The notes beneath the pieces are model-generated. The model searched no databases and was not told the DNA's origin. It saw only the letters and a program-made list of their open reading frames with translations. Positions 1-64,000 of a DNA stretch of 64,000 nt are shown here, piece after piece. The translations under genes were made by a program, and so were the position numbers. The stretch lies in assembly GCA_020348985.1 (NCBI GenBank), contig CP070761.1:1127093-1191092 (forward strand), read 5' to 3'. Source of the stretch: Candidatus Thorarchaeota archaeon (GTDB taxonomy: Archaea; Asgardarchaeota; Thorarchaeia; Thorarchaeales; Thorarchaeaceae). Every line of letters begins with the position of its first letter. Within the stretch, counting starts at the first letter, position 1.

Positions 1-1238
1 ATATCGAATGGGATACTGTACTCTTCGTCACTTCGATGATGATAATTGTAGCAGTAGCCGCCGCCTCAGGAATGTTCCAGTATATAGCACTGATGCTTGT
101 CAGGCCAAGCAGAGGAGATCAAAGGTATCTCTTCGTAACCTTTCTTTTGTTTGTTCTAGGCATTTCATTGTTCTTCGATACCGTCTCAACCATGCTAATT
201 ATGGCACCACTTACCATAGAAGTCTGTAAGGCACTGGAGATTGATTTCAAACCGTTTCTCATAGCTGAGTCAATCACGTGTAATTTTGCCTCAATTCCTT
301 CTATTGTTGGTGCAGTTCCGAATCTTGTCATTGCTACTCAAGTAGAAAGAGAGACTGGACGGTCGATCGTGGGAGAATTGTTCCTGGTCTTTTTGCCCTT
401 AGCCATAATCCTCTTCGTAGTTTCAACCCCGCTCTTTCTCCGATATTACAAAGTGTCATTTGGAACTACTGATTCGCACAGAATGGAGGTTGTGGCGGAA
501 ATAGACCCCTCTTCAATGATAACGTCAAGACGAGACTTCTATGCATCTGCGATTGCAATCGTTATTCTTGTTGTGGGCTTCGGATTCGGTCCTGGATTTG
601 GACTGCGCCCACCCGTTGTCGCTTTGGTCATCGCAGCTTTCTTCCTCATACTATCTCATGATCGTGCCAATGACTTCTTGATGAAGATCGGATGGGACAC
701 AGTGTTCTTCCTTGTTGGTCTCTTTGGTCTCGTAGGAGCGCTCATCATCACTGGCCTGATTGATGACCTGGCGGTATACACTTCTGCTATCATCGGAGAC
801 AATCTGACTATTGCGACATCGTTTATGATTTGGATTCCCGCCATGCTTTCTGCCTTTCTAGACAACCTTCCAGTATCGATGGTCCTGGCACCTATAGCAG
901 TCTTCGAGGGACTTCCAGCCGCAATAACAGGGATCCTACCATTCGCACTAATCTTTGCCGTAAACATTGGGGGGTATATCTTCACTCCTCTTGGTTCACC
1001 AGCTAACATGGTTGCTATGGGATTCTCTGAGAGAGAGCACAATCCAATATCCTTCATGGAGTTCGCAAAGATAGGTACGATTCTGGGTTTCATTCATTTG
1101 GGGCTAGGCACAGGATGGTTACTTCTGGTTGGAATGTTCGGGATACTTCCAGTCTTCCTGATTGGCATGGCAATAGCGGTAGTCTTGCTAGCAATATTCA
1201 TGAGGCCCTTTGTGAAAGCATCTTCAGAGCAAGCATGA
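1..1238 (+). CDS. ArsB/NhaD (SLC13/CitMHS-like) family permease, 5'-truncated at window edge
   Basis: Frame is open from base 3 (IEWDTVLFVTSMM...); multi-TM; motifs SAFLDNLP and PLGSPANMVA; paralog of the next gene. Confidence 0.85.
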   Translation, partial: IEWDTVLFVTSMMIIVAVAAASGMFQYIALMLVRPSRGDQRYLFVTFLLFVLGISLFFDTVSTMLIMAPLTIEVCKALEIDFKPFLIAESITCNFASIPSIVGAVPNLVIATQVERETGRSIVGELFLVFLPLAIILFVVSTPLFLRYYKVSFGTTDSHRMEVVAEIDPSSMITSRRDFYASAIAIVILVVGFGFGPGFGLRPPVVALVIAAFFLILSHDRANDFLMKIGWDTVFFLVGLFGLVGALIITGLIDDLAVYTSAIIGDNLTIATSFMIWIPAMLSAFLDNLPVSMVLAPIAVFEGLPAAITGILPFALIFAVNIGGYIFTPLGSPANMVAMGFSEREHNPISFMEFAKIGTILGFIHLGLGTGWLLLVGMFGILPVFLIGMAIAVVLLAIFMRPFVKASSEQA

Positions 1239-1313
1239 GCCGAACAAACTAAATCGGTGGTCGAAGAGTGCTGTTCTGGTTTCTCAGTGTTGAGACTTAG
1301 GTGATTTGAAAGA

Positions 1314-2672
1314 ATGGAGCCTGTGACGTTTGCTGTCTTAGTGGTCTTCGTTGGAACCTATATCGCAATCTCATCTGAAAAGGTGAACAGGACTGCCGCG
1401 GCGCTGCTAGGAATGGGCCTCATAGGCGTGGTTCTCGTAGTAACCCGCACAAGTACCTTCAGACATGTTGTTGAGTTGATAGAATGGCATACCGTCTTGT
1501 TTGTTACTGCAATGATGGCAATCGTGACTATTGCTGCCGGTTCAGGGATGTTCCAGTACTTGGCTATCCAGCTGACACGTCCCTCACATGGACTAACAAA
1601 GCGCCTGTTTGTCTATTTCCTTTCCTTTGTTTTCGTGATATCGATCTTCCTCGATACGACATCCACAATGCTGATCATGGCACCTCTAACCATCGAGGTA
1701 TGCAAGGCTCTTGAGATTGATTTCAAACCATTTCTAATCGCAGAAGCTGTCGTCTGTAATTTCGCATCAATCCCGACAATTGTGGGAGCTGTCCCAAACT
1801 TGGTCATCGCCGAAGCAGCATCCCTTGATCAAGGATTGCTGTTTGTGTTGATGATGCCTCTCTCAATGCTTCTATTCGGTGTTTCAGTACCAATCTTCCT
1901 GTATTTCTTCAATAAGCAATTGACTCAAGCAGACACGGACCTAGTTGAAGAATTCTTGCTCATAGATGCCTCATACATGATAAGATCAAGGAGAGACTTC
2001 TACCTGTCGGTAATCGGAATAGGTGTCCTTGTTGTTGGTTTCACGTTGGGTCATACCATAGGTTTTCAGCCGTCGATGATTGCCATTGTTGTTGCCGCCT
2101 TCTTGCTTCTTCTAACAAGAGAGTGGGTTGATGATGTGTTGAAGAAGATCAACTGGGGAACCGTTTTCTTTTTGATTGGACTTTTCGGACTGGTGGCGGC
2201 GCTTCAGATAACTGGCGTAATAGTTGCCCTTGGTGATACAATAGAATCAATAATAGGGGCTAACGAAGCATTTGGCGTTCTCTTCATGTGTTGGGTTCCA
2301 AGCCTAGTTTCCGCGGTAGTTGATAACATTCCAATTGCTACAATACTGGCACCAATCGCCACAGGGCTTGCAAGCACAAGTTGGTTACTGCCCTATGTTC
2401 TGATATTCGCAGTCAATGTTGGAGGATTTATTCTGCCCATCGGTGCTCCAGCCAATATACTGGCCATCTCGTTATCAGAGAAGGAGCGGAATCCAATCAG
2501 ATTCTACGATTTCGCAAGGATAGCGACTCCGCTAGGTCTCCTGATGTTGGTTGTGGGAACTGGATGGTTCCTTCTAGTTGGAGTATTCGGAATACTGCCA
2601 GTCTTCTTGGCGGGTATTGTGATTGCCTCGGTTATGTTGGTAGTGTCAATGAGACTCTTCTTGAAAGCATGA
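1314..2672 (+). CDS. ArsB/NhaD family permease
   Basis: 452 aa, about 12 TM; SEKVNRTAAALLG, SAVVDNIP, PIGAPANILA; GGTGA RBS. Confidence 0.85.
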   Translation: MEPVTFAVLVVFVGTYIAISSEKVNRTAAALLGMGLIGVVLVVTRTSTFRHVVELIEWHTVLFVTAMMAIVTIAAGSGMFQYLAIQLTRPSHGLTKRLFVYFLSFVFVISIFLDTTSTMLIMAPLTIEVCKALEIDFKPFLIAEAVVCNFASIPTIVGAVPNLVIAEAASLDQGLLFVLMMPLSMLLFGVSVPIFLYFFNKQLTQADTDLVEEFLLIDASYMIRSRRDFYLSVIGIGVLVVGFTLGHTIGFQPSMIAIVVAAFLLLLTREWVDDVLKKINWGTVFFLIGLFGLVAALQITGVIVALGDTIESIIGANEAFGVLFMCWVPSLVSAVVDNIPIATILAPIATGLASTSWLLPYVLIFAVNVGGFILPIGAPANILAISLSEKERNPIRFYDFARIATPLGLLMLVVGTGWFLLVGVFGILPVFLAGIVIASVMLVVSMRLFLKA

Positions 2673-2817
2673 ATGAATGCCAACTAGTCAACCGGTCGAT
2701 GTTGATCACCCAATGCAAAACCTCCATAAATCCAAATTATACCTTCTTCAGATCATACATCTGCGGCTTACGAAAACTATGAAATGGGAGTTAATCTGAA
2801 CCAATACAGACTGTCAA

Positions 2818-3315
2818 ATGCCTAAGCGCGCTCGATGTCCACATTGTGACAAGCTGTACAACAGAGATCTTTTGGACAGTCACATCAAGCGCTGTAGACA
2901 AAGGCGTAGAGTCGAATTACGAACGAAGGAACAGGACGGACGGAAGACCGTTGTAGTGGACGGCAATAACGTGGCGCATTATCTCTCAAGTGATGGAGTT
3001 CCAAGAGCATCTAATCTAGTCATAGCACACAGAAGTCTGTCTAATTCTGGGCTCAGTCCAGTCTTCGTTGTATCTGCGGCGCTGAAGCATAGAATAGACA
3101 AACCGGCCGCACTAAGTCAGATGATTGATGATGGACTGCTCAGAGAGGCCCCTAGAGGAAAAGATGATGACCTCTTCATAATCAGAACTGCTCAAGAGTT
3201 GAGAGCTGATATCGTCTCAAATGACCGTTTCTTGAAGTATCTGAATCGGTTTCCTTGGTTGCCAGATAGGCTCCTTAGGTATCGGATGACACCAGCAGGT
3301 TTGATTCTCATCTAG
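2818..3315 (+). CDS. C2HC zinc finger + Zc3h12a/Regnase-like NYN (PIN) ribonuclease
   Basis: CPHC-x11-H-x3-C; VVVDGNNVAH, DDDLFII, IVSNDRF acidic PIN motifs. Confidence 0.75.
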   Translation: MPKRARCPHCDKLYNRDLLDSHIKRCRQRRRVELRTKEQDGRKTVVVDGNNVAHYLSSDGVPRASNLVIAHRSLSNSGLSPVFVVSAALKHRIDKPAALSQMIDDGLLREAPRGKDDDLFIIRTAQELRADIVSNDRFLKYLNRFPWLPDRLLRYRMTPAGLILI

Positions 3316-3324
3316 CTTGTGATT

Positions 3325-3699
3325 CTACCTCTTGAACTGAAGCAGTTCCAATATATTACCAGAGGGGTCTCTAAATGCCATGAAAGTACCAGCTGGAAAC
3401 TCCTGTGGTCCATCATGAAGGAACTCAACACCTGAGTCCTTGAGTTTTCTCGAGGTCTTTTCCAGATTCTTGGTCTCAACAGCCAACACAACTTGTGATG
3501 ATGATGGATAGGTGGCGGGGTTGGGTTCTTCCGTTTTCTCAATAACCACTGTGGGACCATCATTCTCAAGTGTGACCAAGCACGTCTCATCATACACATA
3601 ATCAACTTTGAAACCTAGTTTGTTCACGTAGAAGTCTAGAGATGCCTCCATGTCTGTGACGTAGATTCCAATCACACAGAAACTTGACAGAGTATTCAC
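3325..3699 (-). CDS. VOC/glyoxalase family protein
   Basis: IYVTDMEASLDFYVNKLGF ... FRDPSGNILELLQ. Confidence 0.85.
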   Translation of the reverse strand: MNTLSSFCVIGIYVTDMEASLDFYVNKLGFKVDYVYDETCLVTLENDGPTVVIEKTEEPNPATYPSSSQVVLAVETKNLEKTSRKLKDSGVEFLHDGPQEFPAGTFMAFRDPSGNILELLQFKR

Positions 3700-3863
3700 C
3701 CGAGATGCTCACGCCAATTGATGCGTAATAAAACAGGAGATTCAAGCATTTTTCAAACTGCATTGACTGGAAATCCAAGTAGGAAGTGTCATCGCATCAA
3801 AAGCGTTAAAATGACACAGAGATTGCTGACTTAGACTGACACTTTGGTCGATGGTGAACATCA

Positions 3864-5636
3864 ATGTTGGCGAGCGAGCTGAAGAAACTCTACTTGAAGT
3901 TCTTCAAAGAGAGAGGACATGCTATCATTCCGTCTGCCTCGCTCTTGCCAGAGCACGACCCAACTGTGCTTTTCATATCGGCTGGAATGCATCCTTTGGT
4001 TCCCTATCTTCTAGGTCAGCCCCACCCAATGGGTAACCGATTGGCAGACTGTCAGAAGTGCCTGAGAACAACTGACATCGAAGAGGTAGGTGATGCAACG
4101 CACCTGACATTCTTGGAGATGTTGGGCAATTGGAGTCTCAATGACTACTGGAAGAAAGAGGCAATCGAGTGGTCCTACGAATTCTTGACATCCAAGAAAT
4201 GGTTGGGTTTTGACCCAGAGAAACTCTCTGTCACCGTTTTTGCCGGTGACGAAGATGCCCCCCGCGATGATGAAGCTGCAAAGATATGGAAGAGCTTGGG
4301 AATTCCAGAAGAACGAATTTACTACCTTCCGAAAGAAGAGAACTGGTGGGGGCCTGCAGGAACAACTGGCCCCTGTGGTCCATGCACTGAGATGTTCATT
4401 AGAATTGACGAGCTTCCGTTGTGTGGTCCTGAGTGCAGACCGGGCTGCAATTGCGGTGCTTGGTTTGAGATATGGAATGACGTCTTCATGTATTATAACA
4501 AGACAGCCGAAGGTAGCTATGAGCAGCTGGAGCACAGGAATATAGACACGGGTATGGGACTTGAACGCACGGCAGCTATGCTCCAAGGCAAAAAGACTGT
4601 CTACGAGATTGAGTTGTTTAGACCATTGATGGAGAAGATTCGAGAACTCTCAGGAAAGAATGAAGTTACCGAGGAAGAAGACAAGCTTGAGAGAATCATA
4701 GCTGACCATGTCAGATCTGCCATCATGATTATGGCTGACGATGCAAGGATTGCGCCTTCTAATTTGGAGCATGGATACATCGTACGCCGTCTGCTGAGAA
4801 AGGCGATTCACATTGGAGACAAGCTAGGAATCGGTTCAGGATTCATGCTCCAGCTTGCTGAGATTGTCATCGACATGCATAAGGACGCTTATGAAGAAGT
4901 GAAGCGGAACCGGGATTTCATATTGGAGAATCTTGAGCTTGAAGAAGCCAAGTTCAGGAAGACTCTTGGAAAGGCCCTGAGGAAGTTCGACAGAATCTTG
5001 CAGGAAGCTGGCACTGTGACAGGCAAAGACGCGTTCCTGTTGTTCACCAGTTTCGGTCTTCCTCTGGAGATGACAAGAGACCTTGCAGAGGAGAAACGCA
5101 TCGAGATCAACATGGAAGAATTCACGGAGGAGTTCGAGCGTCACAGAGAGATTTCGAGAACTGCGACAGAGTGGAAGTTCAGCGGCGGGTTGGCGGACCA
5201 TAGCGAAGAGATTACTATGCTTCACACGGCCACTCATCTCTTGCAGGAGGCTCTTAGAAGAGTCCTCGGAGAAAAAGTGTCCCAGTCTGGCAGTAACATC
5301 ACGAAAGAGCGCTTGCGATTCGACTTCACATTCGATAGGAAGCTGACACCTGAAGAGGTGAAAGAAGTTGAGGACCTTGTCAACGGCGTGATTGGGAGGA
5401 ACCTTGAGGTCACTCAGGAGTTCATGTCATTGGATGACGCGTTGGCTAGTGGAGCGTTGGCATTCTTCAAGGAGACCTATGGTGATGAGGTCTCGGTATA
5501 CTATGTGGGCGACTTCAGCAAGGAAATCTGTGGAGGACCCCATGTTCAAAGAAGTGGTCTACTAGGACGATTTAGAATTGCAAAGCAGAAGAAGATAGGA
5601 GCCGGCATAATTCGGATTAGAGCAGTTCTAGAATGA
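3864..5636 (+). CDS. alaS: Alanine--tRNA ligase, short form lacking the C-Ala domain
   Basis: DPTVLFISAGMHPL, HLTFLEMLGNWS, IDTGMGLER, HTATHLL, EICGGPHV; 590 aa. Confidence 0.95.
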   Translation: MLASELKKLYLKFFKERGHAIIPSASLLPEHDPTVLFISAGMHPLVPYLLGQPHPMGNRLADCQKCLRTTDIEEVGDATHLTFLEMLGNWSLNDYWKKEAIEWSYEFLTSKKWLGFDPEKLSVTVFAGDEDAPRDDEAAKIWKSLGIPEERIYYLPKEENWWGPAGTTGPCGPCTEMFIRIDELPLCGPECRPGCNCGAWFEIWNDVFMYYNKTAEGSYEQLEHRNIDTGMGLERTAAMLQGKKTVYEIELFRPLMEKIRELSGKNEVTEEEDKLERIIADHVRSAIMIMADDARIAPSNLEHGYIVRRLLRKAIHIGDKLGIGSGFMLQLAEIVIDMHKDAYEEVKRNRDFILENLELEEAKFRKTLGKALRKFDRILQEAGTVTGKDAFLLFTSFGLPLEMTRDLAEEKRIEINMEEFTEEFERHREISRTATEWKFSGGLADHSEEITMLHTATHLLQEALRRVLGEKVSQSGSNITKERLRFDFTFDRKLTPEEVKEVEDLVNGVIGRNLEVTQEFMSLDDALASGALAFFKETYGDEVSVYYVGDFSKEICGGPHVQRSGLLGRFRIAKQKKIGAGIIRIRAVLE

Positions 5637-5908
5637 GCTTGTTTGGTTAGAGAATGCGGCTAGAGTGAGCTGGAAGGGTTACGAAGCTCGCGTGTTGAGT
5701 CTAGGATTCGAAGTCTTGAGTTTGCTTCCGAAAAGAGAAAAAAATCAGGTTGACAGAGAAATGGAGAGGCAACTCCCCATTTCAAGGGCCTAAGCCCGCG
5801 AAATCTCATTCCGAAAAGAGTTAGAAATCATGATCTGCGTTTGAAACATTAAAAAAATGGGCGTGCCAATCGGGGATGATTGGTTGCAGTTACGGAGAGG
5901 AGATTCAG

Positions 5909-6352
5909 ATGACCGAAATGAATAGGTCTTGGAGAAGTGCACCTGTGTTCACAGCAGCAGGGGTCTTACTCATTGTGCAAGCCGTCGTTAGTAACGTGCT
6001 CATTTTGATGTTCTTGCCAGGTAGCTTTAGCATAATGTTTCTTCTTGGGTCCGTATTGGCCTTACTCGCCTTAACGATGTATGTCGGCGCTCAATTGGCT
6101 CGCACCTCGCGCATAGCATCTTTGTGGGGCTTGTTCTGGGGCATCTTGATTATTGTGGTGACGATTGGAATCCATGGTGGTCCATATGGTACACTCTTTG
6201 GTCCATACATCTCACCATCGATAGAAGCTATGGCTATCCTTCCGGGAATCGCTGGAGGAGTGCTTGGCGTTCTGGCGGCAGTCGTCTCATGGGCTGAGAA
6301 CACAAGACCATCCACAATGAAAGCTGAGCCAGTCACCCATCTGACAGGTTGA
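5909..6352 (+). CDS. Hypothetical 4-TM membrane protein
   Basis: Four hydrophobic segments; GGAG RBS before ATG 5909. Confidence 0.6.
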   Translation: MTEMNRSWRSAPVFTAAGVLLIVQAVVSNVLILMFLPGSFSIMFLLGSVLALLALTMYVGAQLARTSRIASLWGLFWGILIIVVTIGIHGGPYGTLFGPYISPSIEAMAILPGIAGGVLGVLAAVVSWAENTRPSTMKAEPVTHLTG

Positions 6353-6473
6353 AATCCCTAAATAAGGACTAGCCCTGGAGCTGGCATCCAATTCATACAG
6401 ACTTTTCTGTAGACCGAGTTCGGAAGCTAATATGTCTTATTCAATGTAATACTTTATAAGGACAGATGAAATG

Positions 6474-6496
6474 GGTATTATGTAATACCATTACAT
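6474..6496. promoter_or_regulatory. Putative operator (overlapping inverted repeats) upstream of the ARPP-1-like gene
   Basis: GGTATTA-TG-TAATACC and ATGTAAT-ACC-ATTACAT; second ATGTAATAC at 6444 abuts TATA-like TTTATAAG. Confidence 0.5.
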
Positions 6497-6512
6497 GGGG
6501 TAGAGCAAAGAA

Positions 6513-7505
6513 TTGTCAAGTTCATCGGGCGCGGCTCAGATAAGAGCACTAGCCGACGAAATCCTTCAAGAGGAGTCATTCCGGTTAGAAGGCCCAATTT
6601 GCCATGAATCAGTCTCATTGATTCCAATTGTCACAACAGAGGAAGTAGGGAGCCAACCCAACTTCATGAACGCTGCCGAGGCGCTTTCCACGGGCGTACT
6701 GCAGATAATTGAAGGTGGAGACAGTGTAGAGCTCATTATAGCTCAAAACATGGGACAGATCCCTATCTTGATTGAAGAAGGAGAAGTTCTGAAAGCCGAC
6801 GGCTCGCAGGACAGAATTGTCGTCACTAACATCGTCATTCAGCCAGGCGACCGTATCAGAATCCCGGTCAAGTGTGTACATGCACCACATGCATTGCACG
6901 CCGGATCCAGATTCAGGTCAATTGGCGCTGGGTCGTACAATATGAGAGCTGGTCTCAAGCGTGCCAAGTATCAATCCATCATGACCGATGTTGAACACTA
7001 TACGCCTGAACACGCCGTTGACCAAAGCGAAGTTTGGGAGAGCGCACGCCTAGAAGGTGTCGCAGCAGGGACAGCCGACCCAACAAAATACACTAAGGCT
7101 CTTGAGAAGCAGCGGAAGTCAGCTGAGAAGACCGCCAAGAAGTTCAGAAAAGAAATGCCAGAGAGGACATGTGGATTCATAGCGGTTGACAGCAAAGGCA
7201 TTGTCCGCTCAATAGAGATCTACCGTTCTGCTCGTGCGTTCCAAGGACGGTCAGGTTTCATCGAGTCGCTCTTGATGGCATTCTCGAAGAAAGGGGAGAA
7301 GACCCAAGAGAACGAGGTGGCACTTTCGACGGCTCTGCAGGTCTTGATGAAACTAAGGCGCATCTCAGATGAAACCGTGATTGTTCAGGAAGGTTCTGAT
7401 AATCTACACATCCGAGTCGACGAATTGACTGGCGAAGCCATAACCAGCAAGCAGCCTGACGGTACACACAGAGTCATTTATGCTTCACTGGGCACCACTG
7501 ACTAG
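6513..7505 (+). CDS. ARPP-1/DUF6569 family protein
   Basis: IIEGGDSVELIIAQN..PILIEEGEVL..QDRIV..IPVKCV..DQSEVW pattern recalled for this family. Confidence 0.6.
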   Translation: MSSSSGAAQIRALADEILQEESFRLEGPICHESVSLIPIVTTEEVGSQPNFMNAAEALSTGVLQIIEGGDSVELIIAQNMGQIPILIEEGEVLKADGSQDRIVVTNIVIQPGDRIRIPVKCVHAPHALHAGSRFRSIGAGSYNMRAGLKRAKYQSIMTDVEHYTPEHAVDQSEVWESARLEGVAAGTADPTKYTKALEKQRKSAEKTAKKFRKEMPERTCGFIAVDSKGIVRSIEIYRSARAFQGRSGFIESLLMAFSKKGEKTQENEVALSTALQVLMKLRRISDETVIVQEGSDNLHIRVDELTGEAITSKQPDGTHRVIYASLGTTD

Positions 7506-7536
7506 GAAACCGGTCAGGGCGCGAAAGCGGGACAAC

Positions 7537-7585
7537 GACGTCGAGGGGGTGTGGGACCCCATCGAACCCCCACCCCCTTGGCGTC
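7537..7585. terminator. GC-rich stem-loop between convergent genes (terminator or structured RNA)
   Basis: GACGTCGAGGGGGTG pairs with CACCCCCTTGGCGTC (15 bp, 2 G-U). Confidence 0.45.
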
Positions 7586-7602
7586 AACATGTCTTGCATG
7601 CT

Positions 7603-8043
7603 TCAGTTTTCTTCATTCTGAGAATTATCGTTGGCTTCCGACATATGCTGCTGACATATTCTCCAGTTCCCACCGCGTTTTTCTAGAACCCCGGTCCATC
7701 GAATATCTCTCGTGCCCCATGGTTTGCCATCGAATTCTCCTTCGTCATCTACGACAGCTGAAAACCAGGCCACGTCTCCACTCTTTGAGATTACAATTCT
7801 CAGATCTCTAATATCAAATCCTTTAGCTATGTTTCGTGGATCCATCCATCCGTCCAAGAATTTCTCAAACTGGCCCCACCCTATGACAGTACTCTTAGAG
7901 TCTGGATAATATGTAAAGAAGTCGTCATCTTGAGCAAAAATGCCCTCAAATAGTGCTCGATCTTTGGTTAGAGCCCATCCGAAAGCATCATGAAGAATTC
8001 TGCTGATTTCGTTTACAACTTTGGTTCTATTTGAAGTGAGCAA
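7603..8043 (-). CDS. NTF2/SnoaL-like domain protein
   Basis: IRWTGVLEKRGGNWRICQQHMS C-terminal NTF2 motif. Confidence 0.8.
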   Translation of the reverse strand: MLTSNRTKVVNEISRILHDAFGWALTKDRALFEGIFAQDDDFFTYYPDSKSTVIGWGQFEKFLDGWMDPRNIAKGFDIRDLRIVISKSGDVAWFSAVVDDEGEFDGKPWGTRDIRWTGVLEKRGGNWRICQQHMSEANDNSQNEEN

Positions 8044-8229
8044 ATCAAGTCAATGAGAAGTCGATTTTCTTCTGAGTCTTAAGTCTACTCAGCAAAGCAA
8101 CTCAAGTGCGTGTTAGCGGTGGAGAGAGAATAGAGACAGTAAGAACTATCTGAGCTTCTGTCATAGTTCTGCACCCCGAGCTTTGACTACTCCGGTAATC
8201 GAGTGAATGGTCTTCGTGTGGATTGCTAG

Positions 8230-8898
8230 GTGAAACTGATGGCGTTTTCAAGAATCTTTGGATCTGGCGACAAGAAACTACAGAAGAGAGCTGATGAATT
8301 GTTACTAAAGCTGAGCAAGGACTTCCAAGCTGCAAGTGCCAAGCTTCATGCCGCCGCCAAGGCTTGGAGCAAGGGTGATGTTAAGGTACTTGAGGAGATT
8401 GTTGGGGAGATTATAGAGATTGAGAGAGAAGCGGATTGCCTCAAGGACGAACTTGTAAACAGCATATTCTCTAAACATGCTTACCTTCCTCAACAGACAC
8501 AAGATAGGCACGAGCTTGTTATGCACATGGACGCAGTAATTGATGCCGCTGAAGAGGCCATTAGGTTGATGGCAATTGGGAAGAAGCGTAAGCCGCCCAA
8601 GTTGCTGGTCGAGATTGCTGAGAAATGCTGGTACTGCACGGACATGCTCCAGGACGCAATCAAGCTAATCTTCATTGACTTCGATGCAGCAGTTGAGTTG
8701 TCACATAAGATTGAAAAAGTCAGAGAGGAAGCACGGTCTCTGAAGTTCAAACTGCACGACCGGCTCTTCAATGATCCGAAGTGTGACCCAATTGATTCGA
8801 GTTATTACCACCATCTATCGCGAAGAATCATTGATGTGGCGATCCAGGCTGAAATAACAAGTGATTTCATCCGAGCGTTGGCTGTGAAGTACTCGTAG
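8230..8898 (+). CDS. DUF47 family Pit accessory/phosphate transport regulator
   Basis: IEREADCLKDEL..LPQQTQDRHEL helical bundle; adjacent to PiT. Confidence 0.8.
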   Translation: MKLMAFSRIFGSGDKKLQKRADELLLKLSKDFQAASAKLHAAAKAWSKGDVKVLEEIVGEIIEIEREADCLKDELVNSIFSKHAYLPQQTQDRHELVMHMDAVIDAAEEAIRLMAIGKKRKPPKLLVEIAEKCWYCTDMLQDAIKLIFIDFDAAVELSHKIEKVREEARSLKFKLHDRLFNDPKCDPIDSSYYHHLSRRIIDVAIQAEITSDFIRALAVKYS

Positions 8899-8916
8899 AA
8901 CAGGGGGCAGTATGCA

Positions 8917-9942
8917 TTGGACCTTGTTCTCATAGCATTGCTAGGCATCGGTTTCATTGTGGGTGCGGCAGTAGGTTCTAATGACGAAACTTGGAGTCCT
9001 GCTGTTGGTGCTCACATTCTCACTGTCACTGCGGCGGTGGCTATTGGTGCAATCATCAATTTTGTAGGAGCTGTCTCTCTGGGCGGGGGCGTATCTAACA
9101 AAGTAGGTGGTGAGCTAGTCAACTACACTCCAATGACCAATGAAATGGTATTCGCCATACTCATCTCAATGGCAATATGGCTTCTTGTTGCCTCGGCGAC
9201 GAAAGGACTTCCGATAAGCACAACTCAATGTATCGTAGGCGCCGTCATGGGAATTGCAGCATATGCAGCCTTCTTAGGAATGACAGGTTGGGGTGCTGAT
9301 ACGATAAACTGGGGCATTGTGATTGAGATCTTTGCTGGCTGGATAGTCTCTCCGATAATCGGATTCTTCATTGCAGGTGTAGTGTACTTGGGGGTCAGGC
9401 GTTTTCAGAGAAGAGCCCAAGGATTTACGGGCAGGGAGAGGCAAGAACAGATAGCAGGGTGGGGTCTGGTAATATTCCTCCTCATTACATCATTGAGCAG
9501 GGGAGGCAACGATGTCGCCAATGCAGTAGCTCCCCTAGTGGTCATGCCAATGTTTCAAGCCCCCGTTGTCATTAATGGACTAGTCCTTCCCGGATACATT
9601 GTCCCATTGATCGCTGGTGGTCTAGGAATGGCAATGGGTCTGATTGTAGTGGGAAGAAAAGTGATCAAAACCCTGGCCACCGAAGTTGTGACTCTTTCAC
9701 CTTCTTCAGCACTTTCCGCTAGCGTGTCTGTATCACTAGTCATGTTTGTTGGCACCTATTTTGGTTTCCCCCTGAGCGGAACCCATGTTCTAGTCGCTGC
9801 TCTCATTGCAGTAGGATTTGTAGCAAAGACAGATGTCAGTTCAAAACAGGTGAAGAACATCATCATCTCGTGGATTATCACAGTTCCAATCTCTGCAGTC
9901 TTGGCAATAGCCATATTCGCAGGGATGCTGTTCATAATCTAA
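8917..9942 (+). CDS. Inorganic phosphate transporter, PiT family
   Basis: GSND and GGNDVANA signature motifs; PISTTQ, PLSGTH. Confidence 0.9.
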   Translation: MDLVLIALLGIGFIVGAAVGSNDETWSPAVGAHILTVTAAVAIGAIINFVGAVSLGGGVSNKVGGELVNYTPMTNEMVFAILISMAIWLLVASATKGLPISTTQCIVGAVMGIAAYAAFLGMTGWGADTINWGIVIEIFAGWIVSPIIGFFIAGVVYLGVRRFQRRAQGFTGRERQEQIAGWGLVIFLLITSLSRGGNDVANAVAPLVVMPMFQAPVVINGLVLPGYIVPLIAGGLGMAMGLIVVGRKVIKTLATEVVTLSPSSALSASVSVSLVMFVGTYFGFPLSGTHVLVAALIAVGFVAKTDVSSKQVKNIIISWIITVPISAVLAIAIFAGMLFII

Positions 9943-9945
9943 GGC

Positions 9946-10698
9946 CTAGTCGACGCTTATCTTGGCAGCTTCGTGCATTCTGTGAATCAGAATGTAGTCT
10001 TTCGCCAAAGACCCAAGTTCTTTTGCCTCTTCCTCTGTAAGGTGAACTCTATGACCTGCCAAAGGAGCCACATTCCGAGTCGCTTCTATTATTGCCAAAT
10101 CCGCAGCTAGTACCAGATTCTGTGCTCCTTCTGATATTCTTGTGTCGCCAGTGAACGCAATCACGGTTTCGCCAACTTGAATCTTGTATCCAACTGCAGG
10201 CATGAGTAAGTCCTTGGCGGGGTCAGGATTCTCAAGACCAAAGTGCTCCACGTCATGCACATTGATTTTGAAGAAGTCGGAGTCAAATCCAACCCCATCT
10301 CTCACTTCTTGTACTCGGATTCCAAACTTCGTTGTTGGTCGGTAGACCTCTCTGAAGCTCTTGACCATCTTCAAGACTTCATCACAGCCTGCCGGGACCA
10401 GGATGTCGAGTGATGATGTCCTACCAAGCATCCGCATGAAACCCAGCAAGCTGTGAAGGCCCCCCATGTGATCGAAATGACCGTGAGTTATGCAGACCAT
10501 GTCGATTTCTTCGACAAAGTCTGTACCTAGAAGAGCTAGGAGATCTCTCAGAACACCGTCCCCAACGTCTGCTAGAAGGTATTTGCCAGTGAACTTGGAC
10601 GAGACAACAACAGTAGTGCTCACTCCTGCTACGCTATAGGGCACGTCCACTCTTACCTCATCGTTCTCCCAACTAGCGGAATAGTTCTCATCAGTCAT
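9946..10698 (-). CDS. MBL-fold metallo-hydrolase (RNase Z-like)
   Basis: THGHFDHMGG, FTGDT, IIEAT, HLT. Confidence 0.8.
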   Translation of the reverse strand: MTDENYSASWENDEVRVDVPYSVAGVSTTVVVSSKFTGKYLLADVGDGVLRDLLALLGTDFVEEIDMVCITHGHFDHMGGLHSLLGFMRMLGRTSSLDILVPAGCDEVLKMVKSFREVYRPTTKFGIRVQEVRDGVGFDSDFFKINVHDVEHFGLENPDPAKDLLMPAVGYKIQVGETVIAFTGDTRISEGAQNLVLAADLAIIEATRNVAPLAGHRVHLTEEEAKELGSLAKDYILIHRMHEAAKISVD

Positions 10699-10772
10699 AT
10701 TCGTCACCAAGTGGGTTTTAGATACCAGTTCAACAAAAGCCTGCCGAGTGTGTATGCCTCAACAATCGTCCT

Positions 10773-11204
10773 TTAGGTGAGGCCTCTAAGCAATACTGCA
10801 TCATCAGCGTGCTCAGATGCCAGATCCTCGAACTCGTATGATGCCTCTGGAAGAAAAGAGATCTTTGAGGCTGCTGCGGTAAAGAATTCCTTTAGGGTAT
10901 CCTGAACAGCGGCAGCAATTCCAATCAATGCAGAATCGTCTGCTTCAGGGGAGGCACCAGTCTTCAAAGGGAAGTCGTCACTATCCAATCCGGTAATGGG
11001 CTCAAGTATCATCTCAGTGACGTTTTCCCTGCGGACTCTCATCAAGTTCCGAATCCGTCTTTGTCCCTTCAGCATGATATCTTCGAAAACTGCCCTCGCA
11101 TCCTGTCTAACAACTCTGTCAACTATTTCTTCGAAGAAAGCGCTCGACCTCTGTTCAATGTCAAGCGCATAACTGAGCACTGCTCCGAAAGTTCCAAGCT
11201 CCAT
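10773..11204 (-). CDS. Ferritin-like/rubrerythrin-family protein
   Basis: FGAVLSYALDIEQRS..; LASEH four-helix pattern. Confidence 0.55.
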   Translation of the reverse strand: MELGTFGAVLSYALDIEQRSSAFFEEIVDRVVRQDARAVFEDIMLKGQRRIRNLMRVRRENVTEMILEPITGLDSDDFPLKTGASPEADDSALIGIAAAVQDTLKEFFTAAASKISFLPEASYEFEDLASEHADDAVLLRGLT

Positions 11205-11397
11205 TTAGTCACCAGGCTTCCTTGCTCGGCCTGTTTCATCATTGCATATATCCCTGATGATTGCTCTATTGAACGAAAGCCCCTGGTAACTAGCTAAAAT
11301 CCAGAATTGTAACCTTCTTCAATTCCCAATCCTAGAGCATCGAGTTGGTGGCCCATATCATACTGCTTATTTTCTATTCAATATGCTCTGAATAATC

Positions 11398-12255
11398 ATG
11401 AGTCCCATTGAGTTGTCAAGGGATACGATAGTGCGGATTTCAGTCTTCATTGTAATCTACACACTATTTGGGCTGCTTATTCCAATTCAGGGATATGTTT
11501 CCATAAGTTTTGCAATTGGGACATTGATTACAGCTGTCCTCTATGGCTTTGCTTTGTACTACATGAACACAAACATCCCATTGGGAAGAAAAGCCCGGAT
11601 ATTGATAACATGGATTGCTGTCTATGTAATTCAGATGCTAAATCCAGTTCTAGAGGGCATCTTTTTCACAACTCAATTTGAGGGGCAACCAGAGTTAGCA
11701 TTTGGAGCGGTTGTATTTGGACTCGTTCTTACTCTACCCACAGCTCTAGTATCAGGAGTTCTGTTCAGTCCAACGGGAGAGGTCACAAGCTTTGATCAAC
11801 TTAGAAAGAAATACTTCATCGAATGGACTTCCTCACAGTTTGCAGTACGGTTCATTATCGCATCTATGCTGTGGCTAGTCATATACTACACAATTGGAAC
11901 TATCATTGCACCATTGGTACTTCCCTATTATACTGATGGAGGTGTAGGCTACGACTTGACACTGCCTGCGGCTGAGATTGTAATACTTCTTCAGACCGTT
12001 CGAGGATTCATCTATGTCCTCAGTGTTTTCCCGATTGTCATCTCGGTGAAGCTAGATAAGAAACCGCTTGCAATCATATTGGTTGCACTTCTCTACATCG
12101 CAGGCGCGCTGGCCGTCTTTGTCATATCTGAGCAATTTCCAGTCTACCTACGATTTGTTCATGGAATTGAATTGTTTGTTGATTCATTGATTGCGGGTAC
12201 AGTGATCTCCTTTATTCTAGGGAAATCTGACAAATCAATCCAAATCATCGATTGA
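11398..12255 (+). CDS. Hypothetical 8-TM membrane protein
   Basis: Long hydrophobic ORF with two similar halves. Confidence 0.65.
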   Translation: MSPIELSRDTIVRISVFIVIYTLFGLLIPIQGYVSISFAIGTLITAVLYGFALYYMNTNIPLGRKARILITWIAVYVIQMLNPVLEGIFFTTQFEGQPELAFGAVVFGLVLTLPTALVSGVLFSPTGEVTSFDQLRKKYFIEWTSSQFAVRFIIASMLWLVIYYTIGTIIAPLVLPYYTDGGVGYDLTLPAAEIVILLQTVRGFIYVLSVFPIVISVKLDKKPLAIILVALLYIAGALAVFVISEQFPVYLRFVHGIELFVDSLIAGTVISFILGKSDKSIQIID

Positions 12256-12406
12256 GAGCAGTTTTCGGACCCTGAGCTATCAGTGATCTTCATCAGTTTC
12301 AGAGCCTTCTCTTCTATGTTGTTTATTGAAATGAGTATCAAGCGCAGCCATCCCAAGGGCCCAACTAGAATAGTAGGGTGGGTGGGCGGAGACTCCCACA
12401 ACTTCG

Positions 12407-13870
12407 TCAGAACCACCTACTAATCACAACTTTCGACTCGCAGAAGAAATCGACTGCATCCTGTCCCTGACCATGAAGGTCTCCGAAAAATGAGTCCTTC
12501 ATTCCTGAGAATGGAAACGTGGCTATCGGTGCTGCAACTCCAATATTGATACCGATGTTTCCGGCCTTCACGCGGTACTGGTACTCTCTTGCAGTCTTCC
12601 CACTTGAAGTGAAAACTGAGGACGCATTTCCGTACCGGTTTGCGTGGATAATGTCAATGGCCTCATCCAAATCCTTGACCTGAATGATGTTGATTACTGG
12701 TCCGAAGATTTCCTCCTGGGCTATGTACATCTCCGGAGTGACCTTGTCAAAGATACATGGTCCAACGAAGTAGCCACTAGGATGTTCGGGAACCTCGATG
12801 CCACGACCATCAACGATTAGGTCTGCACCTTCCTTCAGGCCTTCATCGATGCACTTGAGCACATGTTCCATCCCGCCTTTGGATGCCAGAGGCCCCATTT
12901 GCACACCCTCTTCTAGACCGTTCCCAACCTTCAGTCTTTTTGCACCTTCAACTAGAGCCTGCTTGAGTGGCTCATGGATGTCGCCAACTGCCAGAATAAC
13001 CCCTCCTGCAAGACATCTCTGACCTGTGCAGCCGTAGAAGGAAGTCAGAAGGGCGGCTACTGTGCTCTCTAGATTGCAGTCAGGCATAACGGTTAGGAAG
13101 TTCTTTGCTCCTGACTGTGACTGCGCCCTCTTGCCTTGCTCAGCGCATTTCTGGTAGAGAAGCTTTCCAACTCGAGTAGAACCCACAAAGGACATGCCAA
13201 CCGTGTCAGGGCTCTCGATCATTGCATTTACTACTTCGGAACCGCCGTGAACAAGGTTCAGGACACCCTTTGGAAGACCGAGTTCGTCGATTATCTCAAA
13301 CTGCTTCACCTGACTCAACGGGACCTGCGGCGAGGGCTTCACAATGTACGTGTTACCAGTACCAACTGCAAAAGGCCAGAACCATGTCGGCACCATTCCT
13401 GGGAAATTGAATGGTGCAACGCAGAAGAATACGCCAAGTGGCTGCTTGATTACCATTTCATCGATTCCCGCAGCAATATCCTCAGTGTTGTATCCCATCT
13501 GAAGTGAAGGGATACTTGTTGCGCATTCAATATTCTCAATCGTCCTTCGGTACTCACCGCGCGCTTCGTCGATGATCTTCCCCTGCTCCATGGTAAGTAT
13601 CTTCGACAGCTCCTCGAAATTGTCTTCGAAGGCAGCGCGTATTCTGTTTAGATGTCTAACACGCGTAAAGACAGGTGTCCTTCTCCACCGTTCAAATGCG
13701 GCCTTAGCGGCTGCTATTGCAGCTTCAGCTTCTTCAGCAGTAGACATGGGGGTCTTCGCAATGACTTCGCCGGTTGCAGGATTGAAAACATCTTGGGTCT
13801 TCTTGGACTTTGATTCAACCCAGCGCCCATTGATGTAGTTTTTCACAACTTCTACGGTCACTATGGTCAC
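12407..13870 (-). CDS. mmsA: CoA-acylating (methyl)malonate-semialdehyde dehydrogenase
   Basis: APFNFPGMVP, SFVGST, GAKN, GQRCLA, EEIFGPV, SFFGDLHGQG. Confidence 0.9.
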   Translation of the reverse strand: MTIVTVEVVKNYINGRWVESKSKKTQDVFNPATGEVIAKTPMSTAEEAEAAIAAAKAAFERWRRTPVFTRVRHLNRIRAAFEDNFEELSKILTMEQGKIIDEARGEYRRTIENIECATSIPSLQMGYNTEDIAAGIDEMVIKQPLGVFFCVAPFNFPGMVPTWFWPFAVGTGNTYIVKPSPQVPLSQVKQFEIIDELGLPKGVLNLVHGGSEVVNAMIESPDTVGMSFVGSTRVGKLLYQKCAEQGKRAQSQSGAKNFLTVMPDCNLESTVAALLTSFYGCTGQRCLAGGVILAVGDIHEPLKQALVEGAKRLKVGNGLEEGVQMGPLASKGGMEHVLKCIDEGLKEGADLIVDGRGIEVPEHPSGYFVGPCIFDKVTPEMYIAQEEIFGPVINIIQVKDLDEAIDIIHANRYGNASSVFTSSGKTAREYQYRVKAGNIGINIGVAAPIATFPFSGMKDSFFGDLHGQGQDAVDFFCESKVVISRWF

Positions 13871-13939
13871 TTCCGTTGAGGGAGAAGTGCTTCAGTGGTG
13901 CAGCTATTTGATTCTTATGCACTGTCAGGCTGCAACGTT

Positions 13940-15148
13940 TCATGATGTATGAACAAACTGGACAGCGTTGTCATCACAGACAATGGCGCACAGCCCGCAT
14001 CCATCGCATTTCTCTGGATTGACAGTGGCAGTCCCATCTCTAATCTGAATGGCAACGTAGCCTCCATCGGCGCACGCAACTACACACTTCTTGCACGCGG
14101 TGCAGAGGTCACTTGAGACCTCAGCGACAACTGGGGAGAGCTTGGATAACGCCTCCCATGTGATGATCTTGGGCAGCGCTTTACCCACGATTTCTTCCAG
14201 TGTTGAGTAACCCTTGCGGTCCATGAACGAACTGAGATCTGATGTCATGCCTTTGATAATGCCAAACCCATACCACATGGCTGCCGTGCAAACCTGAAGC
14301 GTCTTGGCACCGGCCATTAGATACTCTGTGGCACTACGCCAGTCTTCGATTCCGCCGATGCCGGAGATGGGAATCTTTGGAAATGCACGTGCTATCTGTG
14401 AAACAAAGCGCAGACCTATTGGTCGAATTGCAGGACCGCAGAACCCTCCATAGGTGCTGAGCTGCTCTTTCGGGTCAGCTCCATAAGCAATTGGATGCGG
14501 CGTTGCTGTCTCAACATCGATCCCCACCAATGACTCCACAGTATTAATCGCAGCTAGAGCATCGGCACCTCCATTCACCGCCGCTTCGGCTATAGGAACC
14601 ATATCGGTGACGTTTGGTGTAAGCTTGACCATCACAGGGAGATTGGTGCCCTTCTTTGCTCCACGTGTTACGGTTTCGACTAAGTCAGCGTTTTGACCAA
14701 TGGCAGCTCCCATATGACGTTCTGGTGATCCATGAGGGCAAGAGACATTCAGCTCAATTGCGTCCACTCCTGCATTTGTCATCTTCTTGGCCAAAGAGGT
14801 CCATCCTTCTGGTGCAGGGTCACTCATTATACTAGCAACTATGACAAAATCTTCTGGTGCTTCTTTCTTGATCTTGGGGAGCCAATCGTCAGTCCAAGTT
14901 TCCAGTGAAGCCCTAGAGATTAGCTCAATGTTGTTCATTCCAATCAAGTCTGGTCCCTTTCGCAGAGCGCCAAGCCGTGTTCTCGGGTCAACAGTTGGTG
15001 TTTCTGCAACAGTCTTGATTACAGCTCCCCCCCATCCAAGTTTCGCTGCACGAACTATGTGACGTGCATCCATTGTGGGGGGAGCTGATGAAAGCAAAAA
15101 GGGATTCTTGAAGCGAATTCCCGCAAAATCAATCTCTAGCTGTTTCAT
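13940..15148 (-). CDS. preA: Dihydropyrimidine dehydrogenase PreA-type subunit (FMN TIM barrel + C-terminal 2x[4Fe-4S])
   Basis: NPFLLSSAPPT, NNIELIS, ELNVSCPHG, KLTPNVTD; CxxCxxCxxxC twice. Confidence 0.9.
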   Translation of the reverse strand: MKQLEIDFAGIRFKNPFLLSSAPPTMDARHIVRAAKLGWGGAVIKTVAETPTVDPRTRLGALRKGPDLIGMNNIELISRASLETWTDDWLPKIKKEAPEDFVIVASIMSDPAPEGWTSLAKKMTNAGVDAIELNVSCPHGSPERHMGAAIGQNADLVETVTRGAKKGTNLPVMVKLTPNVTDMVPIAEAAVNGGADALAAINTVESLVGIDVETATPHPIAYGADPKEQLSTYGGFCGPAIRPIGLRFVSQIARAFPKIPISGIGGIEDWRSATEYLMAGAKTLQVCTAAMWYGFGIIKGMTSDLSSFMDRKGYSTLEEIVGKALPKIITWEALSKLSPVVAEVSSDLCTACKKCVVACADGGYVAIQIRDGTATVNPEKCDGCGLCAIVCDDNAVQFVHTS

Positions 15149-15246
15149 TCATACTCCATCCTTTCAGCAATCAGAGGCACAAGGCAGCCTTCCCCTAAAG
15201 TCTTTAGGCCAGTGTTTGCATTCAGACTTCGCGTTTGGTGAGGATA

Positions 15247-16584
15247 ATGACAGACGATTTGGTGCCTGAAGAACTAAGAAAAGCTTACACAGACAAGGAG
15301 ATACTTGCCATAGAGAAGAAGCACCTGGTGCCCGCAGTTGGGCACTACTATGAAGACCCGATTCTGTTCGTGAAAGGAAAGGGAGCAGTCCTCGAAGACA
15401 GTGCTGGAAAAGAATACATTGACTTATTCGCAGGTATCTGCACAACCATAACAGGATATTCACATCCCAAGTTTGTTGCAACGATCAAGTGGCAAGCTGA
15501 GCAGCTTGTCTACACAAGCTCACTTTACTCAACGATTCCATACGCACTTCTCATCAAGAAACTGGCTGAGATTGCTCCGGCTGGTCTTACGCAGTCTTAC
15601 ATTGTGAACAGTGGATCTGAGGCAAATGAGCATGCGCTCTTCATGGCTAGGAAGTACAAGCAAAACCCCTATGTTGTCGCCTGTCACCATGCATATCATG
15701 GCAGGACTACATTGGCACGTGAGATAACGACAGCAGGCTGGCGCACCGTACCCGAAGCACATCCTCCTGGCGTTCGTTTTGCTCCTAACGGCTACTGTTA
15801 TCGCTGTCAATTTGGAAAGGAGTTCCCAGAGTGTGACTTTGAGTGTGCGCGCTACTTGCGGGAAATAATCCGGACTGAGACCAATAGGGCCATTGCAGCT
15901 TTCATCGCAGAGCCGATTCAGGGTGTTGGAGGCATAGTACAGCCTCCTTCCGATTACTTCAAGATAGTGCACGAGATTGTAAAGGACTTTGATGGCCTTT
16001 TCATATCAGATGAAGTCCAGACAGGTTTCGGGCGAACGGGCGAGAAATGGTGGGGCATTGAGCACTCTGGCGTGGAACCAGACGTCGTGACAATGGCCAA
16101 GGGCTTTGGAAGCGGCATTCCCATCGGGGGCTTCATGACTCGTCCCGAGATTGCAGAAGATTACACAATGACTGACAGCTTTGCTACTTTCGGTGGCAAT
16201 CCTTTGTCGTGTGCGGCGGCATTGGCTGTCATTGAAATCATAGAGGAGAGCAACTACGTCGAGAGAGCTACCAGGAATGGGGGCCACTTCAAGAAAGAAT
16301 TGGAGGCACTCAAGGAGGACCATCGCTTGATTGGTGATGTCCGCGGACAGGGCATGATGTTGGGAATAGAGCTTGTTCGAGATAGGACCACCAAGGAGCC
16401 TGCTTCTGAAGAAATGGTCAAGCTCATGGAACTCTGTAAGGAAGATGGCCTACTCATCGGTAAGGGGGGTTTTGATGGCAATGTAATCCGCCTTCAGCCA
16501 CCTCTGGAGTTGACAACAGAACAGATTGACAAAGCTTGCGAGATAATTGACAAGTCCCTTGCAGAGATTGAGAAGTCTATATGA
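15247..16584 (+). CDS. Class-III aminotransferase, probable beta-alanine:pyruvate transaminase (PydD/AGXT2-like)
   Basis: NSGSEANE, AEPIQGVGG, DEVQTGFGRTG, TMAKG; pathway context. Confidence 0.8.
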   Translation: MTDDLVPEELRKAYTDKEILAIEKKHLVPAVGHYYEDPILFVKGKGAVLEDSAGKEYIDLFAGICTTITGYSHPKFVATIKWQAEQLVYTSSLYSTIPYALLIKKLAEIAPAGLTQSYIVNSGSEANEHALFMARKYKQNPYVVACHHAYHGRTTLAREITTAGWRTVPEAHPPGVRFAPNGYCYRCQFGKEFPECDFECARYLREIIRTETNRAIAAFIAEPIQGVGGIVQPPSDYFKIVHEIVKDFDGLFISDEVQTGFGRTGEKWWGIEHSGVEPDVVTMAKGFGSGIPIGGFMTRPEIAEDYTMTDSFATFGGNPLSCAAALAVIEIIEESNYVERATRNGGHFKKELEALKEDHRLIGDVRGQGMMLGIELVRDRTTKEPASEEMVKLMELCKEDGLLIGKGGFDGNVIRLQPPLELTTEQIDKACEIIDKSLAEIEKSI

Positions 16585-16615
16585 AAGACTTGTCAGTTGA
16601 TGGATTGGCGGCCAC

Positions 16616-16942
16616 TCATATTTGGGCGGCCTTCGAAGACTGACTAGACCTCTTTCTAAGCATCTGGAAGAATGTGAGCAGTACGAAGGTAACAGCTGAC
16701 CATACAAGCAAGTCCAAGAGCAACCCGATTACCAAGAGGGTCATTGGACCAGCCCCAGGATAAACGAACTGCGCCAGCCAGGGGAATGGATATCCATACG
16801 ACGACATGCCTAGCAACGTCATATTTGGCAGAAATCCCGATACCAGAGTTATTGCAGATCCCCCAAAAAGAGAGTACGCCGCTTTCCGACTGAGTGCCAT
16901 GGATGGTGGCTGCGGAGTTTCACCAAATGTCATCGCAATCAC
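16616..16942 (-). CDS. Hypothetical small membrane protein
   Basis: Two hydrophobic segments around YGYPFPWL. Confidence 0.55.
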   Translation of the reverse strand: MIAMTFGETPQPPSMALSRKAAYSLFGGSAITLVSGFLPNMTLLGMSSYGYPFPWLAQFVYPGAGPMTLLVIGLLLDLLVWSAVTFVLLTFFQMLRKRSSQSSKAAQI

Positions 16943-17074
16943 CAGAAGTTTGCTCTATTAGTTATATCAGAAACTGAACTAACTAATTTTTCGGTGCCAG
17001 GACACTCCGCAGGTCCAGTGAGACGGCATATGGCCGTCCTGAATGGGATGGAGTCTTATTTGTGGGGCATTCGT

Positions 17075-17941
17075 CTAGAGATCAATGAGCTCATCATATG
17101 TTTCCGGTCGTCTGTCACGGTAGAATTGCCAGACATTTCGGACTTCACGAATCATATCCAGGTCGATTTCTGCAACGACCACTTCTTCCTTATCTCGAGA
17201 ACCTTGAGTGACTATCTGTCCTCGTGGATCCACTACGTAGCTTGAGCCATAGAATATCCCAGTCCCCCATGGCTCTTCACCAACTCTGTTTGTTGCACCA
17301 AGGAAGTAACCGTTTGCGACGGCATGAGCTGGTTGTTCAAGCGTCCAGAGATGTTCCGATAGGCCCGCAACGGTCGCGGACGGATTAAAGACAATCTCAG
17401 CACCATTCAGGCCCAAAGCTCGTGCCCCCTCTGGGAAGTGTCTATCATAGCAGATATACACCCCAATGTTTCCAAACTCAGTCTCAAACACTGGGTACCC
17501 AAGATTTCCGGGGCGGAAGTAGAATTTCTCCCAGAAACCGGGATCCAGATGCGGTATGTGGTTCTTTCTGTACCTTCCCAGTATAGAGCCGTCTGTCCCG
17601 AAGACTACTGCGGTATTGTAGTAGACTCCAACCTCTTCCTCCTCGTACATGGGGGCAATCAGGACCATCCCGTGCTGTTTCGCCAGTCTACCCATCCTAT
17701 CAGTCAAAGGACCAGGAATAGGTTCTGCATACTTGTACCATCGACGATCTTGCTCAGCGCAGTAGTAGGGGCCGAAGAATAGCTCTTGGAAGCAGAGAAT
17801 CTGAACGTCCTGCTGTTCGGCGACTGTAGCAAAGCCCTCATGCTTCCGAATCATCTTCTCAATGTTTTCTTCAATATCCTTCTCTGTTTCAACACTGCCT
17901 TCCCATTCAGCCTGAACTAGACCTACACGAACCTTCCTCAT
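17075..17941 (-). CDS. Beta-ureidopropionase (nitrilase superfamily)
   Basis: CFQELF, YRKNHIP, ICYDRHFPE catalytic E-K-C; FYRDRRP. Confidence 0.9.
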   Translation of the reverse strand: MRKVRVGLVQAEWEGSVETEKDIEENIEKMIRKHEGFATVAEQQDVQILCFQELFFGPYYCAEQDRRWYKYAEPIPGPLTDRMGRLAKQHGMVLIAPMYEEEEVGVYYNTAVVFGTDGSILGRYRKNHIPHLDPGFWEKFYFRPGNLGYPVFETEFGNIGVYICYDRHFPEGARALGLNGAEIVFNPSATVAGLSEHLWTLEQPAHAVANGYFLGATNRVGEEPWGTGIFYGSSYVVDPRGQIVTQGSRDKEEVVVAEIDLDMIREVRNVWQFYRDRRPETYDELIDL

Positions 17942-18061
17942 CGACTTCAACTCCGTTGAACGGTGCCTTGACCCATTTAGGAGCCGTCTATTAGGCCTTT
18001 TCCCCAGCCGCTCCCAAACCATTTATGGCAGCATTGCCTGGGGAGGAGGGAGGCCGCTCTC

Positions 18062-19453
18062 GTGACAGATTATGACATAATTATCAAGAACGGATTGGTT
18101 GTCACTGACACAGATCAGAAGGATGTTGATGTTGCTGTCAAGGATGGTAAGATTGCAGCAGTCGAAAAGAAGCTAGACGGTGGTTCAGCAACGGATGTGA
18201 TTGATGCCAAGGGAATGTACGTCTTCCCTGGCGGGATTGATGTCCACGTACACTTCCAATTGCCGTTCTCTGGAACGGTATCTGCAGACGACTTCGAGAA
18301 CGGCACAAAAGCAGCAGCTTGCGGAGGCGTAACAACCGTTCTCGACTTTGCGATTCAGACGAAGGGCGAGTCAATTATGAAAGCGGTTGAAGCACGACGT
18401 GCTGAAGCAGACCCCAACGTCTGCGTTGACTACGGACTGCACGCGGCTATTACTGATTGGAATGAGCAAACACAAGCCGAAATCAAGGAAGTAATTGATT
18501 ATGGAATTCCCACTTTCAAGATGTTCATGATCTACAAGAATGAAGGCTGGATGGCCGATGATGGAATGCTGTTCCAGGCTCTTGAAGAGACCGCGAAGCA
18601 CGGGGGGCACATTGGAGTCCATGCGGAGAGTGTCTTTGTCCTTGACATGTTGATAGAAAGATATGCTCAGGAGAAGGAGAAGTGGGGAGCCTACGGTCAT
18701 GCATTATCTAGACCATGCTATACTGAAGAGGAGGCCATTATTAGGGCTATCAAGTGGGCCGAAGTCACTGGAGGGCAGTTGTACATCGTCCACATGTCTA
18801 CTGGCGAAGGAGCAGACGCTGTGAAGGCTGCCAGAGAAAAGGGTGTTAGAGTCTTTGCCGAGACCTGTCCTCAATACCTGCTTCTGGATGATGAGGTCTT
18901 CAAAGGTGAGAATGGTCATCTGTACGCAACTTGTCCTCAAATCAAGAAACCTCATGATAGCGTTCGCCTTTGGGAGGGGCTCAAGAATGGAGAGGTACAG
19001 ATCGTTGCGACTGATACCTGTACATTCAACACAGAACAGAAGGCGGCTTGGAATGGCGATTTCACAAAGATTCCATTCGGAATGCCTGGCGTGGAGACAA
19101 TGGTTCCACTGATGCATACGGAGGGCGTTGGCAAGCATGGCCTATCGCTGAGTCAGCTAGTGGCATTGGTAAGCACAAATCCAGCTAAGCTGTTTGGCAT
19201 GTATCCCGAGAAGGGAGCCCTAGAAGTGGGCAGCGATGCGGACATAGTGGTCTTCGATCCCAAGAAGAAAGTTACAATCAAGGCTGAGAACCTTCAGACA
19301 AATTGCGACTGGAGCCCATTCGAGGACTGGAAGCTCGAGGGCTACCCGGCTACAACCATCTCGCGTGGCAAGGTTGTCGCAGAGGATGGCAAGTTTGTTG
19401 GAGAAATGGGTCACGGTCGTTTCTTGAAGAGGAAACCATACGGCAAGCTCTAG
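18062..19453 (+). CDS. hydA: Dihydropyrimidinase
   Basis: PGGIDVHVH, AACGGVTT, FKMFM, VHAE, AETCPQYL. Confidence 0.92.
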   Translation: MTDYDIIIKNGLVVTDTDQKDVDVAVKDGKIAAVEKKLDGGSATDVIDAKGMYVFPGGIDVHVHFQLPFSGTVSADDFENGTKAAACGGVTTVLDFAIQTKGESIMKAVEARRAEADPNVCVDYGLHAAITDWNEQTQAEIKEVIDYGIPTFKMFMIYKNEGWMADDGMLFQALEETAKHGGHIGVHAESVFVLDMLIERYAQEKEKWGAYGHALSRPCYTEEEAIIRAIKWAEVTGGQLYIVHMSTGEGADAVKAAREKGVRVFAETCPQYLLLDDEVFKGENGHLYATCPQIKKPHDSVRLWEGLKNGEVQIVATDTCTFNTEQKAAWNGDFTKIPFGMPGVETMVPLMHTEGVGKHGLSLSQLVALVSTNPAKLFGMYPEKGALEVGSDADIVVFDPKKKVTIKAENLQTNCDWSPFEDWKLEGYPATTISRGKVVAEDGKFVGEMGHGRFLKRKPYGKL

Positions 19454-19454
19454 G

Positions 19455-19943
19455 TCAATCTTCTTCGCCAATGTCCTCGTTCCACAGCGTAGGATTGGCT
19501 TCAATGAAGTCGGTCATCATCTTAATGCACTCTTTGTCCTGAAGTATGACTAGTTCGACTCCACGGTTACGAACGAAGTCCTCAGGACCTTGGAAGGTCA
19601 TGTTTTCGCCAACCACGACTTTGCGGATCCCATAGAGGAGGACTGCTCCGCTACACATGTCACACGGCGACAGCGTGGAGTAAAGTGTGGCTCTTTGATA
19701 CTCTGAAGCCGTCAAACGGCCGGCATTTTCCAGAGCGTCCATCTCTGCATGAAGAATAACGCTACCCTTCTGTATTCTTTGGTTATGGCCGCGGCCTACA
19801 ATCTTCCCATCAATAACAAGAACCGATCCTATTGGAATGCCCCCATCTTCGAGTCCTTTCTTCGCTTCAGCAATTGCTGCTGCCATGTAGAACCGAGTCT
19901 TGGCTTCTGGTGAGGATATCCTCAACGGTTCCTTCTTCGGCAT
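19455..19943 (-). CDS. Cytosine deaminase (zinc-dependent, yeast Fcy1-type)
   Basis: GGIPIGSVL, HAEMDALENAGRL, TLSPCDMC, WNEDIGE. Confidence 0.88.
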   Translation of the reverse strand: MPKKEPLRISSPEAKTRFYMAAAIAEAKKGLEDGGIPIGSVLVIDGKIVGRGHNQRIQKGSVILHAEMDALENAGRLTASEYQRATLYSTLSPCDMCSGAVLLYGIRKVVVGENMTFQGPEDFVRNRGVELVILQDKECIKMMTDFIEANPTLWNEDIGEED

Positions 19944-20072
19944 TACGTTTCCCTCCAACAACATACACAGTGGAACATTCTCTGGCCAACTACCCGCATT
20001 TCAGTTTATTCACTGGTATAGGTTCTGACTGGAGAATTGTGGACTCCCGAGGCAGTCGTGAATCATTCTCCG

Positions 20073-21308
20073 CTAGTCGTAGCCAAGAGGGGGAACTCTG
20101 GCCAGCCAATTCATGAAATAGGCGATGGCGACTGAAACAACAAGACCGATTGTAGCTGTAATCAGCAGATCAATCCAGCTTGGGATTGCACCGCTCAGAA
20201 TCTGCATCCAGCTCCAGTAGGTCCCTGACAAGGTCATTCCTGCGAATGCGACCTTCATGAGGGGAACCTTGACGCTCTTGGTCTGGAAGATTCCCATATC
20301 GGTCATAGCAGCTGCAAGGGCTCCACCCTTGTTCGGCTTGAGCTTCAACTTCTTGGAGAACTTCCCAACTGGCATCTTGGACTTGGGTCTCATTACTTTC
20401 ATTGCTTTTGGCGCATAGTCTGCTATGTCCTGTGAGAAATATGCGACTGCGGCAGAACTTTCGATTTTGCATTTCGAACAGTTTGGAGCGTCGACCTTCC
20501 ACTTCTTGCCGCACTTGGGACAACGTTTTCCGTCCCAGGCCTTCCCGGCCGCTTCAGAGACTCTTCGTTTGAGCTCTTCTTTGTCTACGCTCTCTTGGTC
20601 CTTCTTCCTCCTGGGCCTCCTTCTGAGAACTACCGCTCTTGGGAATATGCCAACATCTGAGCCTCGCTTCGCGCCCCTCATTTTGCGCGCGGCAAGTATT
20701 CCCTGCTGGAAATCATCCATAGCCATCAAGAGACCGAAGACTGACATCACGGTGAAACCAAGAGTGATGAGCCCGGTCACAGACATGATTGCGGCGGGAC
20801 CTGTGGGACCGACTTGGAGTACAAAGTCCTCAGTCACCGTAACGTTTGTGTCTGGGTCTGTCAAGAGCGAGTAAGTGAAGGAGAAGACTCCTGTGACAGT
20901 ACCTGAGAACAGACTTAGACCGCCAACCCCCAGTATTGTCCCGATGTCCAGCGATTCGTTAAGCAGGTCGGCGCTGAAACCTGAGGGGAGGAAGGTATTG
21001 ATGTCAAACGGCTGATTGATGATTGGAATGGATAAGTATGACATCGTAAATAGTCCTGAGTGAAGCGTAAGGTTCTCTATGACATTTATGCTCAGTTCAA
21101 TTGCTAGTGCCGTACTAAGATCAACCGGGATTGGACTGCTCAAATTGGAATGGTAAGCGGAGACATTATTTACTTCAACTAAGAAATGGAAGTTGTCATC
21201 TCCACTCCAACCTGTAGGCGGCAAAGACTGTACTGGCACCAAGATAAATGACCAAAGTAGACCCGTAATCATCAGAAGTGATAGTAGCTCTGGTAGCGAC
21301 CGTTTCAT
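20073..21308 (-). CDS. Hypothetical membrane protein with extracellular domain and cytoplasmic zinc ribbon
   Basis: Signal-like N-terminus, TM, basic region with CPKC...CSKC, two C-terminal TMs. Confidence 0.7.
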   Translation of the reverse strand: MKRSLPELLSLLMITGLLWSFILVPVQSLPPTGWSGDDNFHFLVEVNNVSAYHSNLSSPIPVDLSTALAIELSINVIENLTLHSGLFTMSYLSIPIINQPFDINTFLPSGFSADLLNESLDIGTILGVGGLSLFSGTVTGVFSFTYSLLTDPDTNVTVTEDFVLQVGPTGPAAIMSVTGLITLGFTVMSVFGLLMAMDDFQQGILAARKMRGAKRGSDVGIFPRAVVLRRRPRRKKDQESVDKEELKRRVSEAAGKAWDGKRCPKCGKKWKVDAPNCSKCKIESSAAVAYFSQDIADYAPKAMKVMRPKSKMPVGKFSKKLKLKPNKGGALAAAMTDMGIFQTKSVKVPLMKVAFAGMTLSGTYWSWMQILSGAIPSWIDLLITATIGLVVSVAIAYFMNWLARVPPLGYD

Positions 21309-21421
21309 CTTGTGGCGACTCTCCCGTTTGGAGCGTTCATTGAACTGAAGCATACCTATCCGCGCTTAATAATCAGTCTGGCATGTTCTCGACTTGAAGA
21401 AGACAAAAAACTTCCCGGTTT

Positions 21422-21796
21422 CTAATTTGATCCCTTGAAGGCTTCCTCTATCTGTCTATCGAACTCCTCATCGTCTTCGTCAGGATCGTAGATGATATGA
21501 CTCTTCATCTTCGCCTCTACTGGGGTTTGCCAGTTTGTTGAGGCGCCGAAGCCAATGCCTCCAACCATGAAAAGCACGTTAAGAATGGCGAAGAGGGACG
21601 TTGCTTCGATAATGCCCATGTTTGCAATAAGCAGGTAGATTATGAGCCCTCCAAGAACACCCATTATGAGGCCTAGTCCAATGCGGTCTGCAATCCGGAG
21701 GCTCTTCTGTCCGCCCAAGACTCTGCCCAGCATGAAACCCAAGAAGGCAGCTGGAATAGCGAATAGAAGGTCAAGATAGGATGTCAGGAACTGCAG
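21422..21796 (-). CDS. Hypothetical membrane protein with acidic C-terminal tail (probable CTG start)
   Basis: Frame is open upstream of TTG 21742 to CTG 21796, which follows AGGAGG. Confidence 0.6.
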   Translation of the reverse strand: MQFLTSYLDLLFAIPAAFLGFMLGRVLGGQKSLRIADRIGLGLIMGVLGGLIIYLLIANMGIIEATSLFAILNVLFMVGGIGFGASTNWQTPVEAKMKSHIIYDPDEDDEEFDRQIEEAFKGSN

Positions 21797-21879
21797 CGCG
21801 GAAGCCTCCTGATGGATTCCCCTTCCGAAGGACGATTGATAATCCTTCGCATTTACGCCCCTAGTCTACTAATTGAGGT

Positions 21880-22449
21880 CTACAGCTGCCATCGGTCCCA
21901 ATGGACTACTTCTTCGAAAGGTCTTCTCGGGGAACGGATTTGCTCCTGTGCCAGGTGCTTCTCACTCAGATGTGATGCATCTCCTTCAAAGCCAAAGAAT
22001 ACAACAGCTGCAATTCGGTATTCTTCCGGCAGTCCTATTACTTCTCCTAGAACTTCTTCCCTCCATCCTGCTGTGGGATGTGCTATCAAGCCAAGATGTA
22101 CTCCTTGTAGAAGCATGTTCTCCACTGCGAGACCGACATCCATCATGAAATACGGTAGCTTGTGTGCCGGACATCCCCCATCAGGCCTTGCGGCAACGAT
22201 AATCATAACTGGTGCTCTCGCTGCCCAGTAGTTTCCTCTGCTCATGCCTTCATTCGCTTTCTCTCGGACGGCAGGGTCTCTGATAACAATGAAATTCCAA
22301 GCTTGCGCATTTCCACAAGATGGCGCCCTTCGACCAGCCTCCAGTATCGAATTGATCATTTCATCTGATACAGGCTTGTCGGGGTCATAGGCTCTTCCAC
22401 TTCTACGCTCTTCTATTTCCCTTAGAATCGTATGAATCCCCTCCAACAA
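21880..22449 (-). CDS. Nitroreductase family protein
   Basis: RRSGRAY, APSCGNAQAWNFIV, DVGLAVENMLL. Confidence 0.9.
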   Translation of the reverse strand: MLEGIHTILREIEERRSGRAYDPDKPVSDEMINSILEAGRRAPSCGNAQAWNFIVIRDPAVREKANEGMSRGNYWAARAPVMIIVAARPDGGCPAHKLPYFMMDVGLAVENMLLQGVHLGLIAHPTAGWREEVLGEVIGLPEEYRIAAVVFFGFEGDASHLSEKHLAQEQIRSPRRPFEEVVHWDRWQL

Positions 22450-22458
22450 TCAAAGATG

Positions 22459-22626
22459 CTACTCTGCAAGCTTCATCTTCTTTCCATGATGCTCAGGAAT
22501 TGGGTGGACTCCACAGTTTGGTCCCATCCAGCAGTGTAGCTCATCTCCGGCTTGATGCATTTCCTGGCCGCAGTGCATCGGCACTGGTTCCTCATATCCA
22601 CACTCTTCACATACAAGTTTAGCCAT
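22459..22626 (-). CDS. Small Cys/His-rich metal-binding protein (duplicated desulforedoxin-like motif)
   Basis: CEECG..PMHCGQEM and CWMGPNCG..PEHHGKKM; GGAGG RBS. Confidence 0.7.
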   Translation of the reverse strand: MAKLVCEECGYEEPVPMHCGQEMHQAGDELHCWMGPNCGVHPIPEHHGKKMKLAE

Positions 22627-22719
22627 GTCTTCTCCTCCCATGCTGCTCTTGGTTCACAGCGTTAATTGTGTGTTAACGATGATTAACCCTTTATGAATTT
22701 GCGCCTATGGCAACTAGCA

Positions 22720-23985
22720 CTAGTCGCTCTTCGGATAGTACTTCGCCGGATCCTCAGAGTAGACTTTCTCTATAGTCTTATGTGCTCCAGGTGTGTCCAA
22801 TTCCACATCGCGCTTCAGGGAGCGATCTTCACCAAGAACTTCCTTGAAGATTTCATTCTGGATTATCAGCCGCTGTACTTCATTGCTGCCGGTCCAGATT
22901 GTTGACAGACGTGCATCGCGATATAGTCGTTCGATTGGATAGACGTCGGTGTATCCAATCCCCCCTAGAATCTGCATTGACTCGTGTACCGACTTGAAAC
23001 CTGCTTCAGTACCATATGCCTTTGCCATGGAGACTTCTTTCCTGCACCATGTCCCAGTATCAGCCACCTTAGCAGCTCGATACACCAGACCCCTCGCAGC
23101 ATCCAACTCCATTTGACAGTCGGCTACCTTGAAGCTGATTCCTTCGAATCTACGGATGGGTCTGCCAAAAGCTTCCCTCTTGTCAGCGTATCTTATTGCT
23201 ATATCCAGTGCCACTTGACCCATTCCAATGCATCCTGCAGCAGAAGTCAAGCGTTCCGGAACCATCATTGCATTGAAGACATCATTTCCTCCATGAAGCT
23301 TGCCGAGAAGGTTTGACTCTGGAATTTCAGTGTTTTCCATTACGATTCTTGCGGCCCCCATTCCACGACAGCCCAACAATTCATACTCTTCCTCAACACG
23401 GACTCCGTGGTCTCTGTCTACGAGGAATGCACTAAGTGATTCGTGAGGCTTGGCGTCGAAGCTAGTCTTGGCATAGACGAGAAAGTAGTCGGCACCCACA
23501 CCGCCTGCTACGAAACGCTTCTCACCATTTAGAATGTAACTGTCGCCTTCTTTGATTGCAGTGGTGATTGTGCCAAAGAAATCCGATCCGCTGCGAGGCT
23601 CGGTAAGACCCTCGCCGCCTATTTTCTCTCCTTTTAGAGTTGACAGGAGATAGTTTCGCTTTTGCTCTTCTGTGCCAAACTTCTCTATTCCCTCTCCGAC
23701 GATGCTGGGTAGTGAATATGCACAGCCAAGTGCGATACCCAGAACACCGATTTCCTCTATGGCCGCCATCTCTGAAACCCATCCCAGGCCACGCCCACCA
23801 TACTTCTTCGGAAACCTGAGTCCCAGCAGATTCTCGGCACTTGCGGATTTCACAAACTCATACGGATACTCCTTTTCCCTCGAGTCCATCTTGAGAATGA
23901 GATTACGGTCAACTTTGTCCCGGACAAACGCACGTACCTCGTCTCGAATCTTCTTCTCCTCCTCGCTTAGTAGAATCTCGAACAT
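22720..23985 (-). CDS. Acyl-CoA dehydrogenase family protein
   Basis: LTEPRSGSD, LNGEKRF, REAFGRPI, QILGGIGY, RDARL. Confidence 0.92.
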   Translation of the reverse strand: MFEILLSEEEKKIRDEVRAFVRDKVDRNLILKMDSREKEYPYEFVKSASAENLLGLRFPKKYGGRGLGWVSEMAAIEEIGVLGIALGCAYSLPSIVGEGIEKFGTEEQKRNYLLSTLKGEKIGGEGLTEPRSGSDFFGTITTAIKEGDSYILNGEKRFVAGGVGADYFLVYAKTSFDAKPHESLSAFLVDRDHGVRVEEEYELLGCRGMGAARIVMENTEIPESNLLGKLHGGNDVFNAMMVPERLTSAAGCIGMGQVALDIAIRYADKREAFGRPIRRFEGISFKVADCQMELDAARGLVYRAAKVADTGTWCRKEVSMAKAYGTEAGFKSVHESMQILGGIGYTDVYPIERLYRDARLSTIWTGSNEVQRLIIQNEIFKEVLGEDRSLKRDVELDTPGAHKTIEKVYSEDPAKYYPKSD

Positions 23986-24008
23986 TGTCTAACCTCTTTT
24001 CCATCTGA

Positions 24009-24401
24009 TTACTCGCTTCGTAATAAAGAATCCAGGGTTTCTTGTGAGCCGCCATCTCGAGATACTAGGATAGCCTCAGTAGGACATACTAACTCGCAAA
24101 CCATGCAGAATATGCAGTCTCTCTCGCCTGATGGATCAACAACCTCAGTTTCGAGGTCTGAGACCCATTTGGTGAACACAATCGTCGGGCATGCATCTAC
24201 GCACTTCATGCATCCTACGCATGATTCAATGTGTACAGCAACAAGCTCTCCGTGAATCGTCCCGTCGTGCTCACTTTCAGACTTCCAGACCGAGTGTCCT
24301 TCATGGCTGCCTCTCTTGGACCATCTAGATCTGAAATGCTTGTCAATTGGCACAAGTCCTGAAGGTGCTCTGTCCTTAAAGAGTGTCACCACAGGATGCA
24401 C
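24009..24401 (-). CDS. 4Fe-4S dicluster ferredoxin
   Basis: CVGCMKCVDACP and CIFCMVCELVCP. Confidence 0.85.
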   Translation of the reverse strand: MHPVVTLFKDRAPSGLVPIDKHFRSRWSKRGSHEGHSVWKSESEHDGTIHGELVAVHIESCVGCMKCVDACPTIVFTKWVSDLETEVVDPSGERDCIFCMVCELVCPTEAILVSRDGGSQETLDSLLRSE

Positions 24402-24457
24402 CTAGTTAATTGCTTCAACCGCTCGGCATTTTATGGTGTTCTTGAAAGGCACCGTAG

Positions 24458-27349
24458 ATGCGAACCCTTATGCGACGAAACATGAGTAGGCTTTGGCCTG
24501 TGATCTATGCAATCTCTACTTTGAGAAACAGACCGTTTGTCAGCGCAGGCTTGACGCTGGTCCTTGGATTGGGACTTGCACTTCCGGTTACGGTCTTCGC
24601 TTGGTCAGAAACAGGAATTGCTATTGCAGCTCATGACTACTCTGCGGACAGCGTCTATCAGTTCAGATTCAGCACTCAGGGAACAGATACTTCCAGCACG
24701 GTGAGAAATGCTGCCGACTATGCTGCAACAATCGATATCGTCGAAGCGGCTGACTACATTCCGTCAACGTCTGGCATACTCACAGGAGGTAGATTCGGCA
24801 CGTGGACATGGTACCACATGAACATGCCACTAGACATGATGAATCTCGTTGACGCGAGAGTAATCCCTCTGACCGACGAACAGATAGAGCGGTGGACGGG
24901 AGAGTTCAATTGCAGAGGTCAGTTCTCATTAGAAGATGGTGAGGTGTTGGTTTCACAGCAAGTAGTGAACCTCGCCTCTACACACTTTGGTGAAATCCTT
25001 GACATCGGAAGCACAATCAGTATTGATGTGCTGACTCAAGTTACAAGGCGAGACGGTAACGTTTCACGAAACCAGGCAATAGTAACTAGTCTCTCCAGTC
25101 TAACAATTGTAGGAATCTATTCGCCAAAATCCATTCTGACACAAATTGGAAGAGCGTTCGAATCGGTTGAAAGAGGCACAGGTGACCCCCTGCGGAATGA
25201 CCATGCACACGTTCTCGGAATAGACCATTCATTGATTATCAGACGTGACTCTCTATCCTATTTTGAACTCTACAATATGGGAGTACAAGGCACCTTCCCA
25301 CCTAGCGTGCTTCTGAAGGTTTCAGAAGATGTAATCGCGGATCTAGATGTGGGTGAGTTGGAGTCTGTGCTGTTGTCTGTGAAATCGCTCATAGAGAGCA
25401 GATACCGCACGTTGACCGTGATTGGTGTGTTGGAAACCAGAAGACTCTCAGCCCAGATTGAGGCGTATTCGCGAAGTCTAATGTTGGCAATGCTGTCTGT
25501 ACCAGTCATCTTGGTATCTCTTGTTCTGAGTGTTTTCACCACTGAGGCCGCGTTGACGCGTAGGAAAGGGGAGGTCAGTACGCTTAGAGCGAAGGGTGCA
25601 AGCTACAATCAGATTCTCGGAATGTTTGTTGCAGAGGCAATGATAATCGCTGCCTGTGCCTTCCTGCTTTGCTGTATCGTGGCAGTCTTCGCAGCCCCAT
25701 TAATGGGTTCTATGACAGGAGGCCTGCTTGTAGACCCTACGAGGTACGCCCTCTTCGTGGCAAATCTGAGAATCCCGCACTCCGCCCTGCTGATTGCATT
25801 TGGAATGTCACTCTTCCTTGTGGGCGCGTATCAAGTCCAATTGAATCGGCTTTTCGACGTACGTGACATCGCTCAGCTGAACAGACCACACTGGTCAGAG
25901 GCAGTACGAGATGTCAGAAGGAGTCCGCTTCTGCTTTCATTCTTGTTTGTAGCTGCAGGAGTAGCGGCATTGCCGCTCGCCTCTGTCCAAAGCACGAATA
26001 TAGCAGCCATTGAGATTCTGTTTATTGCACTGGCTCTCTTCGCACTCTCGCACCTTGGATCCAACATTCTTCGACCGACTGTGGCACGATTGTTTAGTGG
26101 TTCACACAGAGGCCTTGGCGAGGTTTCAATCTATGTAAATCGCAGTATCATGAGGAGAAGAAAACAACTCATTCCAATCCTCGTGATTCTGACTTTGACG
26201 ATAACCACCACCAACGTGCTTCTTGTCGAGAACTACAGCTTTGAGAAATCGATGCAACAAGAAATCGATTACGCAGTTGGAGCCGACATTCGAATTGAAG
26301 GAAACAGAATCCCCCTGACTATGATAGAACAGCTCCAAGAGGGCTTTGGAGTAACTTACGTCACTCCGGTGGCGATTGGTGATGTCTATGTGGGAACAAG
26401 CCGGCTGACTCTGGTCGGAGTGGACCCAATCTCATACCTCAATGTCGGTCGATTCATCTCTAGTTCATTCGTCGATAGGACCCCTTCGTCTGCTCTGACC
26501 AAGTTGTCAACTGCGCCCGATGGAATCATCCTCTCAGTATTCCATTCGCAGGTCTGGAACAAGACAGTGGGAGATTCGATGGAGATACAGTATACTGTAG
26601 AGCTGGAAAGTGTTTCACGTCAGCTTGAAGTAACAGACATCATGAACAGCGCCCCTGGTCTTGGGTATTCATCGCCGGGCTTGGAAGAGAGTAGAAATGT
26701 TGGCAGATCCTACGGGTTCCAGATAGGTAACGGTTTTGCACTGGTGAACATGGAGCTGTTTGAATCCATCTTCAGTTCCGATTCCACGAATAGATTCTTG
26801 GCGAAGCTTGGAGAGCCGAGTGAAGCGCGAATACAGGTTTATCGCATAATAGACAGTCTTCGCGTAGATGTCTACTCTCCGTTGGTTTCGGAGACTCTGA
26901 GCAGTGATTTCGGGACTACTCTGTATTCAAAGGGCGTTGCTGGCATAACTTCAATCTCAGCAGTCATGTGTTGCCTTATGGGCATATTTGCTATTGGCCT
27001 CTTTATGGGTTCTGTTGTGAGGGAGCGCAAGCCCGAATATGCAATTCTTAGGGCAATGGGGGCTACAAGAAGAAAGATCGTCTTTGCAGTCATTGGAGAG
27101 TTTGCAGGACTGCTACTGGTGACTGTAATCCTTAGCATTGTGTTGGGATTTATCATAGGAGGCTCAATGACAGTCTTAGTGTTCGCTCTCTCGCCTTACG
27201 TTAACTTGATTCCTCCAGTAGCCCATTATCCCATCGCGATTCTATCATTGGCGGTAATCACCCAGATCGGTGTGTTCGCAGCTGTTAACTTTGGCCCCGC
27301 TAGATCTGCTGGCACTACAGATATGATCGCAGAACTGAGGAATCTCTGA
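24458..27349 (+). CDS. FtsX/MacB-like ABC transporter permease
   Basis: Two FtsX motifs (RRKGEVSTLRAKGAS; ERKPEYAILRAMGAT); large extracytoplasmic loops. Confidence 0.85.
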   Translation: MRTLMRRNMSRLWPVIYAISTLRNRPFVSAGLTLVLGLGLALPVTVFAWSETGIAIAAHDYSADSVYQFRFSTQGTDTSSTVRNAADYAATIDIVEAADYIPSTSGILTGGRFGTWTWYHMNMPLDMMNLVDARVIPLTDEQIERWTGEFNCRGQFSLEDGEVLVSQQVVNLASTHFGEILDIGSTISIDVLTQVTRRDGNVSRNQAIVTSLSSLTIVGIYSPKSILTQIGRAFESVERGTGDPLRNDHAHVLGIDHSLIIRRDSLSYFELYNMGVQGTFPPSVLLKVSEDVIADLDVGELESVLLSVKSLIESRYRTLTVIGVLETRRLSAQIEAYSRSLMLAMLSVPVILVSLVLSVFTTEAALTRRKGEVSTLRAKGASYNQILGMFVAEAMIIAACAFLLCCIVAVFAAPLMGSMTGGLLVDPTRYALFVANLRIPHSALLIAFGMSLFLVGAYQVQLNRLFDVRDIAQLNRPHWSEAVRDVRRSPLLLSFLFVAAGVAALPLASVQSTNIAAIEILFIALALFALSHLGSNILRPTVARLFSGSHRGLGEVSIYVNRSIMRRRKQLIPILVILTLTITTTNVLLVENYSFEKSMQQEIDYAVGADIRIEGNRIPLTMIEQLQEGFGVTYVTPVAIGDVYVGTSRLTLVGVDPISYLNVGRFISSSFVDRTPSSALTKLSTAPDGIILSVFHSQVWNKTVGDSMEIQYTVELESVSRQLEVTDIMNSAPGLGYSSPGLEESRNVGRSYGFQIGNGFALVNMELFESIFSSDSTNRFLAKLGEPSEARIQVYRIIDSLRVDVYSPLVSETLSSDFGTTLYSKGVAGITSISAVMCCLMGIFAIGLFMGSVVRERKPEYAILRAMGATRRKIVFAVIGEFAGLLLVTVILSIVLGFIIGGSMTVLVFALSPYVNLIPPVAHYPIAILSLAVITQIGVFAAVNFGPARSAGTTDMIAELRNL

Positions 27350-27471
27350 TCCTTCGGCTGGACGGATGATGCGTCTAGATTCATAATGATTAATCCCTTA
27401 AGGCGAGGATTCGTCTAATTGACTGTCAAGATTCATATGGAAAATCCAGTATCATTTGAGGGCGGCCACCG

Positions 27472-27963
27472 ATGGACGAAATCTACATCAGGTATTGGAC
27501 AACAACAGGACGCGAGAGAATCGAGCCCTATATGACCAATAGGACAGAAATAAGTCTCGAGTATCGCGACATAGCCGCCATAGACATATTGCCTCTGGTA
27601 TGGTGCAAGGGTCTGCGCCTACTAAGCCTCAGAGGAAATCATCTAGCAAACTTGGATTTGATGTCTTTGGCCAGCTGCCCGAATCTCGAGATGTTGAAGC
27701 TGAGCTACAACAAACTTCAGGCAATTGACCTTACACCACTTGGCCAGTGCACGAATCTGAAGGAATTGTCCCTAGAAAGGAATAGATTCACCTCACTGGA
27801 TCTTTCCCCACTGTTTGAGTGTCCAAGACTTGTTGACCTTGGAATGGACGATTCGATCGAGTTGACGGCCGATTTGATGTTGAGATCAGTCGGAAATTGG
27901 CCGGATGTGTTGGTTAACAGATTCTACAAGATCAAGTGGGAAGTTCCGGCGTACCTCGGCTGA
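27472..27963 (+). CDS. Leucine-rich repeat protein
   Basis: 22-residue repeats LxxLxLxxNxLxxLDLxPLxxCxx. Confidence 0.85.
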   Translation: MDEIYIRYWTTTGRERIEPYMTNRTEISLEYRDIAAIDILPLVWCKGLRLLSLRGNHLANLDLMSLASCPNLEMLKLSYNKLQAIDLTPLGQCTNLKELSLERNRFTSLDLSPLFECPRLVDLGMDDSIELTADLMLRSVGNWPDVLVNRFYKIKWEVPAYLG

Positions 27964-28044
27964 AGGATTCGTGCTAGTCCCGAACCAATCCATTAATAGT
28001 AGTTTTCAGAGTCGGAGAGTAGACTTTCAAGGTGGAATCCGACC

Positions 28045-29409
28045 ATGCAGGTTAGGGATACACTCTGCAACCCAGAGAAGTGCAGCGGAGATTGTCTTGA
28101 TGCTTGCAAGCATGTTCATGGCGAGGATTCACCCCTCGGATTCTCAAGGGAGGCCCGCAGACCAATTATCAATCTCAACACTTGTACTGAATGCCTGGCC
28201 TGTTTGAGAGAGTGTCCATTTGATGCAATCGTGATAGCTACATCATCGGGAGAAAAGTCACGCCAGTCGCCTTTTGCTCTCGTATCAACTAGGGATGCAT
28301 CAACTGTTAGACCGTACGAAGTATCAGATGACTATCAGAGATTTCCAGAGATTGATGTAATCTTCGCTAGAGTCTATCACGATCCGGATTTCAGCCATTA
28401 CACGCGTGGCATCTACTCGGATGCTCGTAGGATGATAGACAAGCGAATTCCCGGCTATGGCCGTGCTGACTTCGAACTGGGGGCGAGTACTTGGAAACTT
28501 TACGACAATAGAAAGCAAGCGTCTGAAACCTATGACTGGCAAAAGACTCCCGCCCTGAGATCAAAGCCCTCCAAGCCAGACAGGAGGAAACTCACAAAAC
28601 GAATCAAACGTGCGGCAAAGTTCCTTGGTGCAGCACTTATTGGCGTAGCAGATCTGGATAGAAGATGGATTTACTCAACTAGTATTGAGGGAGACGAGTA
28701 TATCTTCCCGGAAGGAATCAATCGTGCGATAGTTGTTGCCATCGAGATGGACTATGATCTAATAGATACATCACCTGCATATCCTGCAGCGGTAGCTACA
28801 GCAAGGGGCTACTCGCAGATGGCGTATATTGAGATTCATCTTGCTGAATTCATCCAAAGGATGGGATATCGGGCAATTTCGTGCGGCAACAATGTCGCAT
28901 TAAGTGTCCCGCTTGCGATAGATGCTGGACTCGGTCAATACGGGAGACATGGCATTCTAATCACGAAGGAGTATGGGCCCCGGGTTCGAATCGCGAAGAT
29001 ACTGACCGACATGCCGCTCATTCCCGACAGACCAGATGCTGAGTTTTGTAAGTCGGTTGTGGAGTTCTGCAAGGCCTGTGAGAAATGCGCAATAACGTGT
29101 CCTTCTCAGTCTATTCCATACGGCATAGATAGGACATGGAAGGGCATGACCAAGTCGAACAATCCGGGAGTCAAGAAGTGGTTCGTGGAACCTGAGACCT
29201 GTTATGCATTTTGGGTGCAGAATGGTAATGATTGTTCGAACTGTATAAGATCATGTCCGTATAACAAACCGAATAACCTGCTGCATAAGTTCACATTATG
29301 GGTTATTCAGCACATGCCTTGGCTGAACAGATTTGTAGTCATGATGGATTACCTATTTGGCTTTGGAAGACAGAGGAACCCACAAACAGTTTGGGCAAAG
29401 CATGATTAG
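28045..29409 (+). CDS. rdhA: Reductive dehalogenase (corrinoid/Fe-S) with extra N-terminal Fe-S domain
   Basis: AKFLGAALIGVA..RWIYS, PLAIDAGLGQYGRHG..GPRVR, CxxCxxCxxxCP and Cx10CxxCxxxCP. Confidence 0.8.
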   Translation: MQVRDTLCNPEKCSGDCLDACKHVHGEDSPLGFSREARRPIINLNTCTECLACLRECPFDAIVIATSSGEKSRQSPFALVSTRDASTVRPYEVSDDYQRFPEIDVIFARVYHDPDFSHYTRGIYSDARRMIDKRIPGYGRADFELGASTWKLYDNRKQASETYDWQKTPALRSKPSKPDRRKLTKRIKRAAKFLGAALIGVADLDRRWIYSTSIEGDEYIFPEGINRAIVVAIEMDYDLIDTSPAYPAAVATARGYSQMAYIEIHLAEFIQRMGYRAISCGNNVALSVPLAIDAGLGQYGRHGILITKEYGPRVRIAKILTDMPLIPDRPDAEFCKSVVEFCKACEKCAITCPSQSIPYGIDRTWKGMTKSNNPGVKKWFVEPETCYAFWVQNGNDCSNCIRSCPYNKPNNLLHKFTLWVIQHMPWLNRFVVMMDYLFGFGRQRNPQTVWAKHD

Positions 29410-29439
29410 AGGTCTATTCCCTAGGGAGAGAGAACTGAA

Positions 29440-30201
29440 TTGAGCTCATTTGATGAATTGGCACTAGCATACGATAGGGTGATTGACTGGGAGAAGCGGC
29501 TGCAGAGAGAGATTCCATTCTTGGTTGATAGTTTGCTAGAGATTGCGGAGCCCCGGGTCTTGGACATCGCATGCGGGAGTGGCAGACACTCTGTCGCTCT
29601 AGCAAAGAGGGGTGCAAGAGTCACGGGCTTCGACAACAGCAAGGAAATGATTCAGGCTGCAAAGGAGCTCGCCGAGCAGAATGGCGTTTCGACGAAGTTC
29701 TTCTTAGCAGATATGACTGATTTTGCAGAGATGGTGAGAGACGAGTTCGATCTTGTCGTCTGCCTTGGTAATTCGCTTGCCCTCTTACCGAACACAGATG
29801 CCTTGACCAGGTTACTAACTGAAGTCCATTCACTACTAGACAAGAACGGTCGGTTTGCCTTTCAAGTCCTGAATTTCCAAGAGATTGTATCAACAGGCTT
29901 CAGAGTGTTCCCAATGAAGACAGGAGTAACTGAATACGGAGAAGAGGTAGTATTCTCAAGATTCTATGACCATTCAGGCAGTTCCACTCACTCCAAACTC
30001 ATCTTGACCTCCCATGTCAAAGAGGGAGAGAATTGGAGGGTCGTATCTAACTCATTGGACGTTCTACGTCTTGACAAGCCAACTGTAAGTCAATCACTGT
30101 CCGCGGCCGGGTTTTCCGATTTCCAGCTATTCGGTGACTACCAAGAATCATCGTTCTCGGGAACAAGCGACAGGAATATTGTGGTTCGCGCTCATAGATA
30201 A
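29440..30201 (+). CDS. Class I SAM-dependent methyltransferase (glycine/sarcosine N-methyltransferase-like)
   Basis: VLDIACGSG, VVCLGNSL. Confidence 0.85.
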   Translation: MSSFDELALAYDRVIDWEKRLQREIPFLVDSLLEIAEPRVLDIACGSGRHSVALAKRGARVTGFDNSKEMIQAAKELAEQNGVSTKFFLADMTDFAEMVRDEFDLVVCLGNSLALLPNTDALTRLLTEVHSLLDKNGRFAFQVLNFQEIVSTGFRVFPMKTGVTEYGEEVVFSRFYDHSGSSTHSKLILTSHVKEGENWRVVSNSLDVLRLDKPTVSQSLSAAGFSDFQLFGDYQESSFSGTSDRNIVVRAHR

Positions 30202-30205
30202 GAAG

Positions 30206-30667
30206 CTAAACTCTCTTCAGAACTGAGTCGCCATAGTTCTCGAAGTCTTCTCCTTCTTTCGCGGACTCCAATCCCTCTCAAATCTCATCATCTGAGACCT
30301 TCACAAGGTAGGACCGCCATCTCATTCCATCGAATGCCTGAGGCACTGGTTCAAGGATGATATCAAACCGGATTTCGTCCGAGGTTCTGTGGTACTCGAC
30401 CTCATTGCTTACAAAACCGTATGAGAAGCCAATCTTTCGAAGGAATTTCTTGTTTCGAACATCATAGTACATGAGTCCAATTTCCGCGTTCTCAAACTTC
30501 TCGTCCCTGTAGGACTCATGGCGGCTCATAATGAATCTGTCATTGAGTTCAAGTGTGAAAGTGGCTGTGGTCACGACTTCGCCCTCTTCACCAAATCCGC
30601 CTGGTGTTCCACCTTTCCATTCGCCGACAAGAAACTTCCAATCATCTAATGGGGTTTCAGAGCTTAT
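30206..30667 (-). pseudogene. Beta-barrel (DUF1579/nitrobindin-like) gene interrupted by in-frame TGA at 30278-30280
   Basis: Frame reads ..WKFLVGEWKG...KVSDDEI*EGLESAKEGEDFENYGDSVLKRV*; only ATA is available as an upstream start. Confidence 0.55.
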
Positions 30668-30730
30668 ACCGGGAGAGACCCACCACTCTTCTGATTTATC
30701 TACTGGTTAGTGACAAAGTGAAAGGAGGAA

Positions 30731-31549
30731 GTGACCAAGTTGGAGACTGGCTTGCACAAGAAGCATGTTGTTTTGACCGGAGCCTCGGGAGGGATAGGAA
30801 CTGAGTTGACTCGTCTTCTTCTTGATGAAGGAGCAAACGTCACAGGCTCCTTCTATAGCTCCAAAAGAGAACTAGCAGAGCTACTGAGTCAGTATCCAGA
30901 TCAGCTTTCAGTCGTGAAGACGGACATTAGAGAGGAGGCCGATGTGAAGGGCCTCTTTGTCCGAGCCAACGATGCATTCGGAAGAGCTGACGTCCTTGTG
31001 GCAAATGCTGCTATTGCAAATCTTGAGGAAAAGCCAATCCACGAGATGTCTCTAAACCAGTGGACCAACACTCTTTCAATCAATCTCACTGGAACATTCC
31101 TGAGTGCCAAGCACTTCTTCTCGAATCTCCAGGAGTACCCTGGGGAAGATGCTTCGTTGATATTGGTAGGCTCTACTGCAGGGCATTTCGGGGAAGCATG
31201 GTTTGCAGACTATGCCACTTCAAAGGCCGCACTATACGGCCTGCTGATGAGTTTGAAGAATGAAATAGTCCACCTTGCTCCAAGGGGAAGAGTGAACCTT
31301 GTCAATCCAGGGTGGACGATGACCAAGATGGCCGAAGAGGCTCTCATGGATCCTGAGAAGGTAAAGCGCATTCACCAAACGATCCCAATGCGCAAGACCG
31401 CATTACCTGCCGATATCGCTCATGTCATACTCTTTTTGGTTTCCGACTATTTGTCCGGTCATATTAGTGGACAGGCAATTACTGTTTCTGGAGGCATGGA
31501 GGGACGTGTACTCTATGATCTAGAAAGGTCTGATGACTACAAGCACTAG
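30731..31549 (+). CDS. SDR family oxidoreductase
   Basis: TGASGGIG, LVANAA, YATSK. Confidence 0.9.
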   Translation: MTKLETGLHKKHVVLTGASGGIGTELTRLLLDEGANVTGSFYSSKRELAELLSQYPDQLSVVKTDIREEADVKGLFVRANDAFGRADVLVANAAIANLEEKPIHEMSLNQWTNTLSINLTGTFLSAKHFFSNLQEYPGEDASLILVGSTAGHFGEAWFADYATSKAALYGLLMSLKNEIVHLAPRGRVNLVNPGWTMTKMAEEALMDPEKVKRIHQTIPMRKTALPADIAHVILFLVSDYLSGHISGQAITVSGGMEGRVLYDLERSDDYKH

Positions 31550-31576
31550 AAGCATTCAGCTGTTGATTTGGCTGAG

Positions 31577-33208
31577 CTATTCAGACATTGCCATGCGAGT
31601 TGCACCAACTCTGATTATCAGAAGCCCAACAGCTATCAAAGCGATACTTGGAGCAAGTAGGGCAAGGGCCATATTGCTGGAATCGATTATCATTGAGATG
31701 AGAAGCGCCGGTTGTGATACCAAGAATATGGTCAACATTGTGGCACCAGTGTTGTCTTTGAATATCTGGCTTCCAGCATCTTCGTAGTTTGGGTTGTTAG
31801 CGGTAACGCCTATACTGATGAGAATCGAACCCATGACTGCAATTGACGCGCATCCAAGAATGACGAATGCATCTGCAAGGGGCAAGCCAATAATCAGTGT
31901 AATGAGAAGGGCAGTAATCGCGGCCATTGGGAACCCGAATATGAATGACTGGCCGATTCTTGCCTTCATGTACTTCATCACCCCTTTTGGGGTGCTCTTC
32001 AACATCCATAGTTGGTCCTTTGAGTCCAAGAACCCGATTCCACCGAATGTGAGACCGCCAATCACGGATAGTAGGTTCACAGCCGCCAATCCGGAAACGA
32101 AGAGCCTGAGCTCACAACTGAGATCCAAGAAGGCAGCACTGTTGACCATAAGGGGAAATACTACAGCAATCACTACTCCGAAAGCAATCTTCGAGATGTT
32201 CTGTGCCTTCCTTCCGAAGTCCTTCATTGCTGTAACCAGTAATGTACCATAAGGCGTGGGAAGGACCCATCTTATTCCTTGCAGCACAGGATTCTCTCTT
32301 CCGGTTGTCACAATCTGCTCGTAACGGGGGCCGAAGCCAAGTTTGAATACTCGATCGGATGTCAAGAAAGCCAGACCTATCATCAACAGCGTAAATGCTG
32401 ACAGTAAGAACGTACAAAGCTGAGGATTGCTGCCCAAGACAGACTCGTAGGCCAATATGCTGGATGCAGGCAGATTGATTCCGTTGAACAGGATGGTTAT
32501 CCAAGTAATCAAATCCGCACCCCAGGTGAACGGGAATAACATGGCACCTTGAGCACCGAGAACGCTGGAAATGGTCTCAGTGGAGAAAAGCATTCCATAG
32601 AGAGGGAGAATGGCGACGAAGCCAAGAATTACAGAAAGGGCTTTTGCTATATCATTGCCTCTGGGAGAGTCGCCAATCTTTGCTTGTATCGCAGTTGTCA
32701 GCAGAGTAGACGTCCAGAGTGTAATCAAAGCCACGAAGAACAATGCCAAATACATCAGAGCCTGTCCAACCAGAGTGACCTGATAGACTAGTGCAAAGGG
32801 TGAAATAACACAAGGCGCAATGAAGAGAACTGCAAGACCGTAGATTGGAACTCTCCCCATGAATGTGCCCGTCATAATGTCCCTTGTTCGAACGTTATTG
32901 CTGAGCATTATCTCCCATTGCCCAATCTTGATCTCTTGAAGAGCATAGGAAATCGGATAGACGAGCCACATCAGCCACAAGAACATGATAAGAGAACGCA
33001 TGTATTCAGGAAATGATGCAATCAGAGAAGCTTCGAGTGTGGCACCAAACCAGTCCATCACAAAAGAAGCCAGGAATGGAGCCACAATCAAAGCCCAGAT
33101 TGTGCCGAGAACGAGGAGGGCTCCGCCTAATGTCCTACGGCGCTTCCTTTGTCTTGAGGTCAGGACAAGAAACTCGACCCTTGCAACATGATACCACTTT
33201 CCCGTCAT
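31577..33208 (-). CDS. Putative ABC exporter permease (paralog 1)
   Basis: Multi-TM; shares ALQEIKIGQWEI-LSNNVRT, GDSPRGNDIAKAL and NPNYED with 35182-36870. Confidence 0.75.
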   Translation of the reverse strand: MTGKWYHVARVEFLVLTSRQRKRRRTLGGALLVLGTIWALIVAPFLASFVMDWFGATLEASLIASFPEYMRSLIMFLWLMWLVYPISYALQEIKIGQWEIMLSNNVRTRDIMTGTFMGRVPIYGLAVLFIAPCVISPFALVYQVTLVGQALMYLALFFVALITLWTSTLLTTAIQAKIGDSPRGNDIAKALSVILGFVAILPLYGMLFSTETISSVLGAQGAMLFPFTWGADLITWITILFNGINLPASSILAYESVLGSNPQLCTFLLSAFTLLMIGLAFLTSDRVFKLGFGPRYEQIVTTGRENPVLQGIRWVLPTPYGTLLVTAMKDFGRKAQNISKIAFGVVIAVVFPLMVNSAAFLDLSCELRLFVSGLAAVNLLSVIGGLTFGGIGFLDSKDQLWMLKSTPKGVMKYMKARIGQSFIFGFPMAAITALLITLIIGLPLADAFVILGCASIAVMGSILISIGVTANNPNYEDAGSQIFKDNTGATMLTIFLVSQPALLISMIIDSSNMALALLAPSIALIAVGLLIIRVGATRMAMSE

Positions 33209-33228
33209 GACCTCGCCCATTCCACAGC

Positions 33229-33474
33229 CTAACTTGCCTGACTAGGTACTACTGCTTTTCGAAGTTGTCTTCCCAGATACCATATTATGGACATGGCAAT
33301 GACGGCAAGAACAATGGAAACCGCAAATCGTGCAGGACCCATTTCCTCTCCGGGAATCAAATCTCCAATAGCATTCAACGCAATTATCATAATGACAATG
33401 ACAACTGCAGTGGAATTCTCAGTGTTCTTGTCTCTAGTCACTGTTCCTGTTCCATTGGTGTCAACCGAATTCAT
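33229..33474 (-). CDS. Small 2-TM membrane protein
   Basis: Two hydrophobic helices; GGAGG RBS; within ABC cluster. Confidence 0.6.
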   Translation of the reverse strand: MNSVDTNGTGTVTRDKNTENSTAVVIVIMIIALNAIGDLIPGEEMGPARFAVSIVLAVIAMSIIWYLGRQLRKAVVPSQAS

Positions 33475-33503
33475 GCTTCAGATTCCTCCACTAATTCACT
33501 ATC

Positions 33504-35015
33504 CTACGTGCCAATCCTTCGTCTCAGGACGAGAGCAAGCACAACTACCACACCGAAAGCTCCAGTCAACGGCAAAATCAGTGACATTGGCTGTGCCTGG
33601 CTTTCCAACGCGGCCTGAAGTGCGATCCCTGCGGCCCTCCACGAATCTGCAGTAGCAAGCAAATGACCTGCTATGTCAGCCAAATCCTGTCTGTGGTTCT
33701 CAAGAACTACATCGAGGTTTCTACTCGAGTCGAATTCCTCGACCATTTCAAAGAACGTGTTGGATAATAGAGAGTCGTGATTGGCCAGGTAATCGAAATC
33801 AACCAATGTTCCGTTGTCACTCAGTGCGTCCAAGTGTGTTAGGGCATTCTGACCTGCGACGAGAAAATCGGTCAAATCAAAGTCAGTCAGAAGTCTTGGG
33901 AGTGACTCCAGAGCTGTGCGGTATGAGAGATACTGGAGTGTCAACATGAACTCGAGAAACATCCCAAGATTGGCCAGACGATCAATCTGGTCCTCGAAGT
34001 TGTCATATTCCTCAATGTAGAGAGCAACACCTTCTGGAGTGATGTCATAGCTGAGCCCTCGGAATGCCTTTTCGCCGAAGTTTAGGAAGAAAGCGTCTTC
34101 GTCCGTAAAGGGGATATAGGATTCTTGCGCTCCAAGCAGCCTTGACGCCACAAACTCACCGAGTTCTGTTTGGAAGTCAGGTTTCGTCCCATTCTCAGGT
34201 TTTATTGTCGTCGTCCCGTAGGCAAATGCACCCCAAGCATTGTTCAGCTGAGAGTAGTTCATTGTGTAACGCCATCTGCCATCTTCGGGGTAACCAAAAT
34301 CGTCACCAAAGGCGCCTACACCAGGATCCAAAATCTCAACGGTCTCGCTCGTATCATTATACCCTATCGCCAGGACAGCATGACCTGAGACAGGGGCAGT
34401 TGTGTTTTGGAAAAGTCCATAGTCACGTAGGATTTGATAGTCGTCAGGGGGGAGATAGTAGGGATCAGTCCACAAGACAACGGGATATCCCTCGTCCAGC
34501 GTGTTCTTCATGATCTCAAACGCATCATTCCAGCCATGGATTGTATTGATGTCCGGATTCCACTGCGACCATAGCTCAATAGCTGTGTCGACCCAAGGAG
34601 AGGTCTCGCTAAGATAGAATTTCTGTTCTAGTCCGTAGAAGTCACAAATGGGGACCAATTGGCCGACCTGAATGTAAGCAGAACCAGCTAGGAACGTCAT
34701 TGTGTCGTTAAAGCGAATGTATGCTGCCGAGAATCCGATTCCCGATGCTGCAAAGAACTCGTGGAGAGTCAAAGGGACCTCTGCGCCGCCAAGAGCCATT
34801 GTAACTGCAGCCCAGAAACAGAATCCGCTAATCTCCTGCCATACATAAGGTGTATCCTGAATCAGTGCTGAACCATCAATGGAAATGGTATGGTCAGGAC
34901 CCGCAATTACAGGCCCTGACCTATTGTCGTGTAAGGAGATAGGAAACAATGATAGCGAAAGCAGTAGGAGGACCATGATGGTCATTCGTGTCTTAGGTGA
35001 ACGAACGACCACCAT
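33504..35015 (-). CDS. Surface-anchored C39-like (papain-fold) cysteine peptidase
   Basis: PYVWQEISGFCFWAAVTMAL (Cys), GHAVLAIGYND (His), ILDP (Asp); signal peptide; C-terminal TM + RRR. Confidence 0.7.
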   Translation of the reverse strand: MVVVRSPKTRMTIMVLLLLSLSLFPISLHDNRSGPVIAGPDHTISIDGSALIQDTPYVWQEISGFCFWAAVTMALGGAEVPLTLHEFFAASGIGFSAAYIRFNDTMTFLAGSAYIQVGQLVPICDFYGLEQKFYLSETSPWVDTAIELWSQWNPDINTIHGWNDAFEIMKNTLDEGYPVVLWTDPYYLPPDDYQILRDYGLFQNTTAPVSGHAVLAIGYNDTSETVEILDPGVGAFGDDFGYPEDGRWRYTMNYSQLNNAWGAFAYGTTTIKPENGTKPDFQTELGEFVASRLLGAQESYIPFTDEDAFFLNFGEKAFRGLSYDITPEGVALYIEEYDNFEDQIDRLANLGMFLEFMLTLQYLSYRTALESLPRLLTDFDLTDFLVAGQNALTHLDALSDNGTLVDFDYLANHDSLLSNTFFEMVEEFDSSRNLDVVLENHRQDLADIAGHLLATADSWRAAGIALQAALESQAQPMSLILPLTGAFGVVVVLALVLRRRIGT

Positions 35016-35181
35016 CAGTCACCCCTGGATCCGACATTTAACAGCTTCAATGCACTGTCGACTTCACGTTGGGTTGGATTATTGCTCAGTCGCAAATCGT
35101 ACATGGTTTTGGGGCGCTGGTGAAATCCAGCACCATTCTTACCGTGTCGATATCTGAGTATTCCCGGCCCCTCCATTAGAG

Positions 35182-36870
35182 CTACACCTCAACCTTGCCC
35201 AGGCTTCTGACGCCCAAGAACAGCATCAGGCCACCCATGAGCAACAATGCCACTGGACCCATGATGGCTTGTGTGAACCAGAAACCATCTACACCGAAGA
35301 TGTTCTCAATGACGCGAAAGATGTTGACATCCAATGCGATACTGAAGAATATGTCGATGAAGAGGGGAGCAATCAGTGTAAACTGGGTCAACAACATGGA
35401 GCCTATTAGAACACTCTGATGGGCTGGAGACTTCGTGTCTTCATAGTTAGGGTTCTGAGCTGTCATGCCCATGCTTACCATGACAGCACCGCAAACTATG
35501 ATGTATGAAGATGCAATCATCTGCAACGCCATCAATGGCTCAAGTGCAAACATGACACTGACTACAACACTTGGAGCAAGACTTAGAGGAAAGGCCAGTA
35601 GGAATCCTGACGCGAGTCTGGCACGCATGAAGCGAGAAGCACCAGATGGTGCACTCCGGATTATCCAAAGCTGGTCCTTGCTCTCAAGGAATCCTGTTCC
35701 TGCGAATGGGAAGACTCCGACAACACCAATCATTATGCCAATCATTGGCAGAATATCCATGGCCGTGACGGTGTCACCATCGTAGACAGCAATCTGGGAC
35801 ATGATAATCGGAAGTACTACCGCCAGTACAACACCGTAGAGAATCTTTGAAATATTCTGAACCTTTCTGCCAAAGTCCTTCAGACTCACCACTGTCAACG
35901 CACCAAAAGATCCCTTGGCTGCTCTCCGGACTCCGCGTATCACAAAGTTCTCTCGACCTACAGTTGTGACGGTCTCAGTGCGCACACCGGCACTGATTGT
36001 GAAAACTCTGTCTGCAGCACTTAATGCAATTGGCACCCATACCAAGCCGAATGCTGCTGTTAGGAGTAGACTCGTCCACATGTCGAGCTGCAAAATCGCC
36101 CCAAAGCCCAGTATCTGAGAGCCAGTCAAACCAATACCATTGAAGGCTATCGCAATCCAGCTGACCAAGTCTGCTGGCCATGTGAATGGCATTAGCAGAA
36201 ATGCATTCATTCCTAGAATATCAGACAACACTGGCATGAAGAACATCACACCGTACATAGGCACTATCACAATCAGTGCAATAACGAAGGTCAATGCCTT
36301 AGCTATGTCGTTTCCGCGTGGTGAATCCCCAAGTCTTGCTTGGACCAATGCCGTCACGAAGTTGGAGAGCCAGATGGTTGAAAGAACCATGGCTGCAATC
36401 GCACTGTATACCAAAGCCTGACCTAGGAACGAAACTTCAAACGCTAGCATGAATGGAGATATCATTAGGGGAGCAAGTATCACTACAACCAATCCGTAGA
36501 ATGGTATCTTGCCAGCGAAAGTGCCAATGATTATGTCCTTTGTTCTCACGTTGTTTGAGAGGAAAATCTCCCATTGACCAATCTTAATCTCCTGTAGGGC
36601 GAAGGACAGTGGGTATAATAGCAACAATATCCACAGGAACAGCATTACTGTACGCATGAGTCCAGGGAACATAGACATCAACAGTAGTCGAATCTGTGAC
36701 ATTGGAATCAGCGACTGTATGATGAAGCCCATGATCGTTGGTGCCAAGTACGCGGCCCATACGATAGCTAATGCATACATGCTTGCCACGGTGACTGTTC
36801 TGTGGCTCCTGAAGCTCGAGGTCAAGACGTAGAACTCAGCCTTCGCGATGCTTAGCCACTTTCGGGTCAA
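35182..36870 (-). CDS. Putative ABC exporter permease (paralog 2)
   Basis: Multi-TM; directly downstream of the ABC ATPase. Confidence 0.78.
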   Translation of the reverse strand: MTRKWLSIAKAEFYVLTSSFRSHRTVTVASMYALAIVWAAYLAPTIMGFIIQSLIPMSQIRLLLMSMFPGLMRTVMLFLWILLLLYPLSFALQEIKIGQWEIFLSNNVRTKDIIIGTFAGKIPFYGLVVVILAPLMISPFMLAFEVSFLGQALVYSAIAAMVLSTIWLSNFVTALVQARLGDSPRGNDIAKALTFVIALIVIVPMYGVMFFMPVLSDILGMNAFLLMPFTWPADLVSWIAIAFNGIGLTGSQILGFGAILQLDMWTSLLLTAAFGLVWVPIALSAADRVFTISAGVRTETVTTVGRENFVIRGVRRAAKGSFGALTVVSLKDFGRKVQNISKILYGVVLAVVLPIIMSQIAVYDGDTVTAMDILPMIGIMIGVVGVFPFAGTGFLESKDQLWIIRSAPSGASRFMRARLASGFLLAFPLSLAPSVVVSVMFALEPLMALQMIASSYIIVCGAVMVSMGMTAQNPNYEDTKSPAHQSVLIGSMLLTQFTLIAPLFIDIFFSIALDVNIFRVIENIFGVDGFWFTQAIMGPVALLLMGGLMLFLGVRSLGKVEV

Positions 36871-36874
36871 GACA

Positions 36875-37645
36875 TCACCTCCAGGCCAGGAGTGCTTCGC
36901 GGTCTACTTGACCTCCAACTATCTGCAGGTAGGCTTCCTCAAGGTCGCTGACATGGGCTGCCTGGATTATATCCTCAGGAGAGCCAAGTGTGACTAGCTC
37001 ACCTTCGTTCAGAATCCCTATGACGTCACAGACATCTTCGGCGAAGCTTGTCATGTGCGTGCAGATGAAGAAGCTCGTCTCGGTCTCTTCTGCGAGGACA
37101 AGAATCAAGTCCTTCACAAGTGCACTTGCAGAGGGATCAAGCCTTGAAGTGGGCTCGTCCAGAAAGACTAGCTTTGGCTCATGTAGCAGAGTAGAGGCTA
37201 CCAACACTTTTTGCTTCATACCAGAAGAGTACGACTCCAGAAGGTCATCTTGTCTTCCCTCAAGACCAAGCATTCCAAGTAATGCGTCAATCCTCTTCAT
37301 GAGAGACTCGCCATTGTGGTCGTTGAGTGCGCCAATGAACTCAAGAAACTCAACAGCTGAGAGTTTCGAGTAAAGCCCCGGTGACTCAGGAAGGAGACCA
37401 GTGATTGCTTTGATCTCGTCTCTCTGGGTGTCAATATCAAGTCCGCAGACCTTTCCTCTCCCGCTCGTCTGTTTGAGCAAGCCAGACAGAATACGAACGG
37501 TGGTTGTCTTGCCGGCCCCATTAGGACCAAGGAAACCGAATCTGCTTCCAGCACGTACCTCTAGATCGAGGTCCACAACTGCGCGAACTGGCCCGAAGGT
37601 CTTGTTCAGCGCTTCTGTTTGAATCACTATACCGTTTCCGGTCAT
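36875..37645 (-). CDS. ABC transporter ATP-binding protein (ABC-2 type)
   Basis: GPNGAGKTT, YSSGMKQK, LDEPT. Confidence 0.95.
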   Translation of the reverse strand: MTGNGIVIQTEALNKTFGPVRAVVDLDLEVRAGSRFGFLGPNGAGKTTTVRILSGLLKQTSGRGKVCGLDIDTQRDEIKAITGLLPESPGLYSKLSAVEFLEFIGALNDHNGESLMKRIDALLGMLGLEGRQDDLLESYSSGMKQKVLVASTLLHEPKLVFLDEPTSRLDPSASALVKDLILVLAEETETSFFICTHMTSFAEDVCDVIGILNEGELVTLGSPEDIIQAAHVSDLEEAYLQIVGGQVDREALLAWR

Positions 37646-37658
37646 CGTTAATCACTTG

Positions 37659-37755
37659 TAAATCTTTACCGATTACAGGTATACTTAGCATAATGTTTAT
37701 ATATAAATCTTTACCATAAAGCAGTAGAGATTAACCCGGAATACTTAAGTTCCGG
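37659..37755. promoter_or_regulatory. Divergent promoter/operator region
   Basis: Direct repeat TAAATCTTTACC (37659, 37704); palindromic TATA TTTATATATAAA (37696-37707); inverted repeat CCGGAA..TTCCGG (37736-37755). Confidence 0.55.
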
Positions 37756-37774
37756 AAGAACACGAGGAAACAAA

Positions 37775-38383
37775 ATGGGACTACTCTCAATTCACGAATC
37801 AGTTGTCTGGTGGGAATACCAGCACGGTAAATCCACTGGCGATATATTCAGTGAGTATGAGAGACCCATGCCAACTCCGAAACATGTCCTTGATGTCTAC
37901 GGGCGTCTAATTGACGAAAAAACAAAGAGCGATGAGGACAAGAAGAAGGAGAAGGAAAAGATTCAGACAACAGAGCTGAAGAGTGCAGCTTACGTGTCAC
38001 GTGTTCTCAGCAGGGCGAAGGAAAAGATTGGCAAGGAGCTCAGTAATCATGCCAACAGCCATCGTCTTGATGTTGAGACAGTCTTGGATGACAAGGGGTA
38101 CTTGAAGGGCTTCGATTATCAGGCCAATACGGAAGTATTCATCATCTTCACTTTGGATTTAGGAGTGGTAGTCTGGTACAGGCACGACTCTTATGCTGGG
38201 AAGCTCTGTCCCGACTGTCCGAAGGAAGAGGAATGTAGACAGACACTTGATACGACTCTGCTTGAATACGACTTGACGCTTAGGCCGGATCAAGAAGAGC
38301 TTCACATGACACGGCAGTCGATTGCAATCTTCAACAAGCTTGCGGCCAAGGAAGTTCCTCGCTACAAGAGACAAGAAGAGTAA
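37775..38383 (+). CDS. Putative archaeal HTH transcriptional regulator with C-terminal Cys cluster
   Basis: Recognition-helix-like SAAYVSRVLSRAKEKI; VVWYRH..CPDCPKEEEC. Confidence 0.55.
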   Translation: MGLLSIHESVVWWEYQHGKSTGDIFSEYERPMPTPKHVLDVYGRLIDEKTKSDEDKKKEKEKIQTTELKSAAYVSRVLSRAKEKIGKELSNHANSHRLDVETVLDDKGYLKGFDYQANTEVFIIFTLDLGVVVWYRHDSYAGKLCPDCPKEEECRQTLDTTLLEYDLTLRPDQEELHMTRQSIAIFNKLAAKEVPRYKRQEE

Positions 38384-38396
38384 TGGATGTGAGATA

Positions 38397-39146
38397 ATGA
38401 GTTCGGGATACGATGAACGAGTGATTAAGCCTCCTTTGGAGTCAGTGGCGTTTGGTAGGGTATTCAAGCCCACAGCGTCGCTTCGCAACAAGTACTGGTT
38501 TATAGCCATCATCACCGCCCTTATCATGTATTTGACGACTATTGGAACATTCTTCGGAATAATGTACATGGTCTATTCAATCAATCAGACTCTGTTTCAA
38601 TGGCAGACCTGGTTCGACTCGTTCTGGGGACCAGTGAACTTCTGGTTCTGGGGAATTGCCTTGGTGATTCTGATACCTTACATTGTCGGCGTACCTATCT
38701 ACCTGAACAGGTTCGAGTACTCTGTAAGAGGCGAGTCCGGTGAAACGATGCCGGAGGTTTATGTCAAGAAGGGCATCATTAACGTAACCGTCAAGCATGT
38801 TCCTCTGAGAACGATTACCAATATATCAACAAGGACAGGACCGTTTGACAGACTCTTCAAGATTGGCAATGTTGAGATTCACACAGCAGGGCAATCTGGC
38901 AGCTACTATGAAGCAGGAAAGCCGGAGGAAAAAATCGAGGGAATCGTGTTCTACGAAGAACTTAGAGACTACATACTTGGTGAGATGCGGAAGCTGAAGG
39001 GCACTTATGCAGTTGGAACCGAGGTACTCACACCTGATGAGACTCCTATACCTGGAAACATAGACGAAGCTATTCTCACGACGCTTCGACAGCTTCGCGA
39101 CATCTTGAGAAGAATGGACGAGAAACTAGACCGAGGAGGATATTGA
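38397..39146 (+). CDS. bPH_2 (YdbS/YdbT-like) membrane PH-domain protein
   Basis: 2 TM then VKKGII..KHVPLRTITNISTRTGPFDRLFKIGNVEIHTAG. Confidence 0.85.
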   Translation: MSSGYDERVIKPPLESVAFGRVFKPTASLRNKYWFIAIITALIMYLTTIGTFFGIMYMVYSINQTLFQWQTWFDSFWGPVNFWFWGIALVILIPYIVGVPIYLNRFEYSVRGESGETMPEVYVKKGIINVTVKHVPLRTITNISTRTGPFDRLFKIGNVEIHTAGQSGSYYEAGKPEEKIEGIVFYEELRDYILGEMRKLKGTYAVGTEVLTPDETPIPGNIDEAILTTLRQLRDILRRMDEKLDRGGY

Positions 39147-39148
39147 AA

Positions 39149-39256
39149 ATGCGACCGTTGAGTAGACGCGTGCTGGCCATATTGAGCGTTATGGGCACCT
39201 TCTCGAGTCTCTTCATCTACTTTCTACTGATTAGTCTATCAGGAGGGTTCTCATAA
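39149..39256 (+). CDS. Single-TM micropeptide, 35 aa (MRPLSRRVLAILSVMGTFSSLFIYFLLISLSGGFS)
   Basis: GGAGG RBS; stop overlaps next ATG (TAATG); fills the gap between the two bPH_2 genes. Confidence 0.6.
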   Translation: MRPLSRRVLAILSVMGTFSSLFIYFLLISLSGGFS

Positions 39257-39996
39257 TGGGTAAGGAAAAGAGTAGCAAAGTAATCAAACCACCACTGGAG
39301 AGGATTGCAAGCGGGAAGGTCTTCAGACCAGCGAGAGCTTTCATCTACAAGGGATGGTTTGATGGCATCTTGGTTGCCATTGGAATTTGGTTGTTTGGAG
39401 TAGTGTGTGCGTTTGGAATCGGTTGGATTGTTGTCGTAGCAGAAGGCATTCTTGTTGAAGAATTCTGGGGAGCGGTAGCCTACTGGTGGGGACCCGCCAA
39501 TTTCTGGTATTGGCTGATAACGGCAATATGGCTGACCCCTGCGGTGATAATCTGGCCGTTCTATGTTCGAAGAATCGAATACTCTGTAATTGCAGAAAGC
39601 GGGAAAACAATGCCCGAGATCTACGTCAGGAAAGGCATAATCACGATTACTGAGAAGCACGTTCCGTTCCGCACGATCACAAACATCTCAAGTCGCGCCG
39701 GTCCGATTGACAGGCTCTTCGGAATAGGGAGCGTGTGGATCCAGACCGCGGGATACTCAGGCGGCGCTCAGGCGGGAGCAAAACCCGAGGAGAAGTTGGA
39801 GGGCATTCACATCTTTGAGGCGGTTAGGGACTTTGTCCTCAGAGAGCTTCGTAGGTTCAGAGACCCCTATGTGACTGGAACAGAAGTCGTATCTCCAAGA
39901 CCTGAAGCGGCCGTGACAGAAGGGACATCCTCGCAGGAAGAAATCCTTGGTGTTCTGAGAGAGATCAGAGATCTGCTCAGGCGCGAGAGAGAATAG
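39256..39996 (+). CDS. bPH_2 (YdbS/YdbT-like) membrane PH-domain protein, paralog
   Basis: KHVPFRTITNISSRAGPIDRLFGIGSVWIQTAG; shares VIKPPLE and ESG-TMPE with 38397-39146. Confidence 0.85.
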   Translation: MGKEKSSKVIKPPLERIASGKVFRPARAFIYKGWFDGILVAIGIWLFGVVCAFGIGWIVVVAEGILVEEFWGAVAYWWGPANFWYWLITAIWLTPAVIIWPFYVRRIEYSVIAESGKTMPEIYVRKGIITITEKHVPFRTITNISSRAGPIDRLFGIGSVWIQTAGYSGGAQAGAKPEEKLEGIHIFEAVRDFVLRELRRFRDPYVTGTEVVSPRPEAAVTEGTSSQEEILGVLREIRDLLRRERE

Positions 39997-40006
39997 CAGT
40001 CTAAGA

Positions 40007-40195
40007 GTGATGAGAATGGTTTCAGCAAGCAGAGTACTGGGAATCATCCTAGTGGTCGCGGGATTCGTTCTTATCCTCTTCCGAGTTGTCGAAGCCATAG
40101 CAGGATTCCCCTTCCTCATGGAGCAATTGCTATTGGGATTCTTCGTTTTGTTGATAGGGCTATCATTGATGGGGAGACTACGTAAGATTGGATAG
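40007..40195 (+). CDS. Small 2-TM membrane protein
   Basis: Homologous to N-terminal half of 40357-40626. Confidence 0.65.
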   Translation: MMRMVSASRVLGIILVVAGFVLILFRVVEAIAGFPFLMEQLLLGFFVLLIGLSLMGRLRKIG

Positions 40196-40207
40196 GAGAA
40201 ATGTAAA

Positions 40208-40312
40208 TTGAGTAGCAGAATCGTTGCGCGTTTCATTGTTTTACTGATTGGGATTATCCTGTTCGTGATTTTCCTGTTTGGGTTTTTCATGATGGGCGGA
40301 TCTTTCTCGTAG
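40208..40312 (+). CDS. Single-TM micropeptide, 34 aa (MSSRIVARFIVLLIGIILFVIFLFGFFMMGGSFS)
   Basis: TTG start after AGGAG; 17/31 identical to the peptide at 42239. Confidence 0.7.
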   Translation: MSSRIVARFIVLLIGIILFVIFLFGFFMMGGSFS

Positions 40313-40356
40313 AACTTCATGAATGGACGTGAGTATCTGACGGGATGTGGTGACGA

Positions 40357-40626
40357 TTGGTTTTAGGAAGACGAGACCGAGGAGTCGTTTTGGCTATCGC
40401 AGGACTCTTCCTAATGTTCTTTCAGATAATCGATCTAGTCATTGGAGGGTCCTACTTCGGCGGCTTTGGACTCCTGGGAGCATTCATCTTTCTGATTGGA
40501 TTGACCGTTGTCGGAAGAGCATTGACTAGCAGAAAGGCTGCATGGTATTCTACCTTCTTCATTGGCATTGTGTTGTTTGTGTTCTTCCTAGTCGTCTACC
40601 TAATGAAGGGAGGAATGCTACCCTAG
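40357..40626 (+). CDS. Small 3-TM protein: 2-TM unit fused to a micropeptide unit
   Basis: GGTGA RBS; N-half resembles 40007-40195 and C-terminal 34 aa resemble 40208-40312. Confidence 0.7.
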   Translation: MVLGRRDRGVVLAIAGLFLMFFQIIDLVIGGSYFGGFGLLGAFIFLIGLTVVGRALTSRKAAWYSTFFIGIVLFVFFLVVYLMKGGMLP

Positions 40627-40643
40627 GATAGGAGTCTGCTAGA

Positions 40644-40739
40644 ATGGTTACAGTTCAAAGAGTTGTCTTCAAAATCGCCCTCATGATTGTGGCAATTGTG
40701 CTTCTCCTGATAGGATTGTTCCTCTTTTCGATGTTCTAG
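40644..40739 (+). CDS. Single-TM micropeptide, 31 aa (MVTVQRVVFKIALMIVAIVLLLIGLFLFSMF)
   Basis: AGGAG RBS; R-x3-K then hydrophobic helix as in sibling peptides. Confidence 0.6.
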   Translation: MVTVQRVVFKIALMIVAIVLLLIGLFLFSMF

Positions 40740-40819
40740 GCGGGGTGGCCCAGTCTAGGCTCTTCAAACCCATGAGATAAAAGGGAGAGGAACGGTCTGT
40801 TTCCGGTTAGGATTCTACT

Positions 40820-42088
40820 ATGGCCATAGAGGACACACCATTCGTGTACAGAACACGATTAGACAAAAGCCTCTATGCATTCTATTACGCTACTGAGGGT
40901 TTCGCCACCACTGGAATCCTTACTTTTCTGCCCCTATACGTGAGGGATTATGTCCTTATCCCTGAGGCCCTTCTTGGGATCCTTTTGGCAATAGCAGCGA
41001 TTCCAGCATTCATTAAGGTTTTCTATGGCCTTGTTAGCGATTCTAGATCCATTGGTGGGATGGGGCACAGAAGACCCTATGTACTCCTCTCAGTTCCGAT
41101 GACTATTGGAGCATGGCTACTGTTTCCATTAGTCACCGAGGCGGTTCTGTTCACTACATTGGTATTTCTTGCCTCTGTTGGATTCTCGATAGGAGACACT
41201 GCTGTTGATGCTTGGGCAGTAGAGATAACTCCAACGAAAGAGAGGGGATCAATGATGGGGATTGCTTGGGGAGCTCAGGGGATTGCTTCGGTCATGGGAG
41301 CGCTTGCAACCACCATCGTTGGACCGGCATATGGATTCACAACAGCTTTCGCCTTGCTTGGGATAGTCCAAGGATTTGGTGGAATTGTCTGGTTTGTATT
41401 CGCAAGAGAGAAGCCTATTGTGCACAGGAAGACGATCCACGGTACACTAGGATCATTGAAAGAGGAACTGAGACACAGGTATCTTTGGCTTGCATTCTTG
41501 GCCTTCATATTCGGCGGCTTTGTGTTTGGAGTGGGCTCCAATTTCATGACCTTGTTCTTTGAAGATGTTGTAGGCGCATCCGAGACAGAGATAGGAGTGT
41601 TGGTTCTTGTCTGGTCTCTGATGTTCTTTGTGGGCGGAGCGATTGGTGGTTCAGTTTATGATAGATTCAAAGACCATCGGACAGGAATCTACACAATAGC
41701 GCCGGTCTATGCCATCTCACTGTTCATGCTCACCCTCAATCAACATGGGGCATATGAGCTGGCATACGCGACTGCGATTTTCTACGGCCTAGGCAGCGGA
41801 CTAACGACGGCAGCAGTCATGGGGTTTGCTGCTCGGATAACACCTGCCGTTGTCACTGGAACTGTATTTGCAGTTATTACGTCTTTTGTGAACATAGGCC
41901 GGGCAGGGCTTGGGAATGTGTACTTGGGCTACATGGTGACGAACTACGACTACACACTGGCGTTCACTTTAGGAGCACTCATCGCATTTCCCATTATCTT
42001 GTTAGCTCGATTCATTGATCACCCAAGACTTCATGAAGAGCTTGTTGAAAAACCTGCTATTGAAGAATCAACCTACGAAAATGAATAA
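40820..42088 (+). CDS. MFS transporter (BT1/AmpG-like)
   Basis: 12 TM; KVFYGLVSD..GHRRPY, DTAVDAWAVE. Confidence 0.88.
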   Translation: MAIEDTPFVYRTRLDKSLYAFYYATEGFATTGILTFLPLYVRDYVLIPEALLGILLAIAAIPAFIKVFYGLVSDSRSIGGMGHRRPYVLLSVPMTIGAWLLFPLVTEAVLFTTLVFLASVGFSIGDTAVDAWAVEITPTKERGSMMGIAWGAQGIASVMGALATTIVGPAYGFTTAFALLGIVQGFGGIVWFVFAREKPIVHRKTIHGTLGSLKEELRHRYLWLAFLAFIFGGFVFGVGSNFMTLFFEDVVGASETEIGVLVLVWSLMFFVGGAIGGSVYDRFKDHRTGIYTIAPVYAISLFMLTLNQHGAYELAYATAIFYGLGSGLTTAAVMGFAARITPAVVTGTVFAVITSFVNIGRAGLGNVYLGYMVTNYDYTLAFTLGALIAFPIILLARFIDHPRLHEELVEKPAIEESTYENE

Positions 42089-42118
42089 CCTCAAAGGCGA
42101 GAGAGTCGTAGTTCTGCC

Positions 42119-42226
42119 ATGACACCTACGAGACTCATCCTCAAGGTCATTCTTCTGGTCTTTGTCGTTTTGCTTCTGGTAATCATCCTGTTGATTCAGT
42201 TTGGTCTTGTTCCAGGCCTTTCCTAG
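42119..42226 (+). CDS. Single-TM micropeptide, 35 aa (MTPTRLILKVILLVFVVLLLVIILLIQFGLVPGLS)
   Basis: ATG..TAG; R-x3-K plus long aliphatic helix. Confidence 0.6.
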   Translation: MTPTRLILKVILLVFVVLLLVIILLIQFGLVPGLS

Positions 42227-42238
42227 GAGTGATGATAG

Positions 42239-42346
42239 ATGAGTGGGAGGATTGTCCTGAGAATCGCTGTTCTATTTCTGCTGATTCTATTACTCGCAAT
42301 CTTTTTGCTTGGTTACTTTGTGCTCGGTGGAGGACTTTTTGGCTAG
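42239..42346 (+). CDS. Single-TM micropeptide, 35 aa (MSGRIVLRIAVLFLLILLLAIFLLGYFVLGGGLFG)
   Basis: AGGAGTGA RBS; clear paralog of 40208-40312. Confidence 0.7.
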   Translation: MSGRIVLRIAVLFLLILLLAIFLLGYFVLGGGLFG

Positions 42347-42438
42347 GGGGACAGCCTTGAGGGGCTCGTTTTCCTGAAGCAAGAATGGGAGAGGCACTGT
42401 AACGGTGAGCCCAGTCTCTTCATGAATTGATTCTTGCC

Positions 42439-43287
42439 CTATCCCAGATTCATACCGAGATCGTCCACAAGCTTCTCGAAATTGCGAAGACTTTGCTGGG
42501 CATTATCTCTGTCACGAACTTCGAATACGTACTGGATTGGTGATGGAGCAATCTCAGTCAAGAAGCGAAGCGGAGGCTCGAAGTCGATTGTACCCTCACC
42601 CACTATTTGATGTGAACCACATCGTTCAGACCAATCGTGAATGTGTACTACAGAGACAGATCTCCTATGTTTGTGGAAAACTGTCCAATCCTTGTCCTTG
42701 ATCCTGCCCGTTGAATCGTAGAGCTTTGGTATATCGACACATAGCTTTAGCCCTTCCGAAATGAGAGATTCAATCGCGTCGTGGACAAGCGGGGTCCAGT
42801 TGTGGTTCTCAAGGACAATATCAACGTCTGGAGAGGCATAGTCTATCAATTCAAGCAAGTTTCCAACCAGTGTGTTTAGGAAGTCGCCATAGAATGCCTT
42901 CACGAACTCATCTTTCATCATTCGTGCCTGTTTCAGGCTCGGTAAGACTCCAGCGTGGACAACGAGATTTGTACTTGAGACGCTAACACTTCGGGCAAAG
43001 TCGATGATCCTCTTCAGGTAATGAATGATGGCTCTCTTTACTGGTGCGTACGTAGCAAAGAGACTGATATCGTCACCAGGAGCGTGAAAACCCCAACCCA
43101 CTCTGAGCTCTTGGGAGAGGTCTCGCAGCTTTTTTTTCTGCTCTTGGCTGTACTTCTCTGGAGCGAAGCGAGGGACACCAATGTCAGGGACGATGGAGGT
43201 CCAGTTATTCCCAGATGCGTAGTTTAGGGCATCCTCAAGTGAGCTATCATAGACCACGTGGTAGGCCCGATTGCTTGGAAGTGGCAT
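42439..43287 (-). CDS. Sugar phosphate isomerase/epimerase (AP endonuclease 2 TIM barrel)
   Basis: FHAP, VVHAG, LENH, HIHD..HQIVGEGTIDF, FEV. Confidence 0.8.
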   Translation of the reverse strand: MPLPSNRAYHVVYDSSLEDALNYASGNNWTSIVPDIGVPRFAPEKYSQEQKKKLRDLSQELRVGWGFHAPGDDISLFATYAPVKRAIIHYLKRIIDFARSVSVSSTNLVVHAGVLPSLKQARMMKDEFVKAFYGDFLNTLVGNLLELIDYASPDVDIVLENHNWTPLVHDAIESLISEGLKLCVDIPKLYDSTGRIKDKDWTVFHKHRRSVSVVHIHDWSERCGSHQIVGEGTIDFEPPLRFLTEIAPSPIQYVFEVRDRDNAQQSLRNFEKLVDDLGMNLG

Positions 43288-43347
43288 GAGGTGTAGGAGG
43301 TCTTTACGGCGGATTATAATCTGTTCTGAGATGAATTCGTACGTGAA

Positions 43348-43896
43348 TCAATTGGTCCCAGGCTGTTCTGGCATGTCAGTCGTCTCCCACCAAGGGACCG
43401 ATTCAGGAAGACCTTCCCAGATATCCGGCTCCTTTGGAGGGGGTATCACTCTCAAGAGAACCCATGAGAGCAGTGGAAGGACTAGAGTAGGTGCAGTGAT
43501 GCTGACGTAGTAAATCGAGGGATAGAGGATGAGCGGCATCAGAGAAATGACACCTATGAGAGTAAAGGGAGTTTCGCTGGCAACTGCCGCCCATTTCACT
43601 CGTCGGATTCTGACTCTCCGTCGGTAGAGCCGCATCATCTCGTAGGCGAGCCATAATCTGAAACCAGTGAAGGGGAAGGTCTGGACTATAATGAATGGGT
43701 GGAGAATGGGAGGGCCACCCCAGCTGTAGTATACCCACAACATAGCCATGACGTTAATGGTGACTTCACCATAACCCATTATCACCACGCCTGCAGGGCC
43801 GAACAAGGCAACTACGAACATTACAAGACCAATTACTCGTGATCTACGGATTTCTTCCGTGGTTACCACTCGGATTTCATCTCCGACTTGGCTCAA
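43348..43896 (-). CDS. Hypothetical membrane protein
   Basis: Several TMs; Pro/Trp-rich tail. Confidence 0.6.
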   Translation of the reverse strand: MSQVGDEIRVVTTEEIRRSRVIGLVMFVVALFGPAGVVIMGYGEVTINVMAMLWVYYSWGGPPILHPFIIVQTFPFTGFRLWLAYEMMRLYRRRVRIRRVKWAAVASETPFTLIGVISLMPLILYPSIYYVSITAPTLVLPLLSWVLLRVIPPPKEPDIWEGLPESVPWWETTDMPEQPGTN

Positions 43897-44015
43897 ACGT
43901 CAACACCAGGTAACAGCTCTGGGCAAGAGGCCCTCACGTCTGCTTAAGTGGATTGCCATAATCCTAGAGATGTTCCGTCTGAGTAGGAGAATCCTTGACG
44001 TAGGGATATAGGGCA

Positions 44016-45296
44016 CTACTCTGTCCTCCGGACATAGATGATTGCAACAGCAATCACTGCCAAGAATGTGACAGCAACTGGTATGAAGAGAGAGGGAGGC
44101 GGCGTTGGGAGAGGTGATGACATGAAATACGTATTCATGGCAGTGAAGATATCTGTATTATCGACCGTTTCAACGCTTTCATTGAAGACATCACCTTTCC
44201 AGTAGAGAGGAACGTCTGTTGCAGTGTGGTAAGTAGTGCCCCATTCGACAGTTATGTTGTTGGCGCGCTCGATTCTGAGCTGTCGATTGGCAGACTCTTC
44301 ATTGGTATCGCTCGGCAAAGTGTCGCTGAGAGTGTGCCCAAGAATGGTCAGCCCCGCGGTTTCATGGTCAGCAGTGACGATCAAGACCGTGTTCGGATGG
44401 TCGCTGATGTATTCGAGAGCGGTTCCTACTGCCTTGTCAAATGCAATAAGTTCCAGTGCAGTATCAACTCGATCATGATCATGGGCAGCATGGTCTATCT
44501 TCCCCCCCTCAACGATGAGAAAGAATCCTTCAGGGTCTTGTGAGAGAATCTCAATTGATTTTGCAGTCATTTCTGAGAGGGAGGGGCTCTCATCAAAGTC
44601 TCGACCTTGTTCGAAGGGCATATGGTCATAGGAGAAGAGGCCCAAGACCTTTCCACTTGTTACGGCCAGTAATTCGTCTCTGTCTTGAACGAACGAGTAC
44701 CCGTTGTCGACCATGGCATCGATTTCACTGGTGTTGAAGTATCGACTGCCGCCCCCCAAAAGAACTTCTACTCCTGCTTCTTCGATAATCTGACGGGTTA
44801 TCTCTTGGTAAGAATTCCGATTCGCAACATGTGTCATGAAAGCAGCTGGAGTACCATGTTGAATGGTTGTCCTCGTTACAACTCCGGTTGACTTTCCAAA
44901 GGTCTGAGCAACATCTACGATTGTCTCCAAGACTACACCGTTAGGATCAATCCCGACGAAGCTGTTGTTGATTTTCACACCAGTAGCTATTGCCGTTGCG
45001 GCGGCAGACGAATCCGTAACGTTCGAGTCAGCACTGCAGGTTGTGACATTCGCGCTGAAAGGAAGTTGTTCCATAATCAGACTATTGCTAGGTCCCACCT
45101 CGACCCATCGTCCTAGCTTAACATGCTCTGGCCCCATTCCGTCACCAATCATGAGAATTATGCTCAGGGGTTCATCATCTGACAAAACGCGTGCTTTAGA
45201 TCCATCAAGTGTATCAGCGGTGGCAGGAGACATCCAGCAGGCCGAAAGCAGCATCAGAATAACAGTAGTGTGGAGCTTCAGTTTCGTTATCCTCAT
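44016..45296 (-). CDS. phoA: Alkaline phosphatase, secreted and C-terminally anchored
   Basis: MIGDGMG, VTDSSAAATA, VEGGKIDHAAH, VTADHET; C-terminal TM + RR. Confidence 0.88.
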   Translation of the reverse strand: MRITKLKLHTTVILMLLSACWMSPATADTLDGSKARVLSDDEPLSIILMIGDGMGPEHVKLGRWVEVGPSNSLIMEQLPFSANVTTCSADSNVTDSSAAATAIATGVKINNSFVGIDPNGVVLETIVDVAQTFGKSTGVVTRTTIQHGTPAAFMTHVANRNSYQEITRQIIEEAGVEVLLGGGSRYFNTSEIDAMVDNGYSFVQDRDELLAVTSGKVLGLFSYDHMPFEQGRDFDESPSLSEMTAKSIEILSQDPEGFFLIVEGGKIDHAAHDHDRVDTALELIAFDKAVGTALEYISDHPNTVLIVTADHETAGLTILGHTLSDTLPSDTNEESANRQLRIERANNITVEWGTTYHTATDVPLYWKGDVFNESVETVDNTDIFTAMNTYFMSSPLPTPPPSLFIPVAVTFLAVIAVAIIYVRRTE

Positions 45297-45456
45297 TGCC
45301 AGACCGAAAGTCAACATGCTCCTAGCGATATAAAGGCCGTTGAAGCAGCAAGAACCGATGAGCGAATCTGATTTCCTGGTCGCAATTGCTGTCATTTAGG
45401 CAGGCTAATATCAACACTACTCCACACCTGAAGAGGAGAAGTGAATCTGGAGGTGT

Positions 45457-46446
45457 TTGCTTTTGGAAGTAGAAGCAGCAATCATAAAGCTTCCAAAGAA
45501 TGATACAGCAGTCTTGGATTGGGCACCCGACGGAAAGCAATTCGCAACTGGACATTCGAACGGTCAAGTCAAGCTATACGAGAACGAAGAACAGGTGGCT
45601 TTGTTAGAAGGCCACAAGAAAGCCGTAACTTCCATAGCATGGAGCCCCGACGGTCGCGCTTTTGCCACTGCTGGCCACGACAACAGAGTTCTGCTCTGGC
45701 GTGACGGAACACTGTTAGCCGATCTGGGAGGTCACAAGCGGCCAGTCTACGAATTGGGATGGAGTTCAGACTCGGAGCTTCTGGCTTCTTGTTCAGGCGA
45801 CGGCAATCTAATCATCTGGCACGAAGTTGAGAAGGCTGCGACTCTCATTGGTCATGAGAAAGCCGTGACAAGCCTTTCTTGGAGTCCGGACGGAGATTCC
45901 TTGGCTTCGGGTTCAGCAGATGCCACCGTACGTGTATGGGATCGTGATGGTAATCTGGTGTCTGTCTTGAAAGGCCACAATGACGCCATGGCAAGGGTTG
46001 CTTGGTCTCCTGATGGTGGTTCCAAGCTTCTGGCTTCAAGCTCCTATGACAATACCGCCAGACTTTGGAGAAACTCAGAGGAAGTTGCTGTAATGACTGG
46101 CCACAAAGATCGCGTATTCGGCTTGGGATGGCGTCCGGATGGAGAAATCCTAGCGACCGGAGGCGGATTCAAAGATGCCATGGTAAAGCTGTGGAAAAGC
46201 GATGGTAACGAGATGGCAAACCTGACTGGTCATAGAAGCAGTGTCTATCAGATAAAGTGGCGACCAGACGGCTCAATGTTTGCATCTTCATCGTTCGACA
46301 AGAGTGTAAGATTGTGGAACTTGGAGAAAGAACTGGCAGTTCTGAAAGGGCACTCTGGGCCAGCCCTTGGAATCAAGTGGAGCCCCAATGGAAAGACTCT
46401 GGCGTCTACGGGAACTGGGACTATTGCCCTCTGGCATGTTCCCTAG
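45457..46446 (+). CDS. WD40 repeat beta-propeller protein
   Basis: About 8 GH...WSPDG...D..V.LW repeats. Confidence 0.93.
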   Translation: MLLEVEAAIIKLPKNDTAVLDWAPDGKQFATGHSNGQVKLYENEEQVALLEGHKKAVTSIAWSPDGRAFATAGHDNRVLLWRDGTLLADLGGHKRPVYELGWSSDSELLASCSGDGNLIIWHEVEKAATLIGHEKAVTSLSWSPDGDSLASGSADATVRVWDRDGNLVSVLKGHNDAMARVAWSPDGGSKLLASSSYDNTARLWRNSEEVAVMTGHKDRVFGLGWRPDGEILATGGGFKDAMVKLWKSDGNEMANLTGHRSSVYQIKWRPDGSMFASSSFDKSVRLWNLEKELAVLKGHSGPALGIKWSPNGKTLASTGTGTIALWHVP

Positions 46447-46527
46447 ATTAGGCAAAGCAGAGCTAGCTAGAAAAAGTGTCTGACCAAGCGGGCACAACCC
46501 TACTTGGCCCGACAATTTGAATTGGGT

Positions 46528-46833
46528 CTACTCAGGGACCCACATTGGTGTTAGTCTTGTGGCCTCAGAAGAAACTCGAACCTCATTTAGCTTCTCGGTA
46601 AGGCGCTTGTAGCGCTCGTCGTTTCTGAGTCCTTCTACTTTCGCATTGTAGTCGGCCTCATCTTCATATCGGGTCATGTAGTAGGCTTGCGAACGATCCC
46701 CTTCTACCTCCCAGAAACCAAGAATGTCTACTTCGTGTTCTTTGTAAATCTCTTCAAACTGCTCACGAAGTTCATCTAGAATGCCCAATGCATCATCTCT
46801 TGCTCTAGTGTGATATAGCATGTAAAGAGCCAT
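46528..46833 (-). CDS. NIPSNAP family protein
   Basis: EHEVDILGFWEVEG..YYMTRYED..RLTP pattern. Confidence 0.65.
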   Translation of the reverse strand: MALYMLYHTRARDDALGILDELREQFEEIYKEHEVDILGFWEVEGDRSQAYYMTRYEDEADYNAKVEGLRNDERYKRLTEKLNEVRVSSEATRLTPMWVPE

Positions 46834-46926
46834 AGAAATCACGAATGAACTATAGTTAATCACCCACTAAAGAATCTTCCCATTCGAGACTACATTGGAA
46901 GATTTTGAGCGGACTAGTCGGAATCT

Positions 46927-47619
46927 CTACTTCAGAGCCTTATGAATAGCAGCAACCCCTAGCATCAGGCGTCTGAATCCCACTTCTTTGAATCCTGCTT
47001 CCTTCAGTATTTGAGCTAGCTCATCGGCGGTATAGAATCGTCTGACTGTGCTTGAGAGGTATGCATAGCCCCGTTTTGATCCTGATATGAACTGGCCGAA
47101 TCGTCTCGCTACATTGTCTACATAGAAGTGGAAGAATCTTTTCAGAAGTTTCGATTCCGGTTGGCTCGTTTCCAGATTGAGAAACATGCCGCCTGGTTTC
47201 AGCACTCTGTGAAATTCACCGAATGTCGCCGTAATCGCTTTTCGAGATAGGTTGATGTTTCGCGTTGCGAATGCAATTGTAACAAGGTCGAAGGAGTTGT
47301 CTTGAAAAGGTAGAACAGTCGCATTGGCGAGGCTAAAGGACACTAGTTTCGCATCGTGCTTGCTTGCTGCTGAATCAAGCATCGGGAGACAGAAATCCAG
47401 AGCGGCAACGTTTCTCTTTCCACCCCCAAACTTGTGCAGATATAGGGCCATTTCACCAGTTCCACTGCAGACATCGAGCCACTTGGCCCCACCATGGCTT
47501 GCCGCCTCGGCCGCTGCGATTCTTCGCCAGAGTATGTCTAGATAGAATGTCATCGCACGGTTTGCCGACTCGTAATTGGGTGATGCCTCCACGAATATCC
47601 TCTGAATACCAATTGCCAT
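46927..47619 (-). CDS. ubiE: UbiE/MenG-family quinone C-methyltransferase
   Basis: YESANRAMTFYLDILWRR, LDVCSGTG, IAFATRN, YAYLSSTVRRF. Confidence 0.8.
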   Translation of the reverse strand: MAIGIQRIFVEASPNYESANRAMTFYLDILWRRIAAAEAASHGGAKWLDVCSGTGEMALYLHKFGGGKRNVAALDFCLPMLDSAASKHDAKLVSFSLANATVLPFQDNSFDLVTIAFATRNINLSRKAITATFGEFHRVLKPGGMFLNLETSQPESKLLKRFFHFYVDNVARRFGQFISGSKRGYAYLSSTVRRFYTADELAQILKEAGFKEVGFRRLMLGVAAIHKALK

Positions 47620-47726
47620 CGACCGCGCTCCTGTAATAAGTCAGCACTGCTAGGTTTGCCGTGAAAGGGGAAATTAGCCCTTCCGATATTTTTCGAATGT
47701 TCTCTTGCAAGTATTACCACAATGGA

Positions 47727-48716
47727 TCAACGGCGTCTTACTATGACTGCAACGACTAACACGATTCCTACTGACACTACAGCTACAGTAACGCCTGGGT
47801 CTGGAATCGACAATTCAGTGTTATTGTCAACTGTACCACCATCCGTGGGACTAGTGGGTATTGAAATGGTGGTGGTGGTGGTTGTTGTAGGGACAATGAG
47901 AGATTCGTCAACCAACCATCTGGATACCCTAAGCATAAGATCCCATTCGCTGTCCGGATCATCTAGTTCGTCCCAATTGTCGGTGCCATCACGGGCGTCA
48001 CCTTCCTCGTACTCCGGATGTGGACTAGACAAGAAGACAGTCCCGTACTCATACTTGAACGCAATCATGGCAGGTAGACCGTTTCGTGGATATGACATGA
48101 CAGTGATTATCTCAGACATGTCATCGGAATCGAAGTAGGCTGAATTCCAGAACATAGTTGTGTAATTCGCAGGGAGGTCGGAAAGTTCAGGCCCGGTTGA
48201 GTTGTGATTGACTGTCATCTCGGTTAGGTAAGTCCCTATGCTATAGCCAGGATTTTCCGACACATAGGATCCATTGAACAGACCGATTCGGCCCCTTGTG
48301 CCTAGTAGCGACCCGCCACATATTCCGAAATACGAGCCACCGTTAGCCACAAACTGACGAATTGCTTCCATTCCCTCGACCCCAAGATATATCGCATAGG
48401 ACCCAGTGGAACCACCTGGTACTGCTAGTATGTCATACTCGTCAAGAATCCCATTCTTTATCTCAGTTGAGTTGACATAGCTCACATTTGCATTCATCCA
48501 GCCAAACATGGCATTGAGTGCAGCTGTGCTGTCTTCAAGGGTGCCTCGATCGCTGTATACTGCAACCTTAACATCCATGAGATCTGCAGAAGTATATGAC
48601 TGAGCCATCGAGTCTTGAATACCGATTGGACTAAGGACGGTCACTAGAAGAATAGTCAACAGTAGCAAAGGGTCTCTTCGCACATTCAGCTTCGGCCAAG
48701 GGAAACTCATCGTCAA
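47727..48716 (-). CDS. Surface-anchored BPL_N (class I GATase-like) domain protein
   Basis: VPGG, FVANGGSYFGICGG, SPHPE; signal peptide, Thr-rich linker, C-terminal TM + RRR. Confidence 0.78.
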   Translation of the reverse strand: MTMSFPWPKLNVRRDPLLLLTILLVTVLSPIGIQDSMAQSYTSADLMDVKVAVYSDRGTLEDSTAALNAMFGWMNANVSYVNSTEIKNGILDEYDILAVPGGSTGSYAIYLGVEGMEAIRQFVANGGSYFGICGGSLLGTRGRIGLFNGSYVSENPGYSIGTYLTEMTVNHNSTGPELSDLPANYTTMFWNSAYFDSDDMSEIITVMSYPRNGLPAMIAFKYEYGTVFLSSPHPEYEEGDARDGTDNWDELDDPDSEWDLMLRVSRWLVDESLIVPTTTTTTTISIPTSPTDGGTVDNNTELSIPDPGVTVAVVSVGIVLVVAVIVRRR

Positions 48717-48885
48717 CGCCTCATATTGGTTCCGAGAGTAGCAGTGACGTGCTATAATAGACTGAGTTTCAGCGCAAACTCTTCACTGCAAGTGGAACTT
48801 GTTCTGAAAAGGAGCCTTTGACTCCATTTGCGCCTGTTTCTAAAACATTATACATTTTCGTTCAGCCTATACGTCGGGGATTGTC

Positions 48886-49131
48886 ATGCTGATGATCTAT
48901 CTCACAGTTGTAGTGGCTGTATTCGCCCTTGCATCTTACTTCTATGGCTTCGTTGCTGAACGGAGACATGGAAACTGGATTGCAAGGAACAGTACGGGAA
49001 GGGGGTCAATCCCGCACCAGGACGACCCTTGGTCGCTCATCCTCTTCGATTGTGATTTCGGAGCATCTGCTCAGACTAGCGGCCCTGCAAGGACATTGAA
49101 GATCTCAGGACTGGACAAGGCCCAGCATTGA
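48886..49131 (+). CDS. Hypothetical small protein with N-terminal TM
   Basis: ORF fills intergenic gap; hydrophobic N-terminus. Confidence 0.4.
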   Translation: MLMIYLTVVVAVFALASYFYGFVAERRHGNWIARNSTGRGSIPHQDDPWSLILFDCDFGASAQTSGPARTLKISGLDKAQH

Positions 49132-49149
49132 GATTACAGTAGCGGGGAC

Positions 49150-49167
49150 TTGGAACACGTGTTCCAA
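49150..49167. repeat. Perfect 18-bp palindrome between convergent genes
   Basis: TTGGAACACGTGTTCCAA. Confidence 0.5.
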
Positions 49168-49171
49168 ATGC

Positions 49172-50098
49172 CTAGGCGTCAGCCATTATTTCGATTTGAT
49201 TTATTGTGTCACTGAGTCCCTCTCTATAGCTTGGGTACTTCAGTTGCCAGCCAAGTTCGCGCTTAGCCTTCTCGTTCGAAACGACACAGTCCATTTTCAT
49301 CGTTTCCATCAGTTCTTTTCCAATGACAAGCCTACCAATGAAGCCAGGAATTGTACGAACCTTGGATATTCCCATGCACTCAGCCATGAATTCAGAGAAC
49401 TCTCTCATAGTGCAAGGTGTGTCGTCAGCAAGAATGTAGGATTCTCCCAGAGGCATCTTGTCTATCGCCAACGCATACGCCTCGGCACAGTCTTCTACGT
49501 GGACTCGGGGAATTCTATTGGCTCCTTCTCCAAACACACCGAACCTGCCTGACTTCATCATCCGGTACATTTGCATGAATTGACCGCCCGGCCCATAGAT
49601 CTGACCTGGAATCATTCTTATGAGAGGCGGACTGCCTTTCTCAATAGCCTTCGCTATCAGACGGTCTACGCCTACCCCAACCTTAGTCAAGCCAAACCTC
49701 TCTATAGGCCAGCTTTCATCAGCTACTTCTCCTGGTCCTGTGCGGTAACTGGTTCCTAAGGTAATGATTACTGGGCATGACAACTCTTCTCCGACAGCTA
49801 GAGATGTAGAGATGAACTGAGTTGTCCGATGCGTGATCTCTTTGATCTTATTCTTAGACATCCGCCCAAACTCTAACGGCATTGCCATGAATATGGCAAT
49901 GTCTTGGGGTGTCAATGATGATAGCAGAGGCTCAGGTTCCAAAAGATCACCAAGAACACCACGAACGCCACTCTCTTCGAGTCTAAGGATTTGAGATTCA
50001 CGCCGTGTGACGACAGTTACGTCGTGGCCTCTCAGAAGCAGCTTGGGAACCAGATAAGATCCTAGAAATCCTGTCCCTCCGAAAACAAGGACTTTCAT
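49172..50098 (-). CDS. NAD-dependent epimerase/dehydratase family protein
   Basis: VFGGTGFLG, IYGPGG, VHVEDCAEA, SNEKAKRELGW. Confidence 0.88.
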   Translation of the reverse strand: MKVLVFGGTGFLGSYLVPKLLLRGHDVTVVTRRESQILRLEESGVRGVLGDLLEPEPLLSSLTPQDIAIFMAMPLEFGRMSKNKIKEITHRTTQFISTSLAVGEELSCPVIITLGTSYRTGPGEVADESWPIERFGLTKVGVGVDRLIAKAIEKGSPPLIRMIPGQIYGPGGQFMQMYRMMKSGRFGVFGEGANRIPRVHVEDCAEAYALAIDKMPLGESYILADDTPCTMREFSEFMAECMGISKVRTIPGFIGRLVIGKELMETMKMDCVVSNEKAKRELGWQLKYPSYREGLSDTINQIEIMADA

Positions 50099-50169
50099 TT
50101 TGCAAGTCTCCGGTCGAACTCAACTTCAATAGCAGATAAGGAATTGGGGCAAAGCAAAGTCACCATGAC

Positions 50170-50567
50170 TTAACGAGACACGGGGCTTCTAGGAGAGCTG
50201 TCGCCAAAACCGTGCTCCTCAATCTCTTTCCATTCCCCTCTCGACTTGAGGTATTCGGCCCTCTCTCCGGCGTCACGCATCTCAGCAATAGCTCCGATGT
50301 ATTCTCCTGAAGAACTTCTAGTGGGTGTTATGTATTCAAACAGGATTCTTCCAGCGAAGTGAACGAAACCACCGTATTGATCCAGTTCCCCACGCTTCAT
50401 GTCATAAATCATCTTTAGAGCGCCAGACTCGGCCCTCTCTGGATGGCATCGAAAAATGGATGTTCCAAACTTGGAATCTGGTTCTTGTTGTCTTGGTGAA
50501 TGACGACCACTCCAACCTCAAGGGCCTCTACAACTCTCTCCAAGTAATCATGTGTCAAATCCAACAT
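50170..50567 (-). pseudogene. Frameshifted PAS-domain (CHP-motif) gene
   Basis: Frame A LEVGVVVIHQD; frame B QQEPDSKFGTSIFRCHPERAESGALKMIYDM...; switch near 50490. Confidence 0.6.
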
Positions 50568-50659
50568 GAATACTAGGCGCATTTGAGATGGACTCGGCTT
50601 TCCGTCAAATATCACTAGTGGTTTGAGTTACAGTAAGCCTGTGAAGAAACAGACTTTGT

Positions 50660-51022
50660 TTAGTCACATCCACCTGTCTTCAAAACAATAATTCTGCATT
50701 CTTCGGCGATGTCTCCAAAGGCCTGGTGGAAGTACTTGGCAGAGTCGTTCAGACCCTTCTTGCCCGCATCAGTTAATGTGTAGACCTTCTGTCTACCAGA
50801 CTTTTCACCCTGGATTAGGCCACGTTCTTCTAGATCTTTCAGGGCGGGGTATATTGTACCTGGAGTTGGCTTTGTTCCACGCCTCTCAGCTATTCTGTCT
50901 GCTATTTGCTGGCCGTTTAGAGGCTCCTTACCCAGTTCCCACAGGATTTGGAACGTGAGCATTCCCCTCATGTCACAACAATCTGGTGGACAACATTTCT
51001 CGGACATGGAATCATCTGCCAT
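50660..51022 (-). CDS. PadR-family transcriptional regulator with N-terminal CCPPDCC motif
   Basis: PTPGTIYPALKDLEERGLI..KVYTLT..G. Confidence 0.88.
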   Translation of the reverse strand: MADDSMSEKCCPPDCCDMRGMLTFQILWELGKEPLNGQQIADRIAERRGTKPTPGTIYPALKDLEERGLIQGEKSGRQKVYTLTDAGKKGLNDSAKYFHQAFGDIAEECRIIVLKTGGCD

Positions 51023-51025
51023 ATC

Positions 51026-51088
51026 ATGTATTGGATATCCGATACATTTAAATCTAATTATCTGATGTCCAATATTGGACAACCAATA
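51026..51088. promoter_or_regulatory. Three inverted-repeat operator boxes between divergent padR and arsM operon
   Basis: TATTGGATATCCGATA, TATCTGATGTCCAATA, TATTGGACAACCAATA. Confidence 0.65.
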
Positions 51089-51102
51089 TATTAGGTGATT
51101 CA

Positions 51103-51249
51103 ATGAGAGCAGAAAAAGAAAAGCAAACTGCGGTTGAAGCTGATGCAGCTGATACTAAGGCAGATGTAGAGAAGGCGATTGAGAGGATTTCCACTCGATC
51201 TGAAGATACAGAAAGTCCTCAGTCAAGTGGCGGACGCTGTTGTGGATAA
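51103..51249 (+). CDS. Small acidic 48-aa protein ending in RCCG (putative metalloid-binding peptide)
   Basis: GGTGA RBS; MRAEKEKQTAVEADAADTKADVEKAIERISTRSEDTESPQSSGGRCCG; directly upstream of arsM. Confidence 0.65.
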   Translation: MRAEKEKQTAVEADAADTKADVEKAIERISTRSEDTESPQSSGGRCCG

Positions 51250-51262
51250 CAGAGGTGCCACT

Positions 51263-52048
51263 ATGACTGAAACGAGAAAAGTAAGTGAGATGTCCTCTGA
51301 GGAAATCAAAGGGGAAGTCAGGAAGGCATACTCTAGAGTCGCCGGAAGAAAAGCTGAGGAACAGAGTGACCGACAGGCAAGCGGCTGTTGTGGTCCTGAG
51401 ACAACGTCCTCATGTGGACCTTCTAGTTCTCTACTAGATTCCATGGGCTACGATACCGAAGGGCTTCCTAGTTCCGCAACGGAATCCTTCGCAGGATGTG
51501 GAAACCCTGTAGCTTTGGCGTCTTTGAGAGCTGGTGAGACCGTCCTAGATTTGGGAAGCGGAGCTGGTCTTGACGTCTTTATGGCCGCCAGACAGGTCGG
51601 AGAGACAGGGCGTGTTATAGGCATTGACATGACCCCAGCTATGTTGGAGAAGGCAAGGATGAATGTTGAGAAAATCGGGTTGACCAATGTTGAATTCAGG
51701 GAAGGTGACATAGAGAACCTTCCTGTTGATGACGACTCAATTGACGTGATAATCAGCAACTGTGTGATCAACCTCGCCCCCGACAAAGCCAAGGTGTTTC
51801 GTGAGTCTTTCAGGGTCCTAAGACCCGGAGGCCGATTGATGGTCTCTGACATAGTTCTAGAAGTAGGTCTTCCCACGGGATTCCGCGACGAGATCGCAAC
51901 CTATACTGGCTGTATAGGCGGAGCCATTTCTGAAGACGAATACCTACAACACATTCGAGATGCAGGATTCGAAAATGTAGAGGTGGTCTCAAAGGCTGGA
52001 TTCGGATATGCATCAAGTGCCAAGATTGCAGCCTACAAGCCCAATTAG
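51263..52048 (+). CDS. arsM: Arsenite S-adenosylmethyltransferase
   Basis: GCCG, FAGCGNP, LDLGSGAG, ISNCVINL, GCIGGA. Confidence 0.9.
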   Translation: MTETRKVSEMSSEEIKGEVRKAYSRVAGRKAEEQSDRQASGCCGPETTSSCGPSSSLLDSMGYDTEGLPSSATESFAGCGNPVALASLRAGETVLDLGSGAGLDVFMAARQVGETGRVIGIDMTPAMLEKARMNVEKIGLTNVEFREGDIENLPVDDDSIDVIISNCVINLAPDKAKVFRESFRVLRPGGRLMVSDIVLEVGLPTGFRDEIATYTGCIGGAISEDEYLQHIRDAGFENVEVVSKAGFGYASSAKIAAYKPN

Positions 52049-52062
52049 GGCGACAGATCTAA

Positions 52063-52083
52063 GGAGGAGCCGAACGCTCCTCC
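52063..52083. terminator. Hairpin downstream of arsM
   Basis: GGAGGAGC-CGAAC-GCTCCTCC followed by an A-tract. Confidence 0.4.
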
Positions 52084-52314
52084 GTCAAAAAGAAAATTCA
52101 AGGAGAAGTTGTACTCGATATGAATAACTCAAGTGGACCCTTTCCCAACACGATAGAGAAGAAGGAAAGAGAACTAGAGACTCCAAGCTGTCCGATTAAG
52201 AGAAATAACAGTGGCGCTTGTTTCACCGACTATCTGAAAGAGACTCCTTTCAGTTCTGATGTAGTGTGAGAGGGGTCTTGTCGGCTTGTTTGTCACTACG
52301 AGCAAGCTGATTTC

Positions 52315-53481
52315 CTAATTGAAGTCTCGTAACAAGCTGCTCATTCTCTTCAGCGTCAATAACGCCATTGCCTCTCCGTTTTTCCAGTCCCATGGTCCTA
52401 GACCACATTCCGGTCCCGCAAACGGAACTCGTTCCACTCCGTAGAGTTTGATGTTTTCTCTCAGGTACTTTTCCATTTCTTGGACCGATTGTAGATAGGA
52501 CTGGAAATCGCCAGAGAGAATTCTCTGCCAAGCTGCTTTGACATCTTCACCCTTGTCGATAGTAGGGCCGTCAGTTCGAACGATAGCAGCCCTTACGAAC
52601 TTGTCATAGTCTTCCAACCACTTGCCGCTGACATAGACTCCAACATGTGCTTCCAATAGATTCCAGTTGGCATTGAAGGCCTGTTCAAATGGTGAAGCGT
52701 GAAGATGGATTCCTCTGTAGCAGTCGGATGGGACTTCATCGTAGATGCTATTCCAACAAGATATGAGGTGCTCCAATCTTGCATCAGACTTCGTGTCGGT
52801 GAAGAAGTCTCCCACTCCTTCGAGACCAAAAGCAGGCTCATCAATCGTTATCACAGCAGGAGTAAGATGTCCGGTATTAACAAGCGAGCCTTTCACAAAC
52901 AATCTTACAACTTCTGTGAAGAACTCAACCAGCTTCTCGTCGTACGTCCTAGGAAATTCCGCAAGTCTCTGAAGATTCAGGGCAAGTTCAAGCGGACCGG
53001 TTATGCATGATTTGTAGGAGATTTCGTCAACACCTAGACGCTTGGTGAGCTCTCTCTCACTCCTTTGTAGAGCCGTAATCTCCGCGATTTTCAGCTCAGG
53101 CCCAGTCCCGAGATCTTGTCCTGTGGCCGCAGCAATCGCGACTGACTGCGCGGCCTCCTTCGGAATTCCACCAAAGCTCACCGTGGTACTGGTTTGGGTC
53201 TGCGTCGATGAGGTTGTCCTTCCAATCACTGGGAGGAGAAACTGATCTATCATTCCTCTGCATTGAGCATAGCAGACAACTGCGCTCTCCGGCCCCAATG
53301 CATCAGCCTTCGCAAGGAATGTATCATTGTGTTTTGATATGAAGTACTCCGAGTCTTCGGATTCAGTTTCGCCGACGCCCATCTCAATTGTGTATGCTCC
53401 TCGCAGATACCGTTCCATATCTGCATCCAGGGGAAAGCTACCTACCTCGATGGCACGAAGACTGCCAGAATCCCTGCTCAC
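52315..53481 (-). CDS. MetE-like (cobalamin-independent methionine synthase core/UROD-MetE superfamily) protein
   Basis: VGSFP, CITGPLEL, IDEP, GPECGLG. Confidence 0.65.
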   Translation of the reverse strand: MSRDSGSLRAIEVGSFPLDADMERYLRGAYTIEMGVGETESEDSEYFISKHNDTFLAKADALGPESAVVCYAQCRGMIDQFLLPVIGRTTSSTQTQTSTTVSFGGIPKEAAQSVAIAAATGQDLGTGPELKIAEITALQRSERELTKRLGVDEISYKSCITGPLELALNLQRLAEFPRTYDEKLVEFFTEVVRLFVKGSLVNTGHLTPAVITIDEPAFGLEGVGDFFTDTKSDARLEHLISCWNSIYDEVPSDCYRGIHLHASPFEQAFNANWNLLEAHVGVYVSGKWLEDYDKFVRAAIVRTDGPTIDKGEDVKAAWQRILSGDFQSYLQSVQEMEKYLRENIKLYGVERVPFAGPECGLGPWDWKNGEAMALLTLKRMSSLLRDFN

Positions 53482-53578
53482 TGTGTGTACCTCCTTGGTT
53501 CTAACTCCGAGTGCATTGTGTCTTAAGGTAGTTACTTCATGCCAAAGGGAGCGCGCTCACGGAACCCTGTCGAGGACT

Positions 53579-54166
53579 TCAGTCTGACATAGAGTCGTGC
53601 TTGAGTCGCTTTCCGACTTGGAATGCATCAGCTAATCTGTCCCCTAAGGTCCAGTAGGAATTGTCAGGCATAGTCAAAACAAACGGGTTAGCTTTCAATG
53701 GGTCGATTTTTCCATCTGTGAGAAATCTTTCCTCGGTATGAGCAGCAACAATCTCTCCTAGAACTAGTGCCGTTGACGGGAGATCAACAATGTCGAAAAC
53801 CTTGCATTCAACTGCTAGAGGACACTCTCCAATCATTGGTGCATTCGTCAGCTTTCCATAGAAGATGTTGAAGAGCTTGGACTTGTCCGCGTTTCTTCCT
53901 GATACTATCCCACAATAGTCTACTTTCTCTACTAGGTCAGCGCTTGGAATATTAATGCTGAAGACTTGATGTTCCTTGATTCCTTCTAGCGTGTATTGCT
54001 TCTTTCCTATAGCGACTCCCCAAAGCGGCGGACTTCCGTTTAGCCGGTTCATCCATGCGGCTGTCAAGAAATTGGGCTTGTCATTGACTGTCGCTCCAAC
54101 TAGCACAACCTGCATTGGATAGGGGGAGATTCGGGGAGGTATCTCTATCTTTGACAGCAAATACAT
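53579..54166 (-). CDS. Flavin reductase family protein
   Basis: PMQVVLVG, FSINIP, CGIVSGRNADK, ECPLAVECK. Confidence 0.88.
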   Translation of the reverse strand: MYLLSKIEIPPRISPYPMQVVLVGATVNDKPNFLTAAWMNRLNGSPPLWGVAIGKKQYTLEGIKEHQVFSINIPSADLVEKVDYCGIVSGRNADKSKLFNIFYGKLTNAPMIGECPLAVECKVFDIVDLPSTALVLGEIVAAHTEERFLTDGKIDPLKANPFVLTMPDNSYWTLGDRLADAFQVGKRLKHDSMSD

Positions 54167-54252
54167 CACCTCATGACCAACTAAGACCAAGTGTCGTATA
54201 GGACGTCCAACAATTATAAGGCTAGCTTTCTGCGAAAGCGTTTGCCTATGCT

Positions 54253-54936
54253 TCAGGCTGCGTAAGTGTCCGCAAAAGCTGTCTCTGTTGGGAGAATCTT
54301 AGATCTCAGGGAGTTGTAAGTCAAACCAACCGAGAGGAGCGTCGCCGAGAGAATGTTGAATGTATCAGAGAGAAAGCCCCAACCTGCAACGGCAAGAGAA
54401 AGCCGTGCTGCTTGGCTGATGAAGATTAGAATCAGCGCAAGCAAAATCAGATCACTTCGGACTTCTCTGAGTCTCTTGGTCTTCCATGTGACAAAGAATG
54501 TGGCCATCATCGCAAACGTGAAGACGAATAGCAGTGGGATTAGTAATCCAAGAACGAGTGCTTCAGTTGGTGCAAAAAGCGAAACAACAACCCAGTAGAT
54601 CATGGTCGAAAACAGAATGTGAGGATGATAGCGGGATAGACGCTGTAGCCAAATGACAACCATGATGACCTCCATCGGGATTACTGCCCCTCCAATAAGC
54701 AACGCTCTGATTCTAAGCACTTCCAACGTATCTGGCAAGACATTCATGGCGGTCAAGTATTGGACTGAGAGATTCATTGCAGTAGCCAAGAGTGTTATTC
54801 CGAACATTAGGGGAAGGTCGGTAAGAATCCGCCCCTCCTGTCGAAACCAGAATCTTAGCAAGAATAGTGCTGCCAGGACAGACAGTATAACACCAAATGG
54901 CCCAGTCACGTTTTCGAGAGCGATAGCCTGATACAT
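54253..54936 (-). CDS. Hypothetical 7-TM membrane protein
   Basis: Seven hydrophobic segments from MYQAIAL; upstream extension overlaps the divergent gene. Confidence 0.6.
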   Translation of the reverse strand: MYQAIALENVTGPFGVILSVLAALFLLRFWFRQEGRILTDLPLMFGITLLATAMNLSVQYLTAMNVLPDTLEVLRIRALLIGGAVIPMEVIMVVIWLQRLSRYHPHILFSTMIYWVVVSLFAPTEALVLGLLIPLLFVFTFAMMATFFVTWKTKRLREVRSDLILLALILIFISQAARLSLAVAGWGFLSDTFNILSATLLSVGLTYNSLRSKILPTETAFADTYAA

Positions 54937-55072
54937 CACATTTCGACCATAATGATTGGCTTTTCGGCCTACATAAGGCCCACCAAATTCTGGATAAAAG
55001 ATGTCAAAATCGTAACAGACTGGTTGCACAGATATCAAAAGGCGCGGATAGTCCAAGAGGTTGGTGTCATTC

Positions 55073-55816
55073 ATGGTTGATAGACTTGCAGTGATATCGG
55101 ACATTCATGGAAACCGCTGGGCACTGGAAGTGGTACTTGAAGAGATTCATGAATTAGATGTGGATTGCATTGTCAACCTTGGTGATAGTCTGTACGGTCC
55201 GCTAGATCCTTCAGGGACATTCGAAATCCTTCTGGATAGGGGAATCATGACTGTCGCGGGAAATGAAGATCGAATAATCTCAGACTCTAGTATTGACCCG
55301 GGGGCGAGGCCAACACTAGAGTATGTACGTGGAGAATTGGACAGTCGAGCAATTGCGTGGTTAGAAGGCCTACCAGCAACAGCTAGGATTGAGTATGCAT
55401 TTGCCTTTCATGGGACGCCAATGAAAGATGATGAATACCTACTGGAGAAGGTCAGTGATAGGAGAGTCTCAATGCGATCGCTAGATGAAGTTGCGGCTAT
55501 GGTTTCAGGCATCCAGAATCGTCTGATCCTTTGCGGTCATAGCCATCAACCAAACACCATACTGCTGGAAAGCGGCCAGGTAGTTGTGAATCCGGGTAGC
55601 GTTGGTCTCCAAGCCTACACAGATGATACGCCCTTTCCTCACATGATGGAGACTGGGATTCCTCATGCTCAATATTCCATAGTTGAGCTCGATGGCGAGG
55701 ATGTAGAGATTGGGAATCTTACCGTCTCATATGACTGGGATGCTGCTGCATCTCAAGCAGTTGAACAAGGCCGCTCCGATTGGGCTGATTGGCTTCGAAC
55801 GGGCAAAGCAGACTAG
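55073..55816 (+). CDS. Metallophosphoesterase family protein
   Basis: SDIHGN, NLGD, GNED, FHG, CGHSH, NPGSVG. Confidence 0.9.
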   Translation: MVDRLAVISDIHGNRWALEVVLEEIHELDVDCIVNLGDSLYGPLDPSGTFEILLDRGIMTVAGNEDRIISDSSIDPGARPTLEYVRGELDSRAIAWLEGLPATARIEYAFAFHGTPMKDDEYLLEKVSDRRVSMRSLDEVAAMVSGIQNRLILCGHSHQPNTILLESGQVVVNPGSVGLQAYTDDTPFPHMMETGIPHAQYSIVELDGEDVEIGNLTVSYDWDAAASQAVEQGRSDWADWLRTGKAD

Positions 55817-56778
55817 GCCTCACTAAGCTTCACGTCAATGAGAGTAAGGCCCCTTTGCTTCATTCTGTCATTCATTGCTTGCTCACTCTTCCGTAATGTC
55901 AGCTCGTATGAGATCATGGAAATCGAAATTGGTGCTACTGCGATCAGCGGTGCAAACAGTACGACGACTACAGGAAGGATGTAGAAAACAATGGGTATCT
56001 CAATGCTGCCCGAAAGTGAGCTGAACCAGGAAACGATGTGCACAGAAGCTAGTAAGTAGGCAAGAAGTGTAGAAATCCCTGCTAAACCCTTGAGAAACTT
56101 GAGATACGAATTGCAGACCCCCTCAATGTCCGCAGTCTGAGGTGTGCCCTCAATGTCTCTTTCACAGATGATTCTCAAATCCTCCAGAAACCAAGCGGGA
56201 GCAAAGAAGATCACAATGATGCAAGACAGCAGGAGGAGAATGAAGAATAGCGGCATGCTAATTGCAAGAGGTTGTCTGAACTCTGCTGCAATCGAATCGA
56301 AACTCTCTGTCACAAAAATGAAATCTGCTATACTGGGAATGTTCGACAGAGTAGAAGATATACCCAGTGCCGCAAATGCAGGAATAATGGAGCGGCCCAA
56401 GGAGGCTTTTCTGTGAACACGCCCCTCAATCTTCTGGATATAGTAACGGTAACTGCCCCCTGCCAGAATGCGGTGTCCTGCAAGGATAACAAGTGAAAGC
56501 CTCGGTACCACGAAATAGACAATGACACTCGTCACGATAGATATTGCATAAATCCAGAGGAAATCAATCAAGATGTCACCGGGAATTGGGCGATAGATCC
56601 CAAGTGGGTTGTCGAATGGAAAGATTCCCTGGTAGCTGAATGTGACAGCAAGAGCTATGGCTACTGCAACGACTACGTGGAGTATCAGCAATGGTATCCA
56701 AGGAATCGTCCTTTCTGGACTTGATTGTGAGAGAACTGAATCTTCAGATGAGACTTCTTCGCTGTCTGATCGCGACAT
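55813..56778 (-). CDS. Hypothetical membrane protein
   Basis: Multiple TMs; stop shares CTAG with the convergent gene. Confidence 0.6.
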   Translation of the reverse strand: MSRSDSEEVSSEDSVLSQSSPERTIPWIPLLILHVVVAVAIALAVTFSYQGIFPFDNPLGIYRPIPGDILIDFLWIYAISIVTSVIVYFVVPRLSLVILAGHRILAGGSYRYYIQKIEGRVHRKASLGRSIIPAFAALGISSTLSNIPSIADFIFVTESFDSIAAEFRQPLAISMPLFFILLLLSCIIVIFFAPAWFLEDLRIICERDIEGTPQTADIEGVCNSYLKFLKGLAGISTLLAYLLASVHIVSWFSSLSGSIEIPIVFYILPVVVVLFAPLIAVAPISISMISYELTLRKSEQAMNDRMKQRGLTLIDVKLSEA

Positions 56779-56952
56779 TGACTCAACCTCGTGTGTGGAT
56801 TGACTGTGCCTCGCTGAAACAGAAAGAAATCGGTTGTCCTACATTTAGCATTATTCGGCATGTAGGAGAAGTAGAGACCTTAGTCAATCGTATTCGTGCG
56901 CCTTCAATCAGACTATTATTCGCTGATTCTCTTGCGAGTCTGGGGTAGTCTA

Positions 56953-57393
56953 GTGTCAAAACAGAGAAGCGAATCTATTGGACGACGCTGGTTTGAGGAA
57001 ATGTGGAGTAAACCAGATCTCAATGTTGCTGATGAGCTAATCCATCCTGATTATGACCCAGATTGGGTTTCAATTGATGCAAAGGGACCGGACCAAGTCA
57101 AACATGAAATCAGATACTTCAGATCAGTGTTTCCGGATCTGGAGTATGAGGTTGTTGAGTCAATTGGAGAGGAAGACAAGGTGTGGATACGTTACATAGC
57201 AAGAGGCACCCAGAAAGGAAACGCCTGGGGATTTGAACCAACTAATAAGATAGTTGAATTCGAGGGCGCCACAATCCTCTATATTGATGCTGAGGGAAAG
57301 GTTGTCAATAGATGGGGAGCTTTCTGTTTCTACGACATTCTTGTCGGTCTGGAGTTGGCCCCCCCGATTTGGGAACTGAGCAAGCGAGACTAA
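56953..57393 (+). CDS. SnoaL-like ester cyclase
   Basis: FRSVFPDL..EEDKV..GTQKG..GFEPTNK. Confidence 0.85.
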   Translation: MSKQRSESIGRRWFEEMWSKPDLNVADELIHPDYDPDWVSIDAKGPDQVKHEIRYFRSVFPDLEYEVVESIGEEDKVWIRYIARGTQKGNAWGFEPTNKIVEFEGATILYIDAEGKVVNRWGAFCFYDILVGLELAPPIWELSKRD

Positions 57394-57399
57394 CTGACT

Positions 57400-57825
57400 C
57401 TAGATGAAACCCAATTGTCTAGCCATTTCGACAGAGTCAAAGTACTCGTGAAACTCCACGATCTTGTCACTCTCGAACTTGATGACGACGCACATTGGGT
57501 AACGGACAACATTGCCCGTAGGCGGAATTGACTGTCCGCCAGGACCGGAAAACTCCCCGCGATGTGTGCCCTCGAAGTTTCCCACAGCACACACCCAGTC
57601 ATCCTGCCCAAACGCGTGAGAAATCTCAAAGTGAGCATCCGGAAAAGCCTTGAGAAACTGAATATTGTCTTCGAGAATCGCTTCGCGGCCCTTGATAGGT
57701 TTCGACTTTCCGGGCCCATAGTTTAACACAGAGTCAGAATAGTACTCGACAAACCCGTCCCAATCATGTTGATTGAAGGCATCGAGAACAGACTCGATTA
57801 TTCGAATGTTAGATTCAACACTCAT
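57400..57825 (-). CDS. SnoaL-like ester cyclase
   Basis: AFPDAHF..GTHRG..IPPTG..EYFD. Confidence 0.88.
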   Translation of the reverse strand: MSVESNIRIIESVLDAFNQHDWDGFVEYYSDSVLNYGPGKSKPIKGREAILEDNIQFLKAFPDAHFEISHAFGQDDWVCAVGNFEGTHRGEFSGPGGQSIPPTGNVVRYPMCVVIKFESDKIVEFHEYFDSVEMARQLGFI

Positions 57826-57881
57826 TGCGAAACACCTTACCATATCATATTAACAATAGTTAATGATGCTTCCGGTGCTGG

Positions 57882-58226
57882 CTATTCCTGGAGCGGGATA
57901 TTGATTGTGACTAGCTGGATTGTCTGATCAGATGTATTCTCATAGCCATGAAGTTCTCCTGCTGGTACCTCAACTGCCCTACGAGGCTTGATTTCATACG
58001 CCTCATCACCTATCCAGCCTTTTCCATGTCCACTGATGAAGTAGAAGACATGGTGGTAGTCATCTCTATGCGAAGTGAACTTGCCACCAGGAGCGACTTG
58101 AGTTAGGGTCACTGTGACTTTGGTTACTCCTTCAGGGATGAGTGGGACTCCCATGATTCCCTCTGTGTGAGACGGCCGAGTTGCCTTCAAGTCTCTTTCT
58201 TCGACATCATAGACTCTCTTTCGCAT
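57882..58226 (-). CDS. Cupin domain protein
   Basis: SHRDDYHHVFYFISGHG..VPAGELHGYEN. Confidence 0.85.
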   Translation of the reverse strand: MRKRVYDVEERDLKATRPSHTEGIMGVPLIPEGVTKVTVTLTQVAPGGKFTSHRDDYHHVFYFISGHGKGWIGDEAYEIKPRRAVEVPAGELHGYENTSDQTIQLVTINIPLQE

Positions 58227-58244
58227 AATGTGCTGCACCTCACG

Positions 58245-58706
58245 CTAGATTATGTAGTGTATCCGAGACACCTCAATCCCGATTAATCGAAAGTAAACCG
58301 TAATCTGACCTCGATGGTGAATGGAGTGCTCAATCATCTCAAGCAGAATCTCAGCTTTCGTGGCAGGACGATTAAACGATTCATTGACTTGTGACAGGTC
58401 GGTGTGACTTAGTTGCTCGATATAGTCTCTCGCTCTGTCGATCACTTCCTCATATAGAGCCCTGATTGCAGCGGCAGATTGGTACTCCTCAAGTGAATAG
58501 GGAAGTGGTCTCCACTCGTTATGTATAAGTCCCCTCAGATAGAACTCAATTGAGCGAATGAGATGGAGGATGACTTCGCCCAATGGCCTACCTCCTTCAA
58601 TTGGTATTGCTAATACATGGTTGTCATCAATCTGGTCAATCAGAGGTCGGGTCTCATAGAAGTGTCGCAGGGCTGCATTCTGCAGGAATTCGTATAGCAT
58701 TTCCAT
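58245..58706 (-). CDS. DinB family protein
   Basis: ILHL..; EHSIHHRGQITVYFRLIG. Confidence 0.88.
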   Translation of the reverse strand: MEMLYEFLQNAALRHFYETRPLIDQIDDNHVLAIPIEGGRPLGEVILHLIRSIEFYLRGLIHNEWRPLPYSLEEYQSAAAIRALYEEVIDRARDYIEQLSHTDLSQVNESFNRPATKAEILLEMIEHSIHHRGQITVYFRLIGIEVSRIHYII

Positions 58707-58858
58707 TCACGTCGGATAGGTCAAATCGAGAACCTCCAGAAAAATGGCATGCTTGGGGATGCCTCTTGGAGATATTGCTGTGAGTATGACATGGTTACGC
58801 TGAGGAGTAGATAATTAGCGTCCCATCGTGGGAGAAAGAGCCAGTGAAGGAATGAGAA

Positions 58859-59170
58859 ATGACAAAAATGAGAATCACAGTTGTTAGGACCTTCAGTCCC
58901 GAAGAGGTATTTGGTCACGAATACAGGTCGCCGTCAGGTGATGTGGCGAAGACTTGTCATTTGAAAGAAGGCCAATCTTGGATAGTCGAGAGAGACCGAA
59001 TCCCAGAGGGCTTTTGTAGTTGGGCCTGGGAGGATCTTCGAATGGACAGGTATCTTCTGTACTTCGGCGGTGATATCCCAGACACTGAAGATGGTGTTGT
59101 GTTTGCGTCTTGTGGAGATGGGAAGCGGCCAGTTGTGTTCAAGCTTGAGAGAATCAATGTCCAGACTTAG
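58859..59170 (+). CDS. TIGR04076 family protein
   Basis: CHLKEGQ, PEGFCSWAW, SCGDGKRPVVFKLER. Confidence 0.8.
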   Translation: MTKMRITVVRTFSPEEVFGHEYRSPSGDVAKTCHLKEGQSWIVERDRIPEGFCSWAWEDLRMDRYLLYFGGDIPDTEDGVVFASCGDGKRPVVFKLERINVQT

Positions 59171-59215
59171 CCATCAGATTTATTCGGAACACTTATCCGG
59201 TTTGAAGCAGATTAA

Positions 59216-59249
59216 TGGACTCTGTCAAGTATAAACTTGACCAAGTCAA
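59216..59249. promoter_or_regulatory. Tandem TTGAC-N3-GTCAA-type operator upstream of MarR-GNAT
   Basis: TGGACTCTGTCAA and TTGACCAAGTCAA. Confidence 0.55.
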
Positions 59250-59282
59250 TAAATTAGTGTGAACCCTCAAGGTGATGCTGCA

Positions 59283-60218
59283 GTGTCTCAAAGCCGACTT
59301 GAACAGAGTATTGGGGAAGTCCGTAGATTCAATCGTTTCTACACAAAACGGATTGGGCTCTTGAATCAAGGATTGCTGGAGACCAGATTCTCACTAACGC
59401 AGGCGAGGATAATCTTCGAGCTAGCTCAACAAGACAAAACTGTTTCAACAGACCTTGTAAGAAAGCTAGACATCGATCCCAGCTACTTGAGCCGAATCCT
59501 CACCGCGTTTGAGAAGAATGGCCTCATTCAGAAAGCGAAATCTGAAACAGACAGTCGCCAAAGAATCCTCACATTGACTCCTATGGGCAGAAAGTCCTTC
59601 AAGGAGCTCAATGAAAAAGCAAGTCAAGAAATCAGAGAAATGCTGATAGCATTATCCAGCGACGATCGGCTGCGGTTTCTCAATGCTACTAAGGCGATTC
59701 AAAGAATTCTAAACCCTGACGAGATGTCCGCGCCTTCTTATCTTCTGCGTCCACATGGAGCAGGCGATATAGGATGGATCACTCATCGCCATGGGGTGCT
59801 ATACGCGGAGGAGTACGGTTGGGATGAAACCTTTGAGGCGCTGGTTGCTGACATTCTTGTCAAATTCATTCAGAGTAATGATCCGAAAAGGGAGCGAATC
59901 TGGATAGCAGAACAGGACGGAGAGAAAGTCGGTTCAATTGTGCTTGTAGATGCAGGGAATCAAGTATCTCAATTGCGACTGCTCTTGGTGGAGCCCAAAG
60001 CCAGGGGAAAAGGGATAGGGAGACGTCTGATTCAGGAATGTATAGATTTCTCGAAAAGCAGGGGATACAATAAGATTAGATTATGGACCCAGAAGAACCT
60101 CGATGCAGCACGTCATCTGTATAGAAAGGCAGGTTTCGTGTGTGTAAGCGAGAAGCCACACAGAAGCTTTGGTCATAATCTGATTGAGGAATTCTGGGAG
60201 CTGAACCTAAGAGATTGA
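59283..60218 (+). CDS. MarR HTH-GNAT acetyltransferase bifunctional regulator
   Basis: VRRFNRFYT, DPSYLSRIL, GDIGWITHRHG..YAEEYGW, RGKGIG. Confidence 0.92.
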   Translation: MSQSRLEQSIGEVRRFNRFYTKRIGLLNQGLLETRFSLTQARIIFELAQQDKTVSTDLVRKLDIDPSYLSRILTAFEKNGLIQKAKSETDSRQRILTLTPMGRKSFKELNEKASQEIREMLIALSSDDRLRFLNATKAIQRILNPDEMSAPSYLLRPHGAGDIGWITHRHGVLYAEEYGWDETFEALVADILVKFIQSNDPKRERIWIAEQDGEKVGSIVLVDAGNQVSQLRLLLVEPKARGKGIGRRLIQECIDFSKSRGYNKIRLWTQKNLDAARHLYRKAGFVCVSEKPHRSFGHNLIEEFWELNLRD

Positions 60219-60261
60219 GCTGATCGTCTTTCGAGGAATGTGGCGTCGTTCGGTAATGTAA

Positions 60262-60279
60262 AGTCGGCATATGCCGACT
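60262..60279. promoter_or_regulatory. Perfect 18-bp palindrome upstream of HTH_10 regulator
   Basis: AGTCGGCATATGCCGACT. Confidence 0.55.
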
Positions 60280-60313
60280 GTGACTATAATACAGTATCAA
60301 GAGAGAATGTCAT

Positions 60314-61033
60314 ATGCCATTGTTTGAGATTGAATTCAAGATTAGGCACAATTGCAGGCTTGGAGAATTCTCCTTGAAACATCCATCTGCACGTATTCAC
60401 GTATGGAAGATTCTCGACCGCGAGGTAATCGAGATTGTCCCAAATGCAAACGGTGATCCTTCAGATGCGATGACCGATCTATTACGTTTTACTGGGGTTG
60501 AAGGAAGAGCTTTGGACGGCCAAGGAGGCTATCACGTTGCTGAAGCAAATCAATGTGCTGTAGAGAGAATTCTCACGAAAAGTACACAGCATCTGGACAT
60601 TCTGCCCATATCACCCGTTGTCTATTGCAGGGGTTGGCAATATCACAGGATTGTGGCCTTTCAACATGAAGACATCAATGGGCTCTTGGATACATTCAGA
60701 GAGGCCTCATTCATGCCGCTCATCCTTCGTAAGACGCCTTTCAACGGATTCACAGGGAGCCAGATGACTGTAACACTGGATTCTCTGTTTTCGGATCTCA
60801 CAGAGAAGCAGACCGATGCCATCCTTTCGGCATACTCTCGTGGCTACTACAGATTTCCCAGAGACTCCAGTCTAGAATCTATTGCACTTGAAATGGGAGT
60901 CCCTAGAACGACCTTGCAGGGACATTTAAAGAAGGCAGAGAACAAGATAATAGGCTCTATAGTCCCCCATGTTCATACCTGGTATCATTTCAAAGGCAGT
61001 CGAGGGCAGCATCCTATGATAAGTGAAAACTAA
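60314..61033 (+). CDS. Bacterio-opsin activator-like HTH_10 transcriptional regulator
   Basis: LTEKQ..AYSRGYY.FPR..IA.EMGV..TT..HLKKAENK. Confidence 0.88.
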   Translation: MPLFEIEFKIRHNCRLGEFSLKHPSARIHVWKILDREVIEIVPNANGDPSDAMTDLLRFTGVEGRALDGQGGYHVAEANQCAVERILTKSTQHLDILPISPVVYCRGWQYHRIVAFQHEDINGLLDTFREASFMPLILRKTPFNGFTGSQMTVTLDSLFSDLTEKQTDAILSAYSRGYYRFPRDSSLESIALEMGVPRTTLQGHLKKAENKIIGSIVPHVHTWYHFKGSRGQHPMISEN

Positions 61034-61084
61034 CAGATGGGAGAGAACGATGGCCTGCCTAAGCCATCGCCTCCATTGCCGCTC

Positions 61085-61468
61085 TCAGTCCTTCTCGACG
61101 GAGTCAGTATGATATGACTTGTTGATGATTAGCCATTTCCCATCATCTTGTCGCTGCAGAGTCAGAAAATCTGTGAGCGTGTCTATGCGTTCGGGGTCTT
61201 CTCTGACTGTTCTTGACCTAGCGAACGATACTGAGCCGTGCACTTCAACGGAGACAAGTTCACATTGAATTCTTTCGTCGGGATTTGGAGATTGCTTGCA
61301 GAAGCCTTCCCAGAAGGAACGAGGCATCGACTTTACTTCACCTTCCTTGACAGTTGTCATTCTAGCATCAGGATGCCACGACTCGAGGATCTTATCCCAA
61401 GATCTGTTGGTCACTGCGTCGAAATATGCATCAACCGTCTTTCCTATTTGGACTATTTCTTCATTCAT
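61085..61468 (-). CDS. NTF2-family (lumazine-binding-like) protein
   Basis: YFDA..WHPDA..TDFLTL..WLIINK. Confidence 0.8.
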   Translation of the reverse strand: MNEEIVQIGKTVDAYFDAVTNRSWDKILESWHPDARMTTVKEGEVKSMPRSFWEGFCKQSPNPDERIQCELVSVEVHGSVSFARSRTVREDPERIDTLTDFLTLQRQDDGKWLIINKSYHTDSVEKD

Positions 61469-61606
61469 GATAGAACACCACGTATTAGATGGGAGAAACA
61501 GGAATACCGAATGTGCATAAAGCTGGTAGGGGCATATGCCTTCGATGGAAAGCGAATCAGTGGTGTAGAATTCGGACATCCAATCCCAGTTACTGCTTGG
61601 TTCGTG

Positions 61607-62416
61607 CTATCTGGGCTTTTGCCCAACAATCAGAGCATAGCCGCCGTGTTCCCTCAGCAATTTTGTGACTTGACCGTCCAGCTTCTGAGCTCTCCTGTAG
61701 CGTGGGTCTCTGATCATCTTGCCGATTATCCTCCATGAGCTGCGAAGGATAAAGGACAGGATTCCACGGATGCCCATCTCGCTTGCAGAGCTAGGGATCT
61801 CAGAGCCTGGGACTTCTTTGATGTCAAGAACATCTAGACCCGACGACTCGAACAGGTCTCTGAGGCTCTCTGGCGTTAGGTGTCCGTTGATCGAGGGATA
61901 TTCGTCAAGTAGGTCGATTAACTCTTGAGGCGCAGACTCGTTAAAGACCGTCTCGTTTGCCGCGATTAATCCACCAGGCTTGACGACTCTATAGGCTTCC
62001 TTCATAGCCGTTCTCTTGTCTTCAATAGCAGTCAATACTGACTCAAACAGTACAATGTCGAACTCTTCATCATCAAAAGGAAGATCTGTTGCATCTGCCA
62101 CTTTGAATCTGACTCTTTCGTCGACTTTCTTCTTGTGAGCCCTTTCTTCAGCCTTTATGACCATCTTCTCGGAAATGTCAACTCCAATGACATCGGAATC
62201 GTATTCTTCTCCAATCTCACAGGCCGCGTGCCCTGGTCCGCTGCCGATGTCAAGGACTCTAATTTTGCCGTGGAGCTGACACATGGTCAGCAAATCCTTT
62301 GTTGCCTCGATACCACCCATATGAAGGCGAGGAAGAACATGGGCAAATTGCCCCATGAAGTCATACCATTCCCTCATAGTAAAGCTCGCTTCGGCATCAT
62401 TCTCTATTTCACTCAT
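61607..62416 (-). CDS. Class I SAM-dependent methyltransferase
   Basis: HMGGIEAT, VLDIGSGPG, DATDLPF, ESVL. Confidence 0.88.
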   Translation of the reverse strand: MSEIENDAEASFTMREWYDFMGQFAHVLPRLHMGGIEATKDLLTMCQLHGKIRVLDIGSGPGHAACEIGEEYDSDVIGVDISEKMVIKAEERAHKKKVDERVRFKVADATDLPFDDEEFDIVLFESVLTAIEDKRTAMKEAYRVVKPGGLIAANETVFNESAPQELIDLLDEYPSINGHLTPESLRDLFESSGLDVLDIKEVPGSEIPSSASEMGIRGILSFILRSSWRIIGKMIRDPRYRRAQKLDGQVTKLLREHGGYALIVGQKPR

Positions 62417-62449
62417 TGTCCACCACTTCCTCAAACAGTGCGGATATTG

Positions 62450-62488
62450 ATTTTCGTAATATTGCAAATCATTTGCATGCATATGCAA
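62450..62488. promoter_or_regulatory. Overlapping palindromes in divergent methyltransferase/GbsR intergenic region
   Basis: TTTCGTAATATTGCAAA; TGCAAAT-C-ATTTGCA; TGCATATGCA. Confidence 0.45.
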
Positions 62489-62592
62489 TTAACTTCTATC
62501 ATGCTGAATGTTTATGAGGGTTTCCGTCAAAGCCATTGACTGCCGGACCTCTTCTTAGTACACAAAACACGATTGAGAGGTCGATGTAGGAT

Positions 62593-63135
62593 GTGTATTC
62601 AGTGGCTTCCAAGGCACTAAAGAAACTGACAGAGTATGAGAAGAAGTACGTCGACATAGTTGGTAGAAGATTCGGTGTCCACGGAAGGTCAGAAGCAATG
62701 GGGCAGATTTTTGCACTACTAAACCTGAAGGCGAAGACTCCTGAGGCTGCAATGAATCAGCAAGATATAGCTACTTTGATCCGCAAGTCGATTAGCACCG
62801 TCTCGAGATCGTTGAAGAAACTGGTCCAAGGCGGATACTGCGATTATGTCTTAGAAGACAATGAGCAGGATAGAGCAGAGCGGAGATATCACGCAAAGCG
62901 TGACTACACAGAGCTTCTCTTGGCCCGGATTTCCCATACACTAGCTGAAGCGCAAGGAATGGTTGATGATCTGACTTCCTTAAGTCAGTCAATATCAGAG
63001 GGGAAGAAGAAAGAGAACAAACAGCTGATAGATCAAATACAGCTCTATGTTGAGCAAACTCGAATAGCGAGTCGGGCAGTCGAGAAACTAGGTGATGATA
63101 TTCTGAAGGGGCTTGGCAAGCAAGGTCATGGATAG
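62593..63135 (+). CDS. MarR/GbsR-family transcriptional regulator
   Basis: GRSEAMGQIFALL..QQDIA..SISTVSRSLKKL..RRYH. Confidence 0.8.
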   Translation: MYSVASKALKKLTEYEKKYVDIVGRRFGVHGRSEAMGQIFALLNLKAKTPEAAMNQQDIATLIRKSISTVSRSLKKLVQGGYCDYVLEDNEQDRAERRYHAKRDYTELLLARISHTLAEAQGMVDDLTSLSQSISEGKKKENKQLIDQIQLYVEQTRIASRAVEKLGDDILKGLGKQGHG

Positions 63136-63875
63136 AACGTGTGAGACTCCCAGTATTCAAGCCAGATCGGTTCTGTGTAGGCAAGTTCTGCGATTTCCTC
63201 CTCGCAGGTATCGATGAGAGACTGGAGGTAACCCTCGGTGTAGTGAGTGGCAATGAAGTATCTAGGTTGCAGATTCATAATCGCATCGACCGTCCCAATT
63301 CCAAGCAGATAAGCGGGAATGAAGGCCACATCGACAAGCCCCCTAAGCTGCTCGAGTTCAGGCATGTCCTTGGCATCACCACCGTGGTAAATGACAAAAC
63401 CATTGATGTCAAAGAGGTAACTTGTCCAGTTTCGATCTCTAGCGTGACCGTATGTTTCTGTGTACAGGTAGAAAACCGTGATGTTGATTTCACCGACATT
63501 TAGCGAGTCGCCAGGAACTACACCAATACCATCATGAAGAGCGATTTCTTCAGACATAACAGCGGGAAATACATTTCGCGTTCCATCTTTCTGGAGCATG
63601 TTGACCATAGTTTCATTGTAGTGGTCAAAGTGGGGGTGCGTTATGAGGATTGCATCTGCTGGGAAGTCAGCATAGCTTTCCGACAGGTTATACGGGTCAA
63701 CGTAGATTCGCATGCCCTCTGCTTCTATCATGACCCCGGCGGTATGAAGCAGAGTGACCGAAATTGCGTCGGCTTCAGAACCCGGACCGAAAATGTACGG
63801 AGCCAACGCGATACCTGACACAACAATTACGGCCAGCAAGATTGTCGTTATGGCAACAGCTCTGGATCGATTCAT
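63126..63875 (-). CDS. Membrane-anchored MBL-fold metallo-hydrolase
   Basis: N-terminal TM; ITHPHFDH, YHGGD, THY. Confidence 0.85.
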   Translation of the reverse strand: MNRSRAVAITTILLAVIVVSGIALAPYIFGPGSEADAISVTLLHTAGVMIEAEGMRIYVDPYNLSESYADFPADAILITHPHFDHYNETMVNMLQKDGTRNVFPAVMSEEIALHDGIGVVPGDSLNVGEINITVFYLYTETYGHARDRNWTSYLFDINGFVIYHGGDAKDMPELEQLRGLVDVAFIPAYLLGIGTVDAIMNLQPRYFIATHYTEGYLQSLIDTCEEEIAELAYTEPIWLEYWESHTFYP

Positions 63876-64000
63876 GGTACGCACATTTCGACATATACCG
63901 CACCCACGATAATTAAGAGAGAGGTTCAGCGCAGACTACTCATTTTCTGGCAAGAGAGGAGGAAGTGAATTGTAATTCCACGGAGCGTACTGCTTTGCGA

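Follow-up and report, generated by a model that had tools for sequence, protein, structure and literature searches.

The six short open reading frames (ORFs) described here, all on the forward strand of a 64,000-nucleotide window of a Thorarchaeota genome, are real, selected genes for single-pass membrane peptides of 30–35 residues. They lie behind tandem bPH_2 genes in one family of Thorarchaeota and therefore represent a new small-protein family. Annotations of archaeal genomes routinely overlook proteins of fewer than 50 residues. This family can be recognised by where it lies, and it shows both selection and a link to bPH_2 proteins, whose role is barely beginning to emerge from their part in the export of leaderless bacteriocins and in the sigma-W stress regulon.

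The Micropeptide Locus

The initial annotation had proposed five free-standing ORFs and a sixth copy fused to a larger protein, and all six are present (Table 1). It had also reported translational coupling and ribosome-binding sites. Both are found: p1 starts 2 nt past the stop codon of the upstream bPH_2 gene and its own stop overlaps the start of the downstream bPH_2 gene (TAATG), while GGAG-type Shine-Dalgarno motifs precede p1, p2, p4 and p6 (for instance, GAGGAGG 8 nt upstream of p1 and AGGAG 9 nt upstream of p2). The position of p6 is the syntenic slot of the terminal micropeptide in related genomes.

Table 1. Genes of the micropeptide locus (positions in the window).
Feature	Position	Strand	Description
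ABC permease	35182–36870	-	divergent; kept beside the bPH_2 locus with or without micropeptides
ABC ATPase	36875–37645	-	divergent; kept beside the bPH_2 locus with or without micropeptides
202-aa protein	37775–38383	+	invariably 5' of the bPH_2 gene(s); synteny in five families
bPH_2 membrane protein, copy 1	38322–39146	+	two TM helices plus bacterial PH domain; Pfam PF03703, 39.9 bits (cut-off 22)
p1	39149–39256	+	35-aa micropeptide between both bPH_2 genes; separate sub-family
bPH_2 membrane protein, copy 2	39256–39996	+	Pfam PF03703, 37.7 bits (cut-off 22)
62-aa ORF	40007–40195	+	small two-TM protein; terminal TAG in frame with p2
p2	40208–40312	+	34-aa micropeptide, TTG start
89-aa ORF	40357–40626	+	three TM; two-TM unit naturally fused to micropeptide p3
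p3	40522–40626	+	final 34 codons of the 89-aa ORF
p4	40644–40739	+	31-aa micropeptide; nearest kin are dispersed copies of genus g3
MFS_1/BT1 transporter gene	40820–42088	+	inserted at the locus in this genome only
p5	42119–42226	+	35-aa micropeptide immediately 3' of the MFS gene
p6	42239–42346	+	35-aa micropeptide; final gene ahead of the convergent TIM-barrel gene
Xylose-isomerase-like TIM-barrel gene	42439–43287	-	convergent; conserved right border of the locus

The 202-aa protein is probably a helix-turn-helix regulator, judging from its predicted model (pLDDT 93.5), the N-terminal part of which resembles sigma region 4 and LuxR-type helix-turn-helix domains (Z 5–6). A Foldseek comparison of this model with the PDB gave no match at E ≤ 0.001.

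The 62-aa ORF and p2 share one frame and are separated by a single TAG (40193–40195). This codon is taken as a stop because the genome holds no PylS above the cut-off; pyrrolysine read-through was considered and rejected, the best PylS score being 20.5 bits against a cut-off of 178. The 62-aa ORF is similar to the N-terminal part of the 89-aa ORF (shuffle z 10), and the latter shows 40% identity over residues 2–87 to 40007–40312 when this stretch is read across the TAG. In the DNA alignment with 40007–40312, the 89-aa ORF has a 27-nt gap in which tail, TAG and spacer are missing. As read from these alignments, the 89-aa ORF is a paralogue of the 62-aa ORF plus p2, fused across the gap. No Pfam family was found for the 62-aa ORF, and a search for homologues of the 89-aa ORF among 5.8 billion proteins returned only itself. 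Among relatives, one genome (G019) carries a weak 57-aa two-TM relative of the 89-aa ORF. In genus g6 the bPH_2 array contains a micropeptide and, after it, a 70-aa two-TM ORF whose similarity to the 89-aa ORF is marginal (z 0.9–3.6).

A Family of Related Membrane Peptides

Pairwise similarity was tested against composition-preserving shuffles. The pairs p2–p6 (z 9.1), p2–p3 (z 9.0) and p5–p6 (z 4.9) stand out, and p4 gives z values of about 3.2 with p2, p5 and p6. The relatedness of p2 and p6 that the initial annotation had stressed amounts to 50% identity. The similarity of p1 to the other five copies is not significant (z at most 2.9), but p1 matches a 31-aa ORF located directly after the last bPH_2 gene in another genus (L039) with z 6.4 and 0 of 5000 shuffles reaching this score. 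Likewise, p4 matches peptides of relatives (L127, L128 and L129) with z 9–10, and p5 the copies of genus g3 with z 5–6. These statistics, together with conservation in related genomes, bear out the view that the ORFs are a paralogous family rather than noise.

A profile built from relatives only, with no copy from the window, was run over the 73,975 six-frame ORFs of the genome. With composition correction off, p2, p3, p4, p5 and p6 rank 2, 3, 5, 13 and 15, and p1 ranks 177; with the correction on, p2 alone scores (E 0.02, rank 1). No additional copies were found elsewhere in the genome; the best uncorrected match outside the locus was rejected as a tandem-repeat frame artefact. None of 29 members reaches the cut-off of any Pfam or NCBIfam family, and their best E-values (0.007–0.05) are spread over unrelated families. 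No match above curated cut-offs was obtained with described small-membrane-protein families (YoaK, YncL, YohP, PsbT and others), and an exhaustive profile search of 1.84 billion representative proteins returned two matches only, both of 32 aa. In a language-model atlas, the nearest neighbours of p6 are the enterobacterial YoaK, YncL and YohP, at 0.76–0.86, which is below the level that counts. A literature search found no conserved micropeptide family described for Asgard archaea.

Frames of 30–35 codons are kept at the same position in more than 25 genomes, and related genomes retain the Shine-Dalgarno motifs and purifying selection as well. The initial annotation had named the lack of such conservation as a ground for refutation, and this check went in favour of the family. 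Among orthologues, dN/dS is 0.06–0.34 (unsaturated pairs), pS far exceeds pN and second codon positions are the least changed. GGAG or GAGG is present at −18 to −4 in 15 of 30 starts, against a background of 9%.

From its composition, each peptide is predicted to be a single continuous transmembrane helix. The uncharged core has 16–28 residues (22 on average), the mean charge is +1.9 in the N-terminal flank and 0 in the C-terminal flank, the net charge is about +2 and GRAVY averages 1.93 (range 1.0–2.5). Conservation shows a 100-degree periodicity, with a moment of 5.4 where shuffles average 2.3 and 0.6% of them reach the observed value. The conserved helix face carries G/A, F, L and Y at i, i+4, i+8 and i+11.

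The C-terminal Gly-Gly motif ascribed to the peptides is real in that four copies end in GG plus 2–4 residues, but it is confined to this genome (4 of 38 members) and its closeness to the C-terminus does not fit a double-glycine (C39-type) leader, which is N-terminal, ends in GG and precedes a core peptide. The adjacent ABC operon encodes a separate Peptidase_C39_2-like protein (27.4 bits, cut-off 24), which is also found in relatives (G002, g6 and g8) whose peptides lack GG.

Linkage to bPH_2 Arrays

The initial annotation had suggested looking in relatives for synteny with bPH_2 genes, and the bPH_2 array is indeed the conserved partner. Orthologues of bPH_2 copy 2 are present in 49 of 60 genomes of the same family, mainly in tandem arrays, and a block composed of the ABC operon, the 202-aa gene, two to five bPH_2 genes, the micropeptide and the TIM-barrel gene recurs in six genera. 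A hydrophobic ORF of 30–34 aa is found at 20 of 27 multi-copy bPH_2 loci of same-family genomes but at 0 of 8 true single-copy loci. At the genome level, 22 of the 37 genomes that have two or more bPH_2 matches contain a family match (E ≤ 1e-3), as against none of the 23 that have one bPH_2 match or none (Fisher 7e-7, a value computed on related genomes, which are not independent samples).

In most cases the first codon of the micropeptide is found between −4 and +18 nt relative to the stop of the last bPH_2 gene. More generally, the distance from the preceding stop codon is between −20 and +24 nt for 20 of 25 peptide starts, with an overlap in several, which argues against a transcription unit of their own for those copies.

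The linkage is not universal. Some members are located away from bPH_2, between soluble-enzyme genes, in genera g3 and g8, and these dispersed copies are the best matches in relatives to a profile made from the window copies only. The three-copy arrays of genus g4 and some loci of g6 and g11 are without such an ORF; fusion of a micropeptide to the long last bPH_2 copy of g4 was considered and rejected, the hydrophobic tail being absent. In four other families of the phylum (f12, f18, f21 and f22) the pair of 202-aa and bPH_2 genes occurs with no such peptide in the 17 loci examined. Micropeptide genes number 0 to 6 per genome, with a patchy distribution within the family, and their counts are not 1:1 with those of bPH_2 copies.

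Possible Functions of the Micropeptides

The genes are conserved, under purifying selection, operon-linked to bPH_2 arrays and co-occurring with them. The explanation we favour, tentatively, is that the peptides are accessory transmembrane subunits, with N-in/C-out topology, of a YdbS/YdbT-like bPH_2 assembly. Each would be a single-pass protein of 30–35 residues whose basic N-terminus faces the cytoplasm and whose short C-terminus protrudes on the outer side, and it would be expressed from the operon that encodes the tandem bPH_2 proteins (YdbS-like, two TM helices plus PH domain). By binding physically to these proteins, it would supply one extra transmembrane helix to a hetero-oligomeric assembly of bPH_2 and small two-TM proteins, packing through the conserved helix face; the conservation of one face suggests a specific partner. 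In the genome studied here, this module has been amplified to five free copies and one fused to a two-TM protein. The YdbS/YdbT-like proteins DdE/DdF have been modelled as a ring of transmembrane helices from four [2TM-PH] units (PMC9865063, PMC8657885), a model that matches the arrays of two to five single units in these genomes. By analogy with YdbST and DdEF, the complex might act in envelope or peptide handling. A complex prediction that paired bPH_2 copy 2 with p6, from alignments of 44 and 29 rows respectively, gave 0.01, the mark being 0.32, and weighs neither way.

A lesser yet appreciable chance belongs to an autonomous small membrane protein, acting for example in membrane stress, in lipid packing or in an immunity-like role, which would share its regulation with the bPH_2/ABC envelope module without being a stoichiometric subunit of it. 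The dispersed copies of g3 and g8 leave room for such a role, and the variable copy number, the patchy distribution and the sub-threshold proximity of p6 to YoaK, YncL and YohP agree with it. Besides, the immunity proteins of circular bacteriocins have been described as small cationic proteins of hydrophobic character (PMC6131525), and in B. subtilis the sigma-W envelope-stress regulon includes ydbST (PMC3498285). Against this reading stand the close coupling of translation to the last bPH_2 gene, seen in six genera, the strict confinement of the family to genomes with multi-copy arrays, the single conserved helix face and the fusion of one copy to a two-TM protein.

It is unlikely that the peptides are membrane-active toxins (type-I-toxin-like or very hydrophobic bacteriocin-like) which the bPH_2 proteins and the ABC transporter export or neutralise, as in leaderless-bacteriocin clusters. 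As with type I toxins, copies occur both in tandem and dispersed, are restricted to certain lineages and vary in number, and the C39_2-like peptidase is encoded in the adjacent ABC operon here and in relatives. The locus also mirrors leaderless-bacteriocin clusters in combining small peptides, YdbS/T-like bPH_2 proteins and an ABC transporter (PMC8657885, PMC7332713, PMC10311245). However, leaderless bacteriocins are cationic and accumulate in active form in the cytoplasm (PMC13262744), whereas a single hydrophobic helix is predicted here; moreover, the genes occupy the 3' end of the bPH_2 operon with no separate structural-gene unit, and GG is not conserved. The initial proposal that they are precursors of exported archaeocin- or signal-like peptides is not supported: one continuous helix of this kind is far too hydrophobic for a diffusible exported peptide, and the GG motif is confined to this genome.

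Regulin-like modulation (AcrZ or sarcolipin-type) of the neighbouring MFS or ABC transporters, also put forward at first, is very improbable. Although p4 and p5 flank the MFS gene and the ABC operon adjoins nearly all such loci, MFS orthologues with 55–60% identity are sited elsewhere without such ORFs in four relatives (G066, G053, G024 and G056), relatives carry peptides without any MFS gene, and the ABC operon, which is transcribed divergently, is also found beside single-copy bPH_2 loci devoid of peptides. Finally, non-functional ORFs open by chance in T-rich spacer DNA are hardly credible: short length and the collapse of HMMER scores after composition correction would fit them, but the positional conservation, the low pN with its codon-position pattern, the enriched Shine-Dalgarno motifs and the helical periodicity would not.

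If the peptides are subunits of a bPH_2 assembly, they would offer a way into the architecture of YdbS/YdbT-type complexes and would show that archaea elaborated the module independently. More speculatively, they are candidates for the first micropeptides known to form part of a PH-domain (YdbS/YdbT-type) membrane channel, in which a modular extra helix could plug or complete a ring of two to five single-unit bPH_2 proteins. With this helix amplified and fused to two-TM proteins in this genome, the system might be an elaboration, specific to Asgard archaea, of a machine for peptide handling or envelope stress that is shared with Firmicutes. In practical terms, gene callers should add a 30–35-codon ORF 3' of Thorarchaeal bPH_2 arrays.

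Comparison with Known Systems

Type I toxins of the Ldr, TisB, Fst and Ibs class are small hydrophobic single-helix peptides, multi-copy, tandem or dispersed and lineage-restricted. The micropeptides share all these traits. Type I toxins, however, have a transcription unit of their own and an overlapping or adjacent antisense RNA antitoxin, whereas most micropeptide copies are translationally coupled to an upstream protein gene. Members of the AcrZ, KdpF, CydX and MgtS class have about 30–50 aa and a single transmembrane helix, and are encoded within, or next to, their partner's operon. Size, helix and operon placement are alike here, whereas there is no sequence relation and the proposed partner belongs to another family.

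Immunity proteins of circular and leaderless bacteriocins (AucIA/AucIB, DdD) are small, cationic and hydrophobic, and are encoded beside bPH_2 and ABC genes (PMC6131525, PMC7332713, PMC13262744), as the micropeptides are. However, DdD combines three transmembrane helices with a cytoplasmic one, the sequences are not similar, and no cognate bacteriocin gene is seen at this locus. Leaderless-bacteriocin clusters of the EntDD14 and lacticin Q type share with it the YdbS/YdbT-like bPH_2 proteins (PF03703; Table 1) and an adjacent ABC transporter (ABC_tran ATPase and permease), here divergent and conserved in relatives. Their structural peptide, of 27–70 aa, is cationic, soluble or amphipathic and active in the cytoplasm before export (PMC13262744); no bacteriocin-like soluble peptide gene is evident here.

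A further likeness is to bacterial YdbS/YdbT-type operons, such as B. subtilis ydbST and those of enterocin DD14 (DdE/DdF), lacticin Q (LnqC/LnqD) and aureocin A53 (Orf7/Orf8). They have in common the two-TM hairpin with a PH domain and tandem bPH_2 genes beside an ABC transporter, and bacteria require such systems to export membrane-active peptides or to resist them (PMC8657885, PMC9865063). The literature cited here mentions no micropeptide partner for the bacterial systems. Unlike YdbS with its three-repeat YdbT, the archaeal system consists of two to five separate single-domain genes, preceded by the conserved 202-aa helix-turn-helix-like protein.

Micropeptide locus and peptide family

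The six hydrophobic single-TM micropeptides (p1-p6) and two tandem genes for bPH_2 proteins (two TM helices plus a PH domain, YdbS-like) are grouped in a locus that spans 37.8-42.4 kb of the window on the + strand. The coordinates and motifs described in the initial annotation were all correct on re-examination.

Features of the window locus and of related loci (L, loci of relatives; g3 and g8, genera of the same Thorarchaeal family)
Feature	Position	Strand	Remarks
C39_2-like peptidase	window 33504-35015	-	adjoining ABC operon
ABC ATPase/permease operon	left of locus		divergent; with C39_2-like peptidase
202-aa protein	37775-38383	+	directly upstream of bPH_2 genes
bPH_2 protein 1	38322-39146	+	
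p1	39149-39256	+	
bPH_2 protein 2	39256-39996	+	
62-aa two-TM ORF	40007-40195	+	
p2	40208-40312	+	TTG start
89-aa three-TM ORF	40357-40626	+	final 34 residues = p3
p4	40644-40739	+	
MFS_1/BT1 transporter	40820-42088	+	
p5	42119-42226	+	
p6	42239-42346	+	
Xylose-isomerase-like TIM-barrel gene	right border of locus		convergent
C39_2-like peptidase homologue	L031 1-1263	-	
Dispersed micropeptide	L127 3175-3279		g3/g8 set
Dispersed micropeptide	L128 3102-3203		g3/g8 set
Dispersed micropeptides	L129 3165-3263 and 3326-3421		g3/g8 set
Dispersed micropeptide	L130 2842-3015		g3/g8 set
Dispersed micropeptide	L131 3010-3117		g3/g8 set

In composition-preserving shuffles, the p2-p6 and p2-p3 pairs reach z 9, p5-p6 reaches z 4.9, and p4 against p2, p5 and p6 about 3.2. 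The similarity of p1 to the other five is not significant by these shuffles; at z 6.4, p1 matches a 31-aa ORF of another genus that lies directly 3' of the final bPH_2 gene. When the six-frame ORFs of the genome (73,975 in 3.16 Mb) were ranked with a profile of the relatives' peptides only, p2, p3, p4, p5 and p6 occupied ranks 2, 3, 5, 13 and 15 with the composition correction off; with it on, p2 alone was retained (E 0.02, rank 1). Therefore, sequence statistics are modest by themselves for peptides so short and hydrophobic, and the comparative evidence is decisive.

The best-scoring uncorrected match of the peptide profile is a 165-codon open frame outside the window (G000:C1:1910423-1910917, - strand). 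It is built from L-, G- and F-rich units of about 15 residues in tandem, and probably reflects a tandemly repeated DNA stretch read in the wrong frame.

Conservation in related genomes

Orthologues of bPH_2 are present in 49 of 60 genomes of the same family and are mostly arranged in tandem, with 2-5 genes per array. The 40 loci of relatives that were compared share a block composed of the ABC permease and ATPase genes, the 202-aa protein gene followed by one to five bPH_2 genes, and the TIM-barrel gene. The view that the ORFs are a gene family is borne out in these loci, as is synteny with bPH_2: a strongly hydrophobic 30-34-aa ORF, its frame retained, follows the last bPH_2 gene in 20 of the 27 multi-copy loci with downstream sequence, and occurs in none of the eight true single-copy loci. 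The offset of the peptide start from the stop before it is -20 to +24 nt in 20 of 25 cases, and six starts overlap that stop. Of the 37 genomes with two or more bPH_2 matches, 22 had family matches at E<=1e-3, versus 0 of 23 with fewer (Fisher 7e-7, overstated since the genomes are related). In genus g6, bPH_2 copy 1 is followed by an extra micropeptide and then by a 70-aa two-TM ORF, and G002, from the same genus as the window genome, has two tandem micropeptides resembling p5 and p6 before the TIM gene, without the MFS gene or the two-TM units.

In orthologue pairs, pS is far above pN (Nei-Gojobori) and second codon positions change least. The dN/dS check proposed in the initial annotation gave 0.06-0.34 for pairs with unsaturated synonymous sites. 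The ribosome-binding sites noted in the window are also conserved, GGAG or GAGG being present at -18 to -4 of 15 of 30 starts versus a 9% background.

The 29-row peptide alignment shows that a basic residue close to the N-terminus is conserved and that the core has about 22 residues. Its conservation is 100-degree periodic, with a face of G/A, F, L and Y (moment 5.4 versus a shuffle mean of 2.3, reached by 0.6% of shuffles). Mean GRAVY is 1.93, and the charge is +1.9 at the N-flank and 0 at the C-flank, which by the positive-inside rule would give an N-in/C-out topology.

No Pfam or NCBIfam model detects any member at its cut-off, and when 1.84 billion representative proteins were searched exhaustively with the profile, two matched, both of 32 aa, one of them identical to a relative's peptide. 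The micropeptides are a real, conserved, hitherto unmodelled family of one Thorarchaeal family, linked to bPH_2 arrays. This family is unusually amplified in the window genome.

Two-TM units and the 202-aa protein

Region 40007-40626 (+) is a tandem duplicate pair, in which one copy consists of the 62-aa ORF, a TAG, a spacer and p2, and the other is the fused 89-aa ORF; their two-TM units score z 10 against each other in shuffles. The 62-aa ORF and p2 lie in one frame, split only by that TAG. Its reading as a pyrrolysine codon was rejected because PylS is absent from the genome, and it is taken as a stop. With respect to its paralogue, the 89-aa ORF has a 27-nt gap that takes out the tail, stop and spacer, the old TTG start motif being kept in frame. 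This natural fusion, which has no homologue besides itself among 5.8 billion proteins, is evidence of the Rosetta-stone kind for a joint function of the two-TM protein and the micropeptide. A 57-aa two-TM ORF of genome G019, outside the bPH_2 locus (L002 1471-1644, - strand), is weakly similar to the 62-aa ORF and the 89-aa N-terminal part (E 2.7e-4), a hint that such small two-TM proteins form a broader family.

In five families of the phylum, the 202-aa protein is encoded directly 5' of the bPH_2 genes; it belongs to no Pfam family. In its predicted fold (AF2, pLDDT 93.5), an N-terminal stretch of about 90 residues is similar to sigma region 4 or LuxR-type HTH domains, weakly (Z 5-6) but consistently across dozens of entries. 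A beta-sheet domain follows, in which H137, C145, C148 and C154 are invariant. A possible role of the protein is to regulate the locus in response to metal or redox state. Given the HTH-like part and these invariant residues, the conserved unit seems to combine a regulator with bPH_2 membrane proteins.

Possible functions of the micropeptides

The favoured, though tentative, proposal is that the micropeptide would add one helix to the bPH_2 assembly through its conserved face, a binding that we infer. Some evidence points against such a bPH_2-linked reading. The alignment search of the 60 family genomes also finds members distant from bPH_2. Six genomes of g3 and one of g8 have them flanked by soluble-enzyme genes (peptidases M3 and S9, radical SAM, saccharopine dehydrogenase and a PLP enzyme, PALP). 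These dispersed copies are the best matches in relatives of a profile built from the window's six peptides only, the g6 inner-array peptide being next, and p4, the window peptide closest to them, is clearly of that type (z 9-10). The bPH_2 arrays of genus g4 have no micropeptide, and the pair of 202-aa and bPH_2 genes is retained without one in 17 loci of four further families. These exceptions stand against the co-occurrence with multiple bPH_2 genes described above. A somewhat unlikely alternative is that the peptide acts autonomously in the membrane or in an immunity-like role, being co-regulated with the bPH_2 module.

It is less probable still that the peptides are membrane-toxic or exported and handled by bPH_2/ABC. 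The C-terminal Gly-Gly is present in four window copies, but among 38 members it is restricted to the window genome. One Gly placed 2-6 residues before the C-terminus is semi-conserved (20 of 38 members versus 26% expected), and would more simply be a helix-ending residue than a processing site. C39_2-like peptidase homologues are found beside the permease in the G002, g6 and g8 loci, and the peptides of relatives having this peptidase lack GG; the g3 loci compared have none, a second ABC ATPase taking its place.

A role as transporter modulators is very improbable. The MFS gene is a local insertion, found in this locus only in the window genome, and its orthologues in G066, G053, G024 and G056 (55-60% identity) lie on other contigs, in unrelated contexts and without micropeptide ORFs. 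Synteny with the ABC operon holds in that the operon adjoins the loci, but it is present with or without peptides, which argues against ABC modulation too. That the ORFs are non-functional is scarcely credible beside the selection described.

The bPH_2 assembly can be compared with known systems. Bacterial YdbS/YdbT-like proteins (DdE/DdF, LnqC/D, aureocin Orf7/8) are needed for leaderless bacteriocin export and have been modelled as a TM-helix ring formed by four [2TM-PH] units (PMC8657885, PMC9865063), and the sigma-W regulon includes ydbST (PMC3498285). The 2-5 single bPH_2 units of the Thorarchaeal arrays fit the same architecture.
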